This document shows positions 1 through 64,000 of a stretch of 64,000 nt of DNA, piece by piece. The notes below the pieces were generated by a model. The model made no database searches and was not told where the DNA came from. It saw only the letters and a list, made by a program, of their open reading frames with translations. Each line of letters opens with the position of its first letter. The stretch's first letter is position 1. The stretch is taken from positions 1-64,000 of the forward strand of contig RDOC01000004.1 in the NCBI GenBank assembly GCA_011364985.1, given 5' to 3'. Made by a program: the position numbers and the translations under genes. This DNA comes from Candidatus Thorarchaeota archaeon. Lineage in GTDB: Archaea > Asgardarchaeota > Thorarchaeia > Thorarchaeales > Thorarchaeaceae.

Positions 1-4
1 TTAT

Positions 5-789
5 GTCACAGAAGAAGATCCCACATTAAGGGGATTGAAAGATGTGTCCGTTGCCTTAGTGGCGGCTGTGGTTTACTGGTGTCACAGAAGAAGATCCCAC
101 ATTAAGGGGATTGAAAGATAGGTGATCTTCAGAACATCTCCAAGTCCAACACCAGTCACAGAAGAAGATCCCACATTAAGGGGATTGAAAGATAGTATCC
201 TATACAGGTTCCAATCATCCTTCCCAAAGGTCACAGAAGAAGATCCCACATTAAGGGGATTGAAAGGAGTAGCCATCCTCTCCTCTCCTTTTTCAGATGT
301 TGCCGTCACAGAAGAAGATCCCACATTAAGGGGATTGAAAGTCTATTATCCAGTTGCCATTGCTGCTTCTCTGTTCTGGTCACAGAAGAAGATCCCACAT
401 TAAGGGGATTGAAAGCAGTAGAGAGAGAATGATCCCTTGTATGCCTGAGATGCAGTCACAGAAGAAGATCCCACATTAAGGGGATTGAAAGGTTGGTGTT
501 TCGCAGACACCTGATGATATTCTCGTTGTAGTCACAGAAGAAGATCCCACATTAAGGGGATTGAAAGCAAGGGCATGGTTTCTCTTTCGAACTGGTGTTA
601 CCAAGTCACAGAAGAAGATCCCACATTGAGGGGATTGAAAGCAGTCATTGCCGGGTGTGCCCAGATAGTATGTTGCTGACCATGGAACAAGATTCCACAA
701 GAAAGCGATTGAAAATGCGGAATATTCCGTATTCAGTGGTGCGCTAACAATTGTTTCACAAACGAATCCCGGACCGAGGGGATTGGAAA
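5..789 (+). CRISPR. CRISPR array, trailer end (array probably continues left of the window)
   Basis: Repeat GTCACAGAAGAAGATCCCACATTAAGGGGATTGAAAG (37 bp) starts at 5, 81, 155, 230, 305, 379, 455, 531 and 605 (the last has 1 mismatch). Degenerate copies lie at 679-715 and 753-789. Spacers are unique, 37-39 bp. The 3' ATTGAAAG end and degeneration on the right indicate + orientation. Confidence 0.98.
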
Positions 790-865
790 ACAATATTTGG
801 AAGCATGCGAAATGGTGCCAGTATGCAAAAGGCACCGGTGGAGGTACCTTCACCTTGACAGGTGA

Positions 866-2584
866 CTGCCTCTGTGGTAGCAATGTTCTGATTGTGTTTA
901 TGAGGAGTTATGCGGAGGCTGCCTCGGGGAGAGCTGTATCCATGCCAGAATGACGATTCCAGCAGCCGCTAGCTTTGACAGTAAGTGTCTCTTCTGCCAG
1001 ATGAAAGGCATCAGCAGGACTTGCCCAACCAGTAGTCTAGCCCCTCCCAAGGAGTTTTATTGTGCAGGGCCATGGGTACTGAAGGACATCATCGGGGAGT
1101 AGAACCTGCACAGGGACCTATATACTGCACAGTCCTCAGAGCCTGATTGGCCACTACTGATACCAGAAGTATCTGACATCACCGAGACCACTTCACGGCT
1201 CGGAGTCTGGTCAGACGAGGGAGAGTGGGAGATTGACGAGTGGGACCCCATTGCCTGGGACATGACCGGGAATCTCTTTGATAAGATTCAGGGAGCACCG
1301 TGGGCCCATGATGCTGAGGACCTGGTCGAGCAGGACTGGATGGATATTCTCGGACCAAAGGAGAACTGGATTCGCAATATCCTCCTTGTTGATAGACTGC
1401 CTGATGCCTTGGCCATACAGACCCCACCTACGGGCATCATGGTTGCATATCTCAACAGGATATGGGCCTATAACTGGCGAATGCTTCCAGAGGATGCGCC
1501 AAGACTGTGGCTACTTACCCACGGGTATCCAAGTTATATTGACTGGCCTCCTGCCTGGCACTGGAACTTGGGAATACGGATGCTCTCCAGTCTGGCAGAC
1601 TACATTGGCTCCCAGACCTATGGACTGATGGGAGCAGACAGGGGCACGCAGTACCCGGATGGAAAGAAGAAACTGAAGAGAGACACGCGTATTCCATTCT
1701 CATCTGCTCCCAAATATGAGCAGCTTCTGTGGGACCCGGATGCGGACTATGGGGGCGGCAGAGAGATGGACTGGGTGCGATTTCCTGGGATCATTCCTTT
1801 TGTGCCCGATGCTGACACTAACCAGCTGTCGTGGTTCACGAAGATGGTCATCAAGATGGGCTATACCACCGCCGCCCTCGATGCTCTCAACTCCATTGCC
1901 CATGAGAACTTCAGGGGGCTCACTGAGGCGGTTTCCGCGGTCTTGGGGGCTGGTGCAGAGCATGTCATCGTCTACGGCCCGTGGCCTCTGCATCCGCCCA
2001 GGAAATATGTGCCAATCCACAGGGTCTCGTACATTCCAGCTGCGATCCACATGGACCTGACGAATCAGCCGCGGAGATTCTGGAGAAGAAAGACTGAACA
2101 GGCAAAGAGCGAGAAGCGAAGATGGAGAAGACTTCCCAACTATCGGTGGGTCACGCTGGGTGAAGTCGTCCATAACACTGACGTGGAGATGTGTGACTGT
2201 CCAGCATGTCAGGCTGCCAGAACCAAGGAAACCGACCCTCGTAGCATATGGAGATGGGGGCATATGTTGCACGCAGGAAAGGAATGGCAGAGCCGTGCAA
2301 ACAGAGCCAAGAAGAGAAAACAAGAACCAGCACCACCAGAGCAAAGCACACGCCTGTGGTATCAGGAACCATCGTATGCTGTCTTCAGAAAGTGCCTGCA
2401 TTATCCACCCGAGATTCAGTGGAGAGGTATCGAAGACATTATTGAGAGTATCGTGTTCACTGAAACTAGGATGGAGGTTCGTTTTCCTGATGGTGTGGTG
2501 GTTCCATCGACAGAGATTGTCTGGTCATGGTGGGATGAGGGGCACCACTGGAACTGGAAATGGCCATTCCTTGAAGATTCTTAG
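866..2584 (+). pseudogene. DUF4417/TGT-barrel-like protein with Cys-rich N-terminus, interrupted by two in-frame TAG codons (intact downstream ORF 1262-2584)
   Basis: The frame of ORF 1262-2584 stays protein-like upstream (QCSDCVYEELCGGCLGESC...KCLFCQ...CP) apart from TAG at 878-880 and 1100-1102. Motifs GYPSYIDWP..WHWN, GIIPFV, HVIVYG and CDCPAC. The start codon is uncertain. Confidence 0.55.
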
Positions 2585-2616
2585 CTGTGACGCTCGTGAT
2601 GTGGAAGAATAGATAC

Positions 2617-4203
2617 TCAAATTGGAACTGGAAGGCCTAGTGCAATTAGCCCCATTTTTGCCATGTTCCAGAATATGTTTCCAACACCTTTCTTTGCTAA
2701 GTCAGCCGCTCCACCGCTAATGGCGTCCTTGACCTTGTCAATTATTGACTTCCCAATGCCGAGCTTCTCAGAGATGGCCTCAATTCTTGCTAGCATGTCC
2801 CCAATTGCCTGATTCAATGTTTGCTGGCCTATGCTTACCTGAGTTAGTTTTTCACCGGCTAACGCTAGGATTTCCTTTGCCAATTGGGATGTAGAATCTG
2901 TTCTATCTCCCAGTTCCAGCAATTTGCTTTGGATGTCGTTCATCTTCTCCTTACTCTCCCCTGCGGCAACCATGAGACGCTCCGAATTGGAAAGAACATA
3001 GTCGATTTTGCGCTCAATAAGGCAGAGCTTCTCCATCAATCTCTGAATCTCATGAACTCCGTGTGTGGTCATACTACCTCCTTCCGACCCAAATTCCAAG
3101 GTCATAGGTTCACTTGGTGAAACTGGAAGAAAAAGAACAGCTGCCGCATGAAGTCCTGTGGTCTTACCTTTGCCATGCGCTCGGATAACAACTGAAGTTG
3201 ACTCCCTTTCAATTGGAAGAGTATACATATTGCTCTCATTTAGGGCTGAAGTCAGCGCCTTAATTGATTCATCATCAGGCGGAGCCAATAGTGAGAGAGG
3301 CATTGTTGCCTTTTCAAGGCCCACATAGAGTGTCTGAAACTCCTCTGGTTTGATTTCTTCCGGTTTAAGCAGGTCACAGACATGTTTGATGACCTTTGGC
3401 TTCACAGCTATGGTATGTCGCAAGCCCCTATGGTCATAATAGGACACATCTGCATGAATATCACGACCAACACATCGTTCAGAGAGAACATCAAAACGAT
3501 AGGTGACTGTTTCAAATGCACCTGGTTTGAGGTTGTCTATTTTACGATTCGGAGACCCATTAAGTGACAGCAAATTGTCAGGATAATCCGCAAGCATGAC
3601 CGTTGCTCCAGATATCAGGAAATCAGATTGGTTTTGTACCTTTACCTTAAACACGAATTGGTTTTGACTACGTCCTAGGTCACGAAGTACAATTAGGGGT
3701 CTAGTTGTGTCTGCTAGTTGTTCTGATTCCCGAAAACTCTCCCCCAATTCGATTTGGGCTTCCTCATCGGGCGAAGATTCAAGAAGCGTGATATCACTAT
3801 CCGGATGACGACCTTCATTGACGATTGAATCATCAGTGAAGTCAAATTCAAGAAAACCAGTTTGTTTTGTATGCAGACATACTAGGATTACATATTCGCC
3901 AGGTTTCAGTGAAACATCGGACTGCCGAAATTGAAATTCCTCTCCAACCCAAAATGGCATGGGTTTGTCCTCGGATATATCGGATGCTAGATATTCTATG
4001 TTATTTGTGAGGTTTATTATTGTTAGATTTTCAATTGGACATTTTTCTTTGTTAATAACAATAGGAGCAATTTTCACAACAGTCTCAGATAAGAGAGAGT
4101 TCCTAAGTGAGAAGAAGAAACCATTAGATACTATTCTGAAGCTTTGTTTTATGTACATATTTCTGAGAATGAATGTAGGTATCTTCAAGAGTTTCTCTTC
4201 CAA
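2617..4203 (-). CDS. Multidomain hypothetical protein: N-terminal beta domain, adaptin/coatomer appendage-like middle region, C-terminal coiled coil
   Basis: 528-aa ORF; Ig-like segment FKVKVQNQS...DVSYYD followed by LKPEEIKPEEF; heptad-rich C-terminus. Confidence 0.7.
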   Translation of the reverse strand: MEEKLLKIPTFILRNMYIKQSFRIVSNGFFFSLRNSLLSETVVKIAPIVINKEKCPIENLTIINLTNNIEYLASDISEDKPMPFWVGEEFQFRQSDVSLKPGEYVILVCLHTKQTGFLEFDFTDDSIVNEGRHPDSDITLLESSPDEEAQIELGESFRESEQLADTTRPLIVLRDLGRSQNQFVFKVKVQNQSDFLISGATVMLADYPDNLLSLNGSPNRKIDNLKPGAFETVTYRFDVLSERCVGRDIHADVSYYDHRGLRHTIAVKPKVIKHVCDLLKPEEIKPEEFQTLYVGLEKATMPLSLLAPPDDESIKALTSALNESNMYTLPIERESTSVVIRAHGKGKTTGLHAAAVLFLPVSPSEPMTLEFGSEGGSMTTHGVHEIQRLMEKLCLIERKIDYVLSNSERLMVAAGESKEKMNDIQSKLLELGDRTDSTSQLAKEILALAGEKLTQVSIGQQTLNQAIGDMLARIEAISEKLGIGKSIIDKVKDAISGGAADLAKKGVGNIFWNMAKMGLIALGLPVPI

Positions 4204-4473
4204 GCCAAAGGTTCATTTTTGCATAATTATGGGTGGGATATATGAGTTTCTTAGTAAGCTTTCATAGTACTTTGATTATCACATACAACCGATTGCAAAA
4301 GAAAAGGACTTGGATGAGGTCGAGAATCCTATTGATTATGTTTATGAATCTCTTGTTGGATTCCACCTTTGCTCTAGATGGGAGCCTTCCGACCTTTTAG
4401 TGTTCAGGAAGTTACGGACACAAAAAGGGCTACTCAGACTTGCTAGAGAAAGAGTAGCCCGGAGAACTGCATC

Positions 4474-5503
4474 ATGTCTGGTGGGAAAAAAGGCAAGGTT
4501 GACCCTTACTATCAAAAAGACCCACCCAAGCGCGCCAGAGGAACAGATCCTCAGTCCCAGATGAAGAGTTACAAGAACGCCGTCAAGCCTTTGCGAATCG
4601 AGGTGGGGGCAAATGGTAAGAAGAAGTATGTCTACAGGTGTGAACACTGCGGGGAGGAGTTCAAGACTGACAAACGTAAGAAACACAGACGGGCATTTCA
4701 CGATAAGAAATGTCAATATGAGTGGCATAAGTACTGACAAGAGAAGGCAGAGTTTACCGATGAGCTAAGGTAAAAGTTCTCTCAAGCTCAAAAGAAGGTA
4801 TGGAAGACCCCTAAGGTTCGCGATAGAAGAATAAAGGGGATTCGTCGAGCGGCAAAAGATCCCAAATGGCTAAGGCGCCGGAAGAGAGCTGCTCAGCAAG
4901 TGGCAAGTCGACCTGAATGGAGAGAGAAGCAATCGAAAGCAAAGACCGGAAGATATGTACCAGTTCTTGTCGGCAGTACAGCATCTGCACGAACGTACAA
5001 GAAGCAATCGAAAGCAAAGACCGGAAGATATGTACCTCCGGAAGTAGGTCAAAAAATATCCAAGGCAAAAATGGGGTATCCCGTTTCCAAAGAAACAAGA
5101 AGAAAACTTTCCGAAGCTAATTAATAAGGGAGAGAGAAGTAGGTTTTGGAAGGGTGTTGTTTCAAGCAAAAAGCAGCGCTTCTATCGCAGCTGGAAATGG
5201 CGGATGCAAGCAGCCAGGGTAAAACGAAGAGATGACAACACCTGCCAAGCATGTGGATGGACAGAAAGAGAAGCAGGAGAACTTGGAGTTCATCATATCA
5301 AGCCGCTTGAAGACTGGGAGGGCAATCCTCATGACTATCCCGATGAGTTGCTTTGCACTCTATGTAAGGTATGTCACACCATATCCGAGGCCCAAGGAGG
5401 AGAAATGAAATGGCCAATCAATGGCAGAGGAGAGGATGTAAAGTATGAGAGACTGAATAATCCAGAATGGCGTCAATCTAGACTTCCGGAATTCAGCAGT
5501 TAA
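4474..5503 (+). pseudogene. Decayed Zn-finger/NUMOD3/HNH endonuclease
   Basis: ORFs 4474-4737 and 4900-5124 share a frame, split by TGA 4735 and TAA 4771. A TAAT duplication at 5118-5125 shifts the frame into the HNH part (RDDNTCQACG...VHHIKP...LCTLCKVCH). NUMOD3-like KISKAKMG..VSKETRRKLSEAN. Confidence 0.85.
4925..5036. repeat. Perfect 37-bp direct repeat flanking a 38-bp unique insert
   Basis: AGAAGCAATCGAAAGCAAAGACCGGAAGATATGTACC at 4925-4961 and 5000-5036; insert at 4962-4999. Confidence 0.97.
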
Positions 5504-7641
5504 AGCGTGTATCTATGTCTATCTAGGAACTCTTGACGTTTTGATTTGTTCCAGGTCGCAATAGACTGGGCGTACCCGGTCACTCTGCTAATGATATCCA
5601 CCCCAACACGTCCGCATTTTGGACAGGGAATCTTATCCAGATCTTCAATAGCAGCGAAACGAGCTTCACGCCAGTTGATACCCTCTTGATGCAAACAGGA
5701 CGGGCAGCTCAGTACATCTTTCGTGAAGGCCCAATACGCAGACAAGGTGTCCCTTGCAATCTTCATATTGAGAGCCCAGAGAGCATCAGGATCAGGATTT
5801 GCCTCGCCCAAGAAGATGTGAGTGAGTGCCCCGCCATCAAGATAGGGATGGAACATTCCTTCCTTCTTGATGCGCTCGCTCAAGGGAAGGTCAGCCCCAA
5901 CATAGAGGGCCGTTGAGTTCGTATAGTAGACATTGGGAGTCTCTCCCTTCAGATACTTCCGAATCCCGGTATATGCTTTGTAATCCTTGAGGGCCAACCG
6001 CCCTGCTGCACTCTCGGCTGGCGTTCTGGTCACTCCGAAATGGAGGCCAGTTTCATCTTGGAACTCCTCGGCTCGCTTCTTCAGATGCTTTAGCACCTTT
6101 ATGCCGAACTTCGTGCCCTCGCGTTCATGAAGCTCATGGTCCGTTTGAATCTTGGTCATCTCGGTGAAGCCTACGGTCCCTAGCAGGAATTCTCTCTTGC
6201 TCATGTCAATGAGCGGTTCGCCGTTGGGCTTTGGTTGGGTATAGAAGGGCACTGAGCCGGAGGCAATGAGTCGGTCCATGAGAGCCTTCTTCTCCAATAT
6301 GACCTGCTTCGATAGGTCAAGATATTCGTCTACCTTTGCAAAGAACCTGTCTTCATCGGCCCGGCCAATGTAGGCTGCACGTCCAAAGTTTGGAGTCACC
6401 ATCTGAGAGGCCCCGAAGACCATGTTCCCTGAGAGGAACTCCTCCATTTCTTCATCACTACTAGCAGTCCATAAATGAGAACAGCAGCTGCTGCAGCCGG
6501 CCTCTATCGTTGAGCGCCAGTTGAGGTAATTTTCGAAATAGGGTGAACCTCGTTCTGCAGTGAGTCTGGCTACCAATCTCCACGACTCGTCAAATTCGGG
6601 TTTCATGAACTCCTCCCGAAGTACGATATTTGGTTTCGGAAAGTTAAAGCCCTTCCCCTTCATATCACCATCAATCATGATTTCCATGAAGGCATTGAAG
6701 AATCTCTGAGCCTCGTCTTCGTAGTCAGCGTAAGTATCCCCATTTGTTTTGCCACCAGGAAGGATCGCAGGGACATCACGCATTATCTTTGGAATGCCTG
6801 GGGTAAGGTCTACACTGGAGAAGATGACCTGACCGCCTCGTGCAACGTACTGCTGTGTAAGCGTGAAAATGAGTTGCTGAGCAGCCTGCTTGATTTTCCT
6901 GTAAGGAAGACCTCTCATGTAGGGGGCGAGGAAGGTATTGTAGTAGAAGTAACCCTGACCACCTGCGAAAGAACTCTGTGCTGCAGCCAACCAGATAGCA
7001 GAATGATTCACCACAACGTTCAGGTGCTGAGCAGGGCCAGCTGAAGAAGAATGGAGACCGCCTAAACCATCGGGGGCAATTCCGAGCTGCAGCACCTGTC
7101 GCAGGTCCCATGTGGCACAGTAGTCCCTCGTGGAAAAATACTCACGGTCTTTGATGTAGATGTCTCCGCGCATATGAGCATCAGCAAGATGTGTCGGAAT
7201 TGATAGGTATGTGTGTTGTTCCATCACTTGATCGTGAACAAGCTTAGCAATAGTCTCAGGATTACGCATGAGATTGGCGTTGCTGGTGTGGTTGCTAGGA
7301 TCATGAATGAGAAGGTTCAGGTCGTACATAGGCACACCCACACGAGTATAGAGAATGCGAGCCTTCTCAAAGCCAAGCTCGGCTAAGACACTGTTGCACA
7401 TCTCCCGAATCAGAGGACCTGACAGAAACTTGATTCCTGATGCTGCAATCCGGTCCATCACCTTGAGAGCAACGAGCTGTGCATCTGCACGACCTAGTTG
7501 TGCCTCAAGGACAAGGCTATCGATTATGCGATCTACATCAAAGGGCTCAAGAGTACTGCTTGTAGTTCTGACTTTGGGCAGCTTCTTCTCTCGCGACTTC
7601 AAGTCCTTATAGGTTGCTATGGCATTGCGGATATCAGTCAT
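5500..7641 (-). CDS. nrdD: Anaerobic (class III) ribonucleoside-triphosphate reductase with ATP-cone
   Basis: N-terminal ATP-cone, TPAES, CPSC/CPKCG Zn site, RVTGY glycyl-radical motif. Confidence 0.95.
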   Translation of the reverse strand: MTDIRNAIATYKDLKSREKKLPKVRTTSSTLEPFDVDRIIDSLVLEAQLGRADAQLVALKVMDRIAASGIKFLSGPLIREMCNSVLAELGFEKARILYTRVGVPMYDLNLLIHDPSNHTSNANLMRNPETIAKLVHDQVMEQHTYLSIPTHLADAHMRGDIYIKDREYFSTRDYCATWDLRQVLQLGIAPDGLGGLHSSSAGPAQHLNVVVNHSAIWLAAAQSSFAGGQGYFYYNTFLAPYMRGLPYRKIKQAAQQLIFTLTQQYVARGGQVIFSSVDLTPGIPKIMRDVPAILPGGKTNGDTYADYEDEAQRFFNAFMEIMIDGDMKGKGFNFPKPNIVLREEFMKPEFDESWRLVARLTAERGSPYFENYLNWRSTIEAGCSSCCSHLWTASSDEEMEEFLSGNMVFGASQMVTPNFGRAAYIGRADEDRFFAKVDEYLDLSKQVILEKKALMDRLIASGSVPFYTQPKPNGEPLIDMSKREFLLGTVGFTEMTKIQTDHELHEREGTKFGIKVLKHLKKRAEEFQDETGLHFGVTRTPAESAAGRLALKDYKAYTGIRKYLKGETPNVYYTNSTALYVGADLPLSERIKKEGMFHPYLDGGALTHIFLGEANPDPDALWALNMKIARDTLSAYWAFTKDVLSCPSCLHQEGINWREARFAAIEDLDKIPCPKCGRVGVDIISRVTGYAQSIATWNKSKRQEFLDRHRYTL

Positions 7642-7644
7642 TCG

Positions 7645-7914
7645 TTAGCTCACTCCAAGCGACCTGCGAACGTCTTCAATAGAGGGCACCTTCCCGCTGT
7701 ACAGAAGTTCCAGTGACCCTTCATTCTCAACGACTATGCTGGGAGTGGATGCTATGAAGATTTGACTCTCCAACATCCTGAAATCGAGGTCCTCATCAAC
7801 ATCAAGAAGGTCAACGACTTTGATAGGAATCCCGGTTCCCTCAAGGGCTTCCTGTACAACAGCCTTCGCTGCAGGACAGTTGACGCACTGCTCTTGTGTA
7901 AAAAGATACAACAT
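7645..7914 (-). CDS. Glutaredoxin/thioredoxin-like (NrdH-like) protein
   Basis: CVNC and STP motifs, 3 bp upstream of nrdD; likely start is ATG 7914 (ORF track gives 7959). Confidence 0.85.
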   Translation of the reverse strand: MLYLFTQEQCVNCPAAKAVVQEALEGTGIPIKVVDLLDVDEDLDFRMLESQIFIASTPSIVVENEGSLELLYSGKVPSIEDVRRSLGVS

Positions 7915-8359
7915 ACTAAATGGAATGATTTGTCCTCTCCCGGCGTATGTTCTCAACACTCCTTCCCCAGAGGAAGGGTATTGTAGGGTTGGGTTGTTGG
8001 AGAATATATAGCTTGTTACGGTGCAATATGGCTTCTAGTGTAGCTAGAAAGCACTCTGGGCTGAGTACAAAATGCTCTCGGAAGCTTCTTGGGTTCTTCA
8101 CATCTCAAAGTCATCCCGCCCCTTGATAAAGTCCTACCTGATTGCCAACAAAGGCACCCAGGAAGTGCAAATCTTGCATCTCTTGCTGATGCTTGATGAG
8201 CAGCTGTCCTCATTGGACAGAAAGCACTCAATCCATCAAAAGGAGTTAAAGTCGCGCCAAACACCTTGGACGAGAAGCTCTTGAGATGTCAACATACAGC
8301 CGTGAAGCAATAGTGATAAGTCGCGGTTTGGTAGTCCGAGGAAGGAACATGAACACTGA

Positions 8360-8998
8360 GTGGTGCCATTAACAATGCCATTGTATATTCGTGCAAAATC
8401 ACCGGTTGAGGCATGGAAACGCGTGGTGCATAGAATCATGGACGATGGCCAGCGTAGGATCGATGAAAGAGGCATCGAAACACGGTGGCATGCTAACGTG
8501 ATGATACATATCATGGACCCCTACACAGACAGGGTATGTGGTGATTATCCATTCAGCGAGAAAGTCCTGAAGGAGAAATATGCCACGCAGCTCTTGAACC
8601 CCGATCGAATGGACTTCGACTATACATATGGTGAAAGGCTCAACGCATGGGGTAACGAGAAACTGAATCAGATAGACTATGTCATCAGAAAGCTTAGAGA
8701 AACACCAAACACAAGACGTGCTGTTGCAACTACATGGGACCCCAGAAAAGACACCTTGGTGGACGAGGTTCCTTGTCTGAATCACTTTGTATTCATGGTG
8801 AGGGAGGATGGTCTAGACCTCAGCGTGATGATAAGGTCAAATGACATGTTTGGAGCCTGGCCAGCAAATGTATACGGTTTGGGAGAACTACTCCAATATG
8901 TGTCTAAACAAGCCAATCTCGAAACAGGTACGTTGACAACGCTTTCAGTAAACGCCCACATATACAGTCATGATTGGAAGAAAGCTAGCAGTATATAG
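8360..8998 (+). CDS. thyA: Thymidylate synthase, archaeal type
   Basis: YTYGERL, TRRAV, VPCL, RSND, PAN, AHIY motifs. Confidence 0.93.
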   Translation: MVPLTMPLYIRAKSPVEAWKRVVHRIMDDGQRRIDERGIETRWHANVMIHIMDPYTDRVCGDYPFSEKVLKEKYATQLLNPDRMDFDYTYGERLNAWGNEKLNQIDYVIRKLRETPNTRRAVATTWDPRKDTLVDEVPCLNHFVFMVREDGLDLSVMIRSNDMFGAWPANVYGLGELLQYVSKQANLETGTLTTLSVNAHIYSHDWKKASSI

Positions 8999-9097
8999 AT
9001 AACAACAGGAGAAGTATGTATCCTAATAGGCATCAATATTAGCCGCCAATTTCGGATAGGTTACGATTCTTAACCTCACATAAGGAGCGTTGCAACA

Positions 9098-9712
9098 ATG
9101 GATAATGTTGACAAGAAGCTGGTTTCCATTCTTCAGAGAAACGGTCGGAAGACTCTTTCAGAGATTGGGGAGGAATTGGACATGACGCATGTTGCTGTGA
9201 GTAAGCGTTTACACAAGCTAATCAATGACAAGAAGCTTGTTCACATTACAGCAGGTATCAATGCAGAGATGCTGGACATTAAGCTCCTTTTCATGGGCAT
9301 CGAAACAGAAAACATGGAAATTGCAGAACATATCAAGAAGAAGTACAAGAACTGCCCACGGCTTGTTATGCTGGCACCGGTAACCGGCCGATATAATCTC
9401 TTTGCAGTCCTTGTTGTTGAAGACACATGGAGTTTAGAGTCGATTATTGGAACATGTAGCATGAGAACAGAGCCAGGAGTAAGAAAGTCTGAAAGCTGGT
9501 TCGGAAACGCACCAGCAATGCCGCAGTATCTTGGAATCAACCTTGCGCCCGGAGAAGGTGATGAGTCCAAGACTCCATGTGGGAGAAACTGCGGTAGATG
9601 CGTGAGATATAATGAGAATAAGTGTGTTGGATGTCCACCGACTTTGCATTATAAAGGAGCGCTCTGGGCATCACCGCTGACGCGAAGACGCCGGAGAAAG
9701 AGCAAGAGTTAA
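9098..9712 (+). CDS. Lrp/AsnC transcriptional regulator with C-terminal Cys cluster
   Basis: N-terminal HTH (DKKLVSILQRNGRKTLSEIG), VTGRYNL; C-terminal CGRNCGRC...CVGC. Confidence 0.88.
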   Translation: MDNVDKKLVSILQRNGRKTLSEIGEELDMTHVAVSKRLHKLINDKKLVHITAGINAEMLDIKLLFMGIETENMEIAEHIKKKYKNCPRLVMLAPVTGRYNLFAVLVVEDTWSLESIIGTCSMRTEPGVRKSESWFGNAPAMPQYLGINLAPGEGDESKTPCGRNCGRCVRYNENKCVGCPPTLHYKGALWASPLTRRRRRKSKS

Positions 9713-9716
9713 CTCC

Positions 9717-10337
9717 ATGCATATCTTCTTTTACCAAGTGAGCCGTATGAGTGACATATTCGTTCATCCATTGGCTGTGGTCGATGAGGGTGCACAGCTT
9801 GGGAATGGTACAAGAGTCTGGCATTTCGCCCATATTAGGGGCACAGCCAAGATTGGTGACAACTGCAATATTGGGAAGGATGTCTATGTGGACGCAGATG
9901 TGATAATCGGGAACAATGTGAAGATCCAGAATGGCGTTTCTGTATATCACGGTGTGACAATAGAGGATGACGTCTTCTGCGGCCCCCATATGACCTTTAC
10001 GAACGATTTGTACCCACGAGCCTTTGCAGAAGAATGGAAGGTGGCAAAGACGGTAGTCAAGAGGGGCGCATCAATTGGAGCTCATGCCACCATTGTCGGC
10101 AACACAATCCTAGGCGAGTACTGTATGGTCGCTAGTGGTGCAGTGATTACGAAGAACGTTCCAGATCATGGCCTAGTCATGGGCAATCCGGCAAGGCTTG
10201 TTGGCTTCGTCTGCAAATGTGGGAAGCCTCTAAAGGGCAAGCCGACCATAGAGAGGACCTCAGTCACCTTTCAATGTGCTACATGCAACGAGAAGGTGAC
10301 CATTCCCAAGACAGATTATGAATTGAAGGATAGGTAG
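9717..10337 (+). CDS. Hexapeptide-repeat acyltransferase (WbpD-like) with C-terminal Zn ribbon
   Basis: Left-handed beta-helix repeats, FTNDLYPR, GNPAR, CKCG...CATC; likely start is ATG 9747. Confidence 0.88.
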   Translation: MHIFFYQVSRMSDIFVHPLAVVDEGAQLGNGTRVWHFAHIRGTAKIGDNCNIGKDVYVDADVIIGNNVKIQNGVSVYHGVTIEDDVFCGPHMTFTNDLYPRAFAEEWKVAKTVVKRGASIGAHATIVGNTILGEYCMVASGAVITKNVPDHGLVMGNPARLVGFVCKCGKPLKGKPTIERTSVTFQCATCNEKVTIPKTDYELKDR

Positions 10338-10344
10338 AAGCGTT

Positions 10345-12444
10345 TTGTCGCATCTTTACAAGAAGTTCGTCAATGAACGTGCTATCGCACTAGTGTCACA
10401 TATCGATAGAATAAGAAATTGTACCGTTATTGCACACATCGACCATGGTAAGACCACGCTCACAGACTCGCTCATTGCTTCGTCTGGATTGCTTTCAAAG
10501 CATGTCGCAGCCACTGTACGTCTGCTTGATTATGACCAAATAGAGCAGGAGAGGGGCATCACAATCAAGGCATCGAGCATTTCTCTCATTCATCAAGTGG
10601 ACAGGAAAGACTACCTCATTCACCTTATTGATACACCAGGTCACATTGACTTCTCAAGCCATGTTACCAGAGGTCTCCGTCTTACAGATGGTGCAGTAGT
10701 TGTTGTGGATGTGGTCGAAGGGATAATGGTCCAGACAGAAACCGTCACACGTCAGGCTATGAAAGACCGCGTAAAGCCTGTGCTCTTTGTCAATAAGGTA
10801 GACAGGCTAATCACTGAGCGACGGCTCAGCGCAAGAAAAGCTGCTGAAGACATCAACAAGGTTGTGAGAGAATTTAATGCCATGCTGGGTAAGTACTTGG
10901 ATGATGATCTACTAGAGCGGTGGGAAGTGTCCTTCACAATGTCAACCCTCATCATTGGATCTGCCATTGACAAGTGGGCAATTGATATTGGTTGTTTGAA
11001 GGAAAGGACAGGAGGAAGTAATTCTTCTTCAGACCTTGCCAGTGCGTTTCTCGACCTGATGGAAGAGATTGCGGGGATATACTCAAAAGAACGAGAAGAG
11101 GAACTTGCTGAGAAATACCCAGTTGCCAAGGCGATTTTGAATTCGGTTGTAACAACAATACCTGATCCAGCAACAGCTCAAGCATTCCGCGTTCCTAGCT
11201 TTTGGCAGTTGCGAGGAGAGTCCGATGCGGAAAGGAGCATTCTGGAATGTGACCCAAATGGCCCTTGTATTCTTGTGGTGGGGGATGTTCAGCCCGACCG
11301 ACATGCCGGCCTTGTGGCAGCTGCACGCATCTTCTCTGGCATCCTCAAGCGAGGGAAACCACTCAGAAACCTACGAACTGGAAATGTTGGCAAGACCTTA
11401 CAGATAGGCCTGTTCATGTCTAAGTCGAGAATTGCATTGCCTGAGATACCTTCGGGAAATCTTGCATTCATTACCGGGATTCGCGATATTGCTGTAGGAG
11501 ATACCTTGGTGACCCCGGACGCTCCGGAAATATCACCCATGCGAAGGCTGGAATATCCGACTGAACCAGTCGTGACCTATACTGTGGAACCAGAGGTGCT
11601 CTCAGAATTATCATCGATTCAAGAACCACTAATGCAGTACGTTGAATCCGATCCCGCATTGGACTTTGAAATAAATCCCGAAACAGGAGAGATGTTGCTT
11701 TCTGGGGCAGGTGAACTTCATATTGAGATTAGCGTACAGAAGTTGAAACGCCAGGGTATTGGAGTCGTCCTAGGTAAACCTATGGTCCTTCTTAGAGAGC
11801 AGATGCGACGGGACGGAGTTCCATGCAGTGCAGGAAGTGAGGATACTAGTTCCTTCACTGTCAGGGCTTGTGTCAATACAGAGGAGGTCACTCCGGACGA
11901 TTTGGGTATAGTGATCGAATCCGATGTTCAGTCTGCATGTTACCTCATCGACCAGAGCAGCACGTTCGCTTCATCATGTGATGAGCTGGAGTGGATTCGA
12001 GAAGCTTTTAGATATGTCATTAGGTATGGTCCGGTCAAAGGGGAAAGAATGAGAAGGCTTATTCTTCTAATCCAAATGACGAGAATAAGATTTGCGAGTG
12101 CGGAAACATCTTGGCGTGACATAACCCAGCCTCTAATTGAAGCGATGTCCAAGAGTATCGAGTCGGGAGAGCCCCTTCTTCTTGAGCCATGGGTCAAGTT
12201 GGAAATCAGCTCTCCAGAGCAATACGTTGGAGACCTAACCGCAATCTTGGCTAGGAGAAAGGGACGAGTCCAAGAGATTGATTCAGAGCGGATGCTCTAC
12301 AGAATCGAAGCCGAGATACCAGTGAGAGAATCGTTTGGTCTTGCAAATGAGATTCGGACTGCCACTTCAGGATGGGCAACATGGGGTGCGAAAGGCGGGC
12401 TCTATAAAGAAATTGGAGTTGCAGGAGAAGGAGAGAGATACTAG
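10345..12444 (+). CDS. Divergent elongation factor 2 paralog (translational GTPase)
   Basis: IAHIDHGKTT, ERGITI, DTPGH, NKVD, GAGELH; no diphthamide-loop His motif. Confidence 0.9.
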   Translation: MSHLYKKFVNERAIALVSHIDRIRNCTVIAHIDHGKTTLTDSLIASSGLLSKHVAATVRLLDYDQIEQERGITIKASSISLIHQVDRKDYLIHLIDTPGHIDFSSHVTRGLRLTDGAVVVVDVVEGIMVQTETVTRQAMKDRVKPVLFVNKVDRLITERRLSARKAAEDINKVVREFNAMLGKYLDDDLLERWEVSFTMSTLIIGSAIDKWAIDIGCLKERTGGSNSSSDLASAFLDLMEEIAGIYSKEREEELAEKYPVAKAILNSVVTTIPDPATAQAFRVPSFWQLRGESDAERSILECDPNGPCILVVGDVQPDRHAGLVAAARIFSGILKRGKPLRNLRTGNVGKTLQIGLFMSKSRIALPEIPSGNLAFITGIRDIAVGDTLVTPDAPEISPMRRLEYPTEPVVTYTVEPEVLSELSSIQEPLMQYVESDPALDFEINPETGEMLLSGAGELHIEISVQKLKRQGIGVVLGKPMVLLREQMRRDGVPCSAGSEDTSSFTVRACVNTEEVTPDDLGIVIESDVQSACYLIDQSSTFASSCDELEWIREAFRYVIRYGPVKGERMRRLILLIQMTRIRFASAETSWRDITQPLIEAMSKSIESGEPLLLEPWVKLEISSPEQYVGDLTAILARRKGRVQEIDSERMLYRIEAEIPVRESFGLANEIRTATSGWATWGAKGGLYKEIGVAGEGERY

Positions 12445-12447
12445 GCG

Positions 12448-14820
12448 TCATGGGCGAAGGTAGTATCTCAGGTTCATTACCTCGCCCAACATAGAGAGCA
12501 GTCTTCGCTCAATCATGGCCACATCATCCATCATTCTCAAGGCTCTACTGATATTGGAAAAGACCGCATTGAGATACGGCTTGGCCTGGACCATTTCTGA
12601 CTGTTCTACCATCTGAAGATACGCGTCTGCAATCTTCATCAGTCCTAACCAGTCCTCTGCGAGAATGTACTGATACTGGGTTGATGAAACACTCTCTGGC
12701 ATCTCATCGAACTTATCTCTGTCAATTTGTGCCTCATACTGATTCTCTAGGGCGAGGGCGAAACGTAGGAGCACATCCGAAAGCGAAACGCAGGTTGCCT
12801 TTATGAATTCCACAGATTCCAAGAAGTCTGAATCAGCTGCTGCCACATTCTTCAGATCAATCGCTGCGCCGTAGAGTCCTGTAGCAAGACTGCTGTAGTC
12901 TTTATTCTCATAGTATGCCTTGACAGTCTTTGCCAGAGAAGTCTGTCCAGTCCAGTATGCAGCCATGAGTCTGTCAATTGCCCGAACGGTCTCGTCAACA
13001 GGAGAGGTCATTGTTGCAGTTCTACCTAGACCTACAGCATCGAGGTTCATTTTCGCCAATGCCATGGCGGCAATCACTGGTCCGACAGCGGACAGGCCAG
13101 ATTTGTGCGTGGCAAGACGACTTGCCCGTTTTCGAAGAGTGTTCCAAGAGGAATCAACAAGGGGAAGAAGTAGTGAAGCACCATGGATGAATATGGAGTC
13201 GTCTTGTATTCTGGCGTCTGAGAGCATTCTATCGATATCTTCCAGAAGCCGAATGAGCCTGGGGGATATCTCTTCACCGTGGCGAAAAGCGAGCCAGACA
13301 ATATTGTATGTAGCGATTGCCACTTCGGGGAATGCTCTTGAATCAGTTGGAAACAATGGTACAAACTGGACAAGGATCTCTCTTAGCTGTCTATTCACAG
13401 TCTCATCAGGGTGTTCCGCATTCCTGAACTGAGATAGTGCAAAGCCGAGGCGGCTTCCAAGAAGCTCGATTTCTGACACACTGCCCTTTGAGAACAAGTC
13501 CTCTCGTATTTTGATTGCATGCCTAAAGGCATCTGTCCCCTTTTCCCAGAACTCATCTGAATCGGTTGTGAGGCAAACCCATCCAATGGAATTCTCAACG
13601 GCTGCTAGTTCCGTCAGAAGAGGTCGGCCTCTATTCTCTACGTTGGAGATTATTGTTTTTGCCCTTTCCAAGTAATCTAAGCTTCTCTCAGTACTCTCGT
13701 GATTGTTGATGAGTCCATGAGCGAACCCGAGCCCCACAAGAATCTTGAACATATGCATTAATCTGTCATTGGCTAGGTCCACTTCATCCATATACACATC
13801 GAGCCCCTTTCTGAGGCGGTCAATAGCTTCAGAAACCCCCTCACGCCAACCATTTGCCAGAATACTTGAACCAACCACTAGATGTGCTAGGCCCAAGTCG
13901 TCCTTTGTTGCCTTCCCAGTTGCAATCAGTCTTCCGTAGAGGCCAGCGGCCCTGTCACCTAGAGCCCTTGCCTTTTCATAAGGAATCTCGTTATCCCGTG
14001 TGTTGTTCACTGCTAGTTGCAGTACCACGGCAGCAAGCTTTGACTCATCATCTTCGGACCTAGCATAGTCCTCTAGCTCGAGAAGATAGTCGCGGGCTTC
14101 TTTGTACATTCCCAGTTCAGTCAGAACGCAGGCATAATCATGAGTTGCCTCAAAATTCAATGCTTCGTGTTCAGGAAGACTACTAATCTGCATGAGCCGA
14201 TTGAGAAGGAGTTCGGCGCCTACATAGAAGCCTTCCTCGATCAATATTGAAGTTAGATAGTGCACCTCTCCAAGTGCGAGATCCGTAGAGGGAGGATGTC
14301 CACGAGCGTGAATTGCATCAAGCGTCATTAAAATTTCATCACAGAGAAAGGGTAGTAGAGGCCGCATGTTTAGCTTAAATGTCGAAAGCACTGCTTGTGA
14401 GAGCTGACCGAGAATATCAAGAAGAGCAGGTATCGCCTCAATATCCGGTAACAGCTCGGTCTCAGTCCGCCTGAAACCGTTTGTATATCTAGTATCAAGA
14501 AGGTCCAACAGCTCCGGAAGAATGCGGTCTTCACTAAACGCCAAACGAACAGACAACTCTGTGAGTTTTGCATTTGCTAAACCAGGCCTTCTTAGCAATA
14601 TCTCCTCAATTGCGCGTGCCACATCAAAAAGCAGCTCGTCATTACCAGAGGAGCCTATAGCCAAGTTTTGAATCGCTGAAAGACCATCATCAAGAGAAAG
14701 GGATGCACACAAGATGTCCCTTAAAGTCACATTCAGTAGCGACTCCAACTTGACTTCTCCTCTTGCTGATACTAATGCAGTACTATCTCCTTTAAAGTCT
14801 TCACGAGAAAGGGATATCAT
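12448..14820 (-). CDS. Large alpha-solenoid/TPR-like hypothetical protein
   Basis: 790 aa of helical repeats (YACVLTELGMYKEARDYL, ENSIGWVC); 4-bp overlap with the upstream KaiC-like gene. Confidence 0.75.
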   Translation of the reverse strand: MISLSREDFKGDSTALVSARGEVKLESLLNVTLRDILCASLSLDDGLSAIQNLAIGSSGNDELLFDVARAIEEILLRRPGLANAKLTELSVRLAFSEDRILPELLDLLDTRYTNGFRRTETELLPDIEAIPALLDILGQLSQAVLSTFKLNMRPLLPFLCDEILMTLDAIHARGHPPSTDLALGEVHYLTSILIEEGFYVGAELLLNRLMQISSLPEHEALNFEATHDYACVLTELGMYKEARDYLLELEDYARSEDDESKLAAVVLQLAVNNTRDNEIPYEKARALGDRAAGLYGRLIATGKATKDDLGLAHLVVGSSILANGWREGVSEAIDRLRKGLDVYMDEVDLANDRLMHMFKILVGLGFAHGLINNHESTERSLDYLERAKTIISNVENRGRPLLTELAAVENSIGWVCLTTDSDEFWEKGTDAFRHAIKIREDLFSKGSVSEIELLGSRLGFALSQFRNAEHPDETVNRQLREILVQFVPLFPTDSRAFPEVAIATYNIVWLAFRHGEEISPRLIRLLEDIDRMLSDARIQDDSIFIHGASLLLPLVDSSWNTLRKRASRLATHKSGLSAVGPVIAAMALAKMNLDAVGLGRTATMTSPVDETVRAIDRLMAAYWTGQTSLAKTVKAYYENKDYSSLATGLYGAAIDLKNVAAADSDFLESVEFIKATCVSLSDVLLRFALALENQYEAQIDRDKFDEMPESVSSTQYQYILAEDWLGLMKIADAYLQMVEQSEMVQAKPYLNAVFSNISRALRMMDDVAMIERRLLSMLGEVMNLRYYLRP

Positions 14821-15527
14821 TCAATCACGAAGTCGTGCCATGTTCTTGAGGTTTCTGTGCCGCGCATTCTTTCCATTCTCACTTTGTGAATTGGTTCCTC
14901 TTTTGAGTCATCAACCTTGAAACGAAGTACTGCATCGGCTAAGTAGGAAAAGGTTGCATAGGTCTTCTCATCATGCACGCCTTCCTCTAAGACATACATT
15001 ATGCTGTGTGAACTCTGAGTCACTCTTCCACTCAGCCTTTGAACTGCCCGAGGCATAGTTTCGGCATTGGAATGCAGAATCAATGTTGAGAGACTGTCGA
15101 TAACAACACGTGCGACAACGAGATTCAGCAGAACATCCGAGAGGACTATACCTAATTCGCTGATATCATCAACCTTTGCCAGAGACAACGCCGAACCAGA
15201 CTTCGCAGCTCCCATCCGTTCTGAATAGCCATCTATGAACACAAGCTTCCCAGAGTCTTCATATTCGTCAACTGTCCATCCGTGACGACTCATATCGTTC
15301 CGAATTACGCGAGGGGATACATCTGTCGTGATGAAGACGCCTGGAAATCCTAAGCGTAGTCCATCCGCAATGAAGGCCTCAGCATAGGTTGTTTTGCCTG
15401 ACCCAAGAGGCCCTACGAGCATATAGGACACCTGTGTCAACTGACCAAACGTCACCATATCACCAATCATTGGTTTCGCAATGGCAGGTTTGCGCTCATT
15501 GCTACCTGAGGATGGTTGTTCACCCAA
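14817..15527 (-). CDS. KaiC/RAD55-family ATPase (degenerate catalytic motif)
   Basis: Walker A GPLGSGKT, VVIDS, RMRG; the EE pair is replaced by TDV. Confidence 0.88.
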   Translation of the reverse strand: MGEQPSSGSNERKPAIAKPMIGDMVTFGQLTQVSYMLVGPLGSGKTTYAEAFIADGLRLGFPGVFITTDVSPRVIRNDMSRHGWTVDEYEDSGKLVFIDGYSERMGAAKSGSALSLAKVDDISELGIVLSDVLLNLVVARVVIDSLSTLILHSNAETMPRAVQRLSGRVTQSSHSIMYVLEEGVHDEKTYATFSYLADAVLRFKVDDSKEEPIHKVRMERMRGTETSRTWHDFVIE

Positions 15528-15547
15528 TCTCTACGCCTCTCTGCTTC

Positions 15548-16294
15548 CTATGCACCAGGGCTAATTTCACCAGGAAAGACTCGAATGCCATCATCGGTAA
15601 TACGCATTGAGTGAATTCGAGAGCTGTGTTTGGATCCTCTTAGCTTCAAGACCTCAATGGATCGCGTCCGTGATGTCTGGCTTATTTTTTCATTGTACAA
15701 GACTATGACACCAGAGGACAAGAATGCTTCGATGTCAAAGACTCCTAGTCCATCATGCTGCGCAGGTATCTCGCTTGTGAGTATGAGAGTAGCCCCTGTC
15801 CTTGTAATCGCGGCACAGAGCTTGAAGAACTCCTCTCTTAGAATATCACGTGAGCGAAACTTGTATGCCAGTATTGCCAGAGTGTCAATTACAACTCTTT
15901 GAGCCTTCACCTTCTTCATGTGGCTGAGAATGATTGCCTCTAAGCCTGAGAGGTCAAAGCTTGGGTATTCGCCGATCTTAACGGGGGTGATTTCCTTCTG
16001 AGGAGAGAGATCAACAATTGACAGCACACCCTTTTCAATGGCTGAGTCTAGATTTATGCCAAAGCGAAGCATATTCCGTTTTATCAGGTGAGGCGGCTCT
16101 TCTAGGGTAACCAGTACACCCGGTTCGCCATACTCCATTGCACCCTTATACAGGAATTGCGTAGCAAGAATGCTCTTGCCTGTTCCAGCTCTACCTGCAA
16201 CAAGAATCGTATCACCTTTAGGGAACCCACCTTCGACTAGCTCATCAAGTCCGGGAATCCCTGTTTTTACTCGTTCAATCACATAGTCACTCAA
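15548..16294 (-). CDS. Single-domain KaiC-family ATPase
   Basis: TGIPGLDELVEGG, GRAGTGKS, TLEE, VVIDT, KLRG. Confidence 0.93.
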   Translation of the reverse strand: MSDYVIERVKTGIPGLDELVEGGFPKGDTILVAGRAGTGKSILATQFLYKGAMEYGEPGVLVTLEEPPHLIKRNMLRFGINLDSAIEKGVLSIVDLSPQKEITPVKIGEYPSFDLSGLEAIILSHMKKVKAQRVVIDTLAILAYKFRSRDILREEFFKLCAAITRTGATLILTSEIPAQHDGLGVFDIEAFLSSGVIVLYNEKISQTSRTRSIEVLKLRGSKHSSRIHSMRITDDGIRVFPGEISPGA

Positions 16295-16629
16295 CTAGAC
16301 TCACCTCTCTTCATAGCAACCTTGGCTCCGAGAACCATCTTCATGATCATCTCTGGCTCAGGAATACCAGTTACTGCCATGCCACCAATCATTATGGTAG
16401 GCAAAGCGAACACACCATATGCCTCTGCGGCCTCTGGTTCCTTCTTCACGTCAATGAAGCGCAGTTTGAAAACTCCTGGAGCGAAGCCCTCAACCGTGTC
16501 TCTTAGCACTTCTTCGGCTCTTGGACAGAACGCACACGTATCAGATTTGAACATGACAATTTCAACCTTGTCATCCCCCTCTGATTCTTCCTCATCTAGG
16601 GCGTCTTTGCGTTCCACTTCATCGGCCAA
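16291..16629 (-). CDS. Thioredoxin-fold, KaiB-like protein with CxxC
   Basis: CAFC; GVFKLRFIDVKKEPEAAE..VFALPT resembles KaiB; 4-bp overlap with the KaiC-like gene. Confidence 0.8.
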   Translation of the reverse strand: MADEVERKDALDEEESEGDDKVEIVMFKSDTCAFCPRAEEVLRDTVEGFAPGVFKLRFIDVKKEPEAAEAYGVFALPTIMIGGMAVTGIPEPEMIMKMVLGAKVAMKRGESS

Positions 16630-16711
16630 TAGTCTGCGCTCCTAATTAGCAGGTCCAGATTGGTCAAGAGTCGATTGTTCACTTGAATGTTTTTGCTTTC
16701 CTCATCCAGCG

Positions 16712-17107
16712 TCAACTATAGCCAAGAACCCCACGAATCTTTGTGGTTGCCTTCCCAATTGCGCGAGAATGATAACGAACACCTCGCTGCATCACAGCAG
16801 CGATAATGAGAGACTGCTTGCCCTTGGCGGCAATCTTTCTGAAGACAGCCTTTCCTTCTGAGAATCGAATGCTGATATCCTTGAGCTCGCCTAAGGAGAG
16901 TTCCTTTCGCATTCGTTCCACCGGTTCTGCCACAATCCCTGACATTGCAGCAAAGACCTCTCTGTTGGTTGTTGGTGAGGCAGCAGATGCCATAAGAAGT
17001 CCATCATCACGGGCGAGAATTGAGGCGATAAAACCCCCTTCTTTATTCATTTCCTCAAGAATCTCTGGTAATGCTCGATAGTTGGGCCGCTCCATGTTCG
17101 CCACCAC
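16712..17107 (-). CDS. Roadblock/LC7 (MglB-like) domain protein
   Basis: ASILARDDGLLMAS, FAAMS, LGELKDISI pattern. Confidence 0.88.
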   Translation of the reverse strand: MVANMERPNYRALPEILEEMNKEGGFIASILARDDGLLMASAASPTTNREVFAAMSGIVAEPVERMRKELSLGELKDISIRFSEGKAVFRKIAAKGKQSLIIAAVMQRGVRYHSRAIGKATTKIRGVLGYS

Positions 17108-17262
17108 TCTGATAGTAAAGTCAGATTTTGCGCATTCCCTATTAAGTGTAGTGAGATTGCAGCAGAGATTACTTTTTCTGGGTTGCTGTCGCGAGAGAAA
17201 GACAGAAACAAAGGATTGACAGTATGATTTTAAGTGGAGTCGGCCAACTCTCTTGAAGTAGG

Positions 17263-17820
17263 TTGATTTCCATGTCCGCAGAGTACCGATTCAAAGTGGT
17301 CATGCTCGGAGACGGTGCTGTTGGCAAGACCGCCTTGACCACGCGCTTCACCCAGGGCGGTTTTGAGGCGGATTATAAGCGAACCATTGGGAGCGATTTC
17401 GCTATCAAGAAACTGCACCTTGAGGATATGGACACGAATGTGACCCTACAAGTATGGGATCTCGCTGGTCAACCTCGATTCGAGGTGGTGCGGCAAGGGT
17501 TCTATCGAGGATCTAGAGGCGGACTACTAGTCTATGATGTAACTAGGAGACGAACATTCCTCAATATTGACAACTGGAGAGAGGAATGTTCCAAAAATCT
17601 CAACAGAGAGGTTCCTTTAGTTGTTGTAGCAAACAAGGTTGACTTGGCGAATAGCAGAATCGTAAGTCCCGAAGAGGGAAAAAAGTATGCCAATGAACAC
17701 AATTTCCTCTACGTCGAATCAAGTGCTCTGACGGGAGAGAATGTCGAGCAGGCATACTCAACACTCTGCAGAATGATGATTGAAGAGTCAAGAGCAAAGG
17801 TGAGCTCGAACGAAGCATAG
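17263..17820 (+). CDS. Rab-like small GTPase
   Basis: GDGAVGKT, TIGSDF, WDLAGQ, NKVD, ESSAL; no C-terminal Cys. Confidence 0.95.
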   Translation: MISMSAEYRFKVVMLGDGAVGKTALTTRFTQGGFEADYKRTIGSDFAIKKLHLEDMDTNVTLQVWDLAGQPRFEVVRQGFYRGSRGGLLVYDVTRRRTFLNIDNWREECSKNLNREVPLVVVANKVDLANSRIVSPEEGKKYANEHNFLYVESSALTGENVEQAYSTLCRMMIEESRAKVSSNEA

Positions 17821-17822
17821 AC

Positions 17823-18962
17823 TCATGAGCTGCTTCGGATCTTGCCCTTCAAAAGACCCAGTGCGCGCTTGCATTGCCAGTTGGCATAGAACAACCTCTT
17901 GTCTTGAAGAGTTTCTGGATTGTACTGACCAACTAAATCATTGTACTTCCGAACAAGTTCATCATGTCGCGCTTGGTTCGCATCAGCCTCAATCTCGGCT
18001 AGAAGTGCAGTGAAAGGAGCAAGCATTGACTCCAACTCGGTGACCTCCCATCGAATGATGGTACCTGTTCCATCAGCAGTGAGGAATGCATATTCGTCAG
18101 GATACCACTCGATGCCGTCCACTTCACTTTGCACTCGGGCCTCGCCCTCAATGCTGAGGGACTGCATTGACCAGACATAGATCATCTTGTCACTTGAGCC
18201 GGAGGCGAGGTATTTTCCATCGGTACTAAAAGCAAGACACCGGACTTCAGCGGAGTGGCCAAGTAGGACTTGCTCCTTTCGGTAAGAATTTCCATCTGGG
18301 CTCCAGATTAGTATGCTCAAGTCTGATGACCCTGAAACAAGTTTTGAGCCATCAGAAGTAAACTTGACTGAGTGAACGGCTGTACGATGGTCTTTCAATT
18401 CTGCTCGCAAGGTTCCGCTAGTAGCATCCCAGACTCGTATTGAGCCATCAACCTCGCCAGACACAATGGTGCTTCCGTCCGGAGACCAATCGCAGGTAAC
18501 AACATAGAGCGAATGCCCCTTCATATGGTGCAACTTCTTCTGATTGTCAACATCCCAAATGATGAGTGTGGTGTCACCGCTGCCTGAAACAAGCCTGTCT
18601 CCCTCTGGAGAGAACGCTAGGGCCAGAACAGGATATTCGTGACCTTCAAGACTTGCATTCATTGTTCCTGATCGAATATCCCATAACTTCACTATGCGGT
18701 CGACGCCGCCTGACGCAACGATATCACCTCTTGGACTGAACGCTAATGAGGTACACAGAAACTCGTCCTGCATCTTTTGCATTTCTTCGCAATTACGGGC
18801 ATTGTAGAGACGGATACTTCGGTCCTGTAAAGCGGCTGCTAGCATACGACCCACTTTGTTCATGACAAAACGTCTAGTAATCTCGCCTCCCTTCTGTGCT
18901 TCTGGTTTCATTATGGTGGGCTTCAGAAATAGTGATACTTCTTGTTGTTCCATGGGAAACAC
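17823..18962 (-). CDS. WD40-repeat beta-propeller protein with C-terminal helical extension
   Basis: Several GH...SPDG...SGS.D.....WD repeats. Confidence 0.95.
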   Translation of the reverse strand: MFPMEQQEVSLFLKPTIMKPEAQKGGEITRRFVMNKVGRMLAAALQDRSIRLYNARNCEEMQKMQDEFLCTSLAFSPRGDIVASGGVDRIVKLWDIRSGTMNASLEGHEYPVLALAFSPEGDRLVSGSGDTTLIIWDVDNQKKLHHMKGHSLYVVTCDWSPDGSTIVSGEVDGSIRVWDATSGTLRAELKDHRTAVHSVKFTSDGSKLVSGSSDLSILIWSPDGNSYRKEQVLLGHSAEVRCLAFSTDGKYLASGSSDKMIYVWSMQSLSIEGEARVQSEVDGIEWYPDEYAFLTADGTGTIIRWEVTELESMLAPFTALLAEIEADANQARHDELVRKYNDLVGQYNPETLQDKRLFYANWQCKRALGLLKGKIRSSS

Positions 18963-19167
18963 CCGCAGAGGCTCATTCTCAGCCCTTTGGCATTGCGGCG
19001 TTGCTAAAAATGTTGTGAAAGATGCCGTATCCTGTCAGTAAGAACTATATCTTGCTTGGGCTGTGACAACAAGAATAAAGTCAATTCCAATTTGGACCTA
19101 TCTTGTGTGTCGGGCAATCGTTTCATCAGGTCTTTCTTTGATCAACTAGATCCTCTTGAGATAACAC

Positions 19168-19485
19168 TTGATGAGCACAGCAAAGGCGGACTTGGTAGAA
19201 TGGAACAGGGAGCATACCGTTACGAAGAACTCAGATGAGCTGATGAAGTTTCTCCTGGACTATATGATAGAACTGAGCCTATTTCCAATTCGCTTCGGCT
19301 CATCGAAGCGTGAACACATCTGTACGGGAAATGTTGCAGGAACTGGCCAGCGACAATTCACAGGGATAAAGGCAATCGTTTCGCTAACAGTGATCGGAGA
19401 AGATGATGACGACATTTCCAAATTGAGAATTGATGTACTCTCTGACAATCCTGAAGTCCTTCAGACTGCGGCAAGTGAGCTCTGA
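19168..19485 (+). CDS. Small hypothetical protein, possible adaptin/coatomer platform-like fold
   Basis: 105-aa ORF filling the gap between WD40 and the GTPase; C-terminus LRIDVLSDNPEVLQ. Confidence 0.65.
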   Translation: MMSTAKADLVEWNREHTVTKNSDELMKFLLDYMIELSLFPIRFGSSKREHICTGNVAGTGQRQFTGIKAIVSLTVIGEDDDDISKLRIDVLSDNPEVLQTAASEL

Positions 19486-19525
19486 AAGAATTCAACAGGA
19501 TTTCATAAACAGGAGCAATTGATAC

Positions 19526-20107
19526 CTATGATGCGAGTCCACCTGCATCAAGAATTCTCAGGGCCAGCTCCAGGAAGGCAGCCTCAGCATTATGCCCGGT
19601 TTTGGCAGATGTTTCGAGAAAACTTGCATGGGTACCCTTGCTGGCAATCTTTTTTGCAAGAGCCTCTCCTTCTTCGGTTGTCACGATGGTCTGCTTCATT
19701 ACTGGATTGTCCTTGAACTGCTCTCGAAGGTCAATTTTGTTTCCAATGAGGACAACTGGTATCTTCCTTCCCGCGTTGGTCCAGCATTCTTCCAACCAGT
19801 TGTCCACATTATCAAAAGAAGACCGCTCAACAGTGGAATAGACGGCCAAAGCACCCTGAGCCCCTTTGTAAAAGGTATTGCGCACGTTTTTGAAGTGCTC
19901 TTGGCCAGCAAGGTCCCAAATCTGAATACTGACATCAAACCCTCCTTCCAATTGCATCTTCTTAACGGCGAAGTCAGCTCCAATTGTAATCATGTAATTG
20001 GCCTTGAAGCCTTCACCCATATACTGTCTTCTGAGACTTGTCTTTCCGACCGAACCATCACCCATAAGGATAACCTTAAACAACGCTGTGACCATCTCTC
20101 TCAGCAA
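19526..20107 (-). CDS. Rab-like small GTPase
   Basis: GDGSVGKT, TIGADF, WDLAGQ, NKID, ETSAK. Confidence 0.95.
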   Translation of the reverse strand: MLREMVTALFKVILMGDGSVGKTSLRRQYMGEGFKANYMITIGADFAVKKMQLEGGFDVSIQIWDLAGQEHFKNVRNTFYKGAQGALAVYSTVERSSFDNVDNWLEECWTNAGRKIPVVLIGNKIDLREQFKDNPVMKQTIVTTEEGEALAKKIASKGTHASFLETSAKTGHNAEAAFLELALRILDAGGLAS

Positions 20108-20213
20108 CCGGACAGTGGTTATATAGCGGAGCGCGTAGGCATATTTGACGTTTGCGGGGATATTAGTGTATCTTGTTCTGAATGGGAAAGCTCACTATAA
20201 TCTGTGACCTAAT

Positions 20214-21146
20214 CTACAACCTCACAAATCGTGGTATCAAAACAGTTTCTCGAAGTGAAACCTCCGTAGTTGTTAGATATGTCCGACCAGTGTATTGCAG
20301 CTCGTTGTAATCACTCAATACCAGAAGGCGCAGAGGATATTCACCCTCCTCAATGATAACCGTAAGCAGGTGATCAAGAACGTAGGTTGTTTCATTCCTA
20401 ATCTTAGGATTGTGTAGTGCCTCTTGAAGCTCCAGAGGCGGATTCGTATTGAGTCTCTTAACAGCATGTGCTGCTAATGCTGCAAGGATGAAGGCAACAA
20501 TAAGAACTGGTACAAGAAGTGAATCAACAGGAGTCAATACTCCCAGAATATCAAGAACCTTTGCAAAGACAACTAAAATCACCGCCCCAAAGAGCGTGAC
20601 TCTGATGAATGCTTTCGACATAGGACTGATTGCTTGAGATAGTCCTTCAGAGAGCGTTTCATGCCACCTTGTACCTAGACCAGGGTCAATCTTGTCGAGA
20701 ACTCGGCGTGTGATTCTAAGTGTTTCAAATGAGGTAGAGCTGAATTCTTCCGGTTTTTCGAACTCAGGGATCTTTCCGATGTCAGGAAGCCCCGATGCAA
20801 CCATATCAAGGAAGGTAATGGTGGTCGATAGATCTCGTCTCGGAACGCCCCTCACTCCATAATGTTTCTCAACTCGACCTGACCTCGCGGAGCATATTAC
20901 CCCTACAAGAAGTCCACTAATACTTGGAACAAGTGTTACTGCCAATGTCAAGAGAGGATTCAGTATGATGTGTGAGATGGCAAGGATGAGTGCTAGGCAG
21001 AGAGTTGTGCAGAAGACCGTAGCAAGGGAAGCGAAATACTCGAAAGGGAATTGCCTGGCAGGCGGGTATTCAAGGTAGACTCTTCGTTCTCCGATTTCCA
21101 CGAGTTTTATGAAAGGGCCCAAATCGGTGTGTTCATCACAGTCCAA
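20214..21146 (-). CDS. Hypothetical membrane protein (about 4 TM helices)
   Basis: Two pairs of hydrophobic segments in a 310-aa ORF. Confidence 0.7.
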   Translation of the reverse strand: MDCDEHTDLGPFIKLVEIGERRVYLEYPPARQFPFEYFASLATVFCTTLCLALILAISHIILNPLLTLAVTLVPSISGLLVGVICSARSGRVEKHYGVRGVPRRDLSTTITFLDMVASGLPDIGKIPEFEKPEEFSSTSFETLRITRRVLDKIDPGLGTRWHETLSEGLSQAISPMSKAFIRVTLFGAVILVVFAKVLDILGVLTPVDSLLVPVLIVAFILAALAAHAVKRLNTNPPLELQEALHNPKIRNETTYVLDHLLTVIIEEGEYPLRLLVLSDYNELQYTGRTYLTTTEVSLRETVLIPRFVRL

Positions 21147-21413
21147 CGAAATTCCCCATTATTGCGTATGCATCCCAGTATTTGACCTCTTTGCCCTCCT
21201 GTCTGAAATGGGGTATGTCTGAATGAAGAGGCTTGTGAGTGTCTCAAGTATTCTGTCAAGGTTTTACTTTCGGAAATCAGTCCCCCTTTGGAGAGTCTCC
21301 TTGGACGAACAGCTCAGCCCCATAAAAGCCACAATCACAGGCGACCTACTACTCTGGCCTAATAGACAAGAGAACCGTTCTCCGGTCATCTCACACGCCA
21401 CGCCTGATAGAGG

Positions 21414-21689
21414 ATGTCAAAGATGGGCAGGACAGCTAGAACGTTTCGCGAATGTATACGCCTGGAGCGAAGCAGATGGGACGGATTTAGGCGTACGTTG
21501 AAGCCAGAAGATCGAGAGCGTCTGGACAGGCTCTTTGAGGCGGCACTGGCACACGGTGATGCAGGAACAATGATTGTAACCCCTCGAATCTCCGAGGTGA
21601 CTCTATTTGCAACTATGATGGACCTCCTCAAACAGAATGACGAACTACAGAGAAGAGTGACAACGCTTGAAAACAGACTCAAGGGGTAG
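21414..21689 (+). CDS. Small PolB2-associated protein (arCOG07300-like)
   Basis: MGRT..TFR.....E..RW.GFRRTL..EDRE signature, directly upstream of polB2. Confidence 0.8.
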   Translation: MSKMGRTARTFRECIRLERSRWDGFRRTLKPEDRERLDRLFEAALAHGDAGTMIVTPRISEVTLFATMMDLLKQNDELQRRVTTLENRLKG

Positions 21690-21698
21690 AGAGCATAG

Positions 21699-23966
21699 TT
21701 GATAGGAACTGGATGGCTACTTGACGCCAATGTAGACTTCCAGAAGGGGGTACTGACCCTCTGGATCAAGTCAGCCAGAACCACACGTGGGTATTCATAC
21801 AATTTCCATCCCTCAATCTTTGTGAGTATTGACCAGAAATCGGGTATAGAATGGACCAACAAAGACCTGCTTCGAACAGTGCAAGAGCATCCTAAGGTCA
21901 CACGGAGTAAGATTGTGCAACGGTTCGTCAGTGTCTATGATGATGTGATGAGACCAGTGCTGCAGGTATTCACAACGCCAGACGCTCATTGGGAAGTAGC
22001 AAGAGACCTCGAGCGATTACCAAACACCACTGTGTTTCATGCAGACATCGACCCCGTTCAGCAGTTCTTCATTGAAGAAGACGTATTTCCCTTTGGACGA
22101 GTGAGGTTTCAGACAAAGGGAGAGAAGATTGTGGAGTTGAGGTGTCTTGATAGGCGAGAAGACTCCAAGTATGCAGCGCCGGATCTTGATGAAATTGGCT
22201 TGGAGGTCTTTGTTGACACAGAGAGTATATTTCCCAGAATGGAAGACCCAATTCATCACATCGACCTGTTCCATGATGGGAAGACCTATCGAATCGAGGA
22301 GCATGATGAGAAGGCAATCCTAATCCAGTTTCAGGAAGCTATTGACACACTGGATCCGGATGTCATCGTGACGCAAGGAGGCGATGAGAATGTCTTTAGA
22401 TATCTAACACTTCGTGCAAAGTTACATGGCCTCCAACTTACTATGTCACGAGATGGAACACCACTGAAAGTAATGTACAAAGAACCGCAGTCATTCTGGC
22501 AGTACAACCAGATAGTATACAAGGCTGGCAACCAAGTGATGTTCAACGGGAGAATTCATATCGATCAGAAACGGAGCGCCTACTACTCGCCACAGGGCAT
22601 GGAAGGAGTCATCGAGGGGTGTAGACTCGCACTAGCCCAGCCCCAAAAGGTCGCCAGAATGTCAATCGGTACGGTGAATGCCTCTGTACAGTACTACAAT
22701 GCCTTCAAGATGGGAATTCTTATTCCATCCATTAAACGGAACCCGGAGTTTCTCAAGACGGTAACGGACTTAGCGATAATAGACCGAGGCGGCCTGATTC
22801 TTCAGCCGAAGCCGGATATCTACGACAATACTGCGGAGTGTGACTTCTCTTCAATGTATCCGACTCTCATGGTGACACGCAACATCAGCCCAGAGACCAT
22901 CTGTACACGGGCAGAATGCCCTTACGACTACAAGTACTGCATTGATGTTCCCGAGGTGAACTTCCGTCTTTGTGATCGAAAGCGAGGATTAGTTTCGAAG
23001 TCACTTGAACTGGTTGTACAAAAACGGAAGGACTTCAAGAAACTGATTGAGGAGGGACATGATGCAGAAAAATACGAGCGGATGCAGAACACTCTCAAAG
23101 GGATCTTGGTTTCTTGCTTTGGGTATCTTGGTTTCAAAAATGCCAAATTTGGCCGTGTAGAGGCACATACCGCCGTGACGGCACTGGCAAGAGAAGTTAT
23201 GCTAAGAACGCAAGAGATAGCAGAGAATGTGGGATTCGAACTGGTGCATGGTATCGTAGACTCGGTGTGGATTAGGTCAGGAGAGAAAATAGAGTATGAG
23301 AAGGTATTGGAATTCTGCCGGCAAGTCACAGAAGCAGTCGATATCGAGATGTTTCCGAAAGGCATCTACAGATGGCTGGTGATTCCATCATCACGCCTGC
23401 ATCCATCAATAGCTCCGCTGAACCGTTACTATGGCGTCTATAGGAATGGTGCAATAAAGACGAGAGGCATCGAAACGAGAAGACGCGACACATGTATCTA
23501 TGTGGGCGATTGCCAAAAGGAGATGATCAAGACCTTGGCCCAAGCTCGTAACAAATCCGAGTTCATTGAGCTAATTCCAGCCGCCTACTCAGTGTGCCGG
23601 AGGTTCATCAATAAACTGCATGAAGGCAATATCGATCTAAGAGACCTCATTTTGCATACCCGCCTCACCAGAGAACCAGATGCATACCAAGCAACATCCA
23701 GGGCAGCAATTGTTGCCAGACAACTTGTGGAGAATGGGAAGAGACTTCATGCAGGGCAGCAAGTACGCTATGTCATGGTGAGTGCAGACTCAGAGAGCCC
23801 AATGAGAAGAGTGCGAGCAATCGAGCTGCTTGATGAAACAACCCGTTATGACCCCGAGGCGTATGCAGCACTATGCCTGCGTGCATTTGAAAATCTCATC
23901 CCAAGTCAATACTTGCAGCAATCAACGATGACAGAAACTGACGAGGCAGTACAAGTTACTCTGTGA
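21699..23966 (+). CDS. polB2: Family B DNA polymerase, PolB2 subfamily
   Basis: DFSSMYP, K...VSCFGY, HGIVDS in place of YGDTDS, RGIE.RRRD. Confidence 0.9.
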   Translation: MIGTGWLLDANVDFQKGVLTLWIKSARTTRGYSYNFHPSIFVSIDQKSGIEWTNKDLLRTVQEHPKVTRSKIVQRFVSVYDDVMRPVLQVFTTPDAHWEVARDLERLPNTTVFHADIDPVQQFFIEEDVFPFGRVRFQTKGEKIVELRCLDRREDSKYAAPDLDEIGLEVFVDTESIFPRMEDPIHHIDLFHDGKTYRIEEHDEKAILIQFQEAIDTLDPDVIVTQGGDENVFRYLTLRAKLHGLQLTMSRDGTPLKVMYKEPQSFWQYNQIVYKAGNQVMFNGRIHIDQKRSAYYSPQGMEGVIEGCRLALAQPQKVARMSIGTVNASVQYYNAFKMGILIPSIKRNPEFLKTVTDLAIIDRGGLILQPKPDIYDNTAECDFSSMYPTLMVTRNISPETICTRAECPYDYKYCIDVPEVNFRLCDRKRGLVSKSLELVVQKRKDFKKLIEEGHDAEKYERMQNTLKGILVSCFGYLGFKNAKFGRVEAHTAVTALAREVMLRTQEIAENVGFELVHGIVDSVWIRSGEKIEYEKVLEFCRQVTEAVDIEMFPKGIYRWLVIPSSRLHPSIAPLNRYYGVYRNGAIKTRGIETRRRDTCIYVGDCQKEMIKTLAQARNKSEFIELIPAAYSVCRRFINKLHEGNIDLRDLILHTRLTREPDAYQATSRAAIVARQLVENGKRLHAGQQVRYVMVSADSESPMRRVRAIELLDETTRYDPEAYAALCLRAFENLIPSQYLQQSTMTETDEAVQVTL

Positions 23967-25320
23967 CTGCATGAGCCTGCATTGCAATCCTGGGCTTAAG
24001 CTCACGTACAGGAATACCTGTTTCTTGGGAGACCTTCATCACATCATCTGCTTCGGGCTTGATGTTGATGATACTGCCGTCCAGTCCCCTAGAGACCTTT
24101 ACCCGGACCATGTATTCCTTGCCGTCTACTTCAAACTTGCAGACGATTGTTTCTCTGGCCGCTTTTAATCGCTCCCAAGTGGTGTAACGAATCCCAATGG
24201 TACCAAGATGCCGAATCATTACTTCCGCAATACTCTTCAGACCAGTTTTTGCTGCAATGACCTTTATCACATAGCATGGACGATTCTTCTTCCCGTAGGC
24301 GGGAATCATGACAACATCATAGGCAAGACCTTCCGATAGCAGTGTGTCAAAAAGCGTACCCATAACTTCTCCATCAATGTCATCGACATTGGTCTCAATG
24401 ACCATAACATCATCAGCATTCCATGCATCAATCATATCGGACCGATCCTCTTTTGCTTTGGATGGTGTCTTTTCCTCCTTTGTCGGCTGCTTCTCCACTC
24501 GCCTGTCTTTGGGCTCTACCGAGCTTTCTTTTGCAGCAGTAAGCTCAGGAGTTGCATCCTCACAGAAATCACCCACCATTACTTTCATGTAGTTGACAAC
24601 ATCCCCCAAGTCCCGAGAGCCAAAACCAACGCCCTGTTGCCGTGCGATGAATCCTTCTGAAGATTCGACATACTCCTGAGCAAGAGAAACTAATATGGCG
24701 GCTCCAGTGGGAGTTAGCACCTCGGTCTTTGCATCTCCCATTACAAAAGGAACCTCGTTAGCAACCAGGATTTCCGCAACGGCAGGAACTGGAACCTCCA
24801 AAGGTCCATGCTCAGTATTGATGGTTCCACTTCCTACTGCAACATGTGTGGAGATGAATTTTGAATCCTTGAGCAAGCCTGCATGTTCCAAGAGGTATGC
24901 TGTTCCTACGATATCCAGAATTGTATCAATTGAGCCTGTTTCGTGAAGATGCAGCTTCTCAATGGGGGTCTCGTGTGCCCGTGATTCAGCCTCTAGGATC
25001 TCTTTGAGCGCACGCTCAGCAATCTGTTTTGCAGCCTGAGAGAGTTCAAGCTCTTCGGAAATCGAGCTTAGAATCTCAAGCATCGAGGGCGGGTTCAATC
25101 GAATGGATTCATCCCTCGACATAACAAGTCGATATCCGTTAATACTCTCTTCAGATTTGGTTTCAAAACTGACTCTCAGCGTCGGATCAACAATCAACAG
25201 ACTGGCTGCAACAGGAAGCAGAGAATCACGTTCTCCGATAAGGCCCACTAGGGCAGAGAGAAACATGTCTCCAGATGCTCCTGCTGTTCTGACATCAAGA
25301 ACAATCGTGGTGCTAACCAA
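23956..25320 (-). CDS. larC: Nickel pincer cofactor biosynthesis protein LarC
   Basis: GASGDM, HLHE, HG..PVPA, TPTGAA, ETNVDD, KKNRP, KPE.DD. Confidence 0.92.
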   Translation of the reverse strand: MVSTTIVLDVRTAGASGDMFLSALVGLIGERDSLLPVAASLLIVDPTLRVSFETKSEESINGYRLVMSRDESIRLNPPSMLEILSSISEELELSQAAKQIAERALKEILEAESRAHETPIEKLHLHETGSIDTILDIVGTAYLLEHAGLLKDSKFISTHVAVGSGTINTEHGPLEVPVPAVAEILVANEVPFVMGDAKTEVLTPTGAAILVSLAQEYVESSEGFIARQQGVGFGSRDLGDVVNYMKVMVGDFCEDATPELTAAKESSVEPKDRRVEKQPTKEEKTPSKAKEDRSDMIDAWNADDVMVIETNVDDIDGEVMGTLFDTLLSEGLAYDVVMIPAYGKKNRPCYVIKVIAAKTGLKSIAEVMIRHLGTIGIRYTTWERLKAARETIVCKFEVDGKEYMVRVKVSRGLDGSIINIKPEADDVMKVSQETGIPVRELKPRIAMQAHAVTE

Positions 25321-25552
25321 TGGGGTATTCTCCGATAGCAGATGCGGCGAACATAATTCGTTGCCAGTCTTTTCCTTTTCTTTCTTTCGAGTTTAGACCA
25401 GCTGCAAAACGCTACGTAGCTTAAATAGTGAGGAAGCTACGAATAGATGAGCTCGGTGGCGCCATTAAAGACAATCCTACTCTTCGCAGACAGAGTAGCA
25501 TAGAAAACCTTTGGTGGCATCCAAATACTGGATAGCAACCTCGTGACTACTT

Positions 25553-26371
25553 CTACATTCGTTTCCCGCGCGCTGGTCCCCCAGCCACCGAGCCGCTTGT
25601 TCGCCACTGCTCAAAGATTGCCATATACATGCACTCTTGGGGCGATATCCACATCTCAGAGGAGTCAAATGATTCATCAACAAACTCAACTGGGGCATCC
25701 TTAAGAAGCACTGCAGGAATAGACTCATCGGATTCTCCCATGACAGCTGTGCAAGTAGAGGCAAGATTGTCAGCGATTGCCCTTCGAGTAATGCGGAGCT
25801 CATTCCCAAAGAGGTCTTTGCGACCCCTATCGTCCGCAACAGGCTTGAATCCTGCGACAGCAAGCGCCATTCCTATGTTTCCTAGGCGCAGAGGCTGAGT
25901 CCGGCTATCGATAATCATTACACCAATTCGCTTTCCATACCTCTCGAAGACATCCTTTCTTAAGCGCTCTGCGCTCTCCCGGGGATTTTTCGGAAGAAGT
26001 GACGCAGATCCTTGGGGCACGTTTGACTTGTCTACTCCGGCGTTCGCCATGAGTGTGTTGTCCTTGATTGTTAGAACAACATGGGGAATGCCACCAAGGA
26101 TTTCATCAGCCTCGTCAAGGATGAGCTGTGCCACCTCTGGCAGCAGGACATAGTCTTCAGAGATTTCTTGTGCTTGTTCAGACACCACAACTTCATTCAG
26201 CTTAACGACGCGTCCCTCTGTTGTGCCAAGAGGGGTCTCCGCCACTCCAAGTATGTCACCATCCTCAAGCCTATGGTTTGAGTTCTTCAGCGCTTCAACC
26301 AGAACTTGCAGCAAGTCATCTCCACTGATAATCACTCGTGTCTTGATTGGAATAGCAAGCAGCTCTGCCAC
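25553..26371 (-). CDS. cofE: Coenzyme F420-0:L-glutamate ligase family protein
   Basis: ANAGVDKSN, DSRTQPLRLG, DLFG..L..T..A.AD, MGE.DE. Confidence 0.88.
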   Translation of the reverse strand: MAELLAIPIKTRVIISGDDLLQVLVEALKNSNHRLEDGDILGVAETPLGTTEGRVVKLNEVVVSEQAQEISEDYVLLPEVAQLILDEADEILGGIPHVVLTIKDNTLMANAGVDKSNVPQGSASLLPKNPRESAERLRKDVFERYGKRIGVMIIDSRTQPLRLGNIGMALAVAGFKPVADDRGRKDLFGNELRITRRAIADNLASTCTAVMGESDESIPAVLLKDAPVEFVDESFDSSEMWISPQECMYMAIFEQWRTSGSVAGGPARGKRM

Positions 26372-26443
26372 CTCTTGTTGGAATGGAGAGATTCCAAAGA
26401 TAAAGACTCCTCAATGATTCTCGTTCACATGAACCAGCCTACT

Positions 26444-27838
26444 CTATTTGCTGGGCCGCCTTTGAAGGTCACTCCTTGCGTTCATGATGCAGGCATCACC
26501 TTTTCGTCCGCCCATGGGGTGCCGTGGAGTACCAAGAGAATTCATGCATCTTGCAGCTACTGCAGCCCCCATAGCCAGACCATCGTGCACGAAGAGAAGC
26601 TCTCTTTCCGGAGATTCTTTGGACAGCAACTCCCGTATCATCTGAGGTTTTCTTCCGGTGAGAATTGCCCTTCCTGTAAATCCAAGACTGGTCTCAGGCA
26701 GAAGTAGGTTCTCTTCCCTAGCCAATCCAACTAGACGCTGCACAAGCCTTGCTTGTACATAGTCTATAATGGAGAGGAGAAAATCAACATTGCCTTCATT
26801 TGTGATGCGACGACCAATCTCTTCTAATTCATCTAGTCTTGATCCATTAGTTCCAACATCAACACCAATTAGGACAACATTAGCATCGGCTGCAGCCGCC
26901 GGATTTACAGGAACTGTCCCGAATCTCTTTCCAGAAGTAATCCGTCGTACTTCGATCAATCGATGTATCTCCTCAACAAAATCGGGATCTGGCTCAACCG
27001 GGTTTTGCCTTTTTGGCAGAATGTCTAGCGTGCAGACGGTTGGGTCCTGTTCCAAAGAAGATCCCCTAGCTACTGCGTCTGGAATGGCCCCAGCAAGTCC
27101 CGTGAAGGAACCGATTGTCCGGGCGTATGGATACTCGTTATTCGTAATCCTTCCAGCCAAGGTGGTTCCGAAGTCAAGGGTGAGAACTGGGTTTCTGAAA
27201 TCAACCGATGTGCTCCTTGCAGCACCCTTCAAACCCGCAGTAACCAGTTCACCTTCCATTTCGTTTGCTACTATGTCGGTACTTGCAGGAGGAAGAGAAC
27301 TTGCAACGGCACCGTCAAAGTATACCTTCTTGAGCCATGAGAAATTGCGCAGTCCTGGGGGTAAGTTGTCTAGCGAGATCGAGGCGGTCATCTTTCGTGG
27401 AGGAACGCCAGCCCGCAAACAGCCCTCTGCAAGTGCTTTGACCATTATTCCTACTTCTGAGGGATGTGCGAATCCTGCTGTCACCCCAGTGGACCGAACT
27501 ACGAAATGCAAGTCTCGCTCAAGGTCGACTCGTGCACGTGACAGCGTAGTCTTTAGCACATCCGAAACGAATTCGCAGACAGATTCGGAAGTAAATGGTA
27601 CCCCCGATATTGTCGTTCCAAAGACCTGCTCATTGTCTTTAGGAGGACGGACATCCCGAGTCATTCTAACCTCCTTTTCGATCTCGAATATCTCGGCTGT
27701 CTTGAGATTTGTAGATACCAGAATGCATTTTGTTGTCGTGTTGCCCAATTCAACTGAAGCCACGGTATAGAATGGACCAGTCCTCAAAGATGCAACTCCG
27801 ATTTGCCGAGGTGTGATAATCCCAGAGGCAACAACCAT
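26444..27838 (-). CDS. Methanogenesis marker protein 14 (DUF2114)-like
   Basis: VASVELGNTTTKCIL, MTRDVRPP, FVVRSTGV, NEMEGELVTAG, DFGTTLAG, ARCMNSLG. Confidence 0.85.
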   Translation of the reverse strand: MVVASGIITPRQIGVASLRTGPFYTVASVELGNTTTKCILVSTNLKTAEIFEIEKEVRMTRDVRPPKDNEQVFGTTISGVPFTSESVCEFVSDVLKTTLSRARVDLERDLHFVVRSTGVTAGFAHPSEVGIMVKALAEGCLRAGVPPRKMTASISLDNLPPGLRNFSWLKKVYFDGAVASSLPPASTDIVANEMEGELVTAGLKGAARSTSVDFRNPVLTLDFGTTLAGRITNNEYPYARTIGSFTGLAGAIPDAVARGSSLEQDPTVCTLDILPKRQNPVEPDPDFVEEIHRLIEVRRITSGKRFGTVPVNPAAAADANVVLIGVDVGTNGSRLDELEEIGRRITNEGNVDFLLSIIDYVQARLVQRLVGLAREENLLLPETSLGFTGRAILTGRKPQMIRELLSKESPERELLFVHDGLAMGAAVAARCMNSLGTPRHPMGGRKGDACIMNARSDLQRRPSK

Positions 27839-27851
27839 GGTCTTCTCATCC

Positions 27852-28787
27852 TTAGAGCAACTTGCGGAATGGGTGGCCCTCTACAGGGTCAATCCCGAAC
27901 TCCATCTTCACACTCTCGGCTGAAAAGACATCAGCCATGGCCACAACTGGGAAGACCTTGTCGGCATAGGCAATTGGACCATAGAGAAGGAAATCAGCAC
28001 CCATGAGGTGAGCTATAAGATTAGATGCAATATCGCAAGTCTTGTAGGCATCTCTATCCATCTTCTTGTAGCTCCGTAGCCATGGCCAAGATGAGGGAGC
28101 ATTATGAACTCCCGAACCAGTTGGATGTCCATATAGCGATTTTGAAACAAAAACGAAAGAGGCTGCAGTACCTGCACCGGCACCCATCGCCGTTGTGGCT
28201 GTGTCAATCAACGGTTTTGTGATTCCAAGCTCCTGAGCCAACTCAAGCAGTCCCGTCTCAAGTTGAAGAGCGCCCTCTTCCAAAATGGCTCTTCTGCCAG
28301 CAATTGATGCATCTTGAGGATTGAAAGCGAGAATGATGGCTGCCTCGTGTTGCATCTCCTGAAGCGCATCAAGTTCATTCTGTGCCGCTGAAGCTCCTAC
28401 GGAATTGTATACAGCTCTATCTAGCAACCCAACTTCCTCAGAATATCTTAATCCAGCGATACGAACATTTGGCTCTGTTGAACCAATGAGAAAGGGGGCA
28501 TCTGTCTTCTCGCTCACAAAATCAATATATCTGGAAATGGCGCTTTGAGAATTCGAGAATATCTGCACAAGCGCAGGATTTCCAGTCATGTCCGACATCT
28601 CATCTTGTTTTGAGATCAATTCCTCAGCAGCCTTGTGGTCGAACAGACCCCTTTCAGGATCTTGCACGATTTTGTCACCTGAGTAGAATATTGTTCCGGC
28701 AAGAGCCGTTGAATACTCCCCAGGCATTCCTCCAATCCTGACTTCACCGATGTTGTACACGTACTGCTCCTTTTCAAAAACAAACAT
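27852..28787 (-). CDS. mtrH: MtrH/MtxH-type pterin:corrinoid methyltransferase
   Basis: FEKEQ...IGG.PGE....LAGTIFY, YNS, G.HNAPS, GADFLLYGPI. Confidence 0.9.
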   Translation of the reverse strand: MFVFEKEQYVYNIGEVRIGGMPGEYSTALAGTIFYSGDKIVQDPERGLFDHKAAEELISKQDEMSDMTGNPALVQIFSNSQSAISRYIDFVSEKTDAPFLIGSTEPNVRIAGLRYSEEVGLLDRAVYNSVGASAAQNELDALQEMQHEAAIILAFNPQDASIAGRRAILEEGALQLETGLLELAQELGITKPLIDTATTAMGAGAGTAASFVFVSKSLYGHPTGSGVHNAPSSWPWLRSYKKMDRDAYKTCDIASNLIAHLMGADFLLYGPIAYADKVFPVVAMADVFSAESVKMEFGIDPVEGHPFRKLL

Positions 28788-28790
28788 GGT

Positions 28791-29474
28791 CTATAGCTCC
28801 TTTCCAAATAATAGCGTCCCAGTATCTGTCATGCGAACTTCCACACCAATTGATGACGGATGTATCGATAACAATGCGTGATTCTCTTGCACTCCAATGA
28901 GAGACGATGCGGGATCTAGTGAAATCCCAAATTCGGGAAGCAGCAATATTGACTCGCTAAGGCTTCGGTATTTTCTAGCACTAGGAGCAGCACCAAATTC
29001 CACCCACATGGCAGCTTTAGGATATTCTCCAGGGTTTCTAGTCGCCAAATCCTTTACAATGCGTGATATTTCCTCGACATCCGAGTTGTTTATCATATCG
29101 ATAAGTTCGACTTGGCTCCTGAATCGTTCTACAGCCTCATAGGGGATATTCTCAATGTATGGTATCGCTCCAGGAGCATTATTGATTCTTCTTGTTTCTG
29201 AATCAATACCCGAGGTATAGAGTGCTTTCAGCGAACGACCAGTGAGATGACCTGGAACCTCAGGACCAGCCAAGACGAGAAAGCGGATTGAGGCATTGGA
29301 GATCACATTGACGATGACTCGCTCTATGCCGATATTCTCTGTCTTACAAGTACCGGCTATTCCATAGTCTTCTGGAATATCCAGCCTCTTACCAAGAGTA
29401 CAAATAGCGACCGGCATTCTTGGATTCTTTACATGGAAATCCCCTGGGATTGGTGGCCAAGCATTATCCGACAT
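28791..29474 (-). CDS. mtrA: MtrA/MtxA-type corrinoid protein without membrane anchor
   Basis: WPPIPGDF, KTENIGIE, EVPGH (Co-ligand His), GAIPYIEN, ERF..QVE. Confidence 0.9.
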   Translation of the reverse strand: MSDNAWPPIPGDFHVKNPRMPVAICTLGKRLDIPEDYGIAGTCKTENIGIERVIVNVISNASIRFLVLAGPEVPGHLTGRSLKALYTSGIDSETRRINNAPGAIPYIENIPYEAVERFRSQVELIDMINNSDVEEISRIVKDLATRNPGEYPKAAMWVEFGAAPSARKYRSLSESILLLPEFGISLDPASSLIGVQENHALLSIHPSSIGVEVRMTDTGTLLFGKEL

Positions 29475-29488
29475 CTGTGATCCTTCTC

Positions 29489-30409
29489 CTATTCGAAAGT
29501 AAGTGGTTCAAACAAGTTCCGGTCAATTCCCAACACCTGTTGGGCTTCTGTCACAGCAGCAGCTATTGCATTACCTATTAGGGCAGTGGCAGTGAATACT
29601 TCCTTCGTTCGAACCATTGAGCCATACATGATGCAATCGGTTGCCGACATCTGAGCTGCAATCGTCGATGCAATTATGGCGGCCATATGTGTGGGTTCAT
29701 CGTCAAAACCATCTTGCTTGATAAACCTCCAAGCAGATGGAGCATTATGGGGTGCAAGACAAGTGGGTAGACCCAGTTCTGCCTTAATTGCCAAAATAGC
29801 TCGATAGTCCAGCCCATAGCCAGCTCCAACAGGAAGCGTCGCAGGGTCTATCAACATTTTCTTGATGCCCATATTCTCCGCCGTTGCTATCGAGCTCTGG
29901 ATAGTCTCCATTCTCTCAGAGAGTGAAGTTGCTCGAGGCGACCAACCAAGCACAACAGCCATGTGTATCAAGCTATTCTGAAGGGCAAGTTTCTCATCAT
30001 CCTTCATTGAAAGATTGATTGAATTGTAGATGGCACGTTCACTCAGACCCGCTTCCTCACAGAATTCGATTGCCTTCATTCTTGCCTTTGCGTTGGTCGA
30101 TTCAAACATGAAAGGCCCATCGTAGTTCTTGACAAGCCAAGATAGATGCCGTTCCATTGCAAGCTCATTTCGTCCAAAGGCCTGGAGAATCAATGGATGA
30201 CCAGTCTTTTCCATCATCACCTGTCCAGTGTCAATCCATCTCTTAGCCAATTCCTTGTCGAATAGACCCTCCTTTGTGTTTTCCACAATTGGCTGGCCTT
30301 TGAAGAATAGACCACCGACCAAGGTCGTTGGATTCTCGCCGGGTTGGCCCCCAATGATTACGCCTCCGAAATCAGTTGCCTTCTGTTCTTTCTTGAACAA
30401 ATACATCAT
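29489..30409 (-). CDS. Second, divergent MtrH-like methyltransferase
   Basis: FKKEQ...IGGQPGENPT, IYNSIN, PHNAPSAW. Confidence 0.85.
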   Translation of the reverse strand: MMYLFKKEQKATDFGGVIIGGQPGENPTTLVGGLFFKGQPIVENTKEGLFDKELAKRWIDTGQVMMEKTGHPLILQAFGRNELAMERHLSWLVKNYDGPFMFESTNAKARMKAIEFCEEAGLSERAIYNSINLSMKDDEKLALQNSLIHMAVVLGWSPRATSLSERMETIQSSIATAENMGIKKMLIDPATLPVGAGYGLDYRAILAIKAELGLPTCLAPHNAPSAWRFIKQDGFDDEPTHMAAIIASTIAAQMSATDCIMYGSMVRTKEVFTATALIGNAIAAAVTEAQQVLGIDRNLFEPLTFE

Positions 30410-30413
30410 AGCT

Positions 30414-31331
30414 TCACCTTAAGATTGGTCTGGGATAAAGATTGCATGCCTCAACCAGCCCAGGAATACTTTCTTCCCAGCCTACGCTCATAATATGAAC
30501 ACCGTGAACTCCCTGTATGTTTCGAACCGCATTTATCGTTTCTTCAGCAATTAGCAGACCTTCAGCGCAAATTGCAGCTTTCTTCTCCTTACTCTCAAGG
30601 CCAGCTCCTGCTTTTTCAAGTCGCGAGACAACTTCATCAGGAATGCGCATCCCGGGAATCCTTGTTCGCATGAATTGCGCCATTTTTTTGCTTCGGAGAG
30701 GTATGATTCCTGCTAGAACCTTCACGTTCAGCGGACGCACCTTGGTCATGAAGATTTGGAACCGTTCTAGGTCATAAATGGCTTGAGTTTGGAAGAATTT
30801 GGCTCCTGCGTCTCGCTTCTTTTCTACTCTCCAAGCCTGAAGCTCCAGAGGATCTGCAAAGGGATTGAAGGTAGCCCCCAGAAAGAACTCCGGCACCCCT
30901 TCGAGCTCTGCACCTGAAAGATCGGTGCCCCCCATAAGATGCTTCGCCAGCTGAATAGCTTGAACTGAATCCAAATCAAAGACAGTCTTTGTCTGGGGAT
31001 GTGTTCCTAATAATGAATGGTCCCCAGTAATGAAAACTATATTGCGTATACCCAATGCGTAAGCTCCATAGAGCTGGCTCTCGTAGAGAACACGATTTCG
31101 GTCTCTCGCCGACATCTGCATAATGGGCTCTGCTCCCGTCTTCAGAATGAAGTGGGCACAAATGCCACTATCCATAGTAGGTATTCCACGAACATTATCA
31201 GTGATGTTAATCGCGTCACAGTAATCCTTCACTAGTCGTATTCGTTCCTCTATCAGAGTATGGTCAGCACCGTGCGGAGGAGCAACTTCACAGGTCACCA
31301 CAAACGATTCCGAATTCAGTAGCCGCTCCAA
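30414..31331 (-). CDS. metF: Methylenetetrahydrofolate reductase
   Basis: NITDN, RDRNR, TGDH, DLDS, FQTQAIYD, AGIIP. Confidence 0.92.
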   Translation of the reverse strand: MERLLNSESFVVTCEVAPPHGADHTLIEERIRLVKDYCDAINITDNVRGIPTMDSGICAHFILKTGAEPIMQMSARDRNRVLYESQLYGAYALGIRNIVFITGDHSLLGTHPQTKTVFDLDSVQAIQLAKHLMGGTDLSGAELEGVPEFFLGATFNPFADPLELQAWRVEKKRDAGAKFFQTQAIYDLERFQIFMTKVRPLNVKVLAGIIPLRSKKMAQFMRTRIPGMRIPDEVVSRLEKAGAGLESKEKKAAICAEGLLIAEETINAVRNIQGVHGVHIMSVGWEESIPGLVEACNLYPRPILR

Positions 31332-31430
31332 TCGTGATATTGACAGGACTTCTCACTCCTTGCAAAGGACGATTCCGAAAGGCCGCATGCATTACTTAAT
31401 TCCTTCGTCAGGACCTCCGCCGATAATTCG

Positions 31431-32156
31431 CTAGAAATCCTCATGAATAATGGTTCGAGGACTGTGAGAGAGGCTACGGTCTCTAATTCCCCAAATTCGC
31501 CTTATGTTGTCAAGTTTCCCAAGGGATTGCAGCCGATTATAGATAAGTTGCCAAACACAATCCGTTTCCCCATCACGCTCACATTTGCCATCCATCGACC
31601 CTCCACAGGGTCCATTTAGCATTCCCTTAGCACATCGTGCAATGGGACAAATGCCAGCAGTGAGATGAAGAACGCATTCTCCACACATGACGCATGTTTC
31701 ATGATGAACAAAACGTTCAGGCATGACACCCAAGAAGATCGAATCGACGGCTGGAAAGGACTCCTTTTCAGGAATCAAATCTGTCACCACTTGCGTTGCA
31801 ACTCCACAGGCCTGAATAAGAAACGCATCTGCTTCTCTGAGCATATTCATGTTATCATTGATCTCAAGCGTTGTCGCATGAATGTCACATAGACCGCCCT
31901 CGACGAAAACATAGCCCAGCACCTTCTTGTTATTCTGGATTAAGAAGTCCTCCATAGCCTCAAGTTGAAGGATACCTCCCACATCACAAAGCTGTGCACA
32001 ACCGGAGTCACCAAAAAGAACTATCTTCTCGTATCCTTCCAGCATTTCGAGAATGTCTGCATTGGGCTTCAATTTCATTACGATCGTGTGTGGCACCTCA
32101 GTAAATGAATTCAGAAGAAGGCGGCATAAAAGGGATTGGTTCGGGGTTGAGCTCAC
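31431..32156 (-). CDS. metV: MetV (MTHFR Fe-S/Zn small subunit)
   Basis: C..CGEC.L..TAGICP..RCAK..LNGPCGG...GKCE, CVW; start probably nearer 32078. Confidence 0.88.
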   Translation of the reverse strand: MSSTPNQSLLCRLLLNSFTEVPHTIVMKLKPNADILEMLEGYEKIVLFGDSGCAQLCDVGGILQLEAMEDFLIQNNKKVLGYVFVEGGLCDIHATTLEINDNMNMLREADAFLIQACGVATQVVTDLIPEKESFPAVDSIFLGVMPERFVHHETCVMCGECVLHLTAGICPIARCAKGMLNGPCGGSMDGKCERDGETDCVWQLIYNRLQSLGKLDNIRRIWGIRDRSLSHSPRTIIHEDF

Positions 32157-32168
32157 TAGGACTTGGAG

Positions 32169-33458
32169 CTATGTTGTATGAGCTAGGTCAAGAGAACCGT
32201 CTTGGAGAATCCGACGCACCTTTTCGGCCATTTCGAGAGTAAGTAAGACTTTAACCCGAATCGAATTCTCATTGTACTCTTGATCTGCAATGTGGCCGAC
32301 CTCATAGAGCCAGGAGAGGAGAGACATTGATTCATTATCGTAAGGAAGCTCCAATGTGTACATATTCAGAGCTGGCAGAAGTTCCTTCACTGTTTCCATC
32401 AGTTTCTCAAGATTGATACATTCCTTCGCTGAAATGGGAATAACATGATAACCTTCCTCTTCAAGAGTTCCAGTTCTTTCTATGATGGTGCTTTCGTCAA
32501 GGAGGTCCACCTTGTTTAAGGCAACAATCATGGGGATTCCATTGATACCGACTTCCGTGAAGGCATCTTGGCAGGCGTGAAGCTTTCGTAGCATCTCAGA
32601 AGAAGAATCCGAACCATCCACTACAAGTATAATGACATCTGCATCTCCAATTTCCATAAGTGTCGTGTTGAACGCCTGGTACAATGACTTCGGCAGGCCG
32701 CTAATGAAGCCAACAGAATCGGAAAGAACAACCTGTCTTCCTGGAAGAGAAAGTTCAGCCGCCTTTGTTGATAGAGTAGTGAATAGCTGGTCTGCAATCA
32801 GAACACTGGAGCCGGTCAATGCGGAATGAAGAGTGCTTTTACCTGCGTTTGTATACCCGGCGAGAGCCAACTCAATGAATCCTTCTTTCGCCCGTTTCTT
32901 CTTCTTGAGTTGCTGGGCCATAGAGATCTTCTCCAGTTTTTGCTGGATAGACGAGATTCGTCGACGAATTGCTTGCACTCTCAAGTTAAGAAGGTCCTCA
33001 CCGACTCCGACTTGGTCAGTTGTTGGCCTGTCACCCGTCTGCTCTTTCTGAAGCCTTTGTCTAACCTGATAACGCTCAAAGGGCAGCTCGTAGCTCAGTC
33101 TTGCCTGCTCTATCTGCAATTTCGCCTGTGCTGTTTTTGCGTGTCTGTCGAATATTTCAAGAATTAGTTGGGTTCTGTCTCGGACCTCAGTGTTCCAAGC
33201 CTCCATAAGACGGAATACTTGACTGGATCGGAGCTGTGGAGAAAACAGAACTACATCTGGCTTGTTTATCTCAATCCAAGTTGCAATCTCTTCAACATTG
33301 CCACTGCTGATGCCGAATTTGGCGGATGGCGGACCAACTATGTCTCGCGATCCGAGAATATCATATCCTGCTGTCTGAGCAAGGGCTTCAAACTCGTCTA
33401 GAAGATTTGACTCGTTGTAACGTCGGCTCTGAACGAGAAGCGCTTTCAAGTTGTTCAT
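32169..33458 (-). CDS. hflX: GTPase HflX
   Basis: LILEIF..HA....AKLQ, GYTNAGKST, LFTTL, DSVGFI, NKVD. Confidence 0.95.
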   Translation of the reverse strand: MNNLKALLVQSRRYNESNLLDEFEALAQTAGYDILGSRDIVGPPSAKFGISSGNVEEIATWIEINKPDVVLFSPQLRSSQVFRLMEAWNTEVRDRTQLILEIFDRHAKTAQAKLQIEQARLSYELPFERYQVRQRLQKEQTGDRPTTDQVGVGEDLLNLRVQAIRRRISSIQQKLEKISMAQQLKKKKRAKEGFIELALAGYTNAGKSTLHSALTGSSVLIADQLFTTLSTKAAELSLPGRQVVLSDSVGFISGLPKSLYQAFNTTLMEIGDADVIILVVDGSDSSSEMLRKLHACQDAFTEVGINGIPMIVALNKVDLLDESTIIERTGTLEEEGYHVIPISAKECINLEKLMETVKELLPALNMYTLELPYDNESMSLLSWLYEVGHIADQEYNENSIRVKVLLTLEMAEKVRRILQDGSLDLAHTT

Positions 33459-33553
33459 TATCTCGTCTTGTTTTGCAGAACGACTTAAACCGTTTGATTG
33501 TGGTCAAAGAGAAAGATTCTTTGACGGAATCTTGAAACACCCTTCGAGGTCAA

Positions 33554-35572
33554 ATGGGTCAATTTGAGATAAGAGCAAAAGACGGACTTGCAAGACTGGG
33601 CAAGTTCACCACCAAACATGGAGTAGTCAGAACACCATTACTCATGCCAGTTGTCCATCCAGGGAAGTCCGCGATACTACCAAGAGAACTGGTCGAGAAT
33701 TTTGGTTTTCAGATGGTCATTACCAATTCATACATTGTAAGATCACATGAACGGTTTCGTCGTAAGGCTCTCGAGGAGGGGGTTCATGGACTACTTGATT
33801 TCGATGGTCCGGTCATGACGGATTCAGGAACATTCCAGATGTACTCCCATCATCTTCCATCGGAGGAGATTGACCCGTTGGAGATAGTGAGATTTCAGAG
33901 AGAAATTGACACCGATATCGGAACAATCCTAGATGTTTTCTCTGACCCAAGCGTTGGAAGGAGCCAAGTTGAGAAGGATGTCCAGATTTCGCTGGAACGC
34001 GCCGAAGTCTCGGTTCCGGAAAAAGGGGAGATGATGCTGGCCGGAACAGTTCAGGGAGGAGCATACGAAGACCTCAGAGAGCTGTCAGCCAGTAGACTTG
34101 CCAGATTGGATCTTGATATCCATCCCATTGGGGGTGTCGTCCCGTTTATGGAAAGCTACCGTTATTCGGACATTGTTAGAATGACTCTTGCTTCCAAGCA
34201 GCATCTACCACCCCAAAGACCAGTACATCTCTTTGGCTGCGGCCATCCGATGCTCTTCGCTCAAGCCGCTCTCTTGGGATGTGATTTCTTTGATTCTGCC
34301 TCATATGCCAAGTTTGCGGAATCTGGGCGGATGCTTCTTCCGGATGGGACAATGCATCTTGAGAGTCTTAGAGAACTTCCATGTGACTGCCCGATCTGCA
34401 GCAATTTCACAGCAGACGAATTGAAGTCTATGAAGGAGGAGAAGGAACTTCTACTTATGAAACACAATCTGTACGTGAGCGCAGCCGAGATGCGAAGAGT
34501 TCGTCAGGCAATCCAAGATGGAAAGATCTTCGAACTAGCTGCTTATCGCGCCCGTGGTCATCCAGCCCTTATGGAAGCATTAGAAACAACGCTCAGTATC
34601 CTTGCAACTTATAGTGCTTCAGAACCTATTGGAAAAACAGCGTCATTGTTCTATACTGGTCCTGAAACAAGTCGTCGACCGGAGATCGGGTTCTTTCATC
34701 GACGAATGCTTGAGAGATTTCCGTTCAAAAAGACTCATACCCTCTTACTTGTGCCCCACCATGCCGATCACCCCTTTTCCGATACAGCTCAGGGGCTGAT
34801 GGAGGAGGCAAGAATCCATCAAAATGAAAATCTGCAGGTAGCATTTGTTGCTCCTTTTGGGGCTGTTCCTTGGGAATTAGAACATGTTCACCCAGCACAA
34901 CAGTGTGTCTTTCCCAAGAAGATCGATGAAATCACACTCAAGATATCCCTCTCACGAGCTGTGGAATTGATGGCAAAGGTGCAGGCGGATAACGTCCTTT
35001 GGCTTAGTAGAGAAACCCCAATTGACATACTCAAAGGTCCTCTTTCGCAGGCCAACAATATCGAAGTGCTTGATAGCATCAGGAAGCTCAAGAATAGCCT
35101 TCCTCAAGCTTCAGGAAAGGAGTCTTGGCAACATAGAAGACTAAGAGCGATTCTTGCATATCAATGGAATCTTCAACTGGATTCCATGAATGATTTTGAG
35201 ATAGTCATATCAAAAGGAACAGGTAAGATACGTCACATTCGTAGCGACAACGAGATTCTGTTCACAGTCATTCCTCAGTCTGGACTTCTAGCCCCAACCT
35301 TCCGGGGAGGTGAGGTTCTCCTCAAGGCGGGGCTAGACCAGTCATATAGGGTCTGCATGAGTGTAGATGCTGTGGAGTTCGTAGAGGAAGGGAAATCTGC
35401 TTTGGCTAAGTTTGTGCTCAAGGCGAATGATAGCCTTCTCTCAGGTGAAGAAGTGCTTCTTATGAATCCTGATGGTCAGCTGATCGGAGTTGGTCGGGCA
35501 GTCCTGAACGGACCAGAAATGCTTGCCTTTGATAGAGGAGTTGCTGTGGCAACTAGGCACTCGAAGCTGTAG
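33554..35572 (+). CDS. tgtA: Archaeosine tRNA-guanine(15) transglycosylase
   Basis: MTDSGTFQ, HLFG.GHP, FDSASY, CDCPIC...HNL, C-terminal PUA domain. Confidence 0.95.
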   Translation: MGQFEIRAKDGLARLGKFTTKHGVVRTPLLMPVVHPGKSAILPRELVENFGFQMVITNSYIVRSHERFRRKALEEGVHGLLDFDGPVMTDSGTFQMYSHHLPSEEIDPLEIVRFQREIDTDIGTILDVFSDPSVGRSQVEKDVQISLERAEVSVPEKGEMMLAGTVQGGAYEDLRELSASRLARLDLDIHPIGGVVPFMESYRYSDIVRMTLASKQHLPPQRPVHLFGCGHPMLFAQAALLGCDFFDSASYAKFAESGRMLLPDGTMHLESLRELPCDCPICSNFTADELKSMKEEKELLLMKHNLYVSAAEMRRVRQAIQDGKIFELAAYRARGHPALMEALETTLSILATYSASEPIGKTASLFYTGPETSRRPEIGFFHRRMLERFPFKKTHTLLLVPHHADHPFSDTAQGLMEEARIHQNENLQVAFVAPFGAVPWELEHVHPAQQCVFPKKIDEITLKISLSRAVELMAKVQADNVLWLSRETPIDILKGPLSQANNIEVLDSIRKLKNSLPQASGKESWQHRRLRAILAYQWNLQLDSMNDFEIVISKGTGKIRHIRSDNEILFTVIPQSGLLAPTFRGGEVLLKAGLDQSYRVCMSVDAVEFVEEGKSALAKFVLKANDSLLSGEEVLLMNPDGQLIGVGRAVLNGPEMLAFDRGVAVATRHSKL

Positions 35573-36713
35573 TGGGTGGAGCACTAGGAAACATTGGGTG
35601 TCCAGGAACTCGCTTTAGTGCCTCAATGCCACCTTCTGGCAGAACCATTACTTCTCTGCGAGGGGCAAAGAGCTCGATTTGATCATTTGGAGAAATAGCG
35701 AGGTCAGGGTCGAGCAAGGCTTGTGCTGAAACACCGCCAACTTCGAAATAGACTTCTAGGCCAGTACCTATGTAAATAGTTCTGGTCACAGTTCCTCTAA
35801 CGCGATTATCATCTGAGCTAACGCTACTAAGATGCAGATCCTCAGGACGGAAAGCGCATTTAACAGCCTCTCCAATCTCGAAGGGATATTCATCGATCGT
35901 ACTAGTACCTGATATCAGCTGACCATCAGGAAGCCGTACATCGATGAGCTCTCCAATATTCTCGACCTGTCCACTCAAGAAAGTGCACTGGCCAATGAAA
36001 TCTGCAACAAAGACTGTCTGCGGATGAGCATATATTTCTCTCGGAGATGCGAACTGCTGAACATAACCGCGGTCCATAACGGCAACCTTATCAGAGATAC
36101 TCAGGGCCTCATGTTGGTCATGAGTAACGTAAACCGTCGTAATTGACAGCTCCTTTTGGATGCGAATGATCTCCTCGCGCATTTCCATTCTAAGCTTCGC
36201 ATCAAGATTGGAGAGTGGTTCGTCTAGGAGCAAAACATCGGGTTCTATAACCAGAGCTCTGGCCAGGGCAACGCGCTGTTGCTGTCCGCCAGATAGCTGA
36301 TGGATGTGTCGCTCACCAAGACCCTCAAGATGGACAAGGTTCAGTGCAGCGTTGACTCTCTTATCAATTGCGCTCTTAGTGTATTTCATTCCATGCACTC
36401 GTTTTAGCTTCAGCCCATAGGAGATGTTGTCAAACACTGACATGTGTGGCCAGAGCGCGTAGTTCTGGAAACACATTCCCGTATTCCTTAAATGTGGAGG
36501 GAGAAACGTGACATCTCTGTCATCAAAGTAGACTCTACCGGAATCAGGAATGTAGAAGCCTGCGATGAGTCTCAACAATGTTGTCTTCCCACATCCCGAT
36601 GGACCCAAGAGTGTAGAAAGTTCGCCCTCTTTCAGAGTCATTGTTACTGCATCCGTTGCAACGACGTCACCGAATGTCTTGCGTAGATTCTCAAGAACTA
36701 TCTCAACCATCAA
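35553..36713 (-). CDS. ABC transporter ATP-binding protein (FbpC/PotA-like, TOBE domain)
   Basis: GPSGCGKT, LSGGQQQR, LLDEP, VTHD. Confidence 0.95.
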   Translation of the reverse strand: MMVEIVLENLRKTFGDVVATDAVTMTLKEGELSTLLGPSGCGKTTLLRLIAGFYIPDSGRVYFDDRDVTFLPPHLRNTGMCFQNYALWPHMSVFDNISYGLKLKRVHGMKYTKSAIDKRVNAALNLVHLEGLGERHIHQLSGGQQQRVALARALVIEPDVLLLDEPLSNLDAKLRMEMREEIIRIQKELSITTVYVTHDQHEALSISDKVAVMDRGYVQQFASPREIYAHPQTVFVADFIGQCTFLSGQVENIGELIDVRLPDGQLISGTSTIDEYPFEIGEAVKCAFRPEDLHLSSVSSDDNRVRGTVTRTIYIGTGLEVYFEVGGVSAQALLDPDLAISPNDQIELFAPRREVMVLPEGGIEALKRVPGHPMFPSAPPTTASSA

Positions 36714-36719
36714 ATCACC

Positions 36720-38777
36720 TCAAATTCCTGTCATAGCTGATGACCTAGCTCCAAGGATTTTATTCGTCACGGTAATCACCGCCATCTGAAGCGCCATCAT
36801 TAATACTCCTAGACATGCAGCACTACTTGGACCTGAATAGCTGGCTGAATGAGACTCAAGAACCTCTTTTGTCCAAAAAGTCATTGGTGCTTGATCGCGG
36901 CCTAAGCTTCCTAGTATGAGGCTAGTACTCACCTCACTAACGGAATAAACAAATGAAAGAAGTGATCCAGCAAGGACATTCACTCCTATCAGGGGCATCG
37001 TTATTTTGGCAAATGTTTGATTCTTGGTCGCACCCAGGTTCTGAGAGGCCTCCTCAAGCACGACTGGGGTGGACTGCAATCCTGCATATGCTGCTCTGAC
37101 TGTGAATGGGAATTTCCTTATGGTATATGACATAATGATTAGAAAAGCTGGAGCATCAAGGGGGAAAATGGGGGTACCGAAAAACAGCGTAAAGTAACCA
37201 GTAGCAATCACAATCCCAGGTAAGGCAATAGGGGATGTTACAAGGAGGTCAAGAGCGGTTTTTCCTGGAATATCCTTCCTTGAGATTATGTACGCAGCGC
37301 TTGTTCCTAGAAAAACGATGAGAACAGTGGCTACTACTCCATAGATAAGTGTAAGATTAATGGAGTTGACCACCGAGGGATACGCATACAAAACCGAGTA
37401 GTGTTCCAATGTCCAAGAATCAGGCAGTACAGAATTCGTGGACCATGGGCCTGCAAACGATAGTATAACTACACTGATTTGAGGAATTAGGGCGAAGAAA
37501 AGAAGTGGTATTAATATCAGATAGAGCATAAAGGATGTTCGAATACGCAGTCTGCGAACTCTTGGATTCCACTGCCCTCCTTTTGTACCAGATTCATATG
37601 AACGAAGGCCCGCATACTTGCGAATTGTTAAGAACCCAATAAGAGCGAAGACAAGTAGAATAATGCCAATCGCAGGGCCCTTGGGATCGATGGTTCCAGC
37701 TTGTGTCGCGATTGAAACAAATATCTGATATGCGAGTGTCTTAGTTGCCATTTGTTGTTCGGAAAAGACAATGGGTGTTCCAAGATCTTCTATGCTCAGA
37801 ATGAACGTGAGTATTGCACCCGCCTGAATACCAGGCATTGCCAGAGGGAGAGTAACAGAACGAAACAGCTTTGGGCCGGTGGCACCAAGATTCTCGGCTT
37901 GTTCTTCTAGCGATGGATCAATGCTCATAAATGAGGAGTATGCATTTAGATAGACCAGAGAAAAGAACGACAGCGACTGGACGAATATTATGGCTGCAAG
38001 TCCTTCAATTTGCACCTGAACAGGCAAGATATGCAGTGTATCATAAAACAGATTGTTGAAGAATCCATTTAGACCGATAAATGACTTAATACCAATTGCG
38101 CCCACAAAAGGAGTCGCCAATATTGGGAAAATGAGGACCGTTCGGATTACACTTTTTCCAGGATAATCGTAGCGAGCAACAAGAAAAGCCAGAAATACTC
38201 CCAGGACGACTGAGAAAAATGTAACTAGAATAGCCACATATATCGAGTTGATTATGGCGCCAAGGTCCCAACCCTGTATGATAATTGTATTCGTTCCATA
38301 CTCAATGGGCCGCAGATTTGCAAAGAAGAACCAACGACCTGTTTCTGCTTGGTAGTACCAAGGCCAAATATTCGTGTCGCTAAACAGATTGATGAAGTGC
38401 ATGAGAGAGGGGACACCAGTATTAGGATCTGTAAATGAAAAAACAATAACACTGACAAGAGGCAGAATCAGGAATAGTGTAAACGAAATCATTACTGCAG
38501 CGAGTTGTATGGCTGTTAGCTTATCCAACTCCCTTCTAAGTTCTTTGTACGACTCGCGGAGTCGGGGTCCAGGCTCACGCAAGAAATCACGAGCCGAATG
38601 GAAGCTGGCAGTAATTCGTCGTCCTGAAGACCGAAGGCCATTAGTAAATCCATGAATAATGCGAGAGGGAAGGTTCTTCAAGAATCTCTGCAGATTCTCC
38701 CAATTGCTGTCGGGAATAAGCTCGATTCTCTCTTGTTCTTCCCTTTGTTCCTTCTCCATTTCCTGACTGCCTGTCAA
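36720..38777 (-). CDS. ABC transporter permease (FbpB-like, two EAA modules)
   Basis: EEQAENLGA and EEASQNLGA motifs; many TM helices. Confidence 0.92.
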   Translation of the reverse strand: MTGSQEMEKEQREEQERIELIPDSNWENLQRFLKNLPSRIIHGFTNGLRSSGRRITASFHSARDFLREPGPRLRESYKELRRELDKLTAIQLAAVMISFTLFLILPLVSVIVFSFTDPNTGVPSLMHFINLFSDTNIWPWYYQAETGRWFFFANLRPIEYGTNTIIIQGWDLGAIINSIYVAILVTFFSVVLGVFLAFLVARYDYPGKSVIRTVLIFPILATPFVGAIGIKSFIGLNGFFNNLFYDTLHILPVQVQIEGLAAIIFVQSLSFFSLVYLNAYSSFMSIDPSLEEQAENLGATGPKLFRSVTLPLAMPGIQAGAILTFILSIEDLGTPIVFSEQQMATKTLAYQIFVSIATQAGTIDPKGPAIGIILLVFALIGFLTIRKYAGLRSYESGTKGGQWNPRVRRLRIRTSFMLYLILIPLLFFALIPQISVVILSFAGPWSTNSVLPDSWTLEHYSVLYAYPSVVNSINLTLIYGVVATVLIVFLGTSAAYIISRKDIPGKTALDLLVTSPIALPGIVIATGYFTLFFGTPIFPLDAPAFLIIMSYTIRKFPFTVRAAYAGLQSTPVVLEEASQNLGATKNQTFAKITMPLIGVNVLAGSLLSFVYSVSEVSTSLILGSLGRDQAPMTFWTKEVLESHSASYSGPSSAACLGVLMMALQMAVITVTNKILGARSSAMTGI

Positions 38778-38804
38778 GGGGGTCTCTCCAAACGTGCTTT
38801 AGGT

Positions 38805-40319
38805 CTAGCTCAGTGCTTCAACCTGCGTCTGTATGTCCAAGTACTGAATCTTAGCTGCCGCGGTCCATTTTTGGGCGCATTGTGAAGCATATGTGGAATC
38901 ATAGATTATATCATGATCAATCTCAGTAGCATATTCAATGGTAAACTGACGGCTGATTGATGTCTTCGGGTCTGATATAGTGAGTGGAGCGCTCATCAAA
39001 CTGGCGTAGTAGTCCAACTCAGCTTCTCCGAATGCTGGATTTGTTTCATATTCATTCAGGATAGCCATCCAGCATTGTACGAGTTCCTCGTGTGCATCGG
39101 TGATGATAGCTCCCCAGTACTTTACGAATGCAGCATTCATTTCAAGTGAGAGAGTATCATTGAAATCAATGCCCACTGTTTTTATTGTGTTATTGAATGC
39201 GATATACAAGTCCTCTGTTGTTTCAGGGTCTACAAGATCAAATGCTTCGCGACGAACTGGCATTCTTCGCAGATCATTGTCAAGCCAGATTGCCTGGCCC
39301 TCATCTGACAATGCCCAAGCTACAAAGCCCTCAGCAAGGTCCTTATGAGGACTGTTCTTCGGAATAGCAATGGGATCTCCGTTTACGATTGTCTGACCCT
39401 CCGGGACAATGTACTCACAGTCAGGATTTCTGAACTGAGTAAGATATCCATAAAAGTCAATTGACATCGAAATGCCAACGTCTCCCCTTTCGGAAGCGGT
39501 CTGCGTTTCCACAGAACCGGGGTATATGTCGGAATTGCCGGCCATTCTTGTCATAGTGGTCCAACCCTCTTCCCAACCCAACACCTGTACAATGATCTCG
39601 TATATTCGAGTATTGGATGTGGTTAACGGAGCGCTTCCCATGGCAATCGTCGCGTCAGGTAGAATTGACCCATAAGTTGCATTTGCCAAATCTGTCCAAG
39701 TCTTCGGCACTGGCAGTAGATGATCATTCAAGAAGACGTGGTTAACTGTGAACCCAAAGGTCGAAATCGCATCTGCAACCCAAATCAGCTGCTCCTCAGA
39801 ATTGTACCGCTTCATGTCAGCACCTGCTATGGTATCGTTCACTTTATCCGCTGCCGCGAGTAAATCAGAATTCGTCCACGGTTCAAGTCGATCGTCTCGC
39901 ATCAACTGGTCAAAGAGAGTAGGCCCTCCGCCCCAAGCGATATCAGCTTTGCCATCATCTATTATATCATCCCAGAACTGCGCATCCGGAGTTCTCCATA
40001 TCATATCTGTTATGTTGTTTTCGATTGCATAATCGGTAGCCAGAAAGGCAGACTCGTACACCTGCTGTATCGACAGGTCATGCCTGGACAATACGGCGAG
40101 TGTTATTCCAGTATCGGTTGTCGTTGTGGTGGTGGTGGTAGTAGTGCCATTTCCAGGAGGAAGCGTGAAAGAGAAATAGGCAAAAGCACTTATGCCGATG
40201 ACTACAATCACAATCACAGCAACTATTGCATTCCTCGAACTCCTTGATGTCACGAATTCGCTCATCTGTTTCTCCTCTATGTTTTGCTGCATAGCATTAT
40301 GAATTTGCCTGCTAGCCAA
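38805..40319 (-). CDS. ABC transporter substrate-binding protein with N-terminal anchor and Thr-rich linker
   Basis: DIAWGGG, PKTW.DL, IDFYG, GDPIAI; likely start is ATG 40265. Confidence 0.9.
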   Translation of the reverse strand: MASRQIHNAMQQNIEEKQMSEFVTSRSSRNAIVAVIVIVVIGISAFAYFSFTLPPGNGTTTTTTTTTTDTGITLAVLSRHDLSIQQVYESAFLATDYAIENNITDMIWRTPDAQFWDDIIDDGKADIAWGGGPTLFDQLMRDDRLEPWTNSDLLAAADKVNDTIAGADMKRYNSEEQLIWVADAISTFGFTVNHVFLNDHLLPVPKTWTDLANATYGSILPDATIAMGSAPLTTSNTRIYEIIVQVLGWEEGWTTMTRMAGNSDIYPGSVETQTASERGDVGISMSIDFYGYLTQFRNPDCEYIVPEGQTIVNGDPIAIPKNSPHKDLAEGFVAWALSDEGQAIWLDNDLRRMPVRREAFDLVDPETTEDLYIAFNNTIKTVGIDFNDTLSLEMNAAFVKYWGAIITDAHEELVQCWMAILNEYETNPAFGEAELDYYASLMSAPLTISDPKTSISRQFTIEYATEIDHDIIYDSTYASQCAQKWTAAAKIQYLDIQTQVEALS

Positions 40320-40436
40320 AGAGACTTGCCACCTTAATTACTTTGTCCAAGCTCTGCAAGTTGGGCTCCGATGAGAGATGTTTGCAGGCACTGCCGCAAT
40401 TACGATATTCTTATATTCAGCCACTTTTAGATAGAT

Positions 40437-41558
40437 TTGTATCTTCAAATGAAGATGGAGGAAATGGCTATCATGAAACTGAGATATTCTCGGATTCTAA
40501 CCTTGGCCGTTGCGACAGCTCTATTGGCATCTATGGTTATGGCAAGTCCCACCCCAGTGACTGCACAGACCACGCACAAGATAGTGCTTGACATCTCGCA
40601 TGGCCAGTTGGATGACCATCCTGGCTATAGCACGCAAATTGATGCGTATTTTGCTGGGAATCTAACTGAGATGGGGTATGAAGTAGTATGGGCCGATGCT
40701 GGAATCAATGCCTCGATTCTTGAAAATGCTGATGCACTAATCATTGGATCAATCTTCGGACCAAATACTGGTTTTCTAGCGTCAGAGATTTCTGCAATAG
40801 AGAATTGGTTTGATGATGGAGAGAAACTACTGTGGGTTGGCTATGACTCGGACTTCACAAGCAGCACCTCTGGTCAGTGGATACTCGACAATGCCACGAT
40901 GATTCTGGAGGCTGTTGGTTCCCATGTCTATGGCGAGCCAGTCTCGGTAGAAGATTCTGAAAGCAATGTGGCAGGTGGAGCATACAGACCTGTGGCCAAC
41001 GAAACAAGTGATGATTCATTTGTTGCGGATATTGTTGCAGGAGTTTCGAAGGTCATGATGCATGGTCCTACATGCTTATACGGTAGCGACAGTGATACTC
41101 CTGGTGAAAACGTTAGCGCAGTTGCGCTAGAAACTGAAACAATAGAAAACGTCTATCCACTTCTTTATTATAGCGCAGCCGCTGTAATTAAAGAGGGAGA
41201 TCCTACATTGGAGGGTTTTGTACACTCACTTGATGAAACTGGCTCCTTTGTTGCAGCATCCCTAGAAGTCAATCCTACCACCAAGAACTCCATTATTGTG
41301 TCAGGTTCTAGACCCTACGGTGGATACCACCCAATGATTGATTTTCAGTATGAAGAAGAAGTGTTTCAGGGATTTGAGTTCTGTCTGCAGGCAATTGAAT
41401 TCGCATTTGATTATGCAGCGCCAACTACTACTACCACAACGACGACTACCACCACAACTACTACCACTGAGGCGCCGGATTTGCTTCTCTACGGGGCCAT
41501 CGGTATTGGAGCAGTTGTTGTTCTGGTAATCATAGTTGTGATTGCTAGAAGGAAATAA
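40437..41558 (+). CDS. Surface protein with GIFT/DUF4350-like domain, poly-Thr stalk and C-terminal TM anchor
   Basis: Signal peptide, VLDISHG, T-rich run, TM helix plus RRK. Confidence 0.75.
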   Translation: MYLQMKMEEMAIMKLRYSRILTLAVATALLASMVMASPTPVTAQTTHKIVLDISHGQLDDHPGYSTQIDAYFAGNLTEMGYEVVWADAGINASILENADALIIGSIFGPNTGFLASEISAIENWFDDGEKLLWVGYDSDFTSSTSGQWILDNATMILEAVGSHVYGEPVSVEDSESNVAGGAYRPVANETSDDSFVADIVAGVSKVMMHGPTCLYGSDSDTPGENVSAVALETETIENVYPLLYYSAAAVIKEGDPTLEGFVHSLDETGSFVAASLEVNPTTKNSIIVSGSRPYGGYHPMIDFQYEEEVFQGFEFCLQAIEFAFDYAAPTTTTTTTTTTTTTTTEAPDLLLYGAIGIGAVVVLVIIVVIARRK

Positions 41559-41567
41559 CAGATTAAT

Positions 41568-41610
41568 AGTGGTCAAAGAAATCCTTGACCACTCTACTTT
41601 CTTTTTTTTT
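41568..41610 (+). terminator. Hairpin plus oligo-T terminator
   Basis: AGTGGTCAA-N8-TTGACCACT followed by a long T tract, right after the stop codon. Confidence 0.75.
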
Positions 41611-41634
41611 CGAGTTTTCTTTCAGATCTAGTTC

Positions 41635-44112
41635 ATGTTCAACAAGACTTATCATCTTGTGAACATCATAGCTAGACACGCTGTTAAAGAGGAATTCAAG
41701 ATGAATCGCAAAAAGGTGATCTATCTTGCAGCTGTGGTAAGCATTGTTCTTTGTTTCATGCCCGTTGTAATGACACCCAGTGCAGCTATGGAAGAAAGGG
41801 TAACTTACATGGAATCAGACTTTGTATCAAAGAGCATTCTCTTTGACGAGTCGCACACCGATAATGGTAGCAGCCTTTGGACGCCAGGAAATGCGTCGCT
41901 CTTTAGTTGGATCTTGGAAGAGCACGGATACAACTCTACAACGAATTTCAATCAGCCACTTGATTCGGGCATTCTTACAGCCCACGATATTGTTGTGATT
42001 TTCTTTCCAATATTGGCCTTAACACCGGGGGAGATTTCAGCAGTCCAGACCTTTGTTGAATCTGGAGGTAGTCTCCTTGCTGTAGGAGTCAGTGCTGCAA
42101 ACACTTGGGAATTCACAGTCGAGAATCTGAATCCAATTGTTGAGCCTTGGGGAGTTGAGTTCAACTATGATAGCATCACAGAGGTAACCTCAGATTTTGT
42201 GACACATAATATAACGGAGGATGTAGACAGCATATGGACGTACGGTGATGAGCTATCAGCATGTACTTTGAATGTATCTGCTCCAGCATCTTCAATTATA
42301 CAGATATCGGGTAAGCCCCTACTGGCTGTTGCTCAACCGGGACTTGGAAGGCTTGTTGCAGCAGGATCGCCAGGTTCATTCTACATGTACCGTTTTGGAG
42401 CATCCATATATGGTGACTCTCACTTCCAGCTCTCAGTCAATATCATTGATTGGCTAGCACGTAATCCTCAAAGAGAGATTTCAATTCCCGAGATAGCTAC
42501 TGTAAAGCTTGGTAACAGTCCAGATCTCACAGACAACGAGATTGATGAATACAGTATTTTTACAGGACTGTGTCATGATCATACAACACACAGTGATGGT
42601 TTGAACACCCCTGAAGAAATGGTGACTGCAGGAGTCGAAATAGGCCTTGATTTCATGGTTCTTACGGACCATTCACATAGCATCGTACTGCCAATAGAAG
42701 GAATAACAGGAGCGCAAGCAGCAAAGGAGATTTCAGACAGGTATGGACTTGACATTGAGCAGTTTATAGCAGCGGAGCTGTCTTCTGTGTACCATACGGT
42801 TGGATTTCCATTAACTGAGAATATATGGACATCAGACCAACAAGAATCTGTCAATGAGATACATGCACAGGGAGGAATTGCGATACTATGCCATCCAACT
42901 CTCTCTTCAGGCTATGGACTTGTCTATGAGAAGATGGAGGAATATGGATACGACGCGGTGGAGATAAACAACCATGGTTACTTCTTTGGTGGCGGAGAAG
43001 ATGGATATCTATGGCCTTTTTGGGGAGCAAGTGATGGTCATTCAGCAAGCTATGTGGGCTACGTCATGAACGCTGCATTTGTCAAGGATCCCTCTGGGCC
43101 AAACGGGCAAATAACTGATGAGGATCTCAAGCAGGCTATTCTGGATCAAAGAATCTTGGTGTTGGACAAAAGAAACAACATGATTCTTGGCCAGGATATA
43201 TGGGTCGATAAGTTCATGGAACTCATAGCAGAGGCTGAAGAGGAATTGCAAGATGCGCGCACGATGATTACTGATCTTATCGATGAGGGAGAGGATGTGA
43301 GTCTGTCTGAAAGCTATCTAGATGCCGCTGAGATTGCACTTGAGTATTGGAATCCGACAAGAGCGCTTAAGCTCATACAGAACGCAACATCACCCGAAGC
43401 ACTGGGATTGGACTTCGAGATTGAAATACCAGACATAATGAGCCCTAATACAGATGTTAGCTTCGACATCGTAATGGACAACAACCACACATATGCTGTG
43501 TCTTTTAATACAAGCATCTTGCCACTGGCCGCTCTGAGTGTATCTACGCCTTGCCAAAGGTTCACTGCAGCAGCGGAAACGGCAACTTCTTTTGAACATG
43601 GGATACATACAATCAGTTTTGGAATGCCATCAATACTGCTCAATCTCTACGCATTTAATACCACCAGATATCTAATGCCTATCGCAATGAGAACGAGTGG
43701 TATCATTAACAATGTAACGTATATGATAAGCAAGCAGGACTCGGGCTATGATGTATCGATTACATGCTGGGTTGGAAGGACCGTGGCACCAACATTGAGT
43801 TCTGTCACCTTGATTTATAATGCAGAGACTGGGCAGCAGGAAGCTGAGATGCTTATGAGCTGGGCATCCTACGACCTGACCATAGGTTCCTATGCCAATG
43901 GAACGGAAATAGAATTCAGCGTTAGAATCGTAACCGATGACGGAATTACATACAACCTGCCCTCCATATCAATACAAGTTGGAGAAGTCGCCACGACGAC
44001 AACTACAACCACAACTACTACTACACCACCACCAGACACCTTATTGCTTGCTGCCATCGGGGTCGGGATCATTGTAATTCTAATCATTGCTGGGGTTATG
44101 CGGAAACGATAG
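41635..44112 (+). CDS. Surface PHP-domain metallohydrolase with GIFT/DUF4350-like domain, poly-Thr stalk and TM anchor
   Basis: LFDESH; HDHTTHSDG, LTDH, CHP, ASDGH; likely start is ATG 41701. Confidence 0.82.
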   Translation: MFNKTYHLVNIIARHAVKEEFKMNRKKVIYLAAVVSIVLCFMPVVMTPSAAMEERVTYMESDFVSKSILFDESHTDNGSSLWTPGNASLFSWILEEHGYNSTTNFNQPLDSGILTAHDIVVIFFPILALTPGEISAVQTFVESGGSLLAVGVSAANTWEFTVENLNPIVEPWGVEFNYDSITEVTSDFVTHNITEDVDSIWTYGDELSACTLNVSAPASSIIQISGKPLLAVAQPGLGRLVAAGSPGSFYMYRFGASIYGDSHFQLSVNIIDWLARNPQREISIPEIATVKLGNSPDLTDNEIDEYSIFTGLCHDHTTHSDGLNTPEEMVTAGVEIGLDFMVLTDHSHSIVLPIEGITGAQAAKEISDRYGLDIEQFIAAELSSVYHTVGFPLTENIWTSDQQESVNEIHAQGGIAILCHPTLSSGYGLVYEKMEEYGYDAVEINNHGYFFGGGEDGYLWPFWGASDGHSASYVGYVMNAAFVKDPSGPNGQITDEDLKQAILDQRILVLDKRNNMILGQDIWVDKFMELIAEAEEELQDARTMITDLIDEGEDVSLSESYLDAAEIALEYWNPTRALKLIQNATSPEALGLDFEIEIPDIMSPNTDVSFDIVMDNNHTYAVSFNTSILPLAALSVSTPCQRFTAAAETATSFEHGIHTISFGMPSILLNLYAFNTTRYLMPIAMRTSGIINNVTYMISKQDSGYDVSITCWVGRTVAPTLSSVTLIYNAETGQQEAEMLMSWASYDLTIGSYANGTEIEFSVRIVTDDGITYNLPSISIQVGEVATTTTTTTTTTTPPPDTLLLAAIGVGIIVILIIAGVMRKR

Positions 44113-44131
44113 ATTGGTGATAGCTCAAAGA

Positions 44132-44169
44132 GAGTCTGGAACATTCCCAGACTCCCCTTCTTTCTTTCT
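44132..44169 (+). terminator. Hairpin plus pyrimidine-tract terminator
   Basis: GAGTCTGG-N7-CCAGACTC followed by CCCTTCTTTCTTTCT. Confidence 0.65.
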
Positions 44170-44380
44170 GAACCAAATCCTTACTGCACCCAGCAGTATA
44201 ATTCTTGATAATACGCTCAGCACACAATAGGAGAACTCCTGTCCCACGGTCGGCATCTCAATGCCCAATAACAAACATACTTGATGATTTAGTGGCTTTG
44301 CTGAGATTACCACCAGTGAAACTCGCTAGAAAAAGCAAGAGCAAACCACTTAATACAGCCCAGATATCAGGCTCTAGGTT

Positions 44381-46324
44381 ATGAGAAAAGGTGGTTTTGT
44401 TCTGGTTGTTCTTGTGTTTTCTATGACAGCGCTAGTAACGGTGGTGCCGGACCCCACACAGGTAAGAGCTTGGGGCTTAACAACACATCAATTCATTGTG
44501 TCTGAAGCAATGGATGCATTAAGCAATCAGACTTGGAGAGAGGCCTTCGATTTCTATGCTCCAGAGCTTTTAGCGGGCTCAATCACTCCTGACACTGCAT
44601 GGCAAGACTGGCACAATCACCTCTATTATCCAGAAACAGGAGAATATGATGCACCATATGCAGCAGGGAAATGGTACAATAATACGAGAGGCAATATGAC
44701 AGTAGGTAACTGGGAAGAGGCATTCTTCTCTATGGGTGTCATGAGTCATTATTTCGTTGACCCTCATATCCCAGTCCATACCGATGAGAATTGGATTGGC
44801 CACAGCGCATATGAAAGAGACATCAATGCTCATCTAGAGGACTTGGTGATTGGTATCTTGGCAGAAACACCTGCCGGAAATGTGAGTCAGATGGTTGTTG
44901 ACGGTGCCATGTATTCGCATCAGTTCTATGACATGGTCTACGAGGCGTATCCCGAAACGAATTCTGAGGCCTTGATGACGAACTCCACTATTAAGACCTT
45001 CACTGAAAACTGCCTAACAAAAGCAATCAATGGGACGCTTTCATTGTTCTACAATTTTACACAGTATGTGGAGCCACCTGATGTTTCTGTGTTCTACCAA
45101 TATGTTGCACTCTTTGACTATGCACACAGCAATGACTACACTGACTATTTTGGAGAAGATAAGCTCACTTCAGTGAACCAAACATTAGCTAGAAAGGGCT
45201 TCGAGATGAGGAAACAAACCACGGAGTTAACAGAGTCAGACCTCATTGGTGTAGACCTGTTCGTAGCTACTTGTGCATTGGATGCTTATATCACCTCCGA
45301 ATTGACAGCAATAGCTAACTGGGCATCGACCGGCAACAAATCGATTATTCTTGCTGCCCGAGGTGATTACGACTACTATACAGATATAGCTCAGCCAAAT
45401 CGAATTCTGGAATCTGTCGGATCTGATATAAGGTTCACCGACGACAATGTCTATATGGAAGGCACCCATAATCCTTGGTATAATGACATCTATACAATAC
45501 CAAGTCCAGAGGATACTTTGAATCTGACCTACGATGTGAGTGCAATCACATTCTTCTCTCCAACAAGTCTGTATTTCCTCGACGATTACCCTGTCCTACC
45601 TGTCATTTACGCAGATGTTACAGGCTACCAAACAGACCAAAGTCCTCCTGTGCCGAATACAATTTGGGATAATGTAATGGATGGAGTATTCGGCTACCAG
45701 ATACCCCTGACAGCAGTGGAAGAGATAGGCACCTTTAGACTGCTAGCTGCTGGCACGACCTTCTTTAGTGACTTCGACTACGGCGAAACCGAGATATTCG
45801 ACAACAATGTGTTCCTTGAAAACTTCTTAGACTGGGCGGTCGGAGACAGGAACACATTCAATGTACCGGCTGTGGACGAGATTGGTCCAAGAATCAGTAA
45901 TGTGAGCTGGACACCTTCGATTCCGGACTTGGGAAACTACGTAAATGTCACTGCAATCGTGACGGATCCAAGCGGTATCTTTAACGTGACTCTGTCTTAC
46001 AACAATGGGACTCACTGGATTCACTATCCGATGGAGGACAAGGGTAGTGTGCTTTATTCTGCATACTTCTCACAGAGTGATATAACCACGGTCAGTTTCA
46101 GAATTACAGCCTTCGACATCGCAGAGAATCGTGAAATAAGGACACCCTTTGACATAACATATAGTCTACCAACCACCACAACTACTACTATAACATATAG
46201 TCTACCAACCACCACAACTACTACTATAACAGATGGCGACATCGCGACCTGGCTGGTTATCGGAACGGGAGTATCTGCGGTCCTTGTTGTCCTTGTCATC
46301 ATTATCCTTCTTAGAAAGAGATAG
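44381..46324 (+). CDS. Surface zinc-dependent phospholipase C/P1 nuclease-family protein with GIFT-like domain and TM anchor
   Basis: AWGLTTH, PD, H..Y, SHYFVD...PVH, H..YE motifs; LFDYAH; Thr stalk; LRKR tail. Confidence 0.82.
   Translation: MRKGGFVLVVLVFSMTALVTVVPDPTQVRAWGLTTHQFIVSEAMDALSNQTWREAFDFYAPELLAGSITPDTAWQDWHNHLYYPETGEYDAPYAAGKWYNNTRGNMTVGNWEEAFFSMGVMSHYFVDPHIPVHTDENWIGHSAYERDINAHLEDLVIGILAETPAGNVSQMVVDGAMYSHQFYDMVYEAYPETNSEALMTNSTIKTFTENCLTKAINGTLSLFYNFTQYVEPPDVSVFYQYVALFDYAHSNDYTDYFGEDKLTSVNQTLARKGFEMRKQTTELTESDLIGVDLFVATCALDAYITSELTAIANWASTGNKSIILAARGDYDYYTDIAQPNRILESVGSDIRFTDDNVYMEGTHNPWYNDIYTIPSPEDTLNLTYDVSAITFFSPTSLYFLDDYPVLPVIYADVTGYQTDQSPPVPNTIWDNVMDGVFGYQIPLTAVEEIGTFRLLAAGTTFFSDFDYGETEIFDNNVFLENFLDWAVGDRNTFNVPAVDEIGPRISNVSWTPSIPDLGNYVNVTAIVTDPSGIFNVTLSYNNGTHWIHYPMEDKGSVLYSAYFSQSDITTVSFRITAFDIAENREIRTPFDITYSLPTTTTTTITYSLPTTTTTTITDGDIATWLVIGTGVSAVLVVLVIIILLRKR
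46154..46231 (+). repeat. 36-bp in-frame tandem duplication (ITYSLPTTTTTT x2)
   Basis: ATAACATATAGTCTACCAACCACCACAACTACTACT at 46154 and 46190, plus a partial ATAACA. Confidence 0.92.
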
Positions 46325-46506
46325 TATCGTATGGAGGTGGTTCTTTGGACTGCCTCTATCACTTCTTTCAGTGAATAGACAGGCACTCGCTTATGACTCA
46401 AGTTTTGAAGGAAATCCTTCGATTTTTGGAAGAAGATGCAACTCGCATACCTTCATATTGAAGGAAATCAATTAACAATAGTAACACCATCCGTTGGTGT
46501 ATAGGG

Positions 46507-47133
46507 ATGTTTGACAGGTTGGTGCCTGAGGAAGTCGAGAAGAGAATAGAGGTCGACATTCTTCAGGCATTTGGATGGGCCATCATCGAGTTTGAAGCGG
46601 CGCTCTATCAGAAATATCTGCACCTATCTGGTCCAAGCTCTGTGATGACGGAAGAGGAATTCAGAAAACACTTGACTAGGATGCATGCAAAGGGTCTTGT
46701 GTCATCATTGGAATTCCATAGACGGAGAGCTTGGAAGAAGCTCGTTGCTGAGGCGGATACTGAGGAGTCTCTTGATGAAGAAAGTGTTCGGGAGATATTC
46801 GAACGAGCGAAGATATCTTCACGCCGAATTGGAATAGAGAGGAAGGTTCCTAGAGAAAAGCTGGTCACAGAATCCAGAGTCATAGCAGAGAGAATCCTTG
46901 AAGTTCTGCGAGATAAGGTCTTGAAGGGAGATCTATCCGATTCAGAAGCCTCGCAGCTCTTGCAGAAGCATATTGAAGGAATGCGTCAAGCGCTTGTTGG
47001 CTCACGTGGCGATTTTCTTAGGTATATCAAGAGATATCTCCCAATGATGGAAGTCCCACTTGAGCGAATACTGGAGGAAAAGGGAGATGATATGCTCCTC
47101 CTTGGCCTTCGAAGAATTGAGAGAGGACAGTGA
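46507..47133 (+). CDS. Hypothetical protein
   Basis: 208-aa ORF filling the gap; possible winged-helix N-terminal half. Confidence 0.7.
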   Translation: MFDRLVPEEVEKRIEVDILQAFGWAIIEFEAALYQKYLHLSGPSSVMTEEEFRKHLTRMHAKGLVSSLEFHRRRAWKKLVAEADTEESLDEESVREIFERAKISSRRIGIERKVPREKLVTESRVIAERILEVLRDKVLKGDLSDSEASQLLQKHIEGMRQALVGSRGDFLRYIKRYLPMMEVPLERILEEKGDDMLLLGLRRIERGQ

Positions 47134-47134
47134 T

Positions 47135-48220
47135 TTAGAAAGCTCTGCTCGTCAAGAATCTTGAGAGATTGAGCATGAAATCCAAGTATTGTGACTTCAG
47201 GGGAGGCTTGGCCTTCCTGAGAGCATCCTGACCTTCTTCCAAGAGCTTGTTCATAATCTTCTCAGTAGATTTCAAAGCTCCTGATTCACGGAACACATCT
47301 CTGACCTTCTCAACTTCTTCATCGGTCATATCCTCCTTTCCGACTAGGTCTGTAAGCACTTGCTTTTGCTCAGGATTGGCGAGCTCCAGTGCCTTAATTA
47401 GAAGCATGGTTCGTTTTCCTTCACGAATATCGCCCGATGCAGATTTTCCCGTTTCTTCCTCATCTCCAAAGGACCCAAGAATATCGTCCTGCATTTGAAA
47501 TGCTTGGCCAATCTTTACACCGAATTCGCTAAATGCTTCAAGTTGTGATTCATTGGCGTTTGCCATGGCAGCGCCCATTAGCAATGCTTTCTCAAACAGG
47601 GCTGCGGTCTTAAGTCGAACCATTTCCAAGTAGGTTTCAGAGGACACATTGTCTGATAATACCATGTTCATTTCGAGAAGAACACCTTCAACAATCTCGC
47701 TGAAGCCTTGCTGGAAGTATGTATGGCATTTTGCGGCCACATCACCACTTAACTGGGAGGTGGTAATTGTTTCAGCTCCAAGATTAATCAGTGAATCACC
47801 ACCAAGGATTGCCATGGTCATTCCAAAGTCATCAGCTTTCTCTTGACCTGCCTCTGCCTTTTCTTTCAGCCAGTCTCGATACAAGGCATGAAATGTCGGT
47901 CCGTTTCGACGGGTTTCGTCATGGTCTATGAGATCATCATGAAGGAGTGAGCCATTGTGCAGAATCTCAAACGAGCAAGATGCACGATAGAGGAACTCGG
48001 TCTTTGGTTCACCTGCAACCGCCTTGTAGGCTGTCACTACAGCCAAGGGGCGCAGCCGTTTTCCTCCACGCATGACATATTCCCGTAGGTTGTCGTAGTA
48101 GAAATCATGGACAGGACCTAGGTAGTGTGCGGCATTTCGTTTCATCACAAGGAAATCATTCAAAGCCTTGTTTATTCTTTCTTGTTCTTCTTTCCACATT
48201 TCTTCGAACCCGCTCATCAT
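47135..48220 (-). CDS. Polyprenyl (geranylgeranyl) diphosphate synthase
   Basis: GGKRLRP, HDDLID...RR, KTA, FQMQDDIL. Confidence 0.93.
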   Translation of the reverse strand: MMSGFEEMWKEEQERINKALNDFLVMKRNAAHYLGPVHDFYYDNLREYVMRGGKRLRPLAVVTAYKAVAGEPKTEFLYRASCSFEILHNGSLLHDDLIDHDETRRNGPTFHALYRDWLKEKAEAGQEKADDFGMTMAILGGDSLINLGAETITTSQLSGDVAAKCHTYFQQGFSEIVEGVLLEMNMVLSDNVSSETYLEMVRLKTAALFEKALLMGAAMANANESQLEAFSEFGVKIGQAFQMQDDILGSFGDEEETGKSASGDIREGKRTMLLIKALELANPEQKQVLTDLVGKEDMTDEEVEKVRDVFRESGALKSTEKIMNKLLEEGQDALRKAKPPLKSQYLDFMLNLSRFLTSRAF

Positions 48221-48331
48221 CTAAAACCCCATTGTAATGACATGTTTCGCCACGCATTGAAACGCCTTTTTAGGGTTTCCAAAGCTGTCGAAGTTAGCTT
48301 AGAAAAAAAACGAAGGTCTGAGATGGTAGAT

Positions 48332-49708
48332 CTATTGACCTACAATCTCAGCTCCCGAAAATGCCATTGTCGGCATGACCCTATTTCCATGAACCTCTGG
48401 TTCTGCGGAAAACAGCACTTCCTTGTTGAGTGATTCGAAGAGATTCCCAACAAGCAAGGCATATTTCACTTTGGTCGTCAATTCGCCATTTTCGATTAGA
48501 CAGCCATTCCGAATCTCGTTTGAGAATGCGCCCGTAAAGGGATCGACCAGAGGATACGCAAAGTGCTCCACATAGATGCCCTTGTCCACCTCTCCAATTA
48601 ACTCATCATAGCTTTTCCCACTAGTAGGAATTTCTAGTGTTGTGGGGCTGCACCTGGTGGGGCTTGAGAAGGATCCTTGCGCATCACGTGGATTACGTCG
48701 GATACCATTGCCAGTAGATGCAAGGCCTACGATATTGGCATTGTAGCTATCAAAGAAGTATGACTTCAGTAAGCCTTTCTCGATGATTGGTGTCTTCTGC
48801 GTAGGAGTACCTTCGTCATCGATAATACCACTGAGAAGTCCCTTTTCGGATAGGCCATTATCAACTATGTTCACGCTCTCATGAGCCACGGCATCGCCAA
48901 CTTTGTCACTCCAGGGGCTGGACTTCCTGTTTACGAAGTCAGCAGAGGCTGTGAACTCCACTAGACTCCCAAGCATTTCGCTTCCTTCACTGGGAGCCAA
49001 CACAGCAACTATATTCTCCCACTTGTCTTTGAATGGTTCAGCTCTTATTACATCAAGAGCCTGTGATTGAAGCTTAGCACCAATCTTAGAGAAATCAATG
49101 TTGCCCAGCTTCTGCGACCAACAGCGTTGCACACCTTCGCCAACTGCGCCATTATTCTCTGCCTTGGCAGTGAAATACCCGAAGACCATACTAGACTTAG
49201 ACCATGCATCAACGCCAAGTGAATTTGCAGTATGAAATTCAATCGAGCTTGTCCTCAGAACGCCGTTCGGAACACCAACAGTTCTTGCAACAGCAGCATT
49301 GACAAGATTCATGGTGTGATCAAGTAGTACTTCTGCCTCAGCAGCACCAGTCGCGGAATCATAAAATTTCGTCGGGTTGCCAGATGCTTTCTTTGGGTCA
49401 GGCAGTGAAACAAACCTCGGATCTTCTGCACTATTCTCAGCCATTGATTTGGCTCTTTCAACCACGGCATTCATTGTTTCAGAAAGAAGCGTTGAACTTG
49501 TGAAGCCGATCTTTTTCCCGAGTATGTATTTGAGACCAACACCAAGTTCATCCTTTTTATCCGAGATCTTCGGAATATTATCATCAATATAGATACTTGA
49601 TGTCTTGGCAAATGCGACATACGCCTCAGCTTGAGACGCACCTGCTTTCTCTGCCTTGCTAACCAGTTGCGCGGCTACATCACTTACTTCCATACTAATC
49701 GCCTCCAA
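48332..49708 (-). CDS. pmbA: PmbA/TldE family protein
   Basis: DDEGTP, STGNG, no HExxH; downstream of tldD. Confidence 0.88.
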   Translation of the reverse strand: MEAISMEVSDVAAQLVSKAEKAGASQAEAYVAFAKTSSIYIDDNIPKISDKKDELGVGLKYILGKKIGFTSSTLLSETMNAVVERAKSMAENSAEDPRFVSLPDPKKASGNPTKFYDSATGAAEAEVLLDHTMNLVNAAVARTVGVPNGVLRTSSIEFHTANSLGVDAWSKSSMVFGYFTAKAENNGAVGEGVQRCWSQKLGNIDFSKIGAKLQSQALDVIRAEPFKDKWENIVAVLAPSEGSEMLGSLVEFTASADFVNRKSSPWSDKVGDAVAHESVNIVDNGLSEKGLLSGIIDDEGTPTQKTPIIEKGLLKSYFFDSYNANIVGLASTGNGIRRNPRDAQGSFSSPTRCSPTTLEIPTSGKSYDELIGEVDKGIYVEHFAYPLVDPFTGAFSNEIRNGCLIENGELTTKVKYALLVGNLFESLNKEVLFSAEPEVHGNRVMPTMAFSGAEIVGQ

Positions 49709-51092
49709 CGATAATCTCAGCTCTCATGTGAGGACCACCTGTGCTAACAGGAATCCAGTCTTCCTCACCTTTTCCACATGTACCTCCGGAGAAGTCAAGC
49801 TCCTTGCTCACTGCATCAACAGTCTTCAGAATATCAAGCACTTTGCCTGCCAATGTCACTGAACGAACAAGATCGGTCTTTTCACCATTCTTGATCACAT
49901 AGCCTTTGAGAGCGCTTACTTGAACACCTCCGCCGACCACATCTTCCATGCCAGACAAGCCTTTGAGAACATAGAGACCATCTTTGGTATCTTCAATCAT
50001 CTCTTCTGTGTTCCAGTCGCCAGGACCAAAGAAGGTGTTGGTCATCCGAGCAAATACACGGCGGTTATAGTCCTGCGCACGACCATTTCCGGTTGGCGTC
50101 ACATCCATTAGTGCTGCTGTTTCTAAGGTGTGTAAATACCCCTTGAAGAGTCCCTTCTCCATGATATAGGTCCTAGAACCCGGTGTTCCTTCAGAATCAA
50201 ATGGAATAGACCCAGTCTTCCCATCCAACGTGCTGTCATCTAGCATTGTAATCTGTTCGGTCCCCACTTTCTTACCTACCAATCCAGTTAAGAAGGAACG
50301 TCCTTTAACAACCTCATCAGCTTCGCTGCCATGTCCACAGACCTCATGTGCCACTATGCCAGCTAGTTCACTATCGAGAATTGTGGTGATCTTCCCTGAG
50401 GGAGGTCTTACAGCCTTTAGAAGATCTAGGGCCCCCCTTGCAGCTTTGGTAGAGAATTCGGTTGGATCAACATCACGAACTAATTCAAATCCACTCATAC
50501 TACCTTTGATGCCATAGTCATACTGCATTCGATCGCCTTCTCTAGCCACGGGATTTGTAGCGAAGTGCACACGGATTTCGTTCCATTGCAACTTAGCGCC
50601 TGAGCTATTGACAAGACGTGTTACGTTCTTGCTGTCTGTATAAGAGGAATTAGTATTAACGATGCGATCATCGATTTTCTGACCTTTATCCAGTTCTTTT
50701 GTGAACTCAATCTTTTCTTCAATTGATATCTTTTCAGGATCCTCTTTCACAGACTGCCAGACTGTCTTTTCTTCGGTGTTCATACCAAGCAGCTCAATCT
50801 TCTTTCGAGAGTATTTCGCATTTGCACTGGCAATTTTCTTAGCATCTTCTAGAAGCATTTGAAGGCGTTCAAGCGTCGCCTCTTTGGTTGTCGATGCTTG
50901 ACCCCAACATTCACCGATCAAGACTCGTGCCACTGTTCCCGCGCGGTTAGTCTGACTCATTCTTCTGAGATCACCATTAACAACCAAGACTTGCGTGCCA
51001 TCTCTGACTTCTTGTCGGAGATCGGCAAAAGATACTTCGCGGTCTGCGACGCTTTCAATGGCTTTCGACATTGTTTCAAGCATTATCCTCAC
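49695..51092 (-). CDS. tldD: TldD metalloprotease
   Basis: HEVCGH..EAD, FDSEG, GNGRA, RMTNT, CGKG, GGPH. Confidence 0.92.
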   Translation of the reverse strand: MRIMLETMSKAIESVADREVSFADLRQEVRDGTQVLVVNGDLRRMSQTNRAGTVARVLIGECWGQASTTKEATLERLQMLLEDAKKIASANAKYSRKKIELLGMNTEEKTVWQSVKEDPEKISIEEKIEFTKELDKGQKIDDRIVNTNSSYTDSKNVTRLVNSSGAKLQWNEIRVHFATNPVAREGDRMQYDYGIKGSMSGFELVRDVDPTEFSTKAARGALDLLKAVRPPSGKITTILDSELAGIVAHEVCGHGSEADEVVKGRSFLTGLVGKKVGTEQITMLDDSTLDGKTGSIPFDSEGTPGSRTYIMEKGLFKGYLHTLETAALMDVTPTGNGRAQDYNRRVFARMTNTFFGPGDWNTEEMIEDTKDGLYVLKGLSGMEDVVGGGVQVSALKGYVIKNGEKTDLVRSVTLAGKVLDILKTVDAVSKELDFSGGTCGKGEEDWIPVSTGGPHMRAEIIVGGD

Positions 51093-51140
51093 TGATTTGG
51101 ATAAAAGGCAAGACTAAGATAAGGATTTGGAGCGGCGCAT

Positions 51141-52055
51141 TCAAATCAGTAGAGCGCCTCGCATGACGGTCACCCCAGTTCCACTCACTTTGACCTGTCG
51201 AATACTGTCGGTGTCGCCCTGCACCTCAACGAATATTTTACCCGGTCGTTCCATGAAGTGGCCTTGTTCAATGACAATACTGGTTACCGGAATCGTTGGC
51301 TCCATGAGACCATACCGAATTATGTAGCTTCCAGTGGCTGCTGCGCCTGAACCGGACACAGGATCTTCATTCACACCTAGTCCAGGAGCAAAGTGTCGGG
51401 CGTGAGCATCAGAAGTGACTTCCTTCGTTTCTCTTGTGAAGACCTGAATGGATGCGTAATCAGATGTCCTTTGCAGTTCCTCCAACTTATCCCAATTTGG
51501 CTTGATTCTCTCCATTGAACGCATGGTTGAGAGAGGAATGACAAGATGGGGAATACCGGTACTTACCGTTTGAATCGGGTTTGGTGAAAGAATATCAGCA
51601 AGTGTCAGTCCCAAAGCCTCGGCATAGACTTTGGGGTCATAGGTCTCCATGAATCTAGGTTTTTCATGTGTAATCTGAATCTCATGAACGCCAGTCGATT
51701 CGTTTTTCACAATTTCAACGGCGAGTACTCCTGCATTTGTTTCAAGACTCACCATATTCACTTCTTTCACAACGTCAAGCAGCCCCTCTTCGATGAGGGT
51801 GTGAAATGCCGCAATCGTGGGATGACCAGAGAAGTCTATTTCACTTTTGGGTGTCCAATAATGAAATTTGAAGTTCGCGATCTTTGATGGTTTGACAAAC
51901 ACAGTTTCACGGGGATTCATTTCCGAAGCTATTCTTCGCATTAGGTCTGCATTCAGATTATCCGCCTTGGGTATAACAACGGCAGGATTACCGCTCAATG
52001 GCGAATCAGTGAACGTATCAACTTGTATCACCTTAATTTCACGGCGTCTTTTCAT
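51141..52055 (-). CDS. PhzF family isomerase/epimerase
   Basis: VDTFT....GNPA, E..F.GHPT, STG, EDPVSGS, EQG..M.RPG. Confidence 0.92.
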   Translation of the reverse strand: MKRRREIKVIQVDTFTDSPLSGNPAVVIPKADNLNADLMRRIASEMNPRETVFVKPSKIANFKFHYWTPKSEIDFSGHPTIAAFHTLIEEGLLDVVKEVNMVSLETNAGVLAVEIVKNESTGVHEIQITHEKPRFMETYDPKVYAEALGLTLADILSPNPIQTVSTGIPHLVIPLSTMRSMERIKPNWDKLEELQRTSDYASIQVFTRETKEVTSDAHARHFAPGLGVNEDPVSGSGAAATGSYIIRYGLMEPTIPVTSIVIEQGHFMERPGKIFVEVQGDTDSIRQVKVSGTGVTVMRGALLI

Positions 52056-52234
52056 CTGAAACCACGTATAACGGGTAGAAGACGAGGGCTAATTAAGGGT
52101 TGTATCGAGTAGTCAGTGGGAAGGATAGAGCTGGCAGGCTGTCAAACCTACGAAGCACCTAGAGAAGACGATAGTACAATTCTTTTCGTATCATGCTCAC
52201 AGAGGTAGTCTTGCCATTGTCATGATTTTGGATC

Positions 52235-52399
52235 AGAGAAGAAAGAAAGCAGAAGGTGGCGAGCACGCGGGAAATCGTGGTAGGAGGGGGGAGTTTCGTA
52301 ATTGAGGGCATGTAACGAAAAACTAGCCCACATGCTCGCCTATGCTAAGTATATCGATAGGAATGTGCTCCCACATGCCTACCGTTTATACAAGTTAGC
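52235..52399 (-). ncRNA. Candidate structured non-coding RNA (two long stems, U-rich tail)
   Basis: Hairpin 52344-52399 and 14-bp closing stem 52258-52340; the mismatches are G-U pairs only on the minus strand. Confidence 0.5.
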
Positions 52400-52651
52400 T
52401 TTCTTGGGACCCTATTAAAGTTTGCTTTGTGTCCAAATACTTGAAAGTATATAATATGTTTAAATAAAGATAGGGATCTTCTTTGGTTGCGAAATGGAAG
52501 GAACGAAACGGATATTCCACATCAGAATTCCTGTCCTTAATCCAAGGGAAATAGGAGAACAACACTATTTCTGAGAGAGACCTAGGTGAAAGAAAGGTAA
52601 GTGTGAAGAACTCTATTCTAATCAACCCCTCATGCTGCAATAGCGAACAGT

Positions 52652-54313
52652 CTACGCACCAGTATAGGGCTTGGTGATTGAATCTTCTTCCACCTGCGTT
52701 GGCTTGTGCTTTCCGCGCCATTCGTCAACTGGTTGAGCGAATTTCTTCTCAATTCGTGATCGATGAATTGTATTCATTGTGCAGAACGGGACTATTCGAC
52801 CATCAGGAACTGCATAATTCACATCACAGTGCTGCACTCGTTCCAAATCTAGGTTGTACGGGTCTTGGAAATGCATCATTCCAATCATAATGACACGACG
52901 CATGAACTTCGCCAGAGAATCATAATCGCCTCGGTTTAAGAAGGCACTGAGCAAGTCTTTTAGGATGCCTTTTCTCTTTATGTGTCGGATGCTTCCAGCA
53001 AGCTTCGCCTTGGCCCTCTTGCTTGCTGCCCTCTTCTTCTTCGCGTAAAGGTTGGATATGTCGACAAGGATTTCAATGAATTTGTCGACATCCATCAAAT
53101 TCGTTATAGGCTCATATCTTCCATCTTCATTTATCCAAATGAAAGTAGACATCCCGCAGGCAAAGTGCGTGCTGAGTTCAAGCTCCGGTGCACCTTTCAT
53201 AAGACCGAGAGCTCGCCCAACAGGCATCATAGCAGGAACCGGATACCAAACATCTGCGGGAATCTTACCGCCAGTTTGCTCGTCAATTAGATGGATAACA
53301 TCAGGAATCGTTATCCTCATTTCTTGACGCGAAGCGTGGTCAATTCGTCCAGTAATGCTAACAGGTTGGAAGTTCACACATCGGATGACATCGCTATTCT
53401 CAACCGCATATTCAATAATACCGCCTACTTGATCATCATTTACACCCCTCACAACAGTGGGGACGAGAACAATTGACTCCATGCCCAACTCACGTGCATT
53501 CTGAATAGCCTGCTTCTTAATGGGAAGAAGATCATTGCCTCTTGCTGTGATGTAGGGTTCGGGAGTAACACCGTCAAACTGCATATACACAGTGGAGAGT
53601 CCCGCCTCTCGAAGCTCTTGGAAGTACTTCTTGCTATTTCCGATTCTGATACCATTACTTGCAATCTGTACGTGCTTGAAACCAAGTCCCTTCGCCCATT
53701 TGATGTACTGAGGCAGATGCTTGCTGACAGTGGGTTCGCCTCCGGCAAATTGCAGGGCTGGTGCAGGAACGGGTTCATTTTCTCTAAGGTTCTTCATCAT
53801 GTCAAAGACTTGTTCAGGGGTTGGTTCGTAGATTGTACCGCCTTCTGCTGCTACGGCAAAGCAAATTGGACACCTAAGATTGCATCTATTCGTAACGTCG
53901 AGCAGCGCTAGTGCAGTATGGGATTTGTGCTCTGGGCATTGACCGCAGTCCTCAGGACATCCCTTCACAGTTTCCGTTCGAGGATTGTCCAGACCAACGG
54001 ACTTGAACCACCACCGTGATGCCTCCTTGAACATCGCAGCATCACCCCAATAGACGTCAACGAAATCGCCATGCTTCTCGCATGTTTTTTTGTACATTAC
54101 TTTGCCATCATCTTCGTAGAGCTCTGCATTGATGACATTCACTTCATCATTACTCAAGAAGCATTCAGGGCAGATTGATTGAGTTGTGTAAGGGAGGTCT
54201 CTCGGTGGATACATCTCCACTTTGAATCTCGAAACACCTCCAGCCTTCTCATGAGTTATTGGTTCCTCCGGAACCGGCCTTACATCATCACTTGCCATTT
54301 CATTGCACTCCAT
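52652..54313 (-). CDS. tes: Radical SAM tetraether lipid synthase (Tes/GDGT-MAS)-like
   Basis: SICPEC..CEKHG, CPEDCGQCPEH, CNLRCPIC, DPYNLDLER, PDGRIVPFC; likely start is ATG 54298. Confidence 0.82.
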   Translation of the reverse strand: MECNEMASDDVRPVPEEPITHEKAGGVSRFKVEMYPPRDLPYTTQSICPECFLSNDEVNVINAELYEDDGKVMYKKTCEKHGDFVDVYWGDAAMFKEASRWWFKSVGLDNPRTETVKGCPEDCGQCPEHKSHTALALLDVTNRCNLRCPICFAVAAEGGTIYEPTPEQVFDMMKNLRENEPVPAPALQFAGGEPTVSKHLPQYIKWAKGLGFKHVQIASNGIRIGNSKKYFQELREAGLSTVYMQFDGVTPEPYITARGNDLLPIKKQAIQNARELGMESIVLVPTVVRGVNDDQVGGIIEYAVENSDVIRCVNFQPVSITGRIDHASRQEMRITIPDVIHLIDEQTGGKIPADVWYPVPAMMPVGRALGLMKGAPELELSTHFACGMSTFIWINEDGRYEPITNLMDVDKFIEILVDISNLYAKKKRAASKRAKAKLAGSIRHIKRKGILKDLLSAFLNRGDYDSLAKFMRRVIMIGMMHFQDPYNLDLERVQHCDVNYAVPDGRIVPFCTMNTIHRSRIEKKFAQPVDEWRGKHKPTQVEEDSITKPYTGA

Positions 54314-54415
54314 TATCGTGATATGTAACCACCACTGAAGCGGGTGGTATTCGGTTCAAGTCCGAACCGATTCGCAATATAACCTTTGCCCGAAGTATCC
54401 GAGTATGAAAAGGGG

Positions 54416-54727
54416 TTACGTGTCTGAGTCCTCTTGAAACAGGACGAATCTCTTTGTAAACCCTCCACGCTGAAATGTCTTGGTTTCCCGTATCTTCTCG
54501 ATCTCTTTCCAAGTAAGTCCTCTGATTCTGATGAGCTCAAGAAGCGCTTCAACAATATCGCCAATCTCTTCTGTTTTCCCAGAGAGCAGTAATTCCTCTG
54601 CCTCTTCAACGACCTTCTTTCGCAGCAAGGAATCGAATTCCGATTGAGATGCAATTCTTACAACAGGTTCTTCACCCGTTTTTCTGATTATTTCGGGAAT
54701 CCGGTCACGAACCAGTTTCTCGGGCAA
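54416..54727 (-). CDS. MazG-like nucleoside triphosphate pyrophosphohydrolase
   Basis: KLVRDRIPEII, EE..E, EEIGD..E, RGGF. Confidence 0.9.
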   Translation of the reverse strand: MPEKLVRDRIPEIIRKTGEEPVVRIASQSEFDSLLRKKVVEEAEELLLSGKTEEIGDIVEALLELIRIRGLTWKEIEKIRETKTFQRGGFTKRFVLFQEDSDT

Positions 54728-54750
54728 GATATATGTCCCTCAGAAACACA

Positions 54751-55476
54751 CTACTTCAAGGCAAGAACCACATCAATGTGAGGTTCGGCTGTCTCAATGA
54801 ATTGATTAACTGCTTCCAATAAGTCGGGAGGTAGGTCATTAGTCCATGGATCTTCTGCGTCGCGCGGAGTCATATAAGCCATCGAGTCAAATGAAAGATA
54901 ACGGGCCCTAAGATCACTATCCAGAGAAACTGTTCCAATCCATTGACCATCATGAATTATCTCATAGGATGGCTTGAACTTAGTAAGGTCATTCGGTACA
55001 ATCGCATTCCAAAAGAAGGACATTCCGTTGAATTGACCAGGCTTCCCAAGGGCAATAGTGTATGTGTCCAAGGATGCCTTCGCATTTTCCAAGTAGTATA
55101 GAATTCCTATACGACAGTTGAGACACTGGTTGAATTCAAGGCCGTCTCCCGAAGGGGTTACGTATGCAATGCCATTCTTCTCGATGTTGTTATCATTACA
55201 ATGAACGCATAGGTTCATACCCCAGCGTACCTCAATATGGTCTTTGAAAGGCTCTTCTAGGAATCTACTGATAGCAGCCCTGAAAACATTGCTTGTTGTT
55301 TCCTCTCCTTCTGACTTCATCTTGTCACGAATGACGGAGAACACTTCCAAAAGATCCTGCCACAGAACATTGAGTATCATATCTGCAAGCTGATCAAGCG
55401 ATCGGTCTTCAAGAGAACTCATTTCTATCACCTGAAGGAGGCCAGCATTTTGAAAGAATGAGAGCCATTCGGGCAA
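54751..55476 (-). CDS. Hypothetical protein with two CxxC motifs
   Basis: 241-aa ORF with CVHC and CLNC; start may be ATG 55422. Confidence 0.65.
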   Translation of the reverse strand: MPEWLSFFQNAGLLQVIEMSSLEDRSLDQLADMILNVLWQDLLEVFSVIRDKMKSEGEETTSNVFRAAISRFLEEPFKDHIEVRWGMNLCVHCNDNNIEKNGIAYVTPSGDGLEFNQCLNCRIGILYYLENAKASLDTYTIALGKPGQFNGMSFFWNAIVPNDLTKFKPSYEIIHDGQWIGTVSLDSDLRARYLSFDSMAYMTPRDAEDPWTNDLPPDLLEAVNQFIETAEPHIDVVLALK

Positions 55477-55726
55477 TTAAGTCTTGATTGTCTTGAGTCA
55501 GCCAACCCGACATGAGTAAGAGATGGCCAAGTTATTCTAGCCTAAGGTTTTTAACTGAGTCGGAAACCAGAATAAAAGAGCCCAAACAGGAGAGAACAGG
55601 ATGGATTGTCAAATTCACTAATCGGGAGAATTCAAGGCAGTCCGTATTGTTAATGAAGAATCGAACGCCCGCTGCTTTGGGACTTGCTTTTTGCAGGAAG
55701 CTAGTGTGTAGCAAGAGGAGACCATC

Positions 55727-58700
55727 ATGAAGCCACTAGAGAAACGGTATCGACCAGCTGAAGTGGAAAAGGAAATTCTTCGATTTTGGAAAGAGAGCAG
55801 TATCTGTCAGAAAGTTGTCAAATCCAGGGAGACAGGGCCTAATTGGAGCTTTCTCGAAGGGCCCCCGACTACTAACGGATTCATGCATGTAGGTCATGCA
55901 AGAGGACGAGCCATGAAAGATGCACAAATCCGATATATGACCATGAAGGGGTACAACGTATGGCGCCGTGGTGGATGGGACATGCAAGGGCTTCCCGTAG
56001 AACTCGAGGTTGAGAGAAACGAAGGTATAGAAGAGAAGGGACTTATCGATTCTGAAATCGGACTCGACTCGTTCGTTCAGAAGTGCAAGGATCTAGTGGA
56101 TTTCTATTTGGGCAGATGGGTCAAGGACTCGATAAGACTTGGCCTTTGGCTTGATTATGAGACTGCCTATGAAACAAGGAGAGATGACTACATTGAACAT
56201 GTTTGGTATTTTCTCAAACTAGCTAGCGAGAAAGGACTATTGGGAAGAGGATACAGAGTGAATCCCATATGTCCCAGATGTGTAACTGCTTTGTCCGGAC
56301 ATGAGGTTTCTCAGGGATATAGGTCGAAGGTAGATCCATCAATATATGTAAAGCTCAAACTCACTGGAAAGGAGAACGAGTTTCTAGTAATATGGACTAC
56401 TACGCCTTTTACGTTGATATCAAATGAAATGGTATCGGTTCATCCGGACTACAACTATGTGAAAGTCAGAGTGGGCAAAGAAGAATGGTGGCTAGTAGAA
56501 GACCTAGCAGAAGCGGTCTTGGCGAAGGCAGGAATAGAATCCTTTGAAATGCTTGAAACACTCAAAGGAAAGAAGATGCTGGGTTGGAAATATGAACATC
56601 CATTCAAAGAAGAGGTCCCTTGGCATCAACAACATAACGAGAAGTATATGCACGCAGTAGTTACGGGAAAGCACGTCACAGTTGAAGATGGAACAGGACT
56701 GGTCCACACGGCACCCGGCTTCGGCCCAGATGACTTTGAAGTAGGCCGAGAATTTGACGTGCCGGTTCTCGCACCGGTTACCAGTCAGGGCCGTTTCACA
56801 GATGAAGTACCTATGTTCGAAGGGAAGTATGTATTCGACACAAATAGTATCGTTCCACAGATGCTGGAAGCCAAAGGATTGCTGGTGAAGGAAGAAACGA
56901 TAGAACATGAGTATCCACATTGTTGGCGTTGTGACACGCCACTCATCTATCTGGCAGATAAGAATCAATGGTTCCTTAAGATGGAAGAAGTACGAGACAG
57001 ACTCGTGGATCTGAACAAGAAGGTAGGTTGGACGCCGGACTGGGCTGGTACTGGACGTTTTGGCGATTGGTTGGCGAATGCAGATGATTGGTGTATATCA
57101 CGGTCTCGTGTCTGGGGGTCACCACTCCCGGTCTGGGTCTGTGATGACTGCGGTTCAGAAGTAGTGATCGGGTCGCGCGAAGAACTGCGAGAACGTGCGG
57201 TAGAGTTCCCTGAAACATTTGAAATGCATAAGCCGTGGGTTGACAGAGTTATGCTAAAATGCGAGAAATGCGATGGAGAGATGCATAGAGAGTCCTTTGT
57301 GACCGATTGCTGGTTGGATTCAGGTATGGCACATACAGCAAGTGTGGACTATCTGAAGGATCCGAAACTCTTCAATAAGGTCTTTCCGTACGATTTCATA
57401 ACCGAGGCAGTCGACCAGTCACGGGGTTGGTTCTACAGCCTTCTCTATACTTCAGTTGTTATGCATGGCTCAGTCTGTTTCAATGCATGCGTAAGTCAGG
57501 AGCATGTCCTTGATGAAGATGGTGGAAAAATGAGTAAGTCTAAGGGAAACGTGGTTTGGGCGAAGGATGCGCTGGAGGCTGTGAGTGCAGATCCGTTCCG
57601 CCTATTCATGCTTACAAGAGCAGCATCATGGTCCAGAATGAACTATTCTCCAAAAGAGATAGAGCTGACGAGAAAGAAGTTAGATGTGCTTTGGAATGTA
57701 GTCCTCTTTGCTGATACGTATATGGACCTAGACAAATTCGCATATGATGAGGGACGTTTACTCAAAAGCCTCAAGGATGCAGAATTGGAGGACAAATGGC
57801 TTCTCTCTCGTGTACAGAGCATTGTTACCGACTATCATGCATACATGGAGAAATACCTGTGGCATCATGCTGGTCGGCATCTGCTTGATTTCATAACGGA
57901 GGACTTCAGCAGAGTGTATCTTCCACTTGTCAAGAAGAGAGTATGGCTCGACAGTGACAATCCGAAAAAGGTCATGGCGTACGATGTCATGTACTACACC
58001 TTGAGCACCCTATTGAAATGTCTGAATCCATTCATCCCATTTCTGGCGGAGAAGCTCTTTAGGGAGTTTCTGATCAAGTATGACGCAAATCTTCAAGAAT
58101 CAATAAACATGGCGGACTTGCCCGAAACCAACAACAATCTTATGGACTCCGAGATTGAAGCAACCTTCGAAGTGCTTCAGGAGCTAAGAAGTGCTACAAG
58201 TCATGCAAGAAACAAGAAGGGAGTGAAACTGAGGCATCCTGTGGCAAGCGTAGTACTTGTTCCGTCATCCAAGAAGATTGGACGGCGCGCCGCATCTCTT
58301 ACAGACCTGCTTAAGGACAATCTCAATACTCGAGAATTTGAAGTTCATGAAACAGATGTATTGGCAGGATTTGTTGGACTCAAAGTAAAACCAAACTACA
58401 AGGCATTGGGTCCTAAGCTGAAAGGAAACATGAAGAACTTCGTCGCAGCCCTTGAAAAGACGGATGCTGCTAAGCTGAGAGAGGAACTTGAGAATGGTAA
58501 GACCTCATTCAGATTTGGGAAGAAAGCAGTCGTATTAGAGGAAGGAGACCTTGAGTTCGAAGAAAGTATGCCCGAACATCTTAGCCAAGCAGATAGCAAA
58601 TTTGGGAAGGTATACGTTGATATAACTAGGACCAAGGATCTTGAAGCAGAAGGTTTGGTTAGGGATGTAACACGAAGGGTTCAGGTAATGAGGAAGGAGC

Positions 58701-58924
58701 TCGACTTGAACGTGGAACAGCAAATAGAAGTGAGCCTCCAATTCTCTGACAATGAGTCGGTTGAGCTGGTGAAAATGTTTGAGGAGTACCTTGCGGCCGA
58801 AACTCGAGCAGATTCCTTAGAGATACTTGGCCCAGAGAAGAAAGCCTCTTGGAAGAAGTTTAAGCATGTTAAAGAGTGGGATATCGACGAACTTAAGCTG
58901 AAGGTGGGCATGAGTCCCAAGTAG
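55727..58924 (+). CDS. ileS: Isoleucine--tRNA ligase
   Basis: GPP, HVGH, WTTTP, GTGLVH.APGFG.DD, DWCISR.R.WG, KMSKS. Confidence 0.97.
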   Translation: MKPLEKRYRPAEVEKEILRFWKESSICQKVVKSRETGPNWSFLEGPPTTNGFMHVGHARGRAMKDAQIRYMTMKGYNVWRRGGWDMQGLPVELEVERNEGIEEKGLIDSEIGLDSFVQKCKDLVDFYLGRWVKDSIRLGLWLDYETAYETRRDDYIEHVWYFLKLASEKGLLGRGYRVNPICPRCVTALSGHEVSQGYRSKVDPSIYVKLKLTGKENEFLVIWTTTPFTLISNEMVSVHPDYNYVKVRVGKEEWWLVEDLAEAVLAKAGIESFEMLETLKGKKMLGWKYEHPFKEEVPWHQQHNEKYMHAVVTGKHVTVEDGTGLVHTAPGFGPDDFEVGREFDVPVLAPVTSQGRFTDEVPMFEGKYVFDTNSIVPQMLEAKGLLVKEETIEHEYPHCWRCDTPLIYLADKNQWFLKMEEVRDRLVDLNKKVGWTPDWAGTGRFGDWLANADDWCISRSRVWGSPLPVWVCDDCGSEVVIGSREELRERAVEFPETFEMHKPWVDRVMLKCEKCDGEMHRESFVTDCWLDSGMAHTASVDYLKDPKLFNKVFPYDFITEAVDQSRGWFYSLLYTSVVMHGSVCFNACVSQEHVLDEDGGKMSKSKGNVVWAKDALEAVSADPFRLFMLTRAASWSRMNYSPKEIELTRKKLDVLWNVVLFADTYMDLDKFAYDEGRLLKSLKDAELEDKWLLSRVQSIVTDYHAYMEKYLWHHAGRHLLDFITEDFSRVYLPLVKKRVWLDSDNPKKVMAYDVMYYTLSTLLKCLNPFIPFLAEKLFREFLIKYDANLQESINMADLPETNNNLMDSEIEATFEVLQELRSATSHARNKKGVKLRHPVASVVLVPSSKKIGRRAASLTDLLKDNLNTREFEVHETDVLAGFVGLKVKPNYKALGPKLKGNMKNFVAALEKTDAAKLREELENGKTSFRFGKKAVVLEEGDLEFEESMPEHLSQADSKFGKVYVDITRTKDLEAEGLVRDVTRRVQVMRKELDLNVEQQIEVSLQFSDNESVELVKMFEEYLAAETRADSLEILGPEKKASWKKFKHVKEWDIDELKLKVGMSPK

Positions 58925-58928
58925 GTTT

Positions 58929-60260
58929 CTAGAGACCTTTCGGATTCCGAACCAAGACATCAATCAAGGTATGAAAGAACTTGGCATTCTGTTGTATGGA
59001 TGAGAGGGAAACCCATTCATTTGGTCCATGTATGTTGGCGCCCTGAGGACCAAAGTCAAACAGCTGCGTTCTGCTTCCGGCAAAGAATCGAGAATCGGAT
59101 GCACCGAATCCTTCGAACAAAAGGATAGGTATGTTTTCCTTTTTCAGAGCCCACTTCGCTGCTCGTATGAGTTTGCAATCCGGATCGGATTTGACAAATC
59201 CTGCTCCACGCTCAGTTTTAAGAGAGAAGAGCTCAACTCCTTCATCGACTGCTTCATGAATGAATTCTTCCACAGCTTCGCTATCATTAGTCATGGCTCG
59301 GATGTCGCAGTAGAGAGTCCACAAACCGTCTTCCAAGGAAATGAGATTTGGTGAAACAATCTTTCCTCTATCTGAATGAAACGTTGGAAATGCGGCTTGG
59401 GAAATTGCAAGAAGGGATTGCATCACTCCTGTTAGATTCTTGTCGAATTCAATCTCAGTCGCGGATTCATCAGGATGAACAAGATCAAGTTCTACCCAAT
59501 CAGGAACGACATTAGATTTGATGAAAGCCCCTTGGATATTCTTCACTTTTACCAATGGATTCAGATCCAGATACTTCGATGCGGCAAGCATTGCATGGCG
59601 GTCCACACCAGGTCGCATGTAAGCAGAATGACGCGAATCAGTGAGAAAGGTTTCAGTTTCGAAGCGTATGGTTTCTTCAGTTCCCCTTATCCTTTCAATT
59701 GATTGCTTGAACTTGATAGAGGTCGGAAGTATGTTTCGTCTTCTATGGATAATCTGTTGGTCAACTCCATCGCAAACTACTAGGTAGTCGGGATAGAGAC
59801 CCTGCTTCCGAAGATGCTCCACCAAGAAACCCGCACCTCTGCTGCCACCTATCTCTTCATCGCCTGTAGCTGCAATCATGACACAACAGCCCGGATCGGC
59901 GGACTGAAGCATTTCAGCCAATAAGAAGAGCGTGAGTACTGCTCCTTTGTCATCAGCGGCGCCCCGCCCATACATCCTGTCACCTTCCACCTTTAGTCTG
60001 AAGGGATCGGATTTCCACTTGTCGCCGACAGGAACCACATCAAAGTGTGCGAGGAAGAGAATCTTGAAATCTCCTTGGCCCTTCCGTCCAAAAGCCGTGT
60101 ACACACCTTCATTCTCAAGGAGTTCGGCCATGAATCCAAGATTCTCTAGCTTTTTGACAATGTATGTTGGACAATCGGAAGAAGGCATCTTCCTAGGAGG
60201 AGAACTCACCGTGTCAAACTCGATGAGACGTTTCATCTCTTTTACAGGGTCAATTAGCAT
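58929..60260 (-). CDS. M20 family metallopeptidase (DapE/ArgE-like)
   Basis: AHFDVVP, GRGAADDKG, DEE, ASD.R, HGPNE. Confidence 0.92.
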   Translation of the reverse strand: MLIDPVKEMKRLIEFDTVSSPPRKMPSSDCPTYIVKKLENLGFMAELLENEGVYTAFGRKGQGDFKILFLAHFDVVPVGDKWKSDPFRLKVEGDRMYGRGAADDKGAVLTLFLLAEMLQSADPGCCVMIAATGDEEIGGSRGAGFLVEHLRKQGLYPDYLVVCDGVDQQIIHRRRNILPTSIKFKQSIERIRGTEETIRFETETFLTDSRHSAYMRPGVDRHAMLAASKYLDLNPLVKVKNIQGAFIKSNVVPDWVELDLVHPDESATEIEFDKNLTGVMQSLLAISQAAFPTFHSDRGKIVSPNLISLEDGLWTLYCDIRAMTNDSEAVEEFIHEAVDEGVELFSLKTERGAGFVKSDPDCKLIRAAKWALKKENIPILLFEGFGASDSRFFAGSRTQLFDFGPQGANIHGPNEWVSLSSIQQNAKFFHTLIDVLVRNPKGL

Positions 60261-60337
60261 TTTTGGTCAAGTTACTCAGAAGAAAGGAGATGAAATATCC
60301 ATCGGCCTAGGGAGTTTCTGCCAATAGTTGCATCAAA

Positions 60338-60375
60338 GAAGAAAGGAATCAGAAGAGCGATGCCAAGATGGCATC
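60338..60375 (-). terminator. Hairpin plus pyrimidine tract after EF-2
   Basis: GATGCC-N5-GGCATC, followed on the minus strand by CTTCTGATTCCTTTCTTCTT. Confidence 0.55.
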
Positions 60376-60394
60376 ACTCAAATCATTGAAAGAA

Positions 60395-62608
60395 TTAGGT
60401 TCGCTTGTAGATGTATCTGCTCCATGAACTCAGCGAAGGCATCTCATCAGGCATTCCTTTCCTCTTTCTGATCTCAAGGATTTTTTCTTCCTGCATATTG
60501 CCCGGAAGAGGCTCAAAGCCTCTGAACTCGTAGCCAAAGAAGCTTCTTCCAGCAGTTGCACTTCTGAACTCATCTGCGATGCCGATTGTTTCAGCAGTTG
60601 GGAGTGTGCCTTTGATGGTTACTGAGTCCTCCTCTGATTCGATACTAAGAATCTGGCCTCTGTGTCCTGTCAGCACCTTGATGACTCCGCCCTGAGTTTC
60701 AGTCGGCGTCTTTATGTCAGCGTTCAAGATTGGCTCATAGAGACCAGACTTGGCTGTTAAGAAGCTCATATTGAGCCCAGAACTGGTCATCGTAGCAACC
60801 TCGTTGTAGCCTGTGTGGGCCGGATCAGTATGAACGGTAGCATCAGTGAGAACGACCTTCACACCCATGATTGGTTCTCGAGCCAATGGTCCTTGGTCGA
60901 TGAACTCTCGGAAGGTAGTCTGGAGATAAGAGAAGATTCTCTCGAATCGCTGGACTCCACTCATTGCGTCAACAAGCATCGATGACTCGTAAATATCGAG
61001 AATCTTTCTTGCTTCCTTTGCATCCCAGCCAGCTTCATCACGAAGGACTTGAGCTCTGTCGCGAGCATTCTGGTCGGCTGTGATTCTCTTTTTCTTGATT
61101 AGTTCAATGCTCTTCTCATCCAGAGGCTCAACGTAGAGTCGGAGTCTATTGTGACCGTTTGGTGATTTTGTGTGGAATTCATCGCCGCGGTCAGTAATCT
61201 TCTCACGATAGACGATGATGGGCTCGGACACCTTAATCGGGACCTGCTCATGAATGCGTTTCGTTAGAATCTCAATCTGAAGCGGATCAATTCCGTCCAA
61301 ACGATATTCACCCGATTCTCTGTCATGTGTGAACCTTGCCGTTGGATCAGCCATAATCCACTTCGACACTACCTCGCCAAGCTTGGCAATATCCTGAGGA
61401 TCGATTGGTTTGATGCTTCGACTTACAACAGGTTCACTCACATATTCTATTGCTTCAAAGCCAGGCATATCAGAGCCAGGTTCAATAAAGGACTCACCCG
61501 AAGGACAGATGAAACCAAAGACCGAGAACAGATTTCCTGCGGGCACCTCATCCATAGGCAGAATGTCTGTAATCTCTTGGACTCCAAGACGTTTCACAGT
61601 GACATTCTGCTTCATGCCAACGAGCTGAATGGTCTGCCCAGATTTCACGGTTCCGGAGAATACACGTCCGATTAGAGTTGGACGCTTGCTCTTCGGGTCC
61701 ACAAAGATCTTGGTTATCATTCCCAGCAGAGGCCCTTTTGGATCGCAGGCAAGAAGTGCCGTCCCTGCTGGAGTCTCAGGGTCGCCCTTCCAGATACGAG
61801 GAATTTTGTATCTTTGAGCTGTCTGTGGGTCGGGAAGATGATGAACAATCATTTCAAGAAGTGCGTCATCAAGTGGCAGATTATCTCTGAGCCACCTTTC
61901 GTCGCCTTCATTATATTTCTCAAATACAACAATTGGTTCGATATTCTTCTTTTCAAGAGTCTTCATTGTGAAAGCCCAACCAGTCTTGGCACTGCCGATG
62001 GCGATACTGCCATCTTTGAAATCGACCCTCCATTCCTTCGCATACTCAGGGGGTGCAACTTTCTTAATCAGGGCATTCACTTTGGCCATGATGACATCAA
62101 TACGTTCGTATACCTTCTTTGGCGGGAGTTTCAGTTCGTTGATAAGACGGTCCACTTTATTCACGAATAGAACAGGCTTGCATGCTTCACCGCCGACAGC
62201 CAGACGGATGTTTGTTTCAGTCTGTGTCATGACTCCTTCAAGTGCATCAACTAGGATTACTGCGCCATCGCTGGCACGAAGTGCCCTTGAAACCTCACCC
62301 GTGAAGGAAAGGTGTCCTGGAGTGTCAGAGAGCTGAACTAGATACTCCTGCCCGTCAATCTCGAAGTTGAGCATCACCACTGAAGTGAATATGGTAATGC
62401 CACGCTCTTGCTCTTCCTCATCACTATCTGTCATCAATGCCTGTCCTGCAGCTGCATCACTCATGAGGCCAGCACGACGCATTAGATAGTCGGTTGTCGT
62501 GGTCTTTCCGTGGTCAATATGAGCACTGATTGATATGATTCGCTTATGCCTGAAATCATCGCTCATTATCAAGCGCTTAATTTGCTCTGGCTCCTTTACT
62601 TTAACCAT
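60395..62608 (-). CDS. fusA: Elongation factor 2 (archaeal EF-2 family, atypical diphthamide loop)
   Basis: AHIDHGKTT, ERGITI, DTPGH, NKVD, KSPNGHN, HTDPAHTG, IRKRKG. Confidence 0.88.
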   Translation of the reverse strand: MVKVKEPEQIKRLIMSDDFRHKRIISISAHIDHGKTTTTDYLMRRAGLMSDAAAGQALMTDSDEEEQERGITIFTSVVMLNFEIDGQEYLVQLSDTPGHLSFTGEVSRALRASDGAVILVDALEGVMTQTETNIRLAVGGEACKPVLFVNKVDRLINELKLPPKKVYERIDVIMAKVNALIKKVAPPEYAKEWRVDFKDGSIAIGSAKTGWAFTMKTLEKKNIEPIVVFEKYNEGDERWLRDNLPLDDALLEMIVHHLPDPQTAQRYKIPRIWKGDPETPAGTALLACDPKGPLLGMITKIFVDPKSKRPTLIGRVFSGTVKSGQTIQLVGMKQNVTVKRLGVQEITDILPMDEVPAGNLFSVFGFICPSGESFIEPGSDMPGFEAIEYVSEPVVSRSIKPIDPQDIAKLGEVVSKWIMADPTARFTHDRESGEYRLDGIDPLQIEILTKRIHEQVPIKVSEPIIVYREKITDRGDEFHTKSPNGHNRLRLYVEPLDEKSIELIKKKRITADQNARDRAQVLRDEAGWDAKEARKILDIYESSMLVDAMSGVQRFERIFSYLQTTFREFIDQGPLAREPIMGVKVVLTDATVHTDPAHTGYNEVATMTSSGLNMSFLTAKSGLYEPILNADIKTPTETQGGVIKVLTGHRGQILSIESEEDSVTIKGTLPTAETIGIADEFRSATAGRSFFGYEFRGFEPLPGNMQEEKILEIRKRKGMPDEMPSLSSWSRYIYKRT

Positions 62609-62754
62609 TTGTCATCATCACCTAGCTCCGCTGTCTATCGGTCTATTATGACCTGAGGTTTTAATGTAATAGAAGGGCGGAGTCACCGAGAAAGTCATCG
62701 GTGGTCTGGGCCAGCACTTTTTCTGATTCTTAAAAGATTATCGTCATAGTCATA

Positions 62755-63534
62755 CTACCTAGTGGCAATAACAACCATCCTGTCAGAATTGGCTGCGTAT
62801 GGCATACGTGGAAGCTTATTCTGTCCATAGAACTCGGTCTTCAGAAACCCAACATCATGAAGCATCGATTGTATTTCATGTGAGGTGTACATTCGAATGT
62901 CATTATTTGCCATTGCATCCTCATTCATTTCCACAATGAGGGCTTCTTCAGTATCAATGAAAGTTGCTGGTCGACCGCGTAGCACTCCAGCTGTTGCATC
63001 GATTGAATGTGGCTCGTTCAGTAGATAGCCGCCTTCCATAGCGGTCCAGCTCTTGTAGAACCGTGGAAGGTTGTACGGATTCATGAGGTCAAGTAGGAGT
63101 CGGCCGCCCGATGAAAGGACCTTGTAGGACCCCTCAAGAACTTTCAGATTCTCTTCATGATCGAAGAAACCAAAACTATGACTCAGAATAACTGCAGCAT
63201 CGAAGGTGTGGTCTGATGTCATGGAGCGCATATCACCAGTATAGAAGTCAGCATCAACATGTGCATCACGGGCTCTCTCCTTTGCCACTTCAATGAGAGT
63301 TGAGGACAGGTCGAAGCCCGAAACCTTCAACTTGCGTTTAGCAAAGAGTACCCCCTGGTCACCGGCTCCGCATGCAATATCAAGAAGTCTATCACCCTTC
63401 TTAAGACCCAGTACCTCAATACAGAAGTCGACCACAAATTCGTCATATTGATGGATGCCCTGAATCGATTGACGGTGTTTCACTCGAAAGGTTTCTGCCC
63501 AAAAGTCGTCCCAGCCACGTTCAATTCGTTCCAT
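62755..63534 (-). CDS. Class I SAM-dependent methyltransferase
   Basis: LLDIACGAG, GFDLS, GDMR, SFGFF, GGRLLLD; likely start is ATG 63534. The ORF-track extension to 63726 overlaps a structured non-coding element. Confidence 0.88.
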   Translation of the reverse strand: MERIERGWDDFWAETFRVKHRQSIQGIHQYDEFVVDFCIEVLGLKKGDRLLDIACGAGDQGVLFAKRKLKVSGFDLSSTLIEVAKERARDAHVDADFYTGDMRSMTSDHTFDAAVILSHSFGFFDHEENLKVLEGSYKVLSSGGRLLLDLMNPYNLPRFYKSWTAMEGGYLLNEPHSIDATAGVLRGRPATFIDTEEALIVEMNEDAMANNDIRMYTSHEIQSMLHDVGFLKTEFYGQNKLPRMPYAANSDRMVVIATR

Positions 63535-63594
63535 ATGATGCACATCCAACTCACTTTGTAGAATACCAACGATATGAAGATTCTCATTGTGAGA

Positions 63595-63712
63595 AAGAAG
63601 GAAAGAATTTAGAAATAATGGAGAAGACCCGCAGCCTGTTAGTTCATCGCCGGGAGGGACGCAGTTGAAGCAACAGGAAACTCTGTGAGTACGCGGGCCT
63701 TGCGTCTCCAAA
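63595..63712 (-). ncRNA. Candidate small structured RNA
   Basis: TATA-like ATTTATA (63734-63740, minus strand), nested stems AAGGCCCGC/GCGGGTCTT, CCTGTT/AACAGG, TTCA/TGAA, then a U-rich tract. Confidence 0.5.
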
Positions 63713-63845
63713 CTATTAACAGGCAATATCGCCTATAAATCTATAGATTGTCCGCAAAAACGGCAACCTTTCCAAAAAAGCGAATTATAGCCGAAAAACT
63801 GGAATATAAATAAATAGAAGCTATTTTCACATAAGAGAAATGAGT

Positions 63846-63949
63846 TGGTAGCCCCGCCAGGACTCGAACCTGGGTCCAGCGGGCCAGAACCGCTGATGAT
63901 GGACCAGTTTGCATAGATCCCAAGGGATCCTACTCTACACCACGGGGCT
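63846..63949 (-). tRNA. tRNA-Gln(CTG) with a ~26-nt non-canonical D-loop intron; CCA encoded
   Basis: Acceptor AGCCCCG/CGGGGCT (A1-U72), anticodon arm AGCGG-TTCTGGC-CCGCT, T arm CCAGG-TTCGAGT-CCTGG; insert at 63908-63933. Confidence 0.93.
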
Positions 63950-64000
63950 TTTTTGAAGGCCTAAGAGGGTCAGCGACTCAGCACTCTGTTATCTTCTAAT

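Follow-up and report, generated by a model that had tools for sequence, protein, structure and literature searches.

A spacer-length insert flanked by repeat-length duplicates in a homing-endonuclease pseudogene of an Asgard archaeon, probably left by off-target CRISPR integration

How does a piece of DNA with the dimensions of a CRISPR spacer, enclosed by two copies of a sequence with the dimensions of a CRISPR repeat, come to reside outside of any array? This question is raised by positions 4925-5036 of the window, the stretch of DNA analysed here, which comprises the initial 64 kb of contig C17 in a metagenome-assembled genome (MAG) of an uncultured Asgard archaeon that is 74% complete and extends over 1.70 Mb in 22 contigs. 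In this region, the left copy of a 37-nt target-site duplication or pseudo-repeat (4925-4961) is followed by an insert of 38 nt (4962-4999), which has no second copy in the window or the MAG, and by a right copy (5000-5036) that is 100% identical to the left one. The duplication measures exactly 37 nt because the bases outside the two copies differ. Its length equals that of the repeat in a CRISPR array located on the same contig at a distance of 4.3 kb from the 75-nt insertion, and the insert, a candidate ectopic spacer, falls into the 37-39 nt range of the native spacers. The initial annotation had described both a perfect 37-bp direct repeat with a unique 38-bp insert and a nearby array of 37-bp repeats and 37-39-bp spacers, which are confirmed in our analysis, and it had interpreted the unit as the fossil of an ectopic adaptation event. 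As the two 37-nt copies are identical, the event is recent and fossil is a poor word to describe it.

The array occupies positions 5-641 of the forward strand, or 5-715 if a degenerate repeat is included, and it contains nine 37-nt repeats that end in ATTGAAAG. The start-to-start spacing of these repeats of 74-76 nt corresponds to spacers of 37, 38 and 39 nt. Among the native spacers, these lengths occur three, four and three times, respectively, with 38 nt being the commonest. When we aligned the trailer, a tenth repeat of degenerate sequence became apparent at 679-715. It shows about 26/37 identities to the others, ends in GATTGAAAA and is preceded by a 37-nt spacer, both together filling positions 642-715; it therefore marks the trailer end of the array. 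The contig starts inside the array, whose leader end is unassembled. The last full repeat (605-641) carries an A24G variant, which is the form of the repeat found in a second array on contig C12. In a comparison with the MAG, the native spacers show partial matches at chance level only, involving 16-23 of their 37-39 nt. Among 400 genomes of the phylum, a single other one (G082) contains the repeat of contig C17, with three mismatches. In this genome, the trailer of the array is followed by a 432-aa open reading frame (L045, G082:C89:35-224 and 777-2075). The layout resembles that of positions 1262-2584 of the window and suggests that the array and its neighbouring open reading frame travel together.

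The unit itself resides in a free-standing homing-endonuclease gene of the HNH/NUMOD3 type, which extends over positions 4474-5503 of the forward strand and which has decayed into a pseudogene. If read in three frames, it contains a Zn-finger-like N-terminus, a basic region that includes a NUMOD3 motif, and an HNH domain (PF01844, 30.6 bits). The NUMOD3-like run noticed earlier is real (PF07460, 25.7 bits), and the HNH endonuclease gene is not intact, being interrupted by two in-frame stops (TGA at 4735-4737 and TAA at 4771-4773) and by a tandem duplication of TAAT (5118-5125) that causes a +4 frameshift ahead of the HNH domain. The two TAAT copies create a double TAA that parts the NUMOD3 region from the HNH domain, at a place where a homologue termed L014 reads through. 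At its end, the pseudogene converges on nrdD (5500-7641, reverse strand, PF13597), with the stops of both genes overlapping (5501-5503 and 5500-5502). No paralogue of the pseudogene was found in the MAG, and a DNA search of 60 relatives did not detect an HNH gene at this locus, where similarity starts only inside nrdD. At the protein level, the HNH family is patchy, with matches in 23 of 85 genomes of the taxonomic family, several of which contain internal stops. Free-standing homing-endonuclease genes typically go through a history of this kind. The Zn-finger N-terminus, the basic NUMOD3 region, the HNH domain and the scattered occurrence among relatives are thus all shared with other free-standing HNH/NUMOD3 genes, from which the copy described here differs in being dead and merely the landing site of the insert.

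The state of the gene in the absence of the insert is illustrated by its closest full-length homologue (L014, G075:C95, about 802-1880). This homologue stems from a different genus and matches the three parts of the gene in the same order, with identities of 42%, 41% and 54%. Across the site, the alignment with this homologue, which is only 41% identical, contains a single gap of exactly 25 residues and the homologue reads ...EKQSRAHKGKKRPPEVGRKV.... Since L014 is devoid of exactly these 25 codons, the 75 nt are an insertion, which substantiates the earlier proposal that the insert is foreign to the gene. The sum of 37 and 38 is a multiple of three, a coincidence to be expected in one of three cases. 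L014 is likewise a pseudogene and contains four stops within the HNH part, and the HNH family is decaying independently in different genera. Exact-protein look-ups did not retrieve other contigs containing the HNH part or nrdD, and close relatives were equally absent from the results of homology searches in which the middle segment and the HNH part served as queries.

The unit is also exceptional within its genome. We scanned all 22 contigs in two ways, for perfect direct repeats of at least 20 nt within 400 nt and for direct repeats of at least 30 nt with at most two mismatches and a period of 40-130. Outside of the two CRISPR arrays, these scans returned the unit at 4925-5036, three head-to-tail tandem repeats (on C11, on C15 and at C17:46154) and a pair on contig C22. 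The latter, a perfect pair of 78 nt (G000:C22:32230-32484), flanks a run of 99 N and constitutes a scaffolding artefact. The search for similar duplications that the initial annotation had called for thus leaves the unit as the single non-tandem repeat-insert-repeat structure, and as the single event of its kind, in the MAG. With one such structure in 1.7 Mb, there is therefore almost no look-elsewhere effect. The signature of a transposon or MITE is absent, with the insert being present in a single copy and with no inverted repeat at the site, and we know of no IS family that would produce a 37-nt duplication.

The structure was further compared with Logan contigs, an independent de Bruijn assembly of the source run from marine sediment, in which X1 and X2 are one data set. 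In this assembly, a 98-nt unitig covering positions 4932-5029 crosses both junctions at a depth of 11.5, the left contig ends at 4954 (depth 19.2), the right contig begins at 5007 (depth 18) and the node of the 37-nt repeat has a depth of 28.3. The shape of the graph is the one expected for a repeat-insert-repeat unit and the region does not contain any N. Hence, with both junctions found in independent contigs, the unit is not an artefact of assembly, which had been named as a concern at the outset. The insert node reaches about 0.6 of the depth of its flanks, and for the repeat node the factor is about 1.5 instead of 2. These values are not decisive, since they would fit a population where about 50% to two thirds of the cells carry the insert and equally a local dip in coverage of, by our estimate, about 2 SD. 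Given the ratio of insert to flank depth, there is a small chance that the insertion is still segregating in the sediment population. At the k of 31 used by Logan, an empty allele yields no new words and is thus invisible in the contigs, and the runs X3 and X5 do not cover the site.

Based on this geometry, on its uniqueness and on the empty site in the homologue, we propose that the 75 nt are probably the scar of a recent off-target full-site integration catalysed by the resident type I-D-like Cas1-Cas2. To our knowledge, Cas1-Cas2 is the sole enzyme that inserts DNA of spacer length and thereby duplicates a target of repeat length. In the proposed reaction, the 3'-OH ends of a 38-nt prespacer would attack opposite strands at positions that are 37 bp apart, a distance set by the integrase complex and equal to the length of its cognate repeat, and the subsequent repair of the gaps would copy the 37-nt target to both sides of the insert. 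The reaction would have taken place in an already dispensable homing-endonuclease pseudogene located 4.3 kb from the array, and as this gene was dead, the insertion would have been tolerated. In this proposal, we infer the enzyme as well as the origin and the orientation of the insert.

The resident system is encoded on contig C12 (L001, G000:C12:1-7051), where the 3' end of csc1 (cas5d) is followed by the cas3 helicase, cas6, csa1, a csa3-like gene, a gene encoding an HTH protein and a leader. Behind the leader, the contig contains three repeats that differ by one base from the repeat of C17, with the last one being four bases off. A colinear locus (L047, G075:C104), with identities of 35-69%, starts with cas1-cas2-cas4, followed by an 888-aa gene, a 205-aa gene, csc2 and csc1, and continues with cas3, cas6, csa1, csa3, HTH, a leader and 37-nt repeats. 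The resident system is assigned as type I-D-like since C12 is colinear with this locus. Contig C12 breaks inside csc1 and thus, judging by the arrangement in G075:C104, at the point where effector and adaptation genes would follow. A 540-aa double-HTH protein, csa1 and the csa3-like regulator are located between cas6 and the leader, an order that is kept in two genera of the family, and in G075 the repeats next to the cas locus are decaying. Neither a search with Pfam (to E<=10) nor tblastn with Cas1, Cas2 and Cas4 of G075 detected cas1 or cas2 in the 74%-complete MAG, where the Cas4 query was equally without match, and Cas1 and Cas2 were not found in 16 other genomes of the genus nor in G082, the second genome with the repeat. 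An examination of the presence of cas1 and cas2, as suggested in the initial annotation, has thus revealed a CRISPR-Cas locus on C12 but no cas1 or cas2 in the assembly, and it is solely from the colinear locus of another genus that we infer a resident cas1-cas2 pair.

The site of integration offers few features that would be recognised as a repeat or a leader. We have compared the target with the leader-repeat junction of C12 (…TTTCGACCGG preceding and GTCACAGAAG… following the junction) and related the outcome to random genomic sites. In minus orientation, the site reads …TACTTCCGGA before and GGTACATATC… after the junction, with the upstream ATATTTTTTGACC resembling ATATGTTTTCGACC of the leader. 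Exclusively in this orientation, the junction score ranks among the top 8% and the local alignment with the leader among the top 4% of random sites. The ungapped identity between target and junction (11-14/47) is at chance level, and a significant likeness of the target to the leader-repeat junction or to repeat motifs was not found. We thus regard the resemblance to leader and junction as a weak hint towards the orientation of the event rather than as evidence. Beyond this weak hint, there is no leader-like flank at the unit. The folding of the insert and the pseudo-repeat is not notable (0 kcal/mol in case of the pseudo-repeat), and other features of a functional array are equally absent, with the structure consisting of one unit, without hairpin and with a pseudo-repeat that is unrelated to the true repeat and whose end is devoid of ATTGAAAG, the end of true repeats. 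The description of the unit as a nascent array, proposed on first inspection, is thus not supported, and there is no sign of the unit working as an array.

The insert was searched for at several levels of stringency. The full 38-mer has no match in viral, metagenome and genome contig collections. Its central 22-mer is equally unmatched among metagenome and genome contigs, as are two 20-mers among viral contigs and the insert in 86 genomes of the family at up to three mismatches. The searches thus yielded no PAM, which in type I-D systems is GTN. Since three native spacers used as controls were likewise without match in the viral collection, the negative outcome of the protospacer search is uninformative. 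In summary, the ectopic adaptation by Cas1-Cas2 claimed in the initial annotation finds partial support in the geometry, the foreign character of the insert and the real junctions, and it is weakened by the failure to find cas1, cas2 and a protospacer, by a target likeness that is insignificant and by the event being a single one.

Explanations that do not involve any integrase have to be considered alongside this proposal. An artefact of assembly or sequencing might be suspected in a short-read MAG, given a contig that starts within a CRISPR array and a duplication at a scaffold gap on C22, but in light of the Logan unitig that spans both junctions, the expected graph and the absence of N, the chance of this being the case is close to negligible. 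Hardly more credible is a 75-nt tandem duplication generated by slippage, with a middle part that has later diverged, or an exchange between internal NUMOD-like repeats. Such processes would be conceivable in a protein that is repetitive and basic and in a gene that also contains the 4-nt tandem duplication at 5118-5125. However, the signature of a tandem duplication is absent, as the repeated part accounts for just 37 of the 75 nt, with the remainder being at chance identity. With 9-11/38 identities, the insert resembles its flanks only to the degree expected by chance, and slippage or tandem duplication does therefore not explain the unit, as the initial annotation had argued. The two copies are at the same time 100% identical, and divergence cannot be so uneven, which effectively refutes this scenario. 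The homologue L014 is, in addition, devoid of all 25 codons. We have assigned a higher, though still low, probability to a route that is independent of Cas1, where nicks on opposite strands, placed about 37 bp apart by a nuclease or in a repair intermediate, would be followed by fill-in and by the capture of a 38-nt filler, with the match in size being a coincidence or reflecting a common range. The absence of a detected integrase gene in the MAG and the genus and a target site that is not repeat-like would both be in line with such a route, which we nevertheless consider unlikely, since we know of no repair pathway that gives a fixed stagger of 37 nt together with a spacer-sized filler, and since the concurrent match of both lengths would amount to a coincidence of about 1-in-100 to 1-in-1000, as estimated from our scans with broad size priors.

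The reaction might alternatively have been catalysed by another integrase of the Cas1 family, either an Asgard aCas1 encoded near TnpB or a plasmid- or virus-borne Cas1-Cas2 with a 37-nt repeat. The MAG contains seven matches to TnpB, three of which are arranged head to head with giant open reading frames of 1253, 1268 and 1500 aa (L041-L043; G000:C17:133510-139598, C21:48703-54825 and C16:49013-55399), a layout that is equivalent to the one published for Asgard aCas1-TnpB elements (PMC10691335). However, Pfam finds neither Cas1 nor any other domain in the three giant open reading frames, the direct repeats flanking the TnpB elements do not exceed 12 nt and thus do not point to a 37-nt stagger, and aCas1 is a proposed transposase of kilobase-sized elements rather than of 38-nt fragments. 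As the match in size points to the resident array's own system, we regard the involvement of such another integrase as improbable. There is also a small chance that the scar originates not from canonical Cas1-Cas2 but from a hitherto undescribed integrase or repair pathway, which would write DNA of spacer size and duplicate targets of repeat size. Asgard Cas1 homologues, of which the genome may hold three copies, would be an example. If true, such a route could be a process giving birth to CRISPR arrays. Integration by the resident Cas1-Cas2 thus remains the reading that we favour.

In this reading, the scar is of the same kind as events described in other organisms. Off-array integration in vivo, leading to neo-CRISPR loci, was reported by Nivala, Shipman and Church (2018, Nat Microbiol 3:310), as conveyed by other texts (PMC6698737, PMC7054753, bioRxiv 10.1101/148544). 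The work was reportedly carried out in E. coli over-expressing Cas1-Cas2 of type I-E, with circumstantial natural cases in two other species (bioRxiv 10.1101/148544). The unit described here shares with these neo-CRISPR units the spacer-length insert, the repeat-length duplication and a site outside of the array. It differs in its source, an uncultured Asgard archaeon from the wild whose system is type I-D-like, and in consisting of a single unit of 37/38 nt, the type I-E unit being 28/33 nt. Further differences are the failure to find the enzyme in the assembly and a target without significant likeness to a leader-repeat junction. In vitro, Cas1-Cas2 from P. furiosus carries out full-site integration at non-CRISPR sites of plasmids that are exactly one repeat length apart, with one preferred off-target site being just 43% identical to the repeat (PMC6698737). 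Common to both cases are the archaeal origin, paired cuts on opposite strands at a distance of exactly one repeat length, irrespective of the overall sequence, and the sufficiency of a low identity to the repeat. In contrast, the preferred sites of P. furiosus retain bases conserved by position, with G or C at either end and a centre rich in A (PMC6698737), whereas in the target investigated here only one end is G:C, in agreement with G1 of the repeat, and a motif is not demonstrable. In Synechocystis, Cas1-Cas2 of type I-D is sufficient for integration, which at a leaderless repeat proceeds at a very low rate (PMC6607411). This system belongs to the same class of 37-nt repeats, and it differs in its canonical target, the leader-proximal repeat, which is here replaced by the coding DNA of a pseudogene.

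Collectively, our analysis has identified a probable natural counterpart of a process that was previously demonstrated in vitro and in E. coli cells over-expressing the integrase, and of which clean natural examples in print are few. Neither from Asgard archaea nor from systems resembling type I-D do we know of published off-array scars. As a lone case without enzyme and protospacer, the unit constitutes a data point and not a new principle. If it originates from Cas1-Cas2 as proposed, it would illustrate that each natural scar reads out the ruler of an integrase, which here would measure 37 bp, together with its tolerance for targets that are not repeats, and it would reveal a mutagenic cost of CRISPR adaptation that is visible mainly under relaxed selection, as in a pseudogene.

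What the first reader, a model, noticed from the sequence alone, without database searches (positions are those of the whole stretch)
26444..32156. metV-metF-mtrH'-mtrA-mtrH-marker14 operon: putative soluble methyl shuttle between folate and methanopterin pools
Seen: six co-directional, tightly spaced genes. Bacterial-type MetVF lies directly upstream of two different MtrH-like methyltransferases that flank an anchor-less MtrA. No mtrCDE or mcr is in the window; cofE follows. Established: MtrH moves methyl groups between a pterin and the MtrA corrinoid; MetVF makes methyl-THF; some Asgard lineages have both THF and H4MPT C1 branches. Inference: one MtrH serves methyl-THF and the other methyl-H4MPT (or another donor), giving a corrinoid bridge between the two C1 carriers without Na+ pumping.
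Basis: partly seen in the sequence, partly recalled or inferred. Interest (0 to 1): 0.7.

Follow-up and report, generated by a model that had tools for sequence, protein, structure and literature searches.

The report
Membrane-free vitamin B12 methyl relay
A group of Asgard archaea (Thorarchaeia) keeps a membrane-free remnant of the methanogens' sodium-pumping methyl-transfer machine, in which two diverged copies of one enzyme probably pass methyl groups between two one-carbon carriers through vitamin B12; this is unproven, and in this genome one copy has lost a key catalytic residue.

Summary
The six genes are real. The core mtrH'-mtrA-mtrH-marker14 was intact in all 20 Thorarchaeia loci examined; MtrE is in 0 of 87 genomes. 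MtrAH plus marker 14 in Thorarchaeia is published (Adam 2022), and this scan noted the operon in at least 8 other windows.

New here:
(1) MtrA's tail resembles the MtrB N-terminus that docks the MtrH dimer (weak but reciprocal hits).
(2) MtrH' groups with MtrH, not with the folate enzyme MtgA. The copies split MtrH's features: MtrH' keeps the MtrB-docking Arg and corrinoid contacts but has Glu for the catalytic Asp and lacks the methanopterin-tail lysines; MtrH keeps Asp and lysines.
(3) In this genome and one sister, MtrH has Asp102Gly yet stays under purifying selection; this genome's mer is cleanly deleted.
(4) Methanopterin synthesis genes are mostly absent (MptG 1/87), ACS is patchy (41/87), and MetV (29/87) is almost exclusive with ACS.

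Best reading: a tethered, soluble folate-to-methanopterin methyl exchanger (about 0.42), probably crippled in this lineage. Carrier specificity is not shown.

The parts
31431..32156 (-). metV, Cys-rich FeS partner of MetF; accessory (29/87 genomes), nearly exclusive with ACS
   Evidence: PF12225 E 3e-32
30414..31331 (-). metF, methylene-tetrahydropterin reductase; one copy per genome, directly upstream of mtrH' in 18/20 loci
   Evidence: PF02219
29489..30409 (-). mtrH' (H1), divergent MtrH: Gly33, Gln76, Glu103, Asn129, Asp188, His221, Asn222; corrinoid contacts Trp156, Leu192, Pro193; MtrB-docking Arg203; lacks the two tail lysines
28791..29474 (-). mtrA, corrinoid carrier (His76), flexible linker about 164-171, no membrane anchor
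28794..28961 (-). MtrA C-terminal tail (residues 172-227), four beta-strands; the first half resembles the MtrB N-terminus (invariant Pro180-Glu181 matches MtrB Pro8-Glu9)
27852..28787 (-). mtrH (H2), canonical-type MtrH with Thr32 and the basic tail patch Arg238/Lys241/Lys242; lacks the MtrB-docking Arg
28482..28484 (-). Codon 102 of mtrH is GGT (Gly) where relatives have the catalytic Asp; shared with one sister species
26444..27838 (-). methanogenesis marker 14 (DUF2114, m26 of Adam et al.), ASKHA-like fold, candidate ATP-dependent corrinoid reactivase
25553..26371 (-). cofE, F420:glutamate ligase; usual neighbour, not shown to be part of the system

Best explanation
The operon encodes a soluble methyl exchanger derived from the methanogen Mtr complex. 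The membrane half (MtrCDEFG and the helices of MtrA and MtrB) was lost; the MtrB strands that grip the MtrH dimer were kept, fused to the end of MtrA. MtrH duplicated and the copies specialised. MtrA's tail docks on the MtrH'/MtrH pair (probably a heterodimer), and its corrinoid domain swings on a flexible linker between two pterin sites. MtrH takes or gives methyl on a methanopterin-type carrier; MtrH' does so on folate, made or oxidised by MetF. Marker 14 reactivates the corrinoid with ATP. The reaction is reversible and pumps no ions. In ACS-bearing lineages it would feed methyl from the folate branch to ACS; in ACS-less, MetV-bearing lineages it would drain methyl into the folate branch (FolD, Fhs). 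Shown: gene content, conservation, absence of MtrE, the residue split, tree position, tail-MtrB similarity (modest E-values). Inferred: heterodimer, tail docking, both carriers, direction, reactivase role. In this genome and its sister the methanopterin half is probably crippled (Gly102; mer deleted here) and MtrH may persist mainly as a partner subunit.
For: Core contiguous in 20/20 loci and tail in 70/76 family genomes plus one other Asgard family. MtrE 0/87. Tail profile: top PDB hit among 177,635 sequences is MtrB residues 7-26, E 0.018; against 1,465 ORFs of 80 Methanosarcinales mtr loci, 49 hits at E<0.01, at least 42 MtrB, best 1.6e-4; the reverse MtrB profile ranks five Thorarchaeia MtrA tails first, best E 0.0097. 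MtrB Glu9 pairs with MtrH Arg211 (PMC12774963): that Arg is in 45/45 MtrH' and 0/48 MtrH. Corrinoid contacts Phe156/Met200/Pro201 (bioRxiv 10.64898/2026.07.03.736320) are Trp, Met/Leu, Pro in 45/45 MtrH'; ring residues Asn129, Asp196, His229, Asn230 are in 46/46 rows, so MtrH' looks active. The basic patch proposed for the H4MPT tail is kept in MtrH (47/49 and 46/48 basic) and lost in MtrH'. A complete folate branch is present: Fhs 81/87, FolD 5/5, FolP and GcvT in this genome. No AcsE-like, MetH or MetE match in 5 genomes. 24 ACS+ genomes lack Mer and 22 of them have MetF. Loss of mer and of Asp102 coincide in this genome (one lineage only).
Against: MtrH' groups with MtrH/MtxH, not MtgA (split 100/99), and lacks the MtgA folate-tail aromatics Tyr230, Phe243, Phe251, Trp272: folate specificity rests only on loss of the lysines and linkage to metF. 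MptG 1/87 and MptH 14/87: H4MPT must be scavenged, or only one pterin exists. Asgard MetF may be ANME-1-type and act on H4MPT (not tested here). The operon persists in high-quality genomes lacking Mer, Mtd and ACS (G022, G053, G076) and where MetF was not found (G010, G014). MtrH with Gly102 is under purifying selection like its neighbours (dN 0.117, dN/dS about 0.04 with saturated dS), which fits a structural role. This genome's own MtrA was not among the hits of the reverse MtrB profile.
Confidence: 0.42

Rival explanations
1. One-carrier funnel. MetF(V) is an ANME-1-type reductase that replaces Mer and acts on the same pterin as both MtrH copies. The MtrA corrinoid exchanges methyl between that pterin and an outside partner (ACS corrinoid protein or a substrate-specific methyltransferase), as the published 'funnel into the Wood-Ljungdahl pathway' idea holds.
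For: PMC9012536 places Asgard MetF with ANME-1 MetF. Mer is in only 41/87 while MetF is in 75/87. MtrH' has the MtrH-type Gln75/His229 signature and tree position. H4MPT synthesis genes are mostly missing, so one pterin pool is possible. PMC9635834 proposes the funnel role.
Against: It does not explain two paralogs with opposite, nearly invariant tail and ring signatures. Many genomes have both Mer and MetF. ACS is absent from 12 of 17 genera that mostly keep the operon. No other corrinoid partner was found in this assembly, which is 74% complete.
Confidence: 0.25
2. One catalytic and one scaffold subunit. The asymmetry of the methanogen MtrH dimer (only the proximal copy meets MtrA) was fixed genetically; one paralog mainly provides the dimer and tail-docking surface, and the methyl on MtrA goes to or comes from a protein encoded elsewhere.
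For: Only the proximal MtrH binds MtrA in Mtr. MtrH with Gly102 is shared by two species and stays under purifying selection. MtrH' has Glu and Gly at two ring-binding positions, rare in the family (Glu in 2/94 representatives, one being MtrH' itself). Some Thorarchaeia carry another tandem MtrH-family pair with one degenerate copy (L062).
Against: Class-wide both copies keep the ring residues, and each keeps corrinoid-side contacts. Of 119 MtrH homologues checked only one shares Gly102. No second half-reaction enzyme lies in the operon.
Confidence: 0.2
3. Salvage or unknown donor. The module unloads the methyl group from scavenged methyl-methanopterin (or from a non-pterin donor bound by MtrH') at low flux, for cofactor recycling or biosynthesis rather than catabolism.
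For: Thorarchaeia keep Mch (81/87) and Mtd (59/87) but mostly lack MptG and MptH. The operon is more constant than ACS, Mer, Mtd or MetV.
Against: No direct evidence; expression could not be checked. The pterin-ring residues of MtrH' are invariant, arguing against a non-pterin donor.
Confidence: 0.1

Closest known systems
Mtr complex of methanogens (MtrA-H; PDB 8Q3V, 9QTP/9QTS)
   Same: MtrA corrinoid domain with its His; canonical-type MtrH; MtrB-like docking strands; associated marker 14 (m26).
   Different: No MtrE in 87 genomes; no membrane helix on MtrA; docking strands fused to MtrA; two diverged MtrH genes; metF upstream; no Mcr found.
Thorarchaeia 'canonical MtrAH' remnant with m26 (Adam et al. 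2022, PMC9635834)
   Same: The same genes: MtrA, MtrH and DUF2114 without the other subunits.
   Different: The passages read do not mention the second paralog, the metF linkage, the MtrB-like tail or the residue split; the proposed role is a generic methyltransferase.
MtxAH of Methanosarcinales (mtxXAH; PMC12978539)
   Same: MtrA/MtrH paralog pair outside the mtr operon, function unresolved; MtxH falls on the same side of the tree.
   Different: One MtrH-like gene, partner MtxX (marker 4) rather than marker 14; MtxH keeps the Asp.
MtgA of Desulfitobacterium and Methermicoccus MtxA/MtoA-type (corrinoid:pterin methyltransferases; 6SK4, 8Z9U)
   Same: Same TIM-barrel fold (TM 0.85-0.87) and ring residues; MtrH' keeps the basic residue matching MtgA Arg236.
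   Different: Other side of a 100/99 tree split; they work with Rossmann B12 proteins and RACo activators. Thorarchaeia have such copies at separate loci (L062-L081).
MtrAH fusions of Atabeyarchaeia and Freyarchaeia (PMC11291895)
   Same: Non-methanogen Asgard MtrA/MtrH without MtrE.
   Different: There MtrA and MtrH are one polypeptide; the tail profile found nothing convincing in about 220 other Asgard genomes except G094.
MetVF of acetogens and ANME-1 (PMC9012536)
   Same: metV beside metF.
   Different: No hdr or mvh genes adjacent; metV is missing from two thirds of the class.

Membership tests
Mtr (Na+-pumping methyl-H4MPT:CoM methyltransferase) | Integral membrane subunits MtrCDE | tested here: not met
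   MtrE 0/87 with controls ringing; MtrC and MtrD not searched
Mtr (Na+-pumping methyl-H4MPT:CoM methyltransferase) | MtrA with C-terminal membrane anchor | tested here: not met
Mtr (Na+-pumping methyl-H4MPT:CoM methyltransferase) | MtrA cobalt-ligand His motif | tested here: met
   His76 invariant in 21/21
Canonical MtrH (window mtrH) | TIGR01114 above cut-off, grouping with methanogen MtrH | tested here: met
   391 vs 271 bits; tree
Canonical MtrH (window mtrH) | Catalytic Asp103 (M. mazei numbering) | tested here: not met
   Gly in this genome and one sister; Asp in the other orthologues read
Canonical MtrH (window mtrH) | Basic patch Arg239/Lys242/Lys243 for the H4MPT tail | tested here: met
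MtgA-type corrinoid:THF methyltransferase (window mtrH') | NF047990 cut-off or grouping with MtgA-like sequences | tested here: not met
   164 vs 550 bits; 100/99 split (MtgA itself was not in the tree, look-alikes were identified by signature residues)
MtgA-type corrinoid:THF methyltransferase (window mtrH') | Folate-tail residues Tyr230, Arg236, Phe243, Phe251, Trp272 | tested here: not met
   Only the Arg236 equivalent (Lys231) is kept
MtgA-type corrinoid:THF methyltransferase (window mtrH') | Uses H4F as methyl acceptor | not testable with these tools
   needs an assay
MtxAH | Operon with mtxX (marker 4) | tested here: not met
   The neighbour is DUF2114
MtrB N-terminal docking segment (MtrA tail) | Profile similarity to MtrB residues 1-25 with Pro-Glu | tested here: met
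   E 0.018 in PDB, 1.6e-4 in mtr loci, 0.0097 reverse; modest values
MtrB N-terminal docking segment (MtrA tail) | Binds the MtrH dimer | not testable with these tools
   needs a pull-down or a structure
ASKHA corrinoid reactivase (marker 14) | ASKHA fold and likeness to EutA/RACo-type factors | tested here: inconclusive
   Atlas: EutA clusters at 0.83 (lead only); TM about 0.5 to ASKHA proteins; no PDB sequence hit
ANME-1-type MetF (proposed H4MPT-reactive) | Groups with ANME-1 MetF | not tested
   Homologue list was filled by Thorarchaeia; literature statement only

The most novel reading that the evidence does not exclude
Thorarchaeia possess a dedicated methyl-H4F:H4MPT methyltransferase: an MtrH'/MtrH heterodimer with a self-tethered MtrA, built from a dismantled sodium pump, which couples a home-made folate pool to a scavenged methanopterin pool, with marker 14 as its (and Mtr's) corrinoid reactivase.
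Probability: 0.3. Interest if true: 0.8.

Novelty: new variant of a known kind. Interest (0 to 1): 0.56.

Why it matters
The function of MtrAH outside methanogens is called unclear in the literature (PMC9635834). This operon gives a small, soluble, fully encoded test case with named residues to mutate. If the bridge is real it is a direct methyl-level link between the folate and methanopterin pools, which I do not know from any described enzyme (own knowledge; none turned up in the paper searches). It would also show how an ion pump became a cytoplasmic shuttle, and could give marker 14 a function. The genome survey also weakens the usual picture of Thorarchaeia as holding two complete Wood-Ljungdahl branches: ACS is in 8 of 24 high-quality genomes and MptG in 1 of 87.

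Tried and rejected
Full membrane Mtr elsewhere: rejected, MtrE 0/87.

MtrH' as a recruited MtgA: rejected by tree and residues.

Gly102 as an assembly error: rejected; the Logan assembly of SRR11241199 has the same codon (possibly the same reads) and an 81%-identical sister gene also has Gly.

mer missing only through incompleteness: rejected; its flanking genes lie 131 bp apart on contig C13, where G010, G058 and G068 have mer between them.

Methionine synthesis as the sink: no MetE or MetH homocysteine domain in 5 genomes.

Complex prediction of MtrH + MtrH' + tail gave no verdict (score 0.12); it is not used as evidence either way.

The MtdB search was uninformative because its control was silent. 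Promoter and terminator scans were at chance level. Liu 2018 and Maden 2000 could not be read, so the redox potentials are from my own knowledge. No ANME-1 MetF was obtained for a tree.
Full report
Source and observation. The window is contig C17 of a 1.70 Mb, 74%-complete genome. Close homologues are named Candidatus Thorarchaeota. Six minus-strand ORFs match MetV, MetF, MtrH, MtrA, MtrH and DUF2114, with cofE behind them. Gaps from metF on are 4, 14, 3 and 13 bp. The MtrH copies are 33% identical. I call the upstream one MtrH' and the downstream one MtrH.

Conservation. MtrH-family genes occur in 84 of 87 class genomes. In 20 loci from 14 genera the core mtrH'-mtrA-mtrH-marker14 is always contiguous; metF is directly upstream in 18. 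MetF is single-copy in 75/87; MetV is in only 29/87. One genome of another Asgard family has mtrH'-mtrA-mtrH. MtrE is in 0/87 and McrA in 0/5. Third and fourth MtrH-family copies lie elsewhere, beside Rossmann B12 proteins, RACo activators and a URO-D protein, so they belong to ordinary methylotrophic systems; this assembly has none.

MtrA carries an MtrB-like tail. After the corrinoid domain and a flexible linker (low confidence at 164-171) come four predicted beta-strands and no membrane helix. Pro180-Glu181 is invariant in 21 sequences. A profile of the tail finds MtrB residues 7-26 as its best PDB match (E 0.018). Against 1,465 ORFs from 80 Methanosarcinales mtr loci it gives 49 hits below E 0.01, at least 42 of them MtrB; the reverse profile ranks five Thorarchaeia MtrA tails first, though not this genome's own. 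Pfam MtrB hits 3 of 21 full-length MtrA weakly. In M. mazei Mtr, MtrB residues 1-23 hold the MtrH dimer, with a Glu9-Arg211 salt bridge (PMC12774963). The similarity is modest in E-value but consistent across searches. That the tail docks on MtrH is inference.

The paralogs divide MtrH's features. Using M. mazei numbering, both keep Gln75, Asn129, Asp196, His229 and Asn230 in nearly all sequences. MtrH keeps Thr32, Asp103 and the basic patch 239/242/243 proposed to bind the H4MPT tail. MtrH' has Gly32 and Glu103 and has lost Lys242 and Lys243. Conversely Arg211 is in 45/45 MtrH' and 0/48 MtrH, and the corrinoid contacts Phe156, Met200, Pro201 are Trp, Met/Leu and Pro in all MtrH', while MtrH keeps Phe156 and mostly Glu79. 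MtrH' folds as a confident TIM barrel closest to MtrH (pLDDT 91.6, TM 0.89; MtgA 0.87). An IQ-TREE split of 100/99 puts MtrH' with MtrH and MtxH and apart from MtgA-like sequences and the extra Thorarchaeia copies; its exact place inside that group is unresolved (representatives named). It lacks the aromatic residues with which MtgA grips the folate tail. So MtrH' looks active and different in substrate, but nothing shows the substrate is folate.

This genome is a special case. Codon 102 of mtrH is Gly, not Asp. In MtgA the equivalent Asp102Ala abolishes activity (PMC7154762). The codon recurs in the Logan assembly and in a sister gene at 81% identity; the other homologues that could be read at this site have Asp. 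The sister has the whole operon, and mtrH shows purifying selection like its neighbours (dN 0.117; dS saturated). The mer gene is cleanly deleted from its syntenic site on C13. No Mtd, ACS or MptH was found, but the assembly is incomplete. The simplest reading is that the methanopterin half is weakened here and MtrH is kept at least partly as a partner subunit; a Gly102 enzyme with residual activity is not excluded.

Metabolic context in the class. The folate branch is near-universal: Fhs 81/87 and 24/24 high-quality genomes, FolD 5/5, and FolP beside GcvT here. The methanopterin branch is patchy: Mch 81, Mtd 59, Mer 41 and ACS 41 of 87. MptG passes cut-off in 1/87 and MptH matches in 14/87, so H4MPT is scavenged, made by an unknown route, or replaced by another pterin. 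No AcsE-like, MetH or MetE match appeared in five genomes. 24 ACS-bearing genomes lack Mer, 22 of which have MetF. MetV and ACS overlap in one genome only (28 MetV only, 40 ACS only), also within genera g1 and g12; kin are not independent. Three high-quality genomes keep the operon without Mer, Mtd or ACS; no reading explains that well.

How it most likely works. MtrA's tail holds the corrinoid domain on an MtrH'/MtrH pair. The domain swings between two pterin sites, as it swings between MtrH and MtrCDE in Mtr. MetF supplies or removes methyl-H4F at MtrH'; MtrH handles the methanopterin-type carrier; marker 14, with an ASKHA-like fold and weak EutA likeness, restores the cobalt. From my own knowledge of the potentials (about -200 mV for methylene/methyl-H4F, about -320 mV for H4MPT), transfer toward folate is downhill, while NAD(P)H-driven MetF could push it the other way to feed ACS. 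Every step after gene content and residue pattern is inference; I give it 0.42. A one-carrier funnel with an ANME-1-type MetF (PMC9012536) gets 0.25, one catalytic plus one scaffold subunit 0.2, and a salvage role 0.1.

What is known. Adam et al. 2022 report canonical MtrAH without other subunits in Thorarchaeia, call the role of MtrAH unclear, and tie m26 (DUF2114) to it. Thorarchaeia are reported to hold both THF and H4MPT branch genes, with cdh missing from one well-assembled genome (PMC6737245). I found no paper describing the paralog pair, the metF linkage or the tail. This scan noted the operon in at least eight other windows with the same bridge idea; those notes are not independent support.

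Verdict. A real, class-wide, soluble derivative of Mtr: a new variant of a known kind, not a member of Mtr proper. The bridge is plausible and directly testable but unproven, and this genome is a poor example of it. Interest 0.56.

Noticed in passing
class-wide: MetV and ACS are almost mutually exclusive in Thorarchaeia: 1 genome has both, 28 MetV only, 40 ACS only.
   Followed up: partly
class-wide: H4MPT-using enzymes are common but MptG (1/87) and MptH (14/87) are rare, suggesting scavenging or another pterin.
   Followed up: partly
G000 contig C13:3606-3738: Clean deletion of mer between two flanking genes that enclose it in relatives.
   Followed up: yes
L062:3299-5143 and L063:1211-3055: Tandem MtrH-family pair beside a B12 protein and a URO-D protein; in L062 the first copy has lost Asp103, Asp196 and Asn230, a likely pseudo-enzyme partner.
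   Followed up: partly
L058:7780-9852, L061:7698-11399, L114:3170-6916: Family 5 solute-binding protein genes inserted just upstream of metF, between metV and metF in L058.
   Followed up: no
fhs of G015, G019, G021 (TGA) and fhs, mtd of G058 (TAG): In-frame stops inside conserved genes, TGA in three genomes of one genus; recoding, selenocysteine or errors.
   Followed up: no
L092:3-593: Next to the operon of the non-Thorarchaeia Asgard genome G094 lies an ORF with PLMP and Arg-rich motifs, IscB-like by eye; not tested.
   Followed up: no
L098 (G000:C15:249336-253046): Bacterial-type dihydropteroate synthase with a C-terminal extension (404 aa), divergent from gcvT.
   Followed up: no
window 19526-20107 (-): Ras-family small GTPase (PF00071), an Asgard eukaryotic-signature type gene.
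   Followed up: no
window 23956-25320 (-) and 21699-23966 (+): LarC with an internal low-complexity linker and a family B polymerase; both are conserved neighbours of the operon.
   Followed up: no
L123-L202: Marker 14 does not lie within 7 kb of mtrH in 80 Methanosarcinales loci.
   Followed up: no
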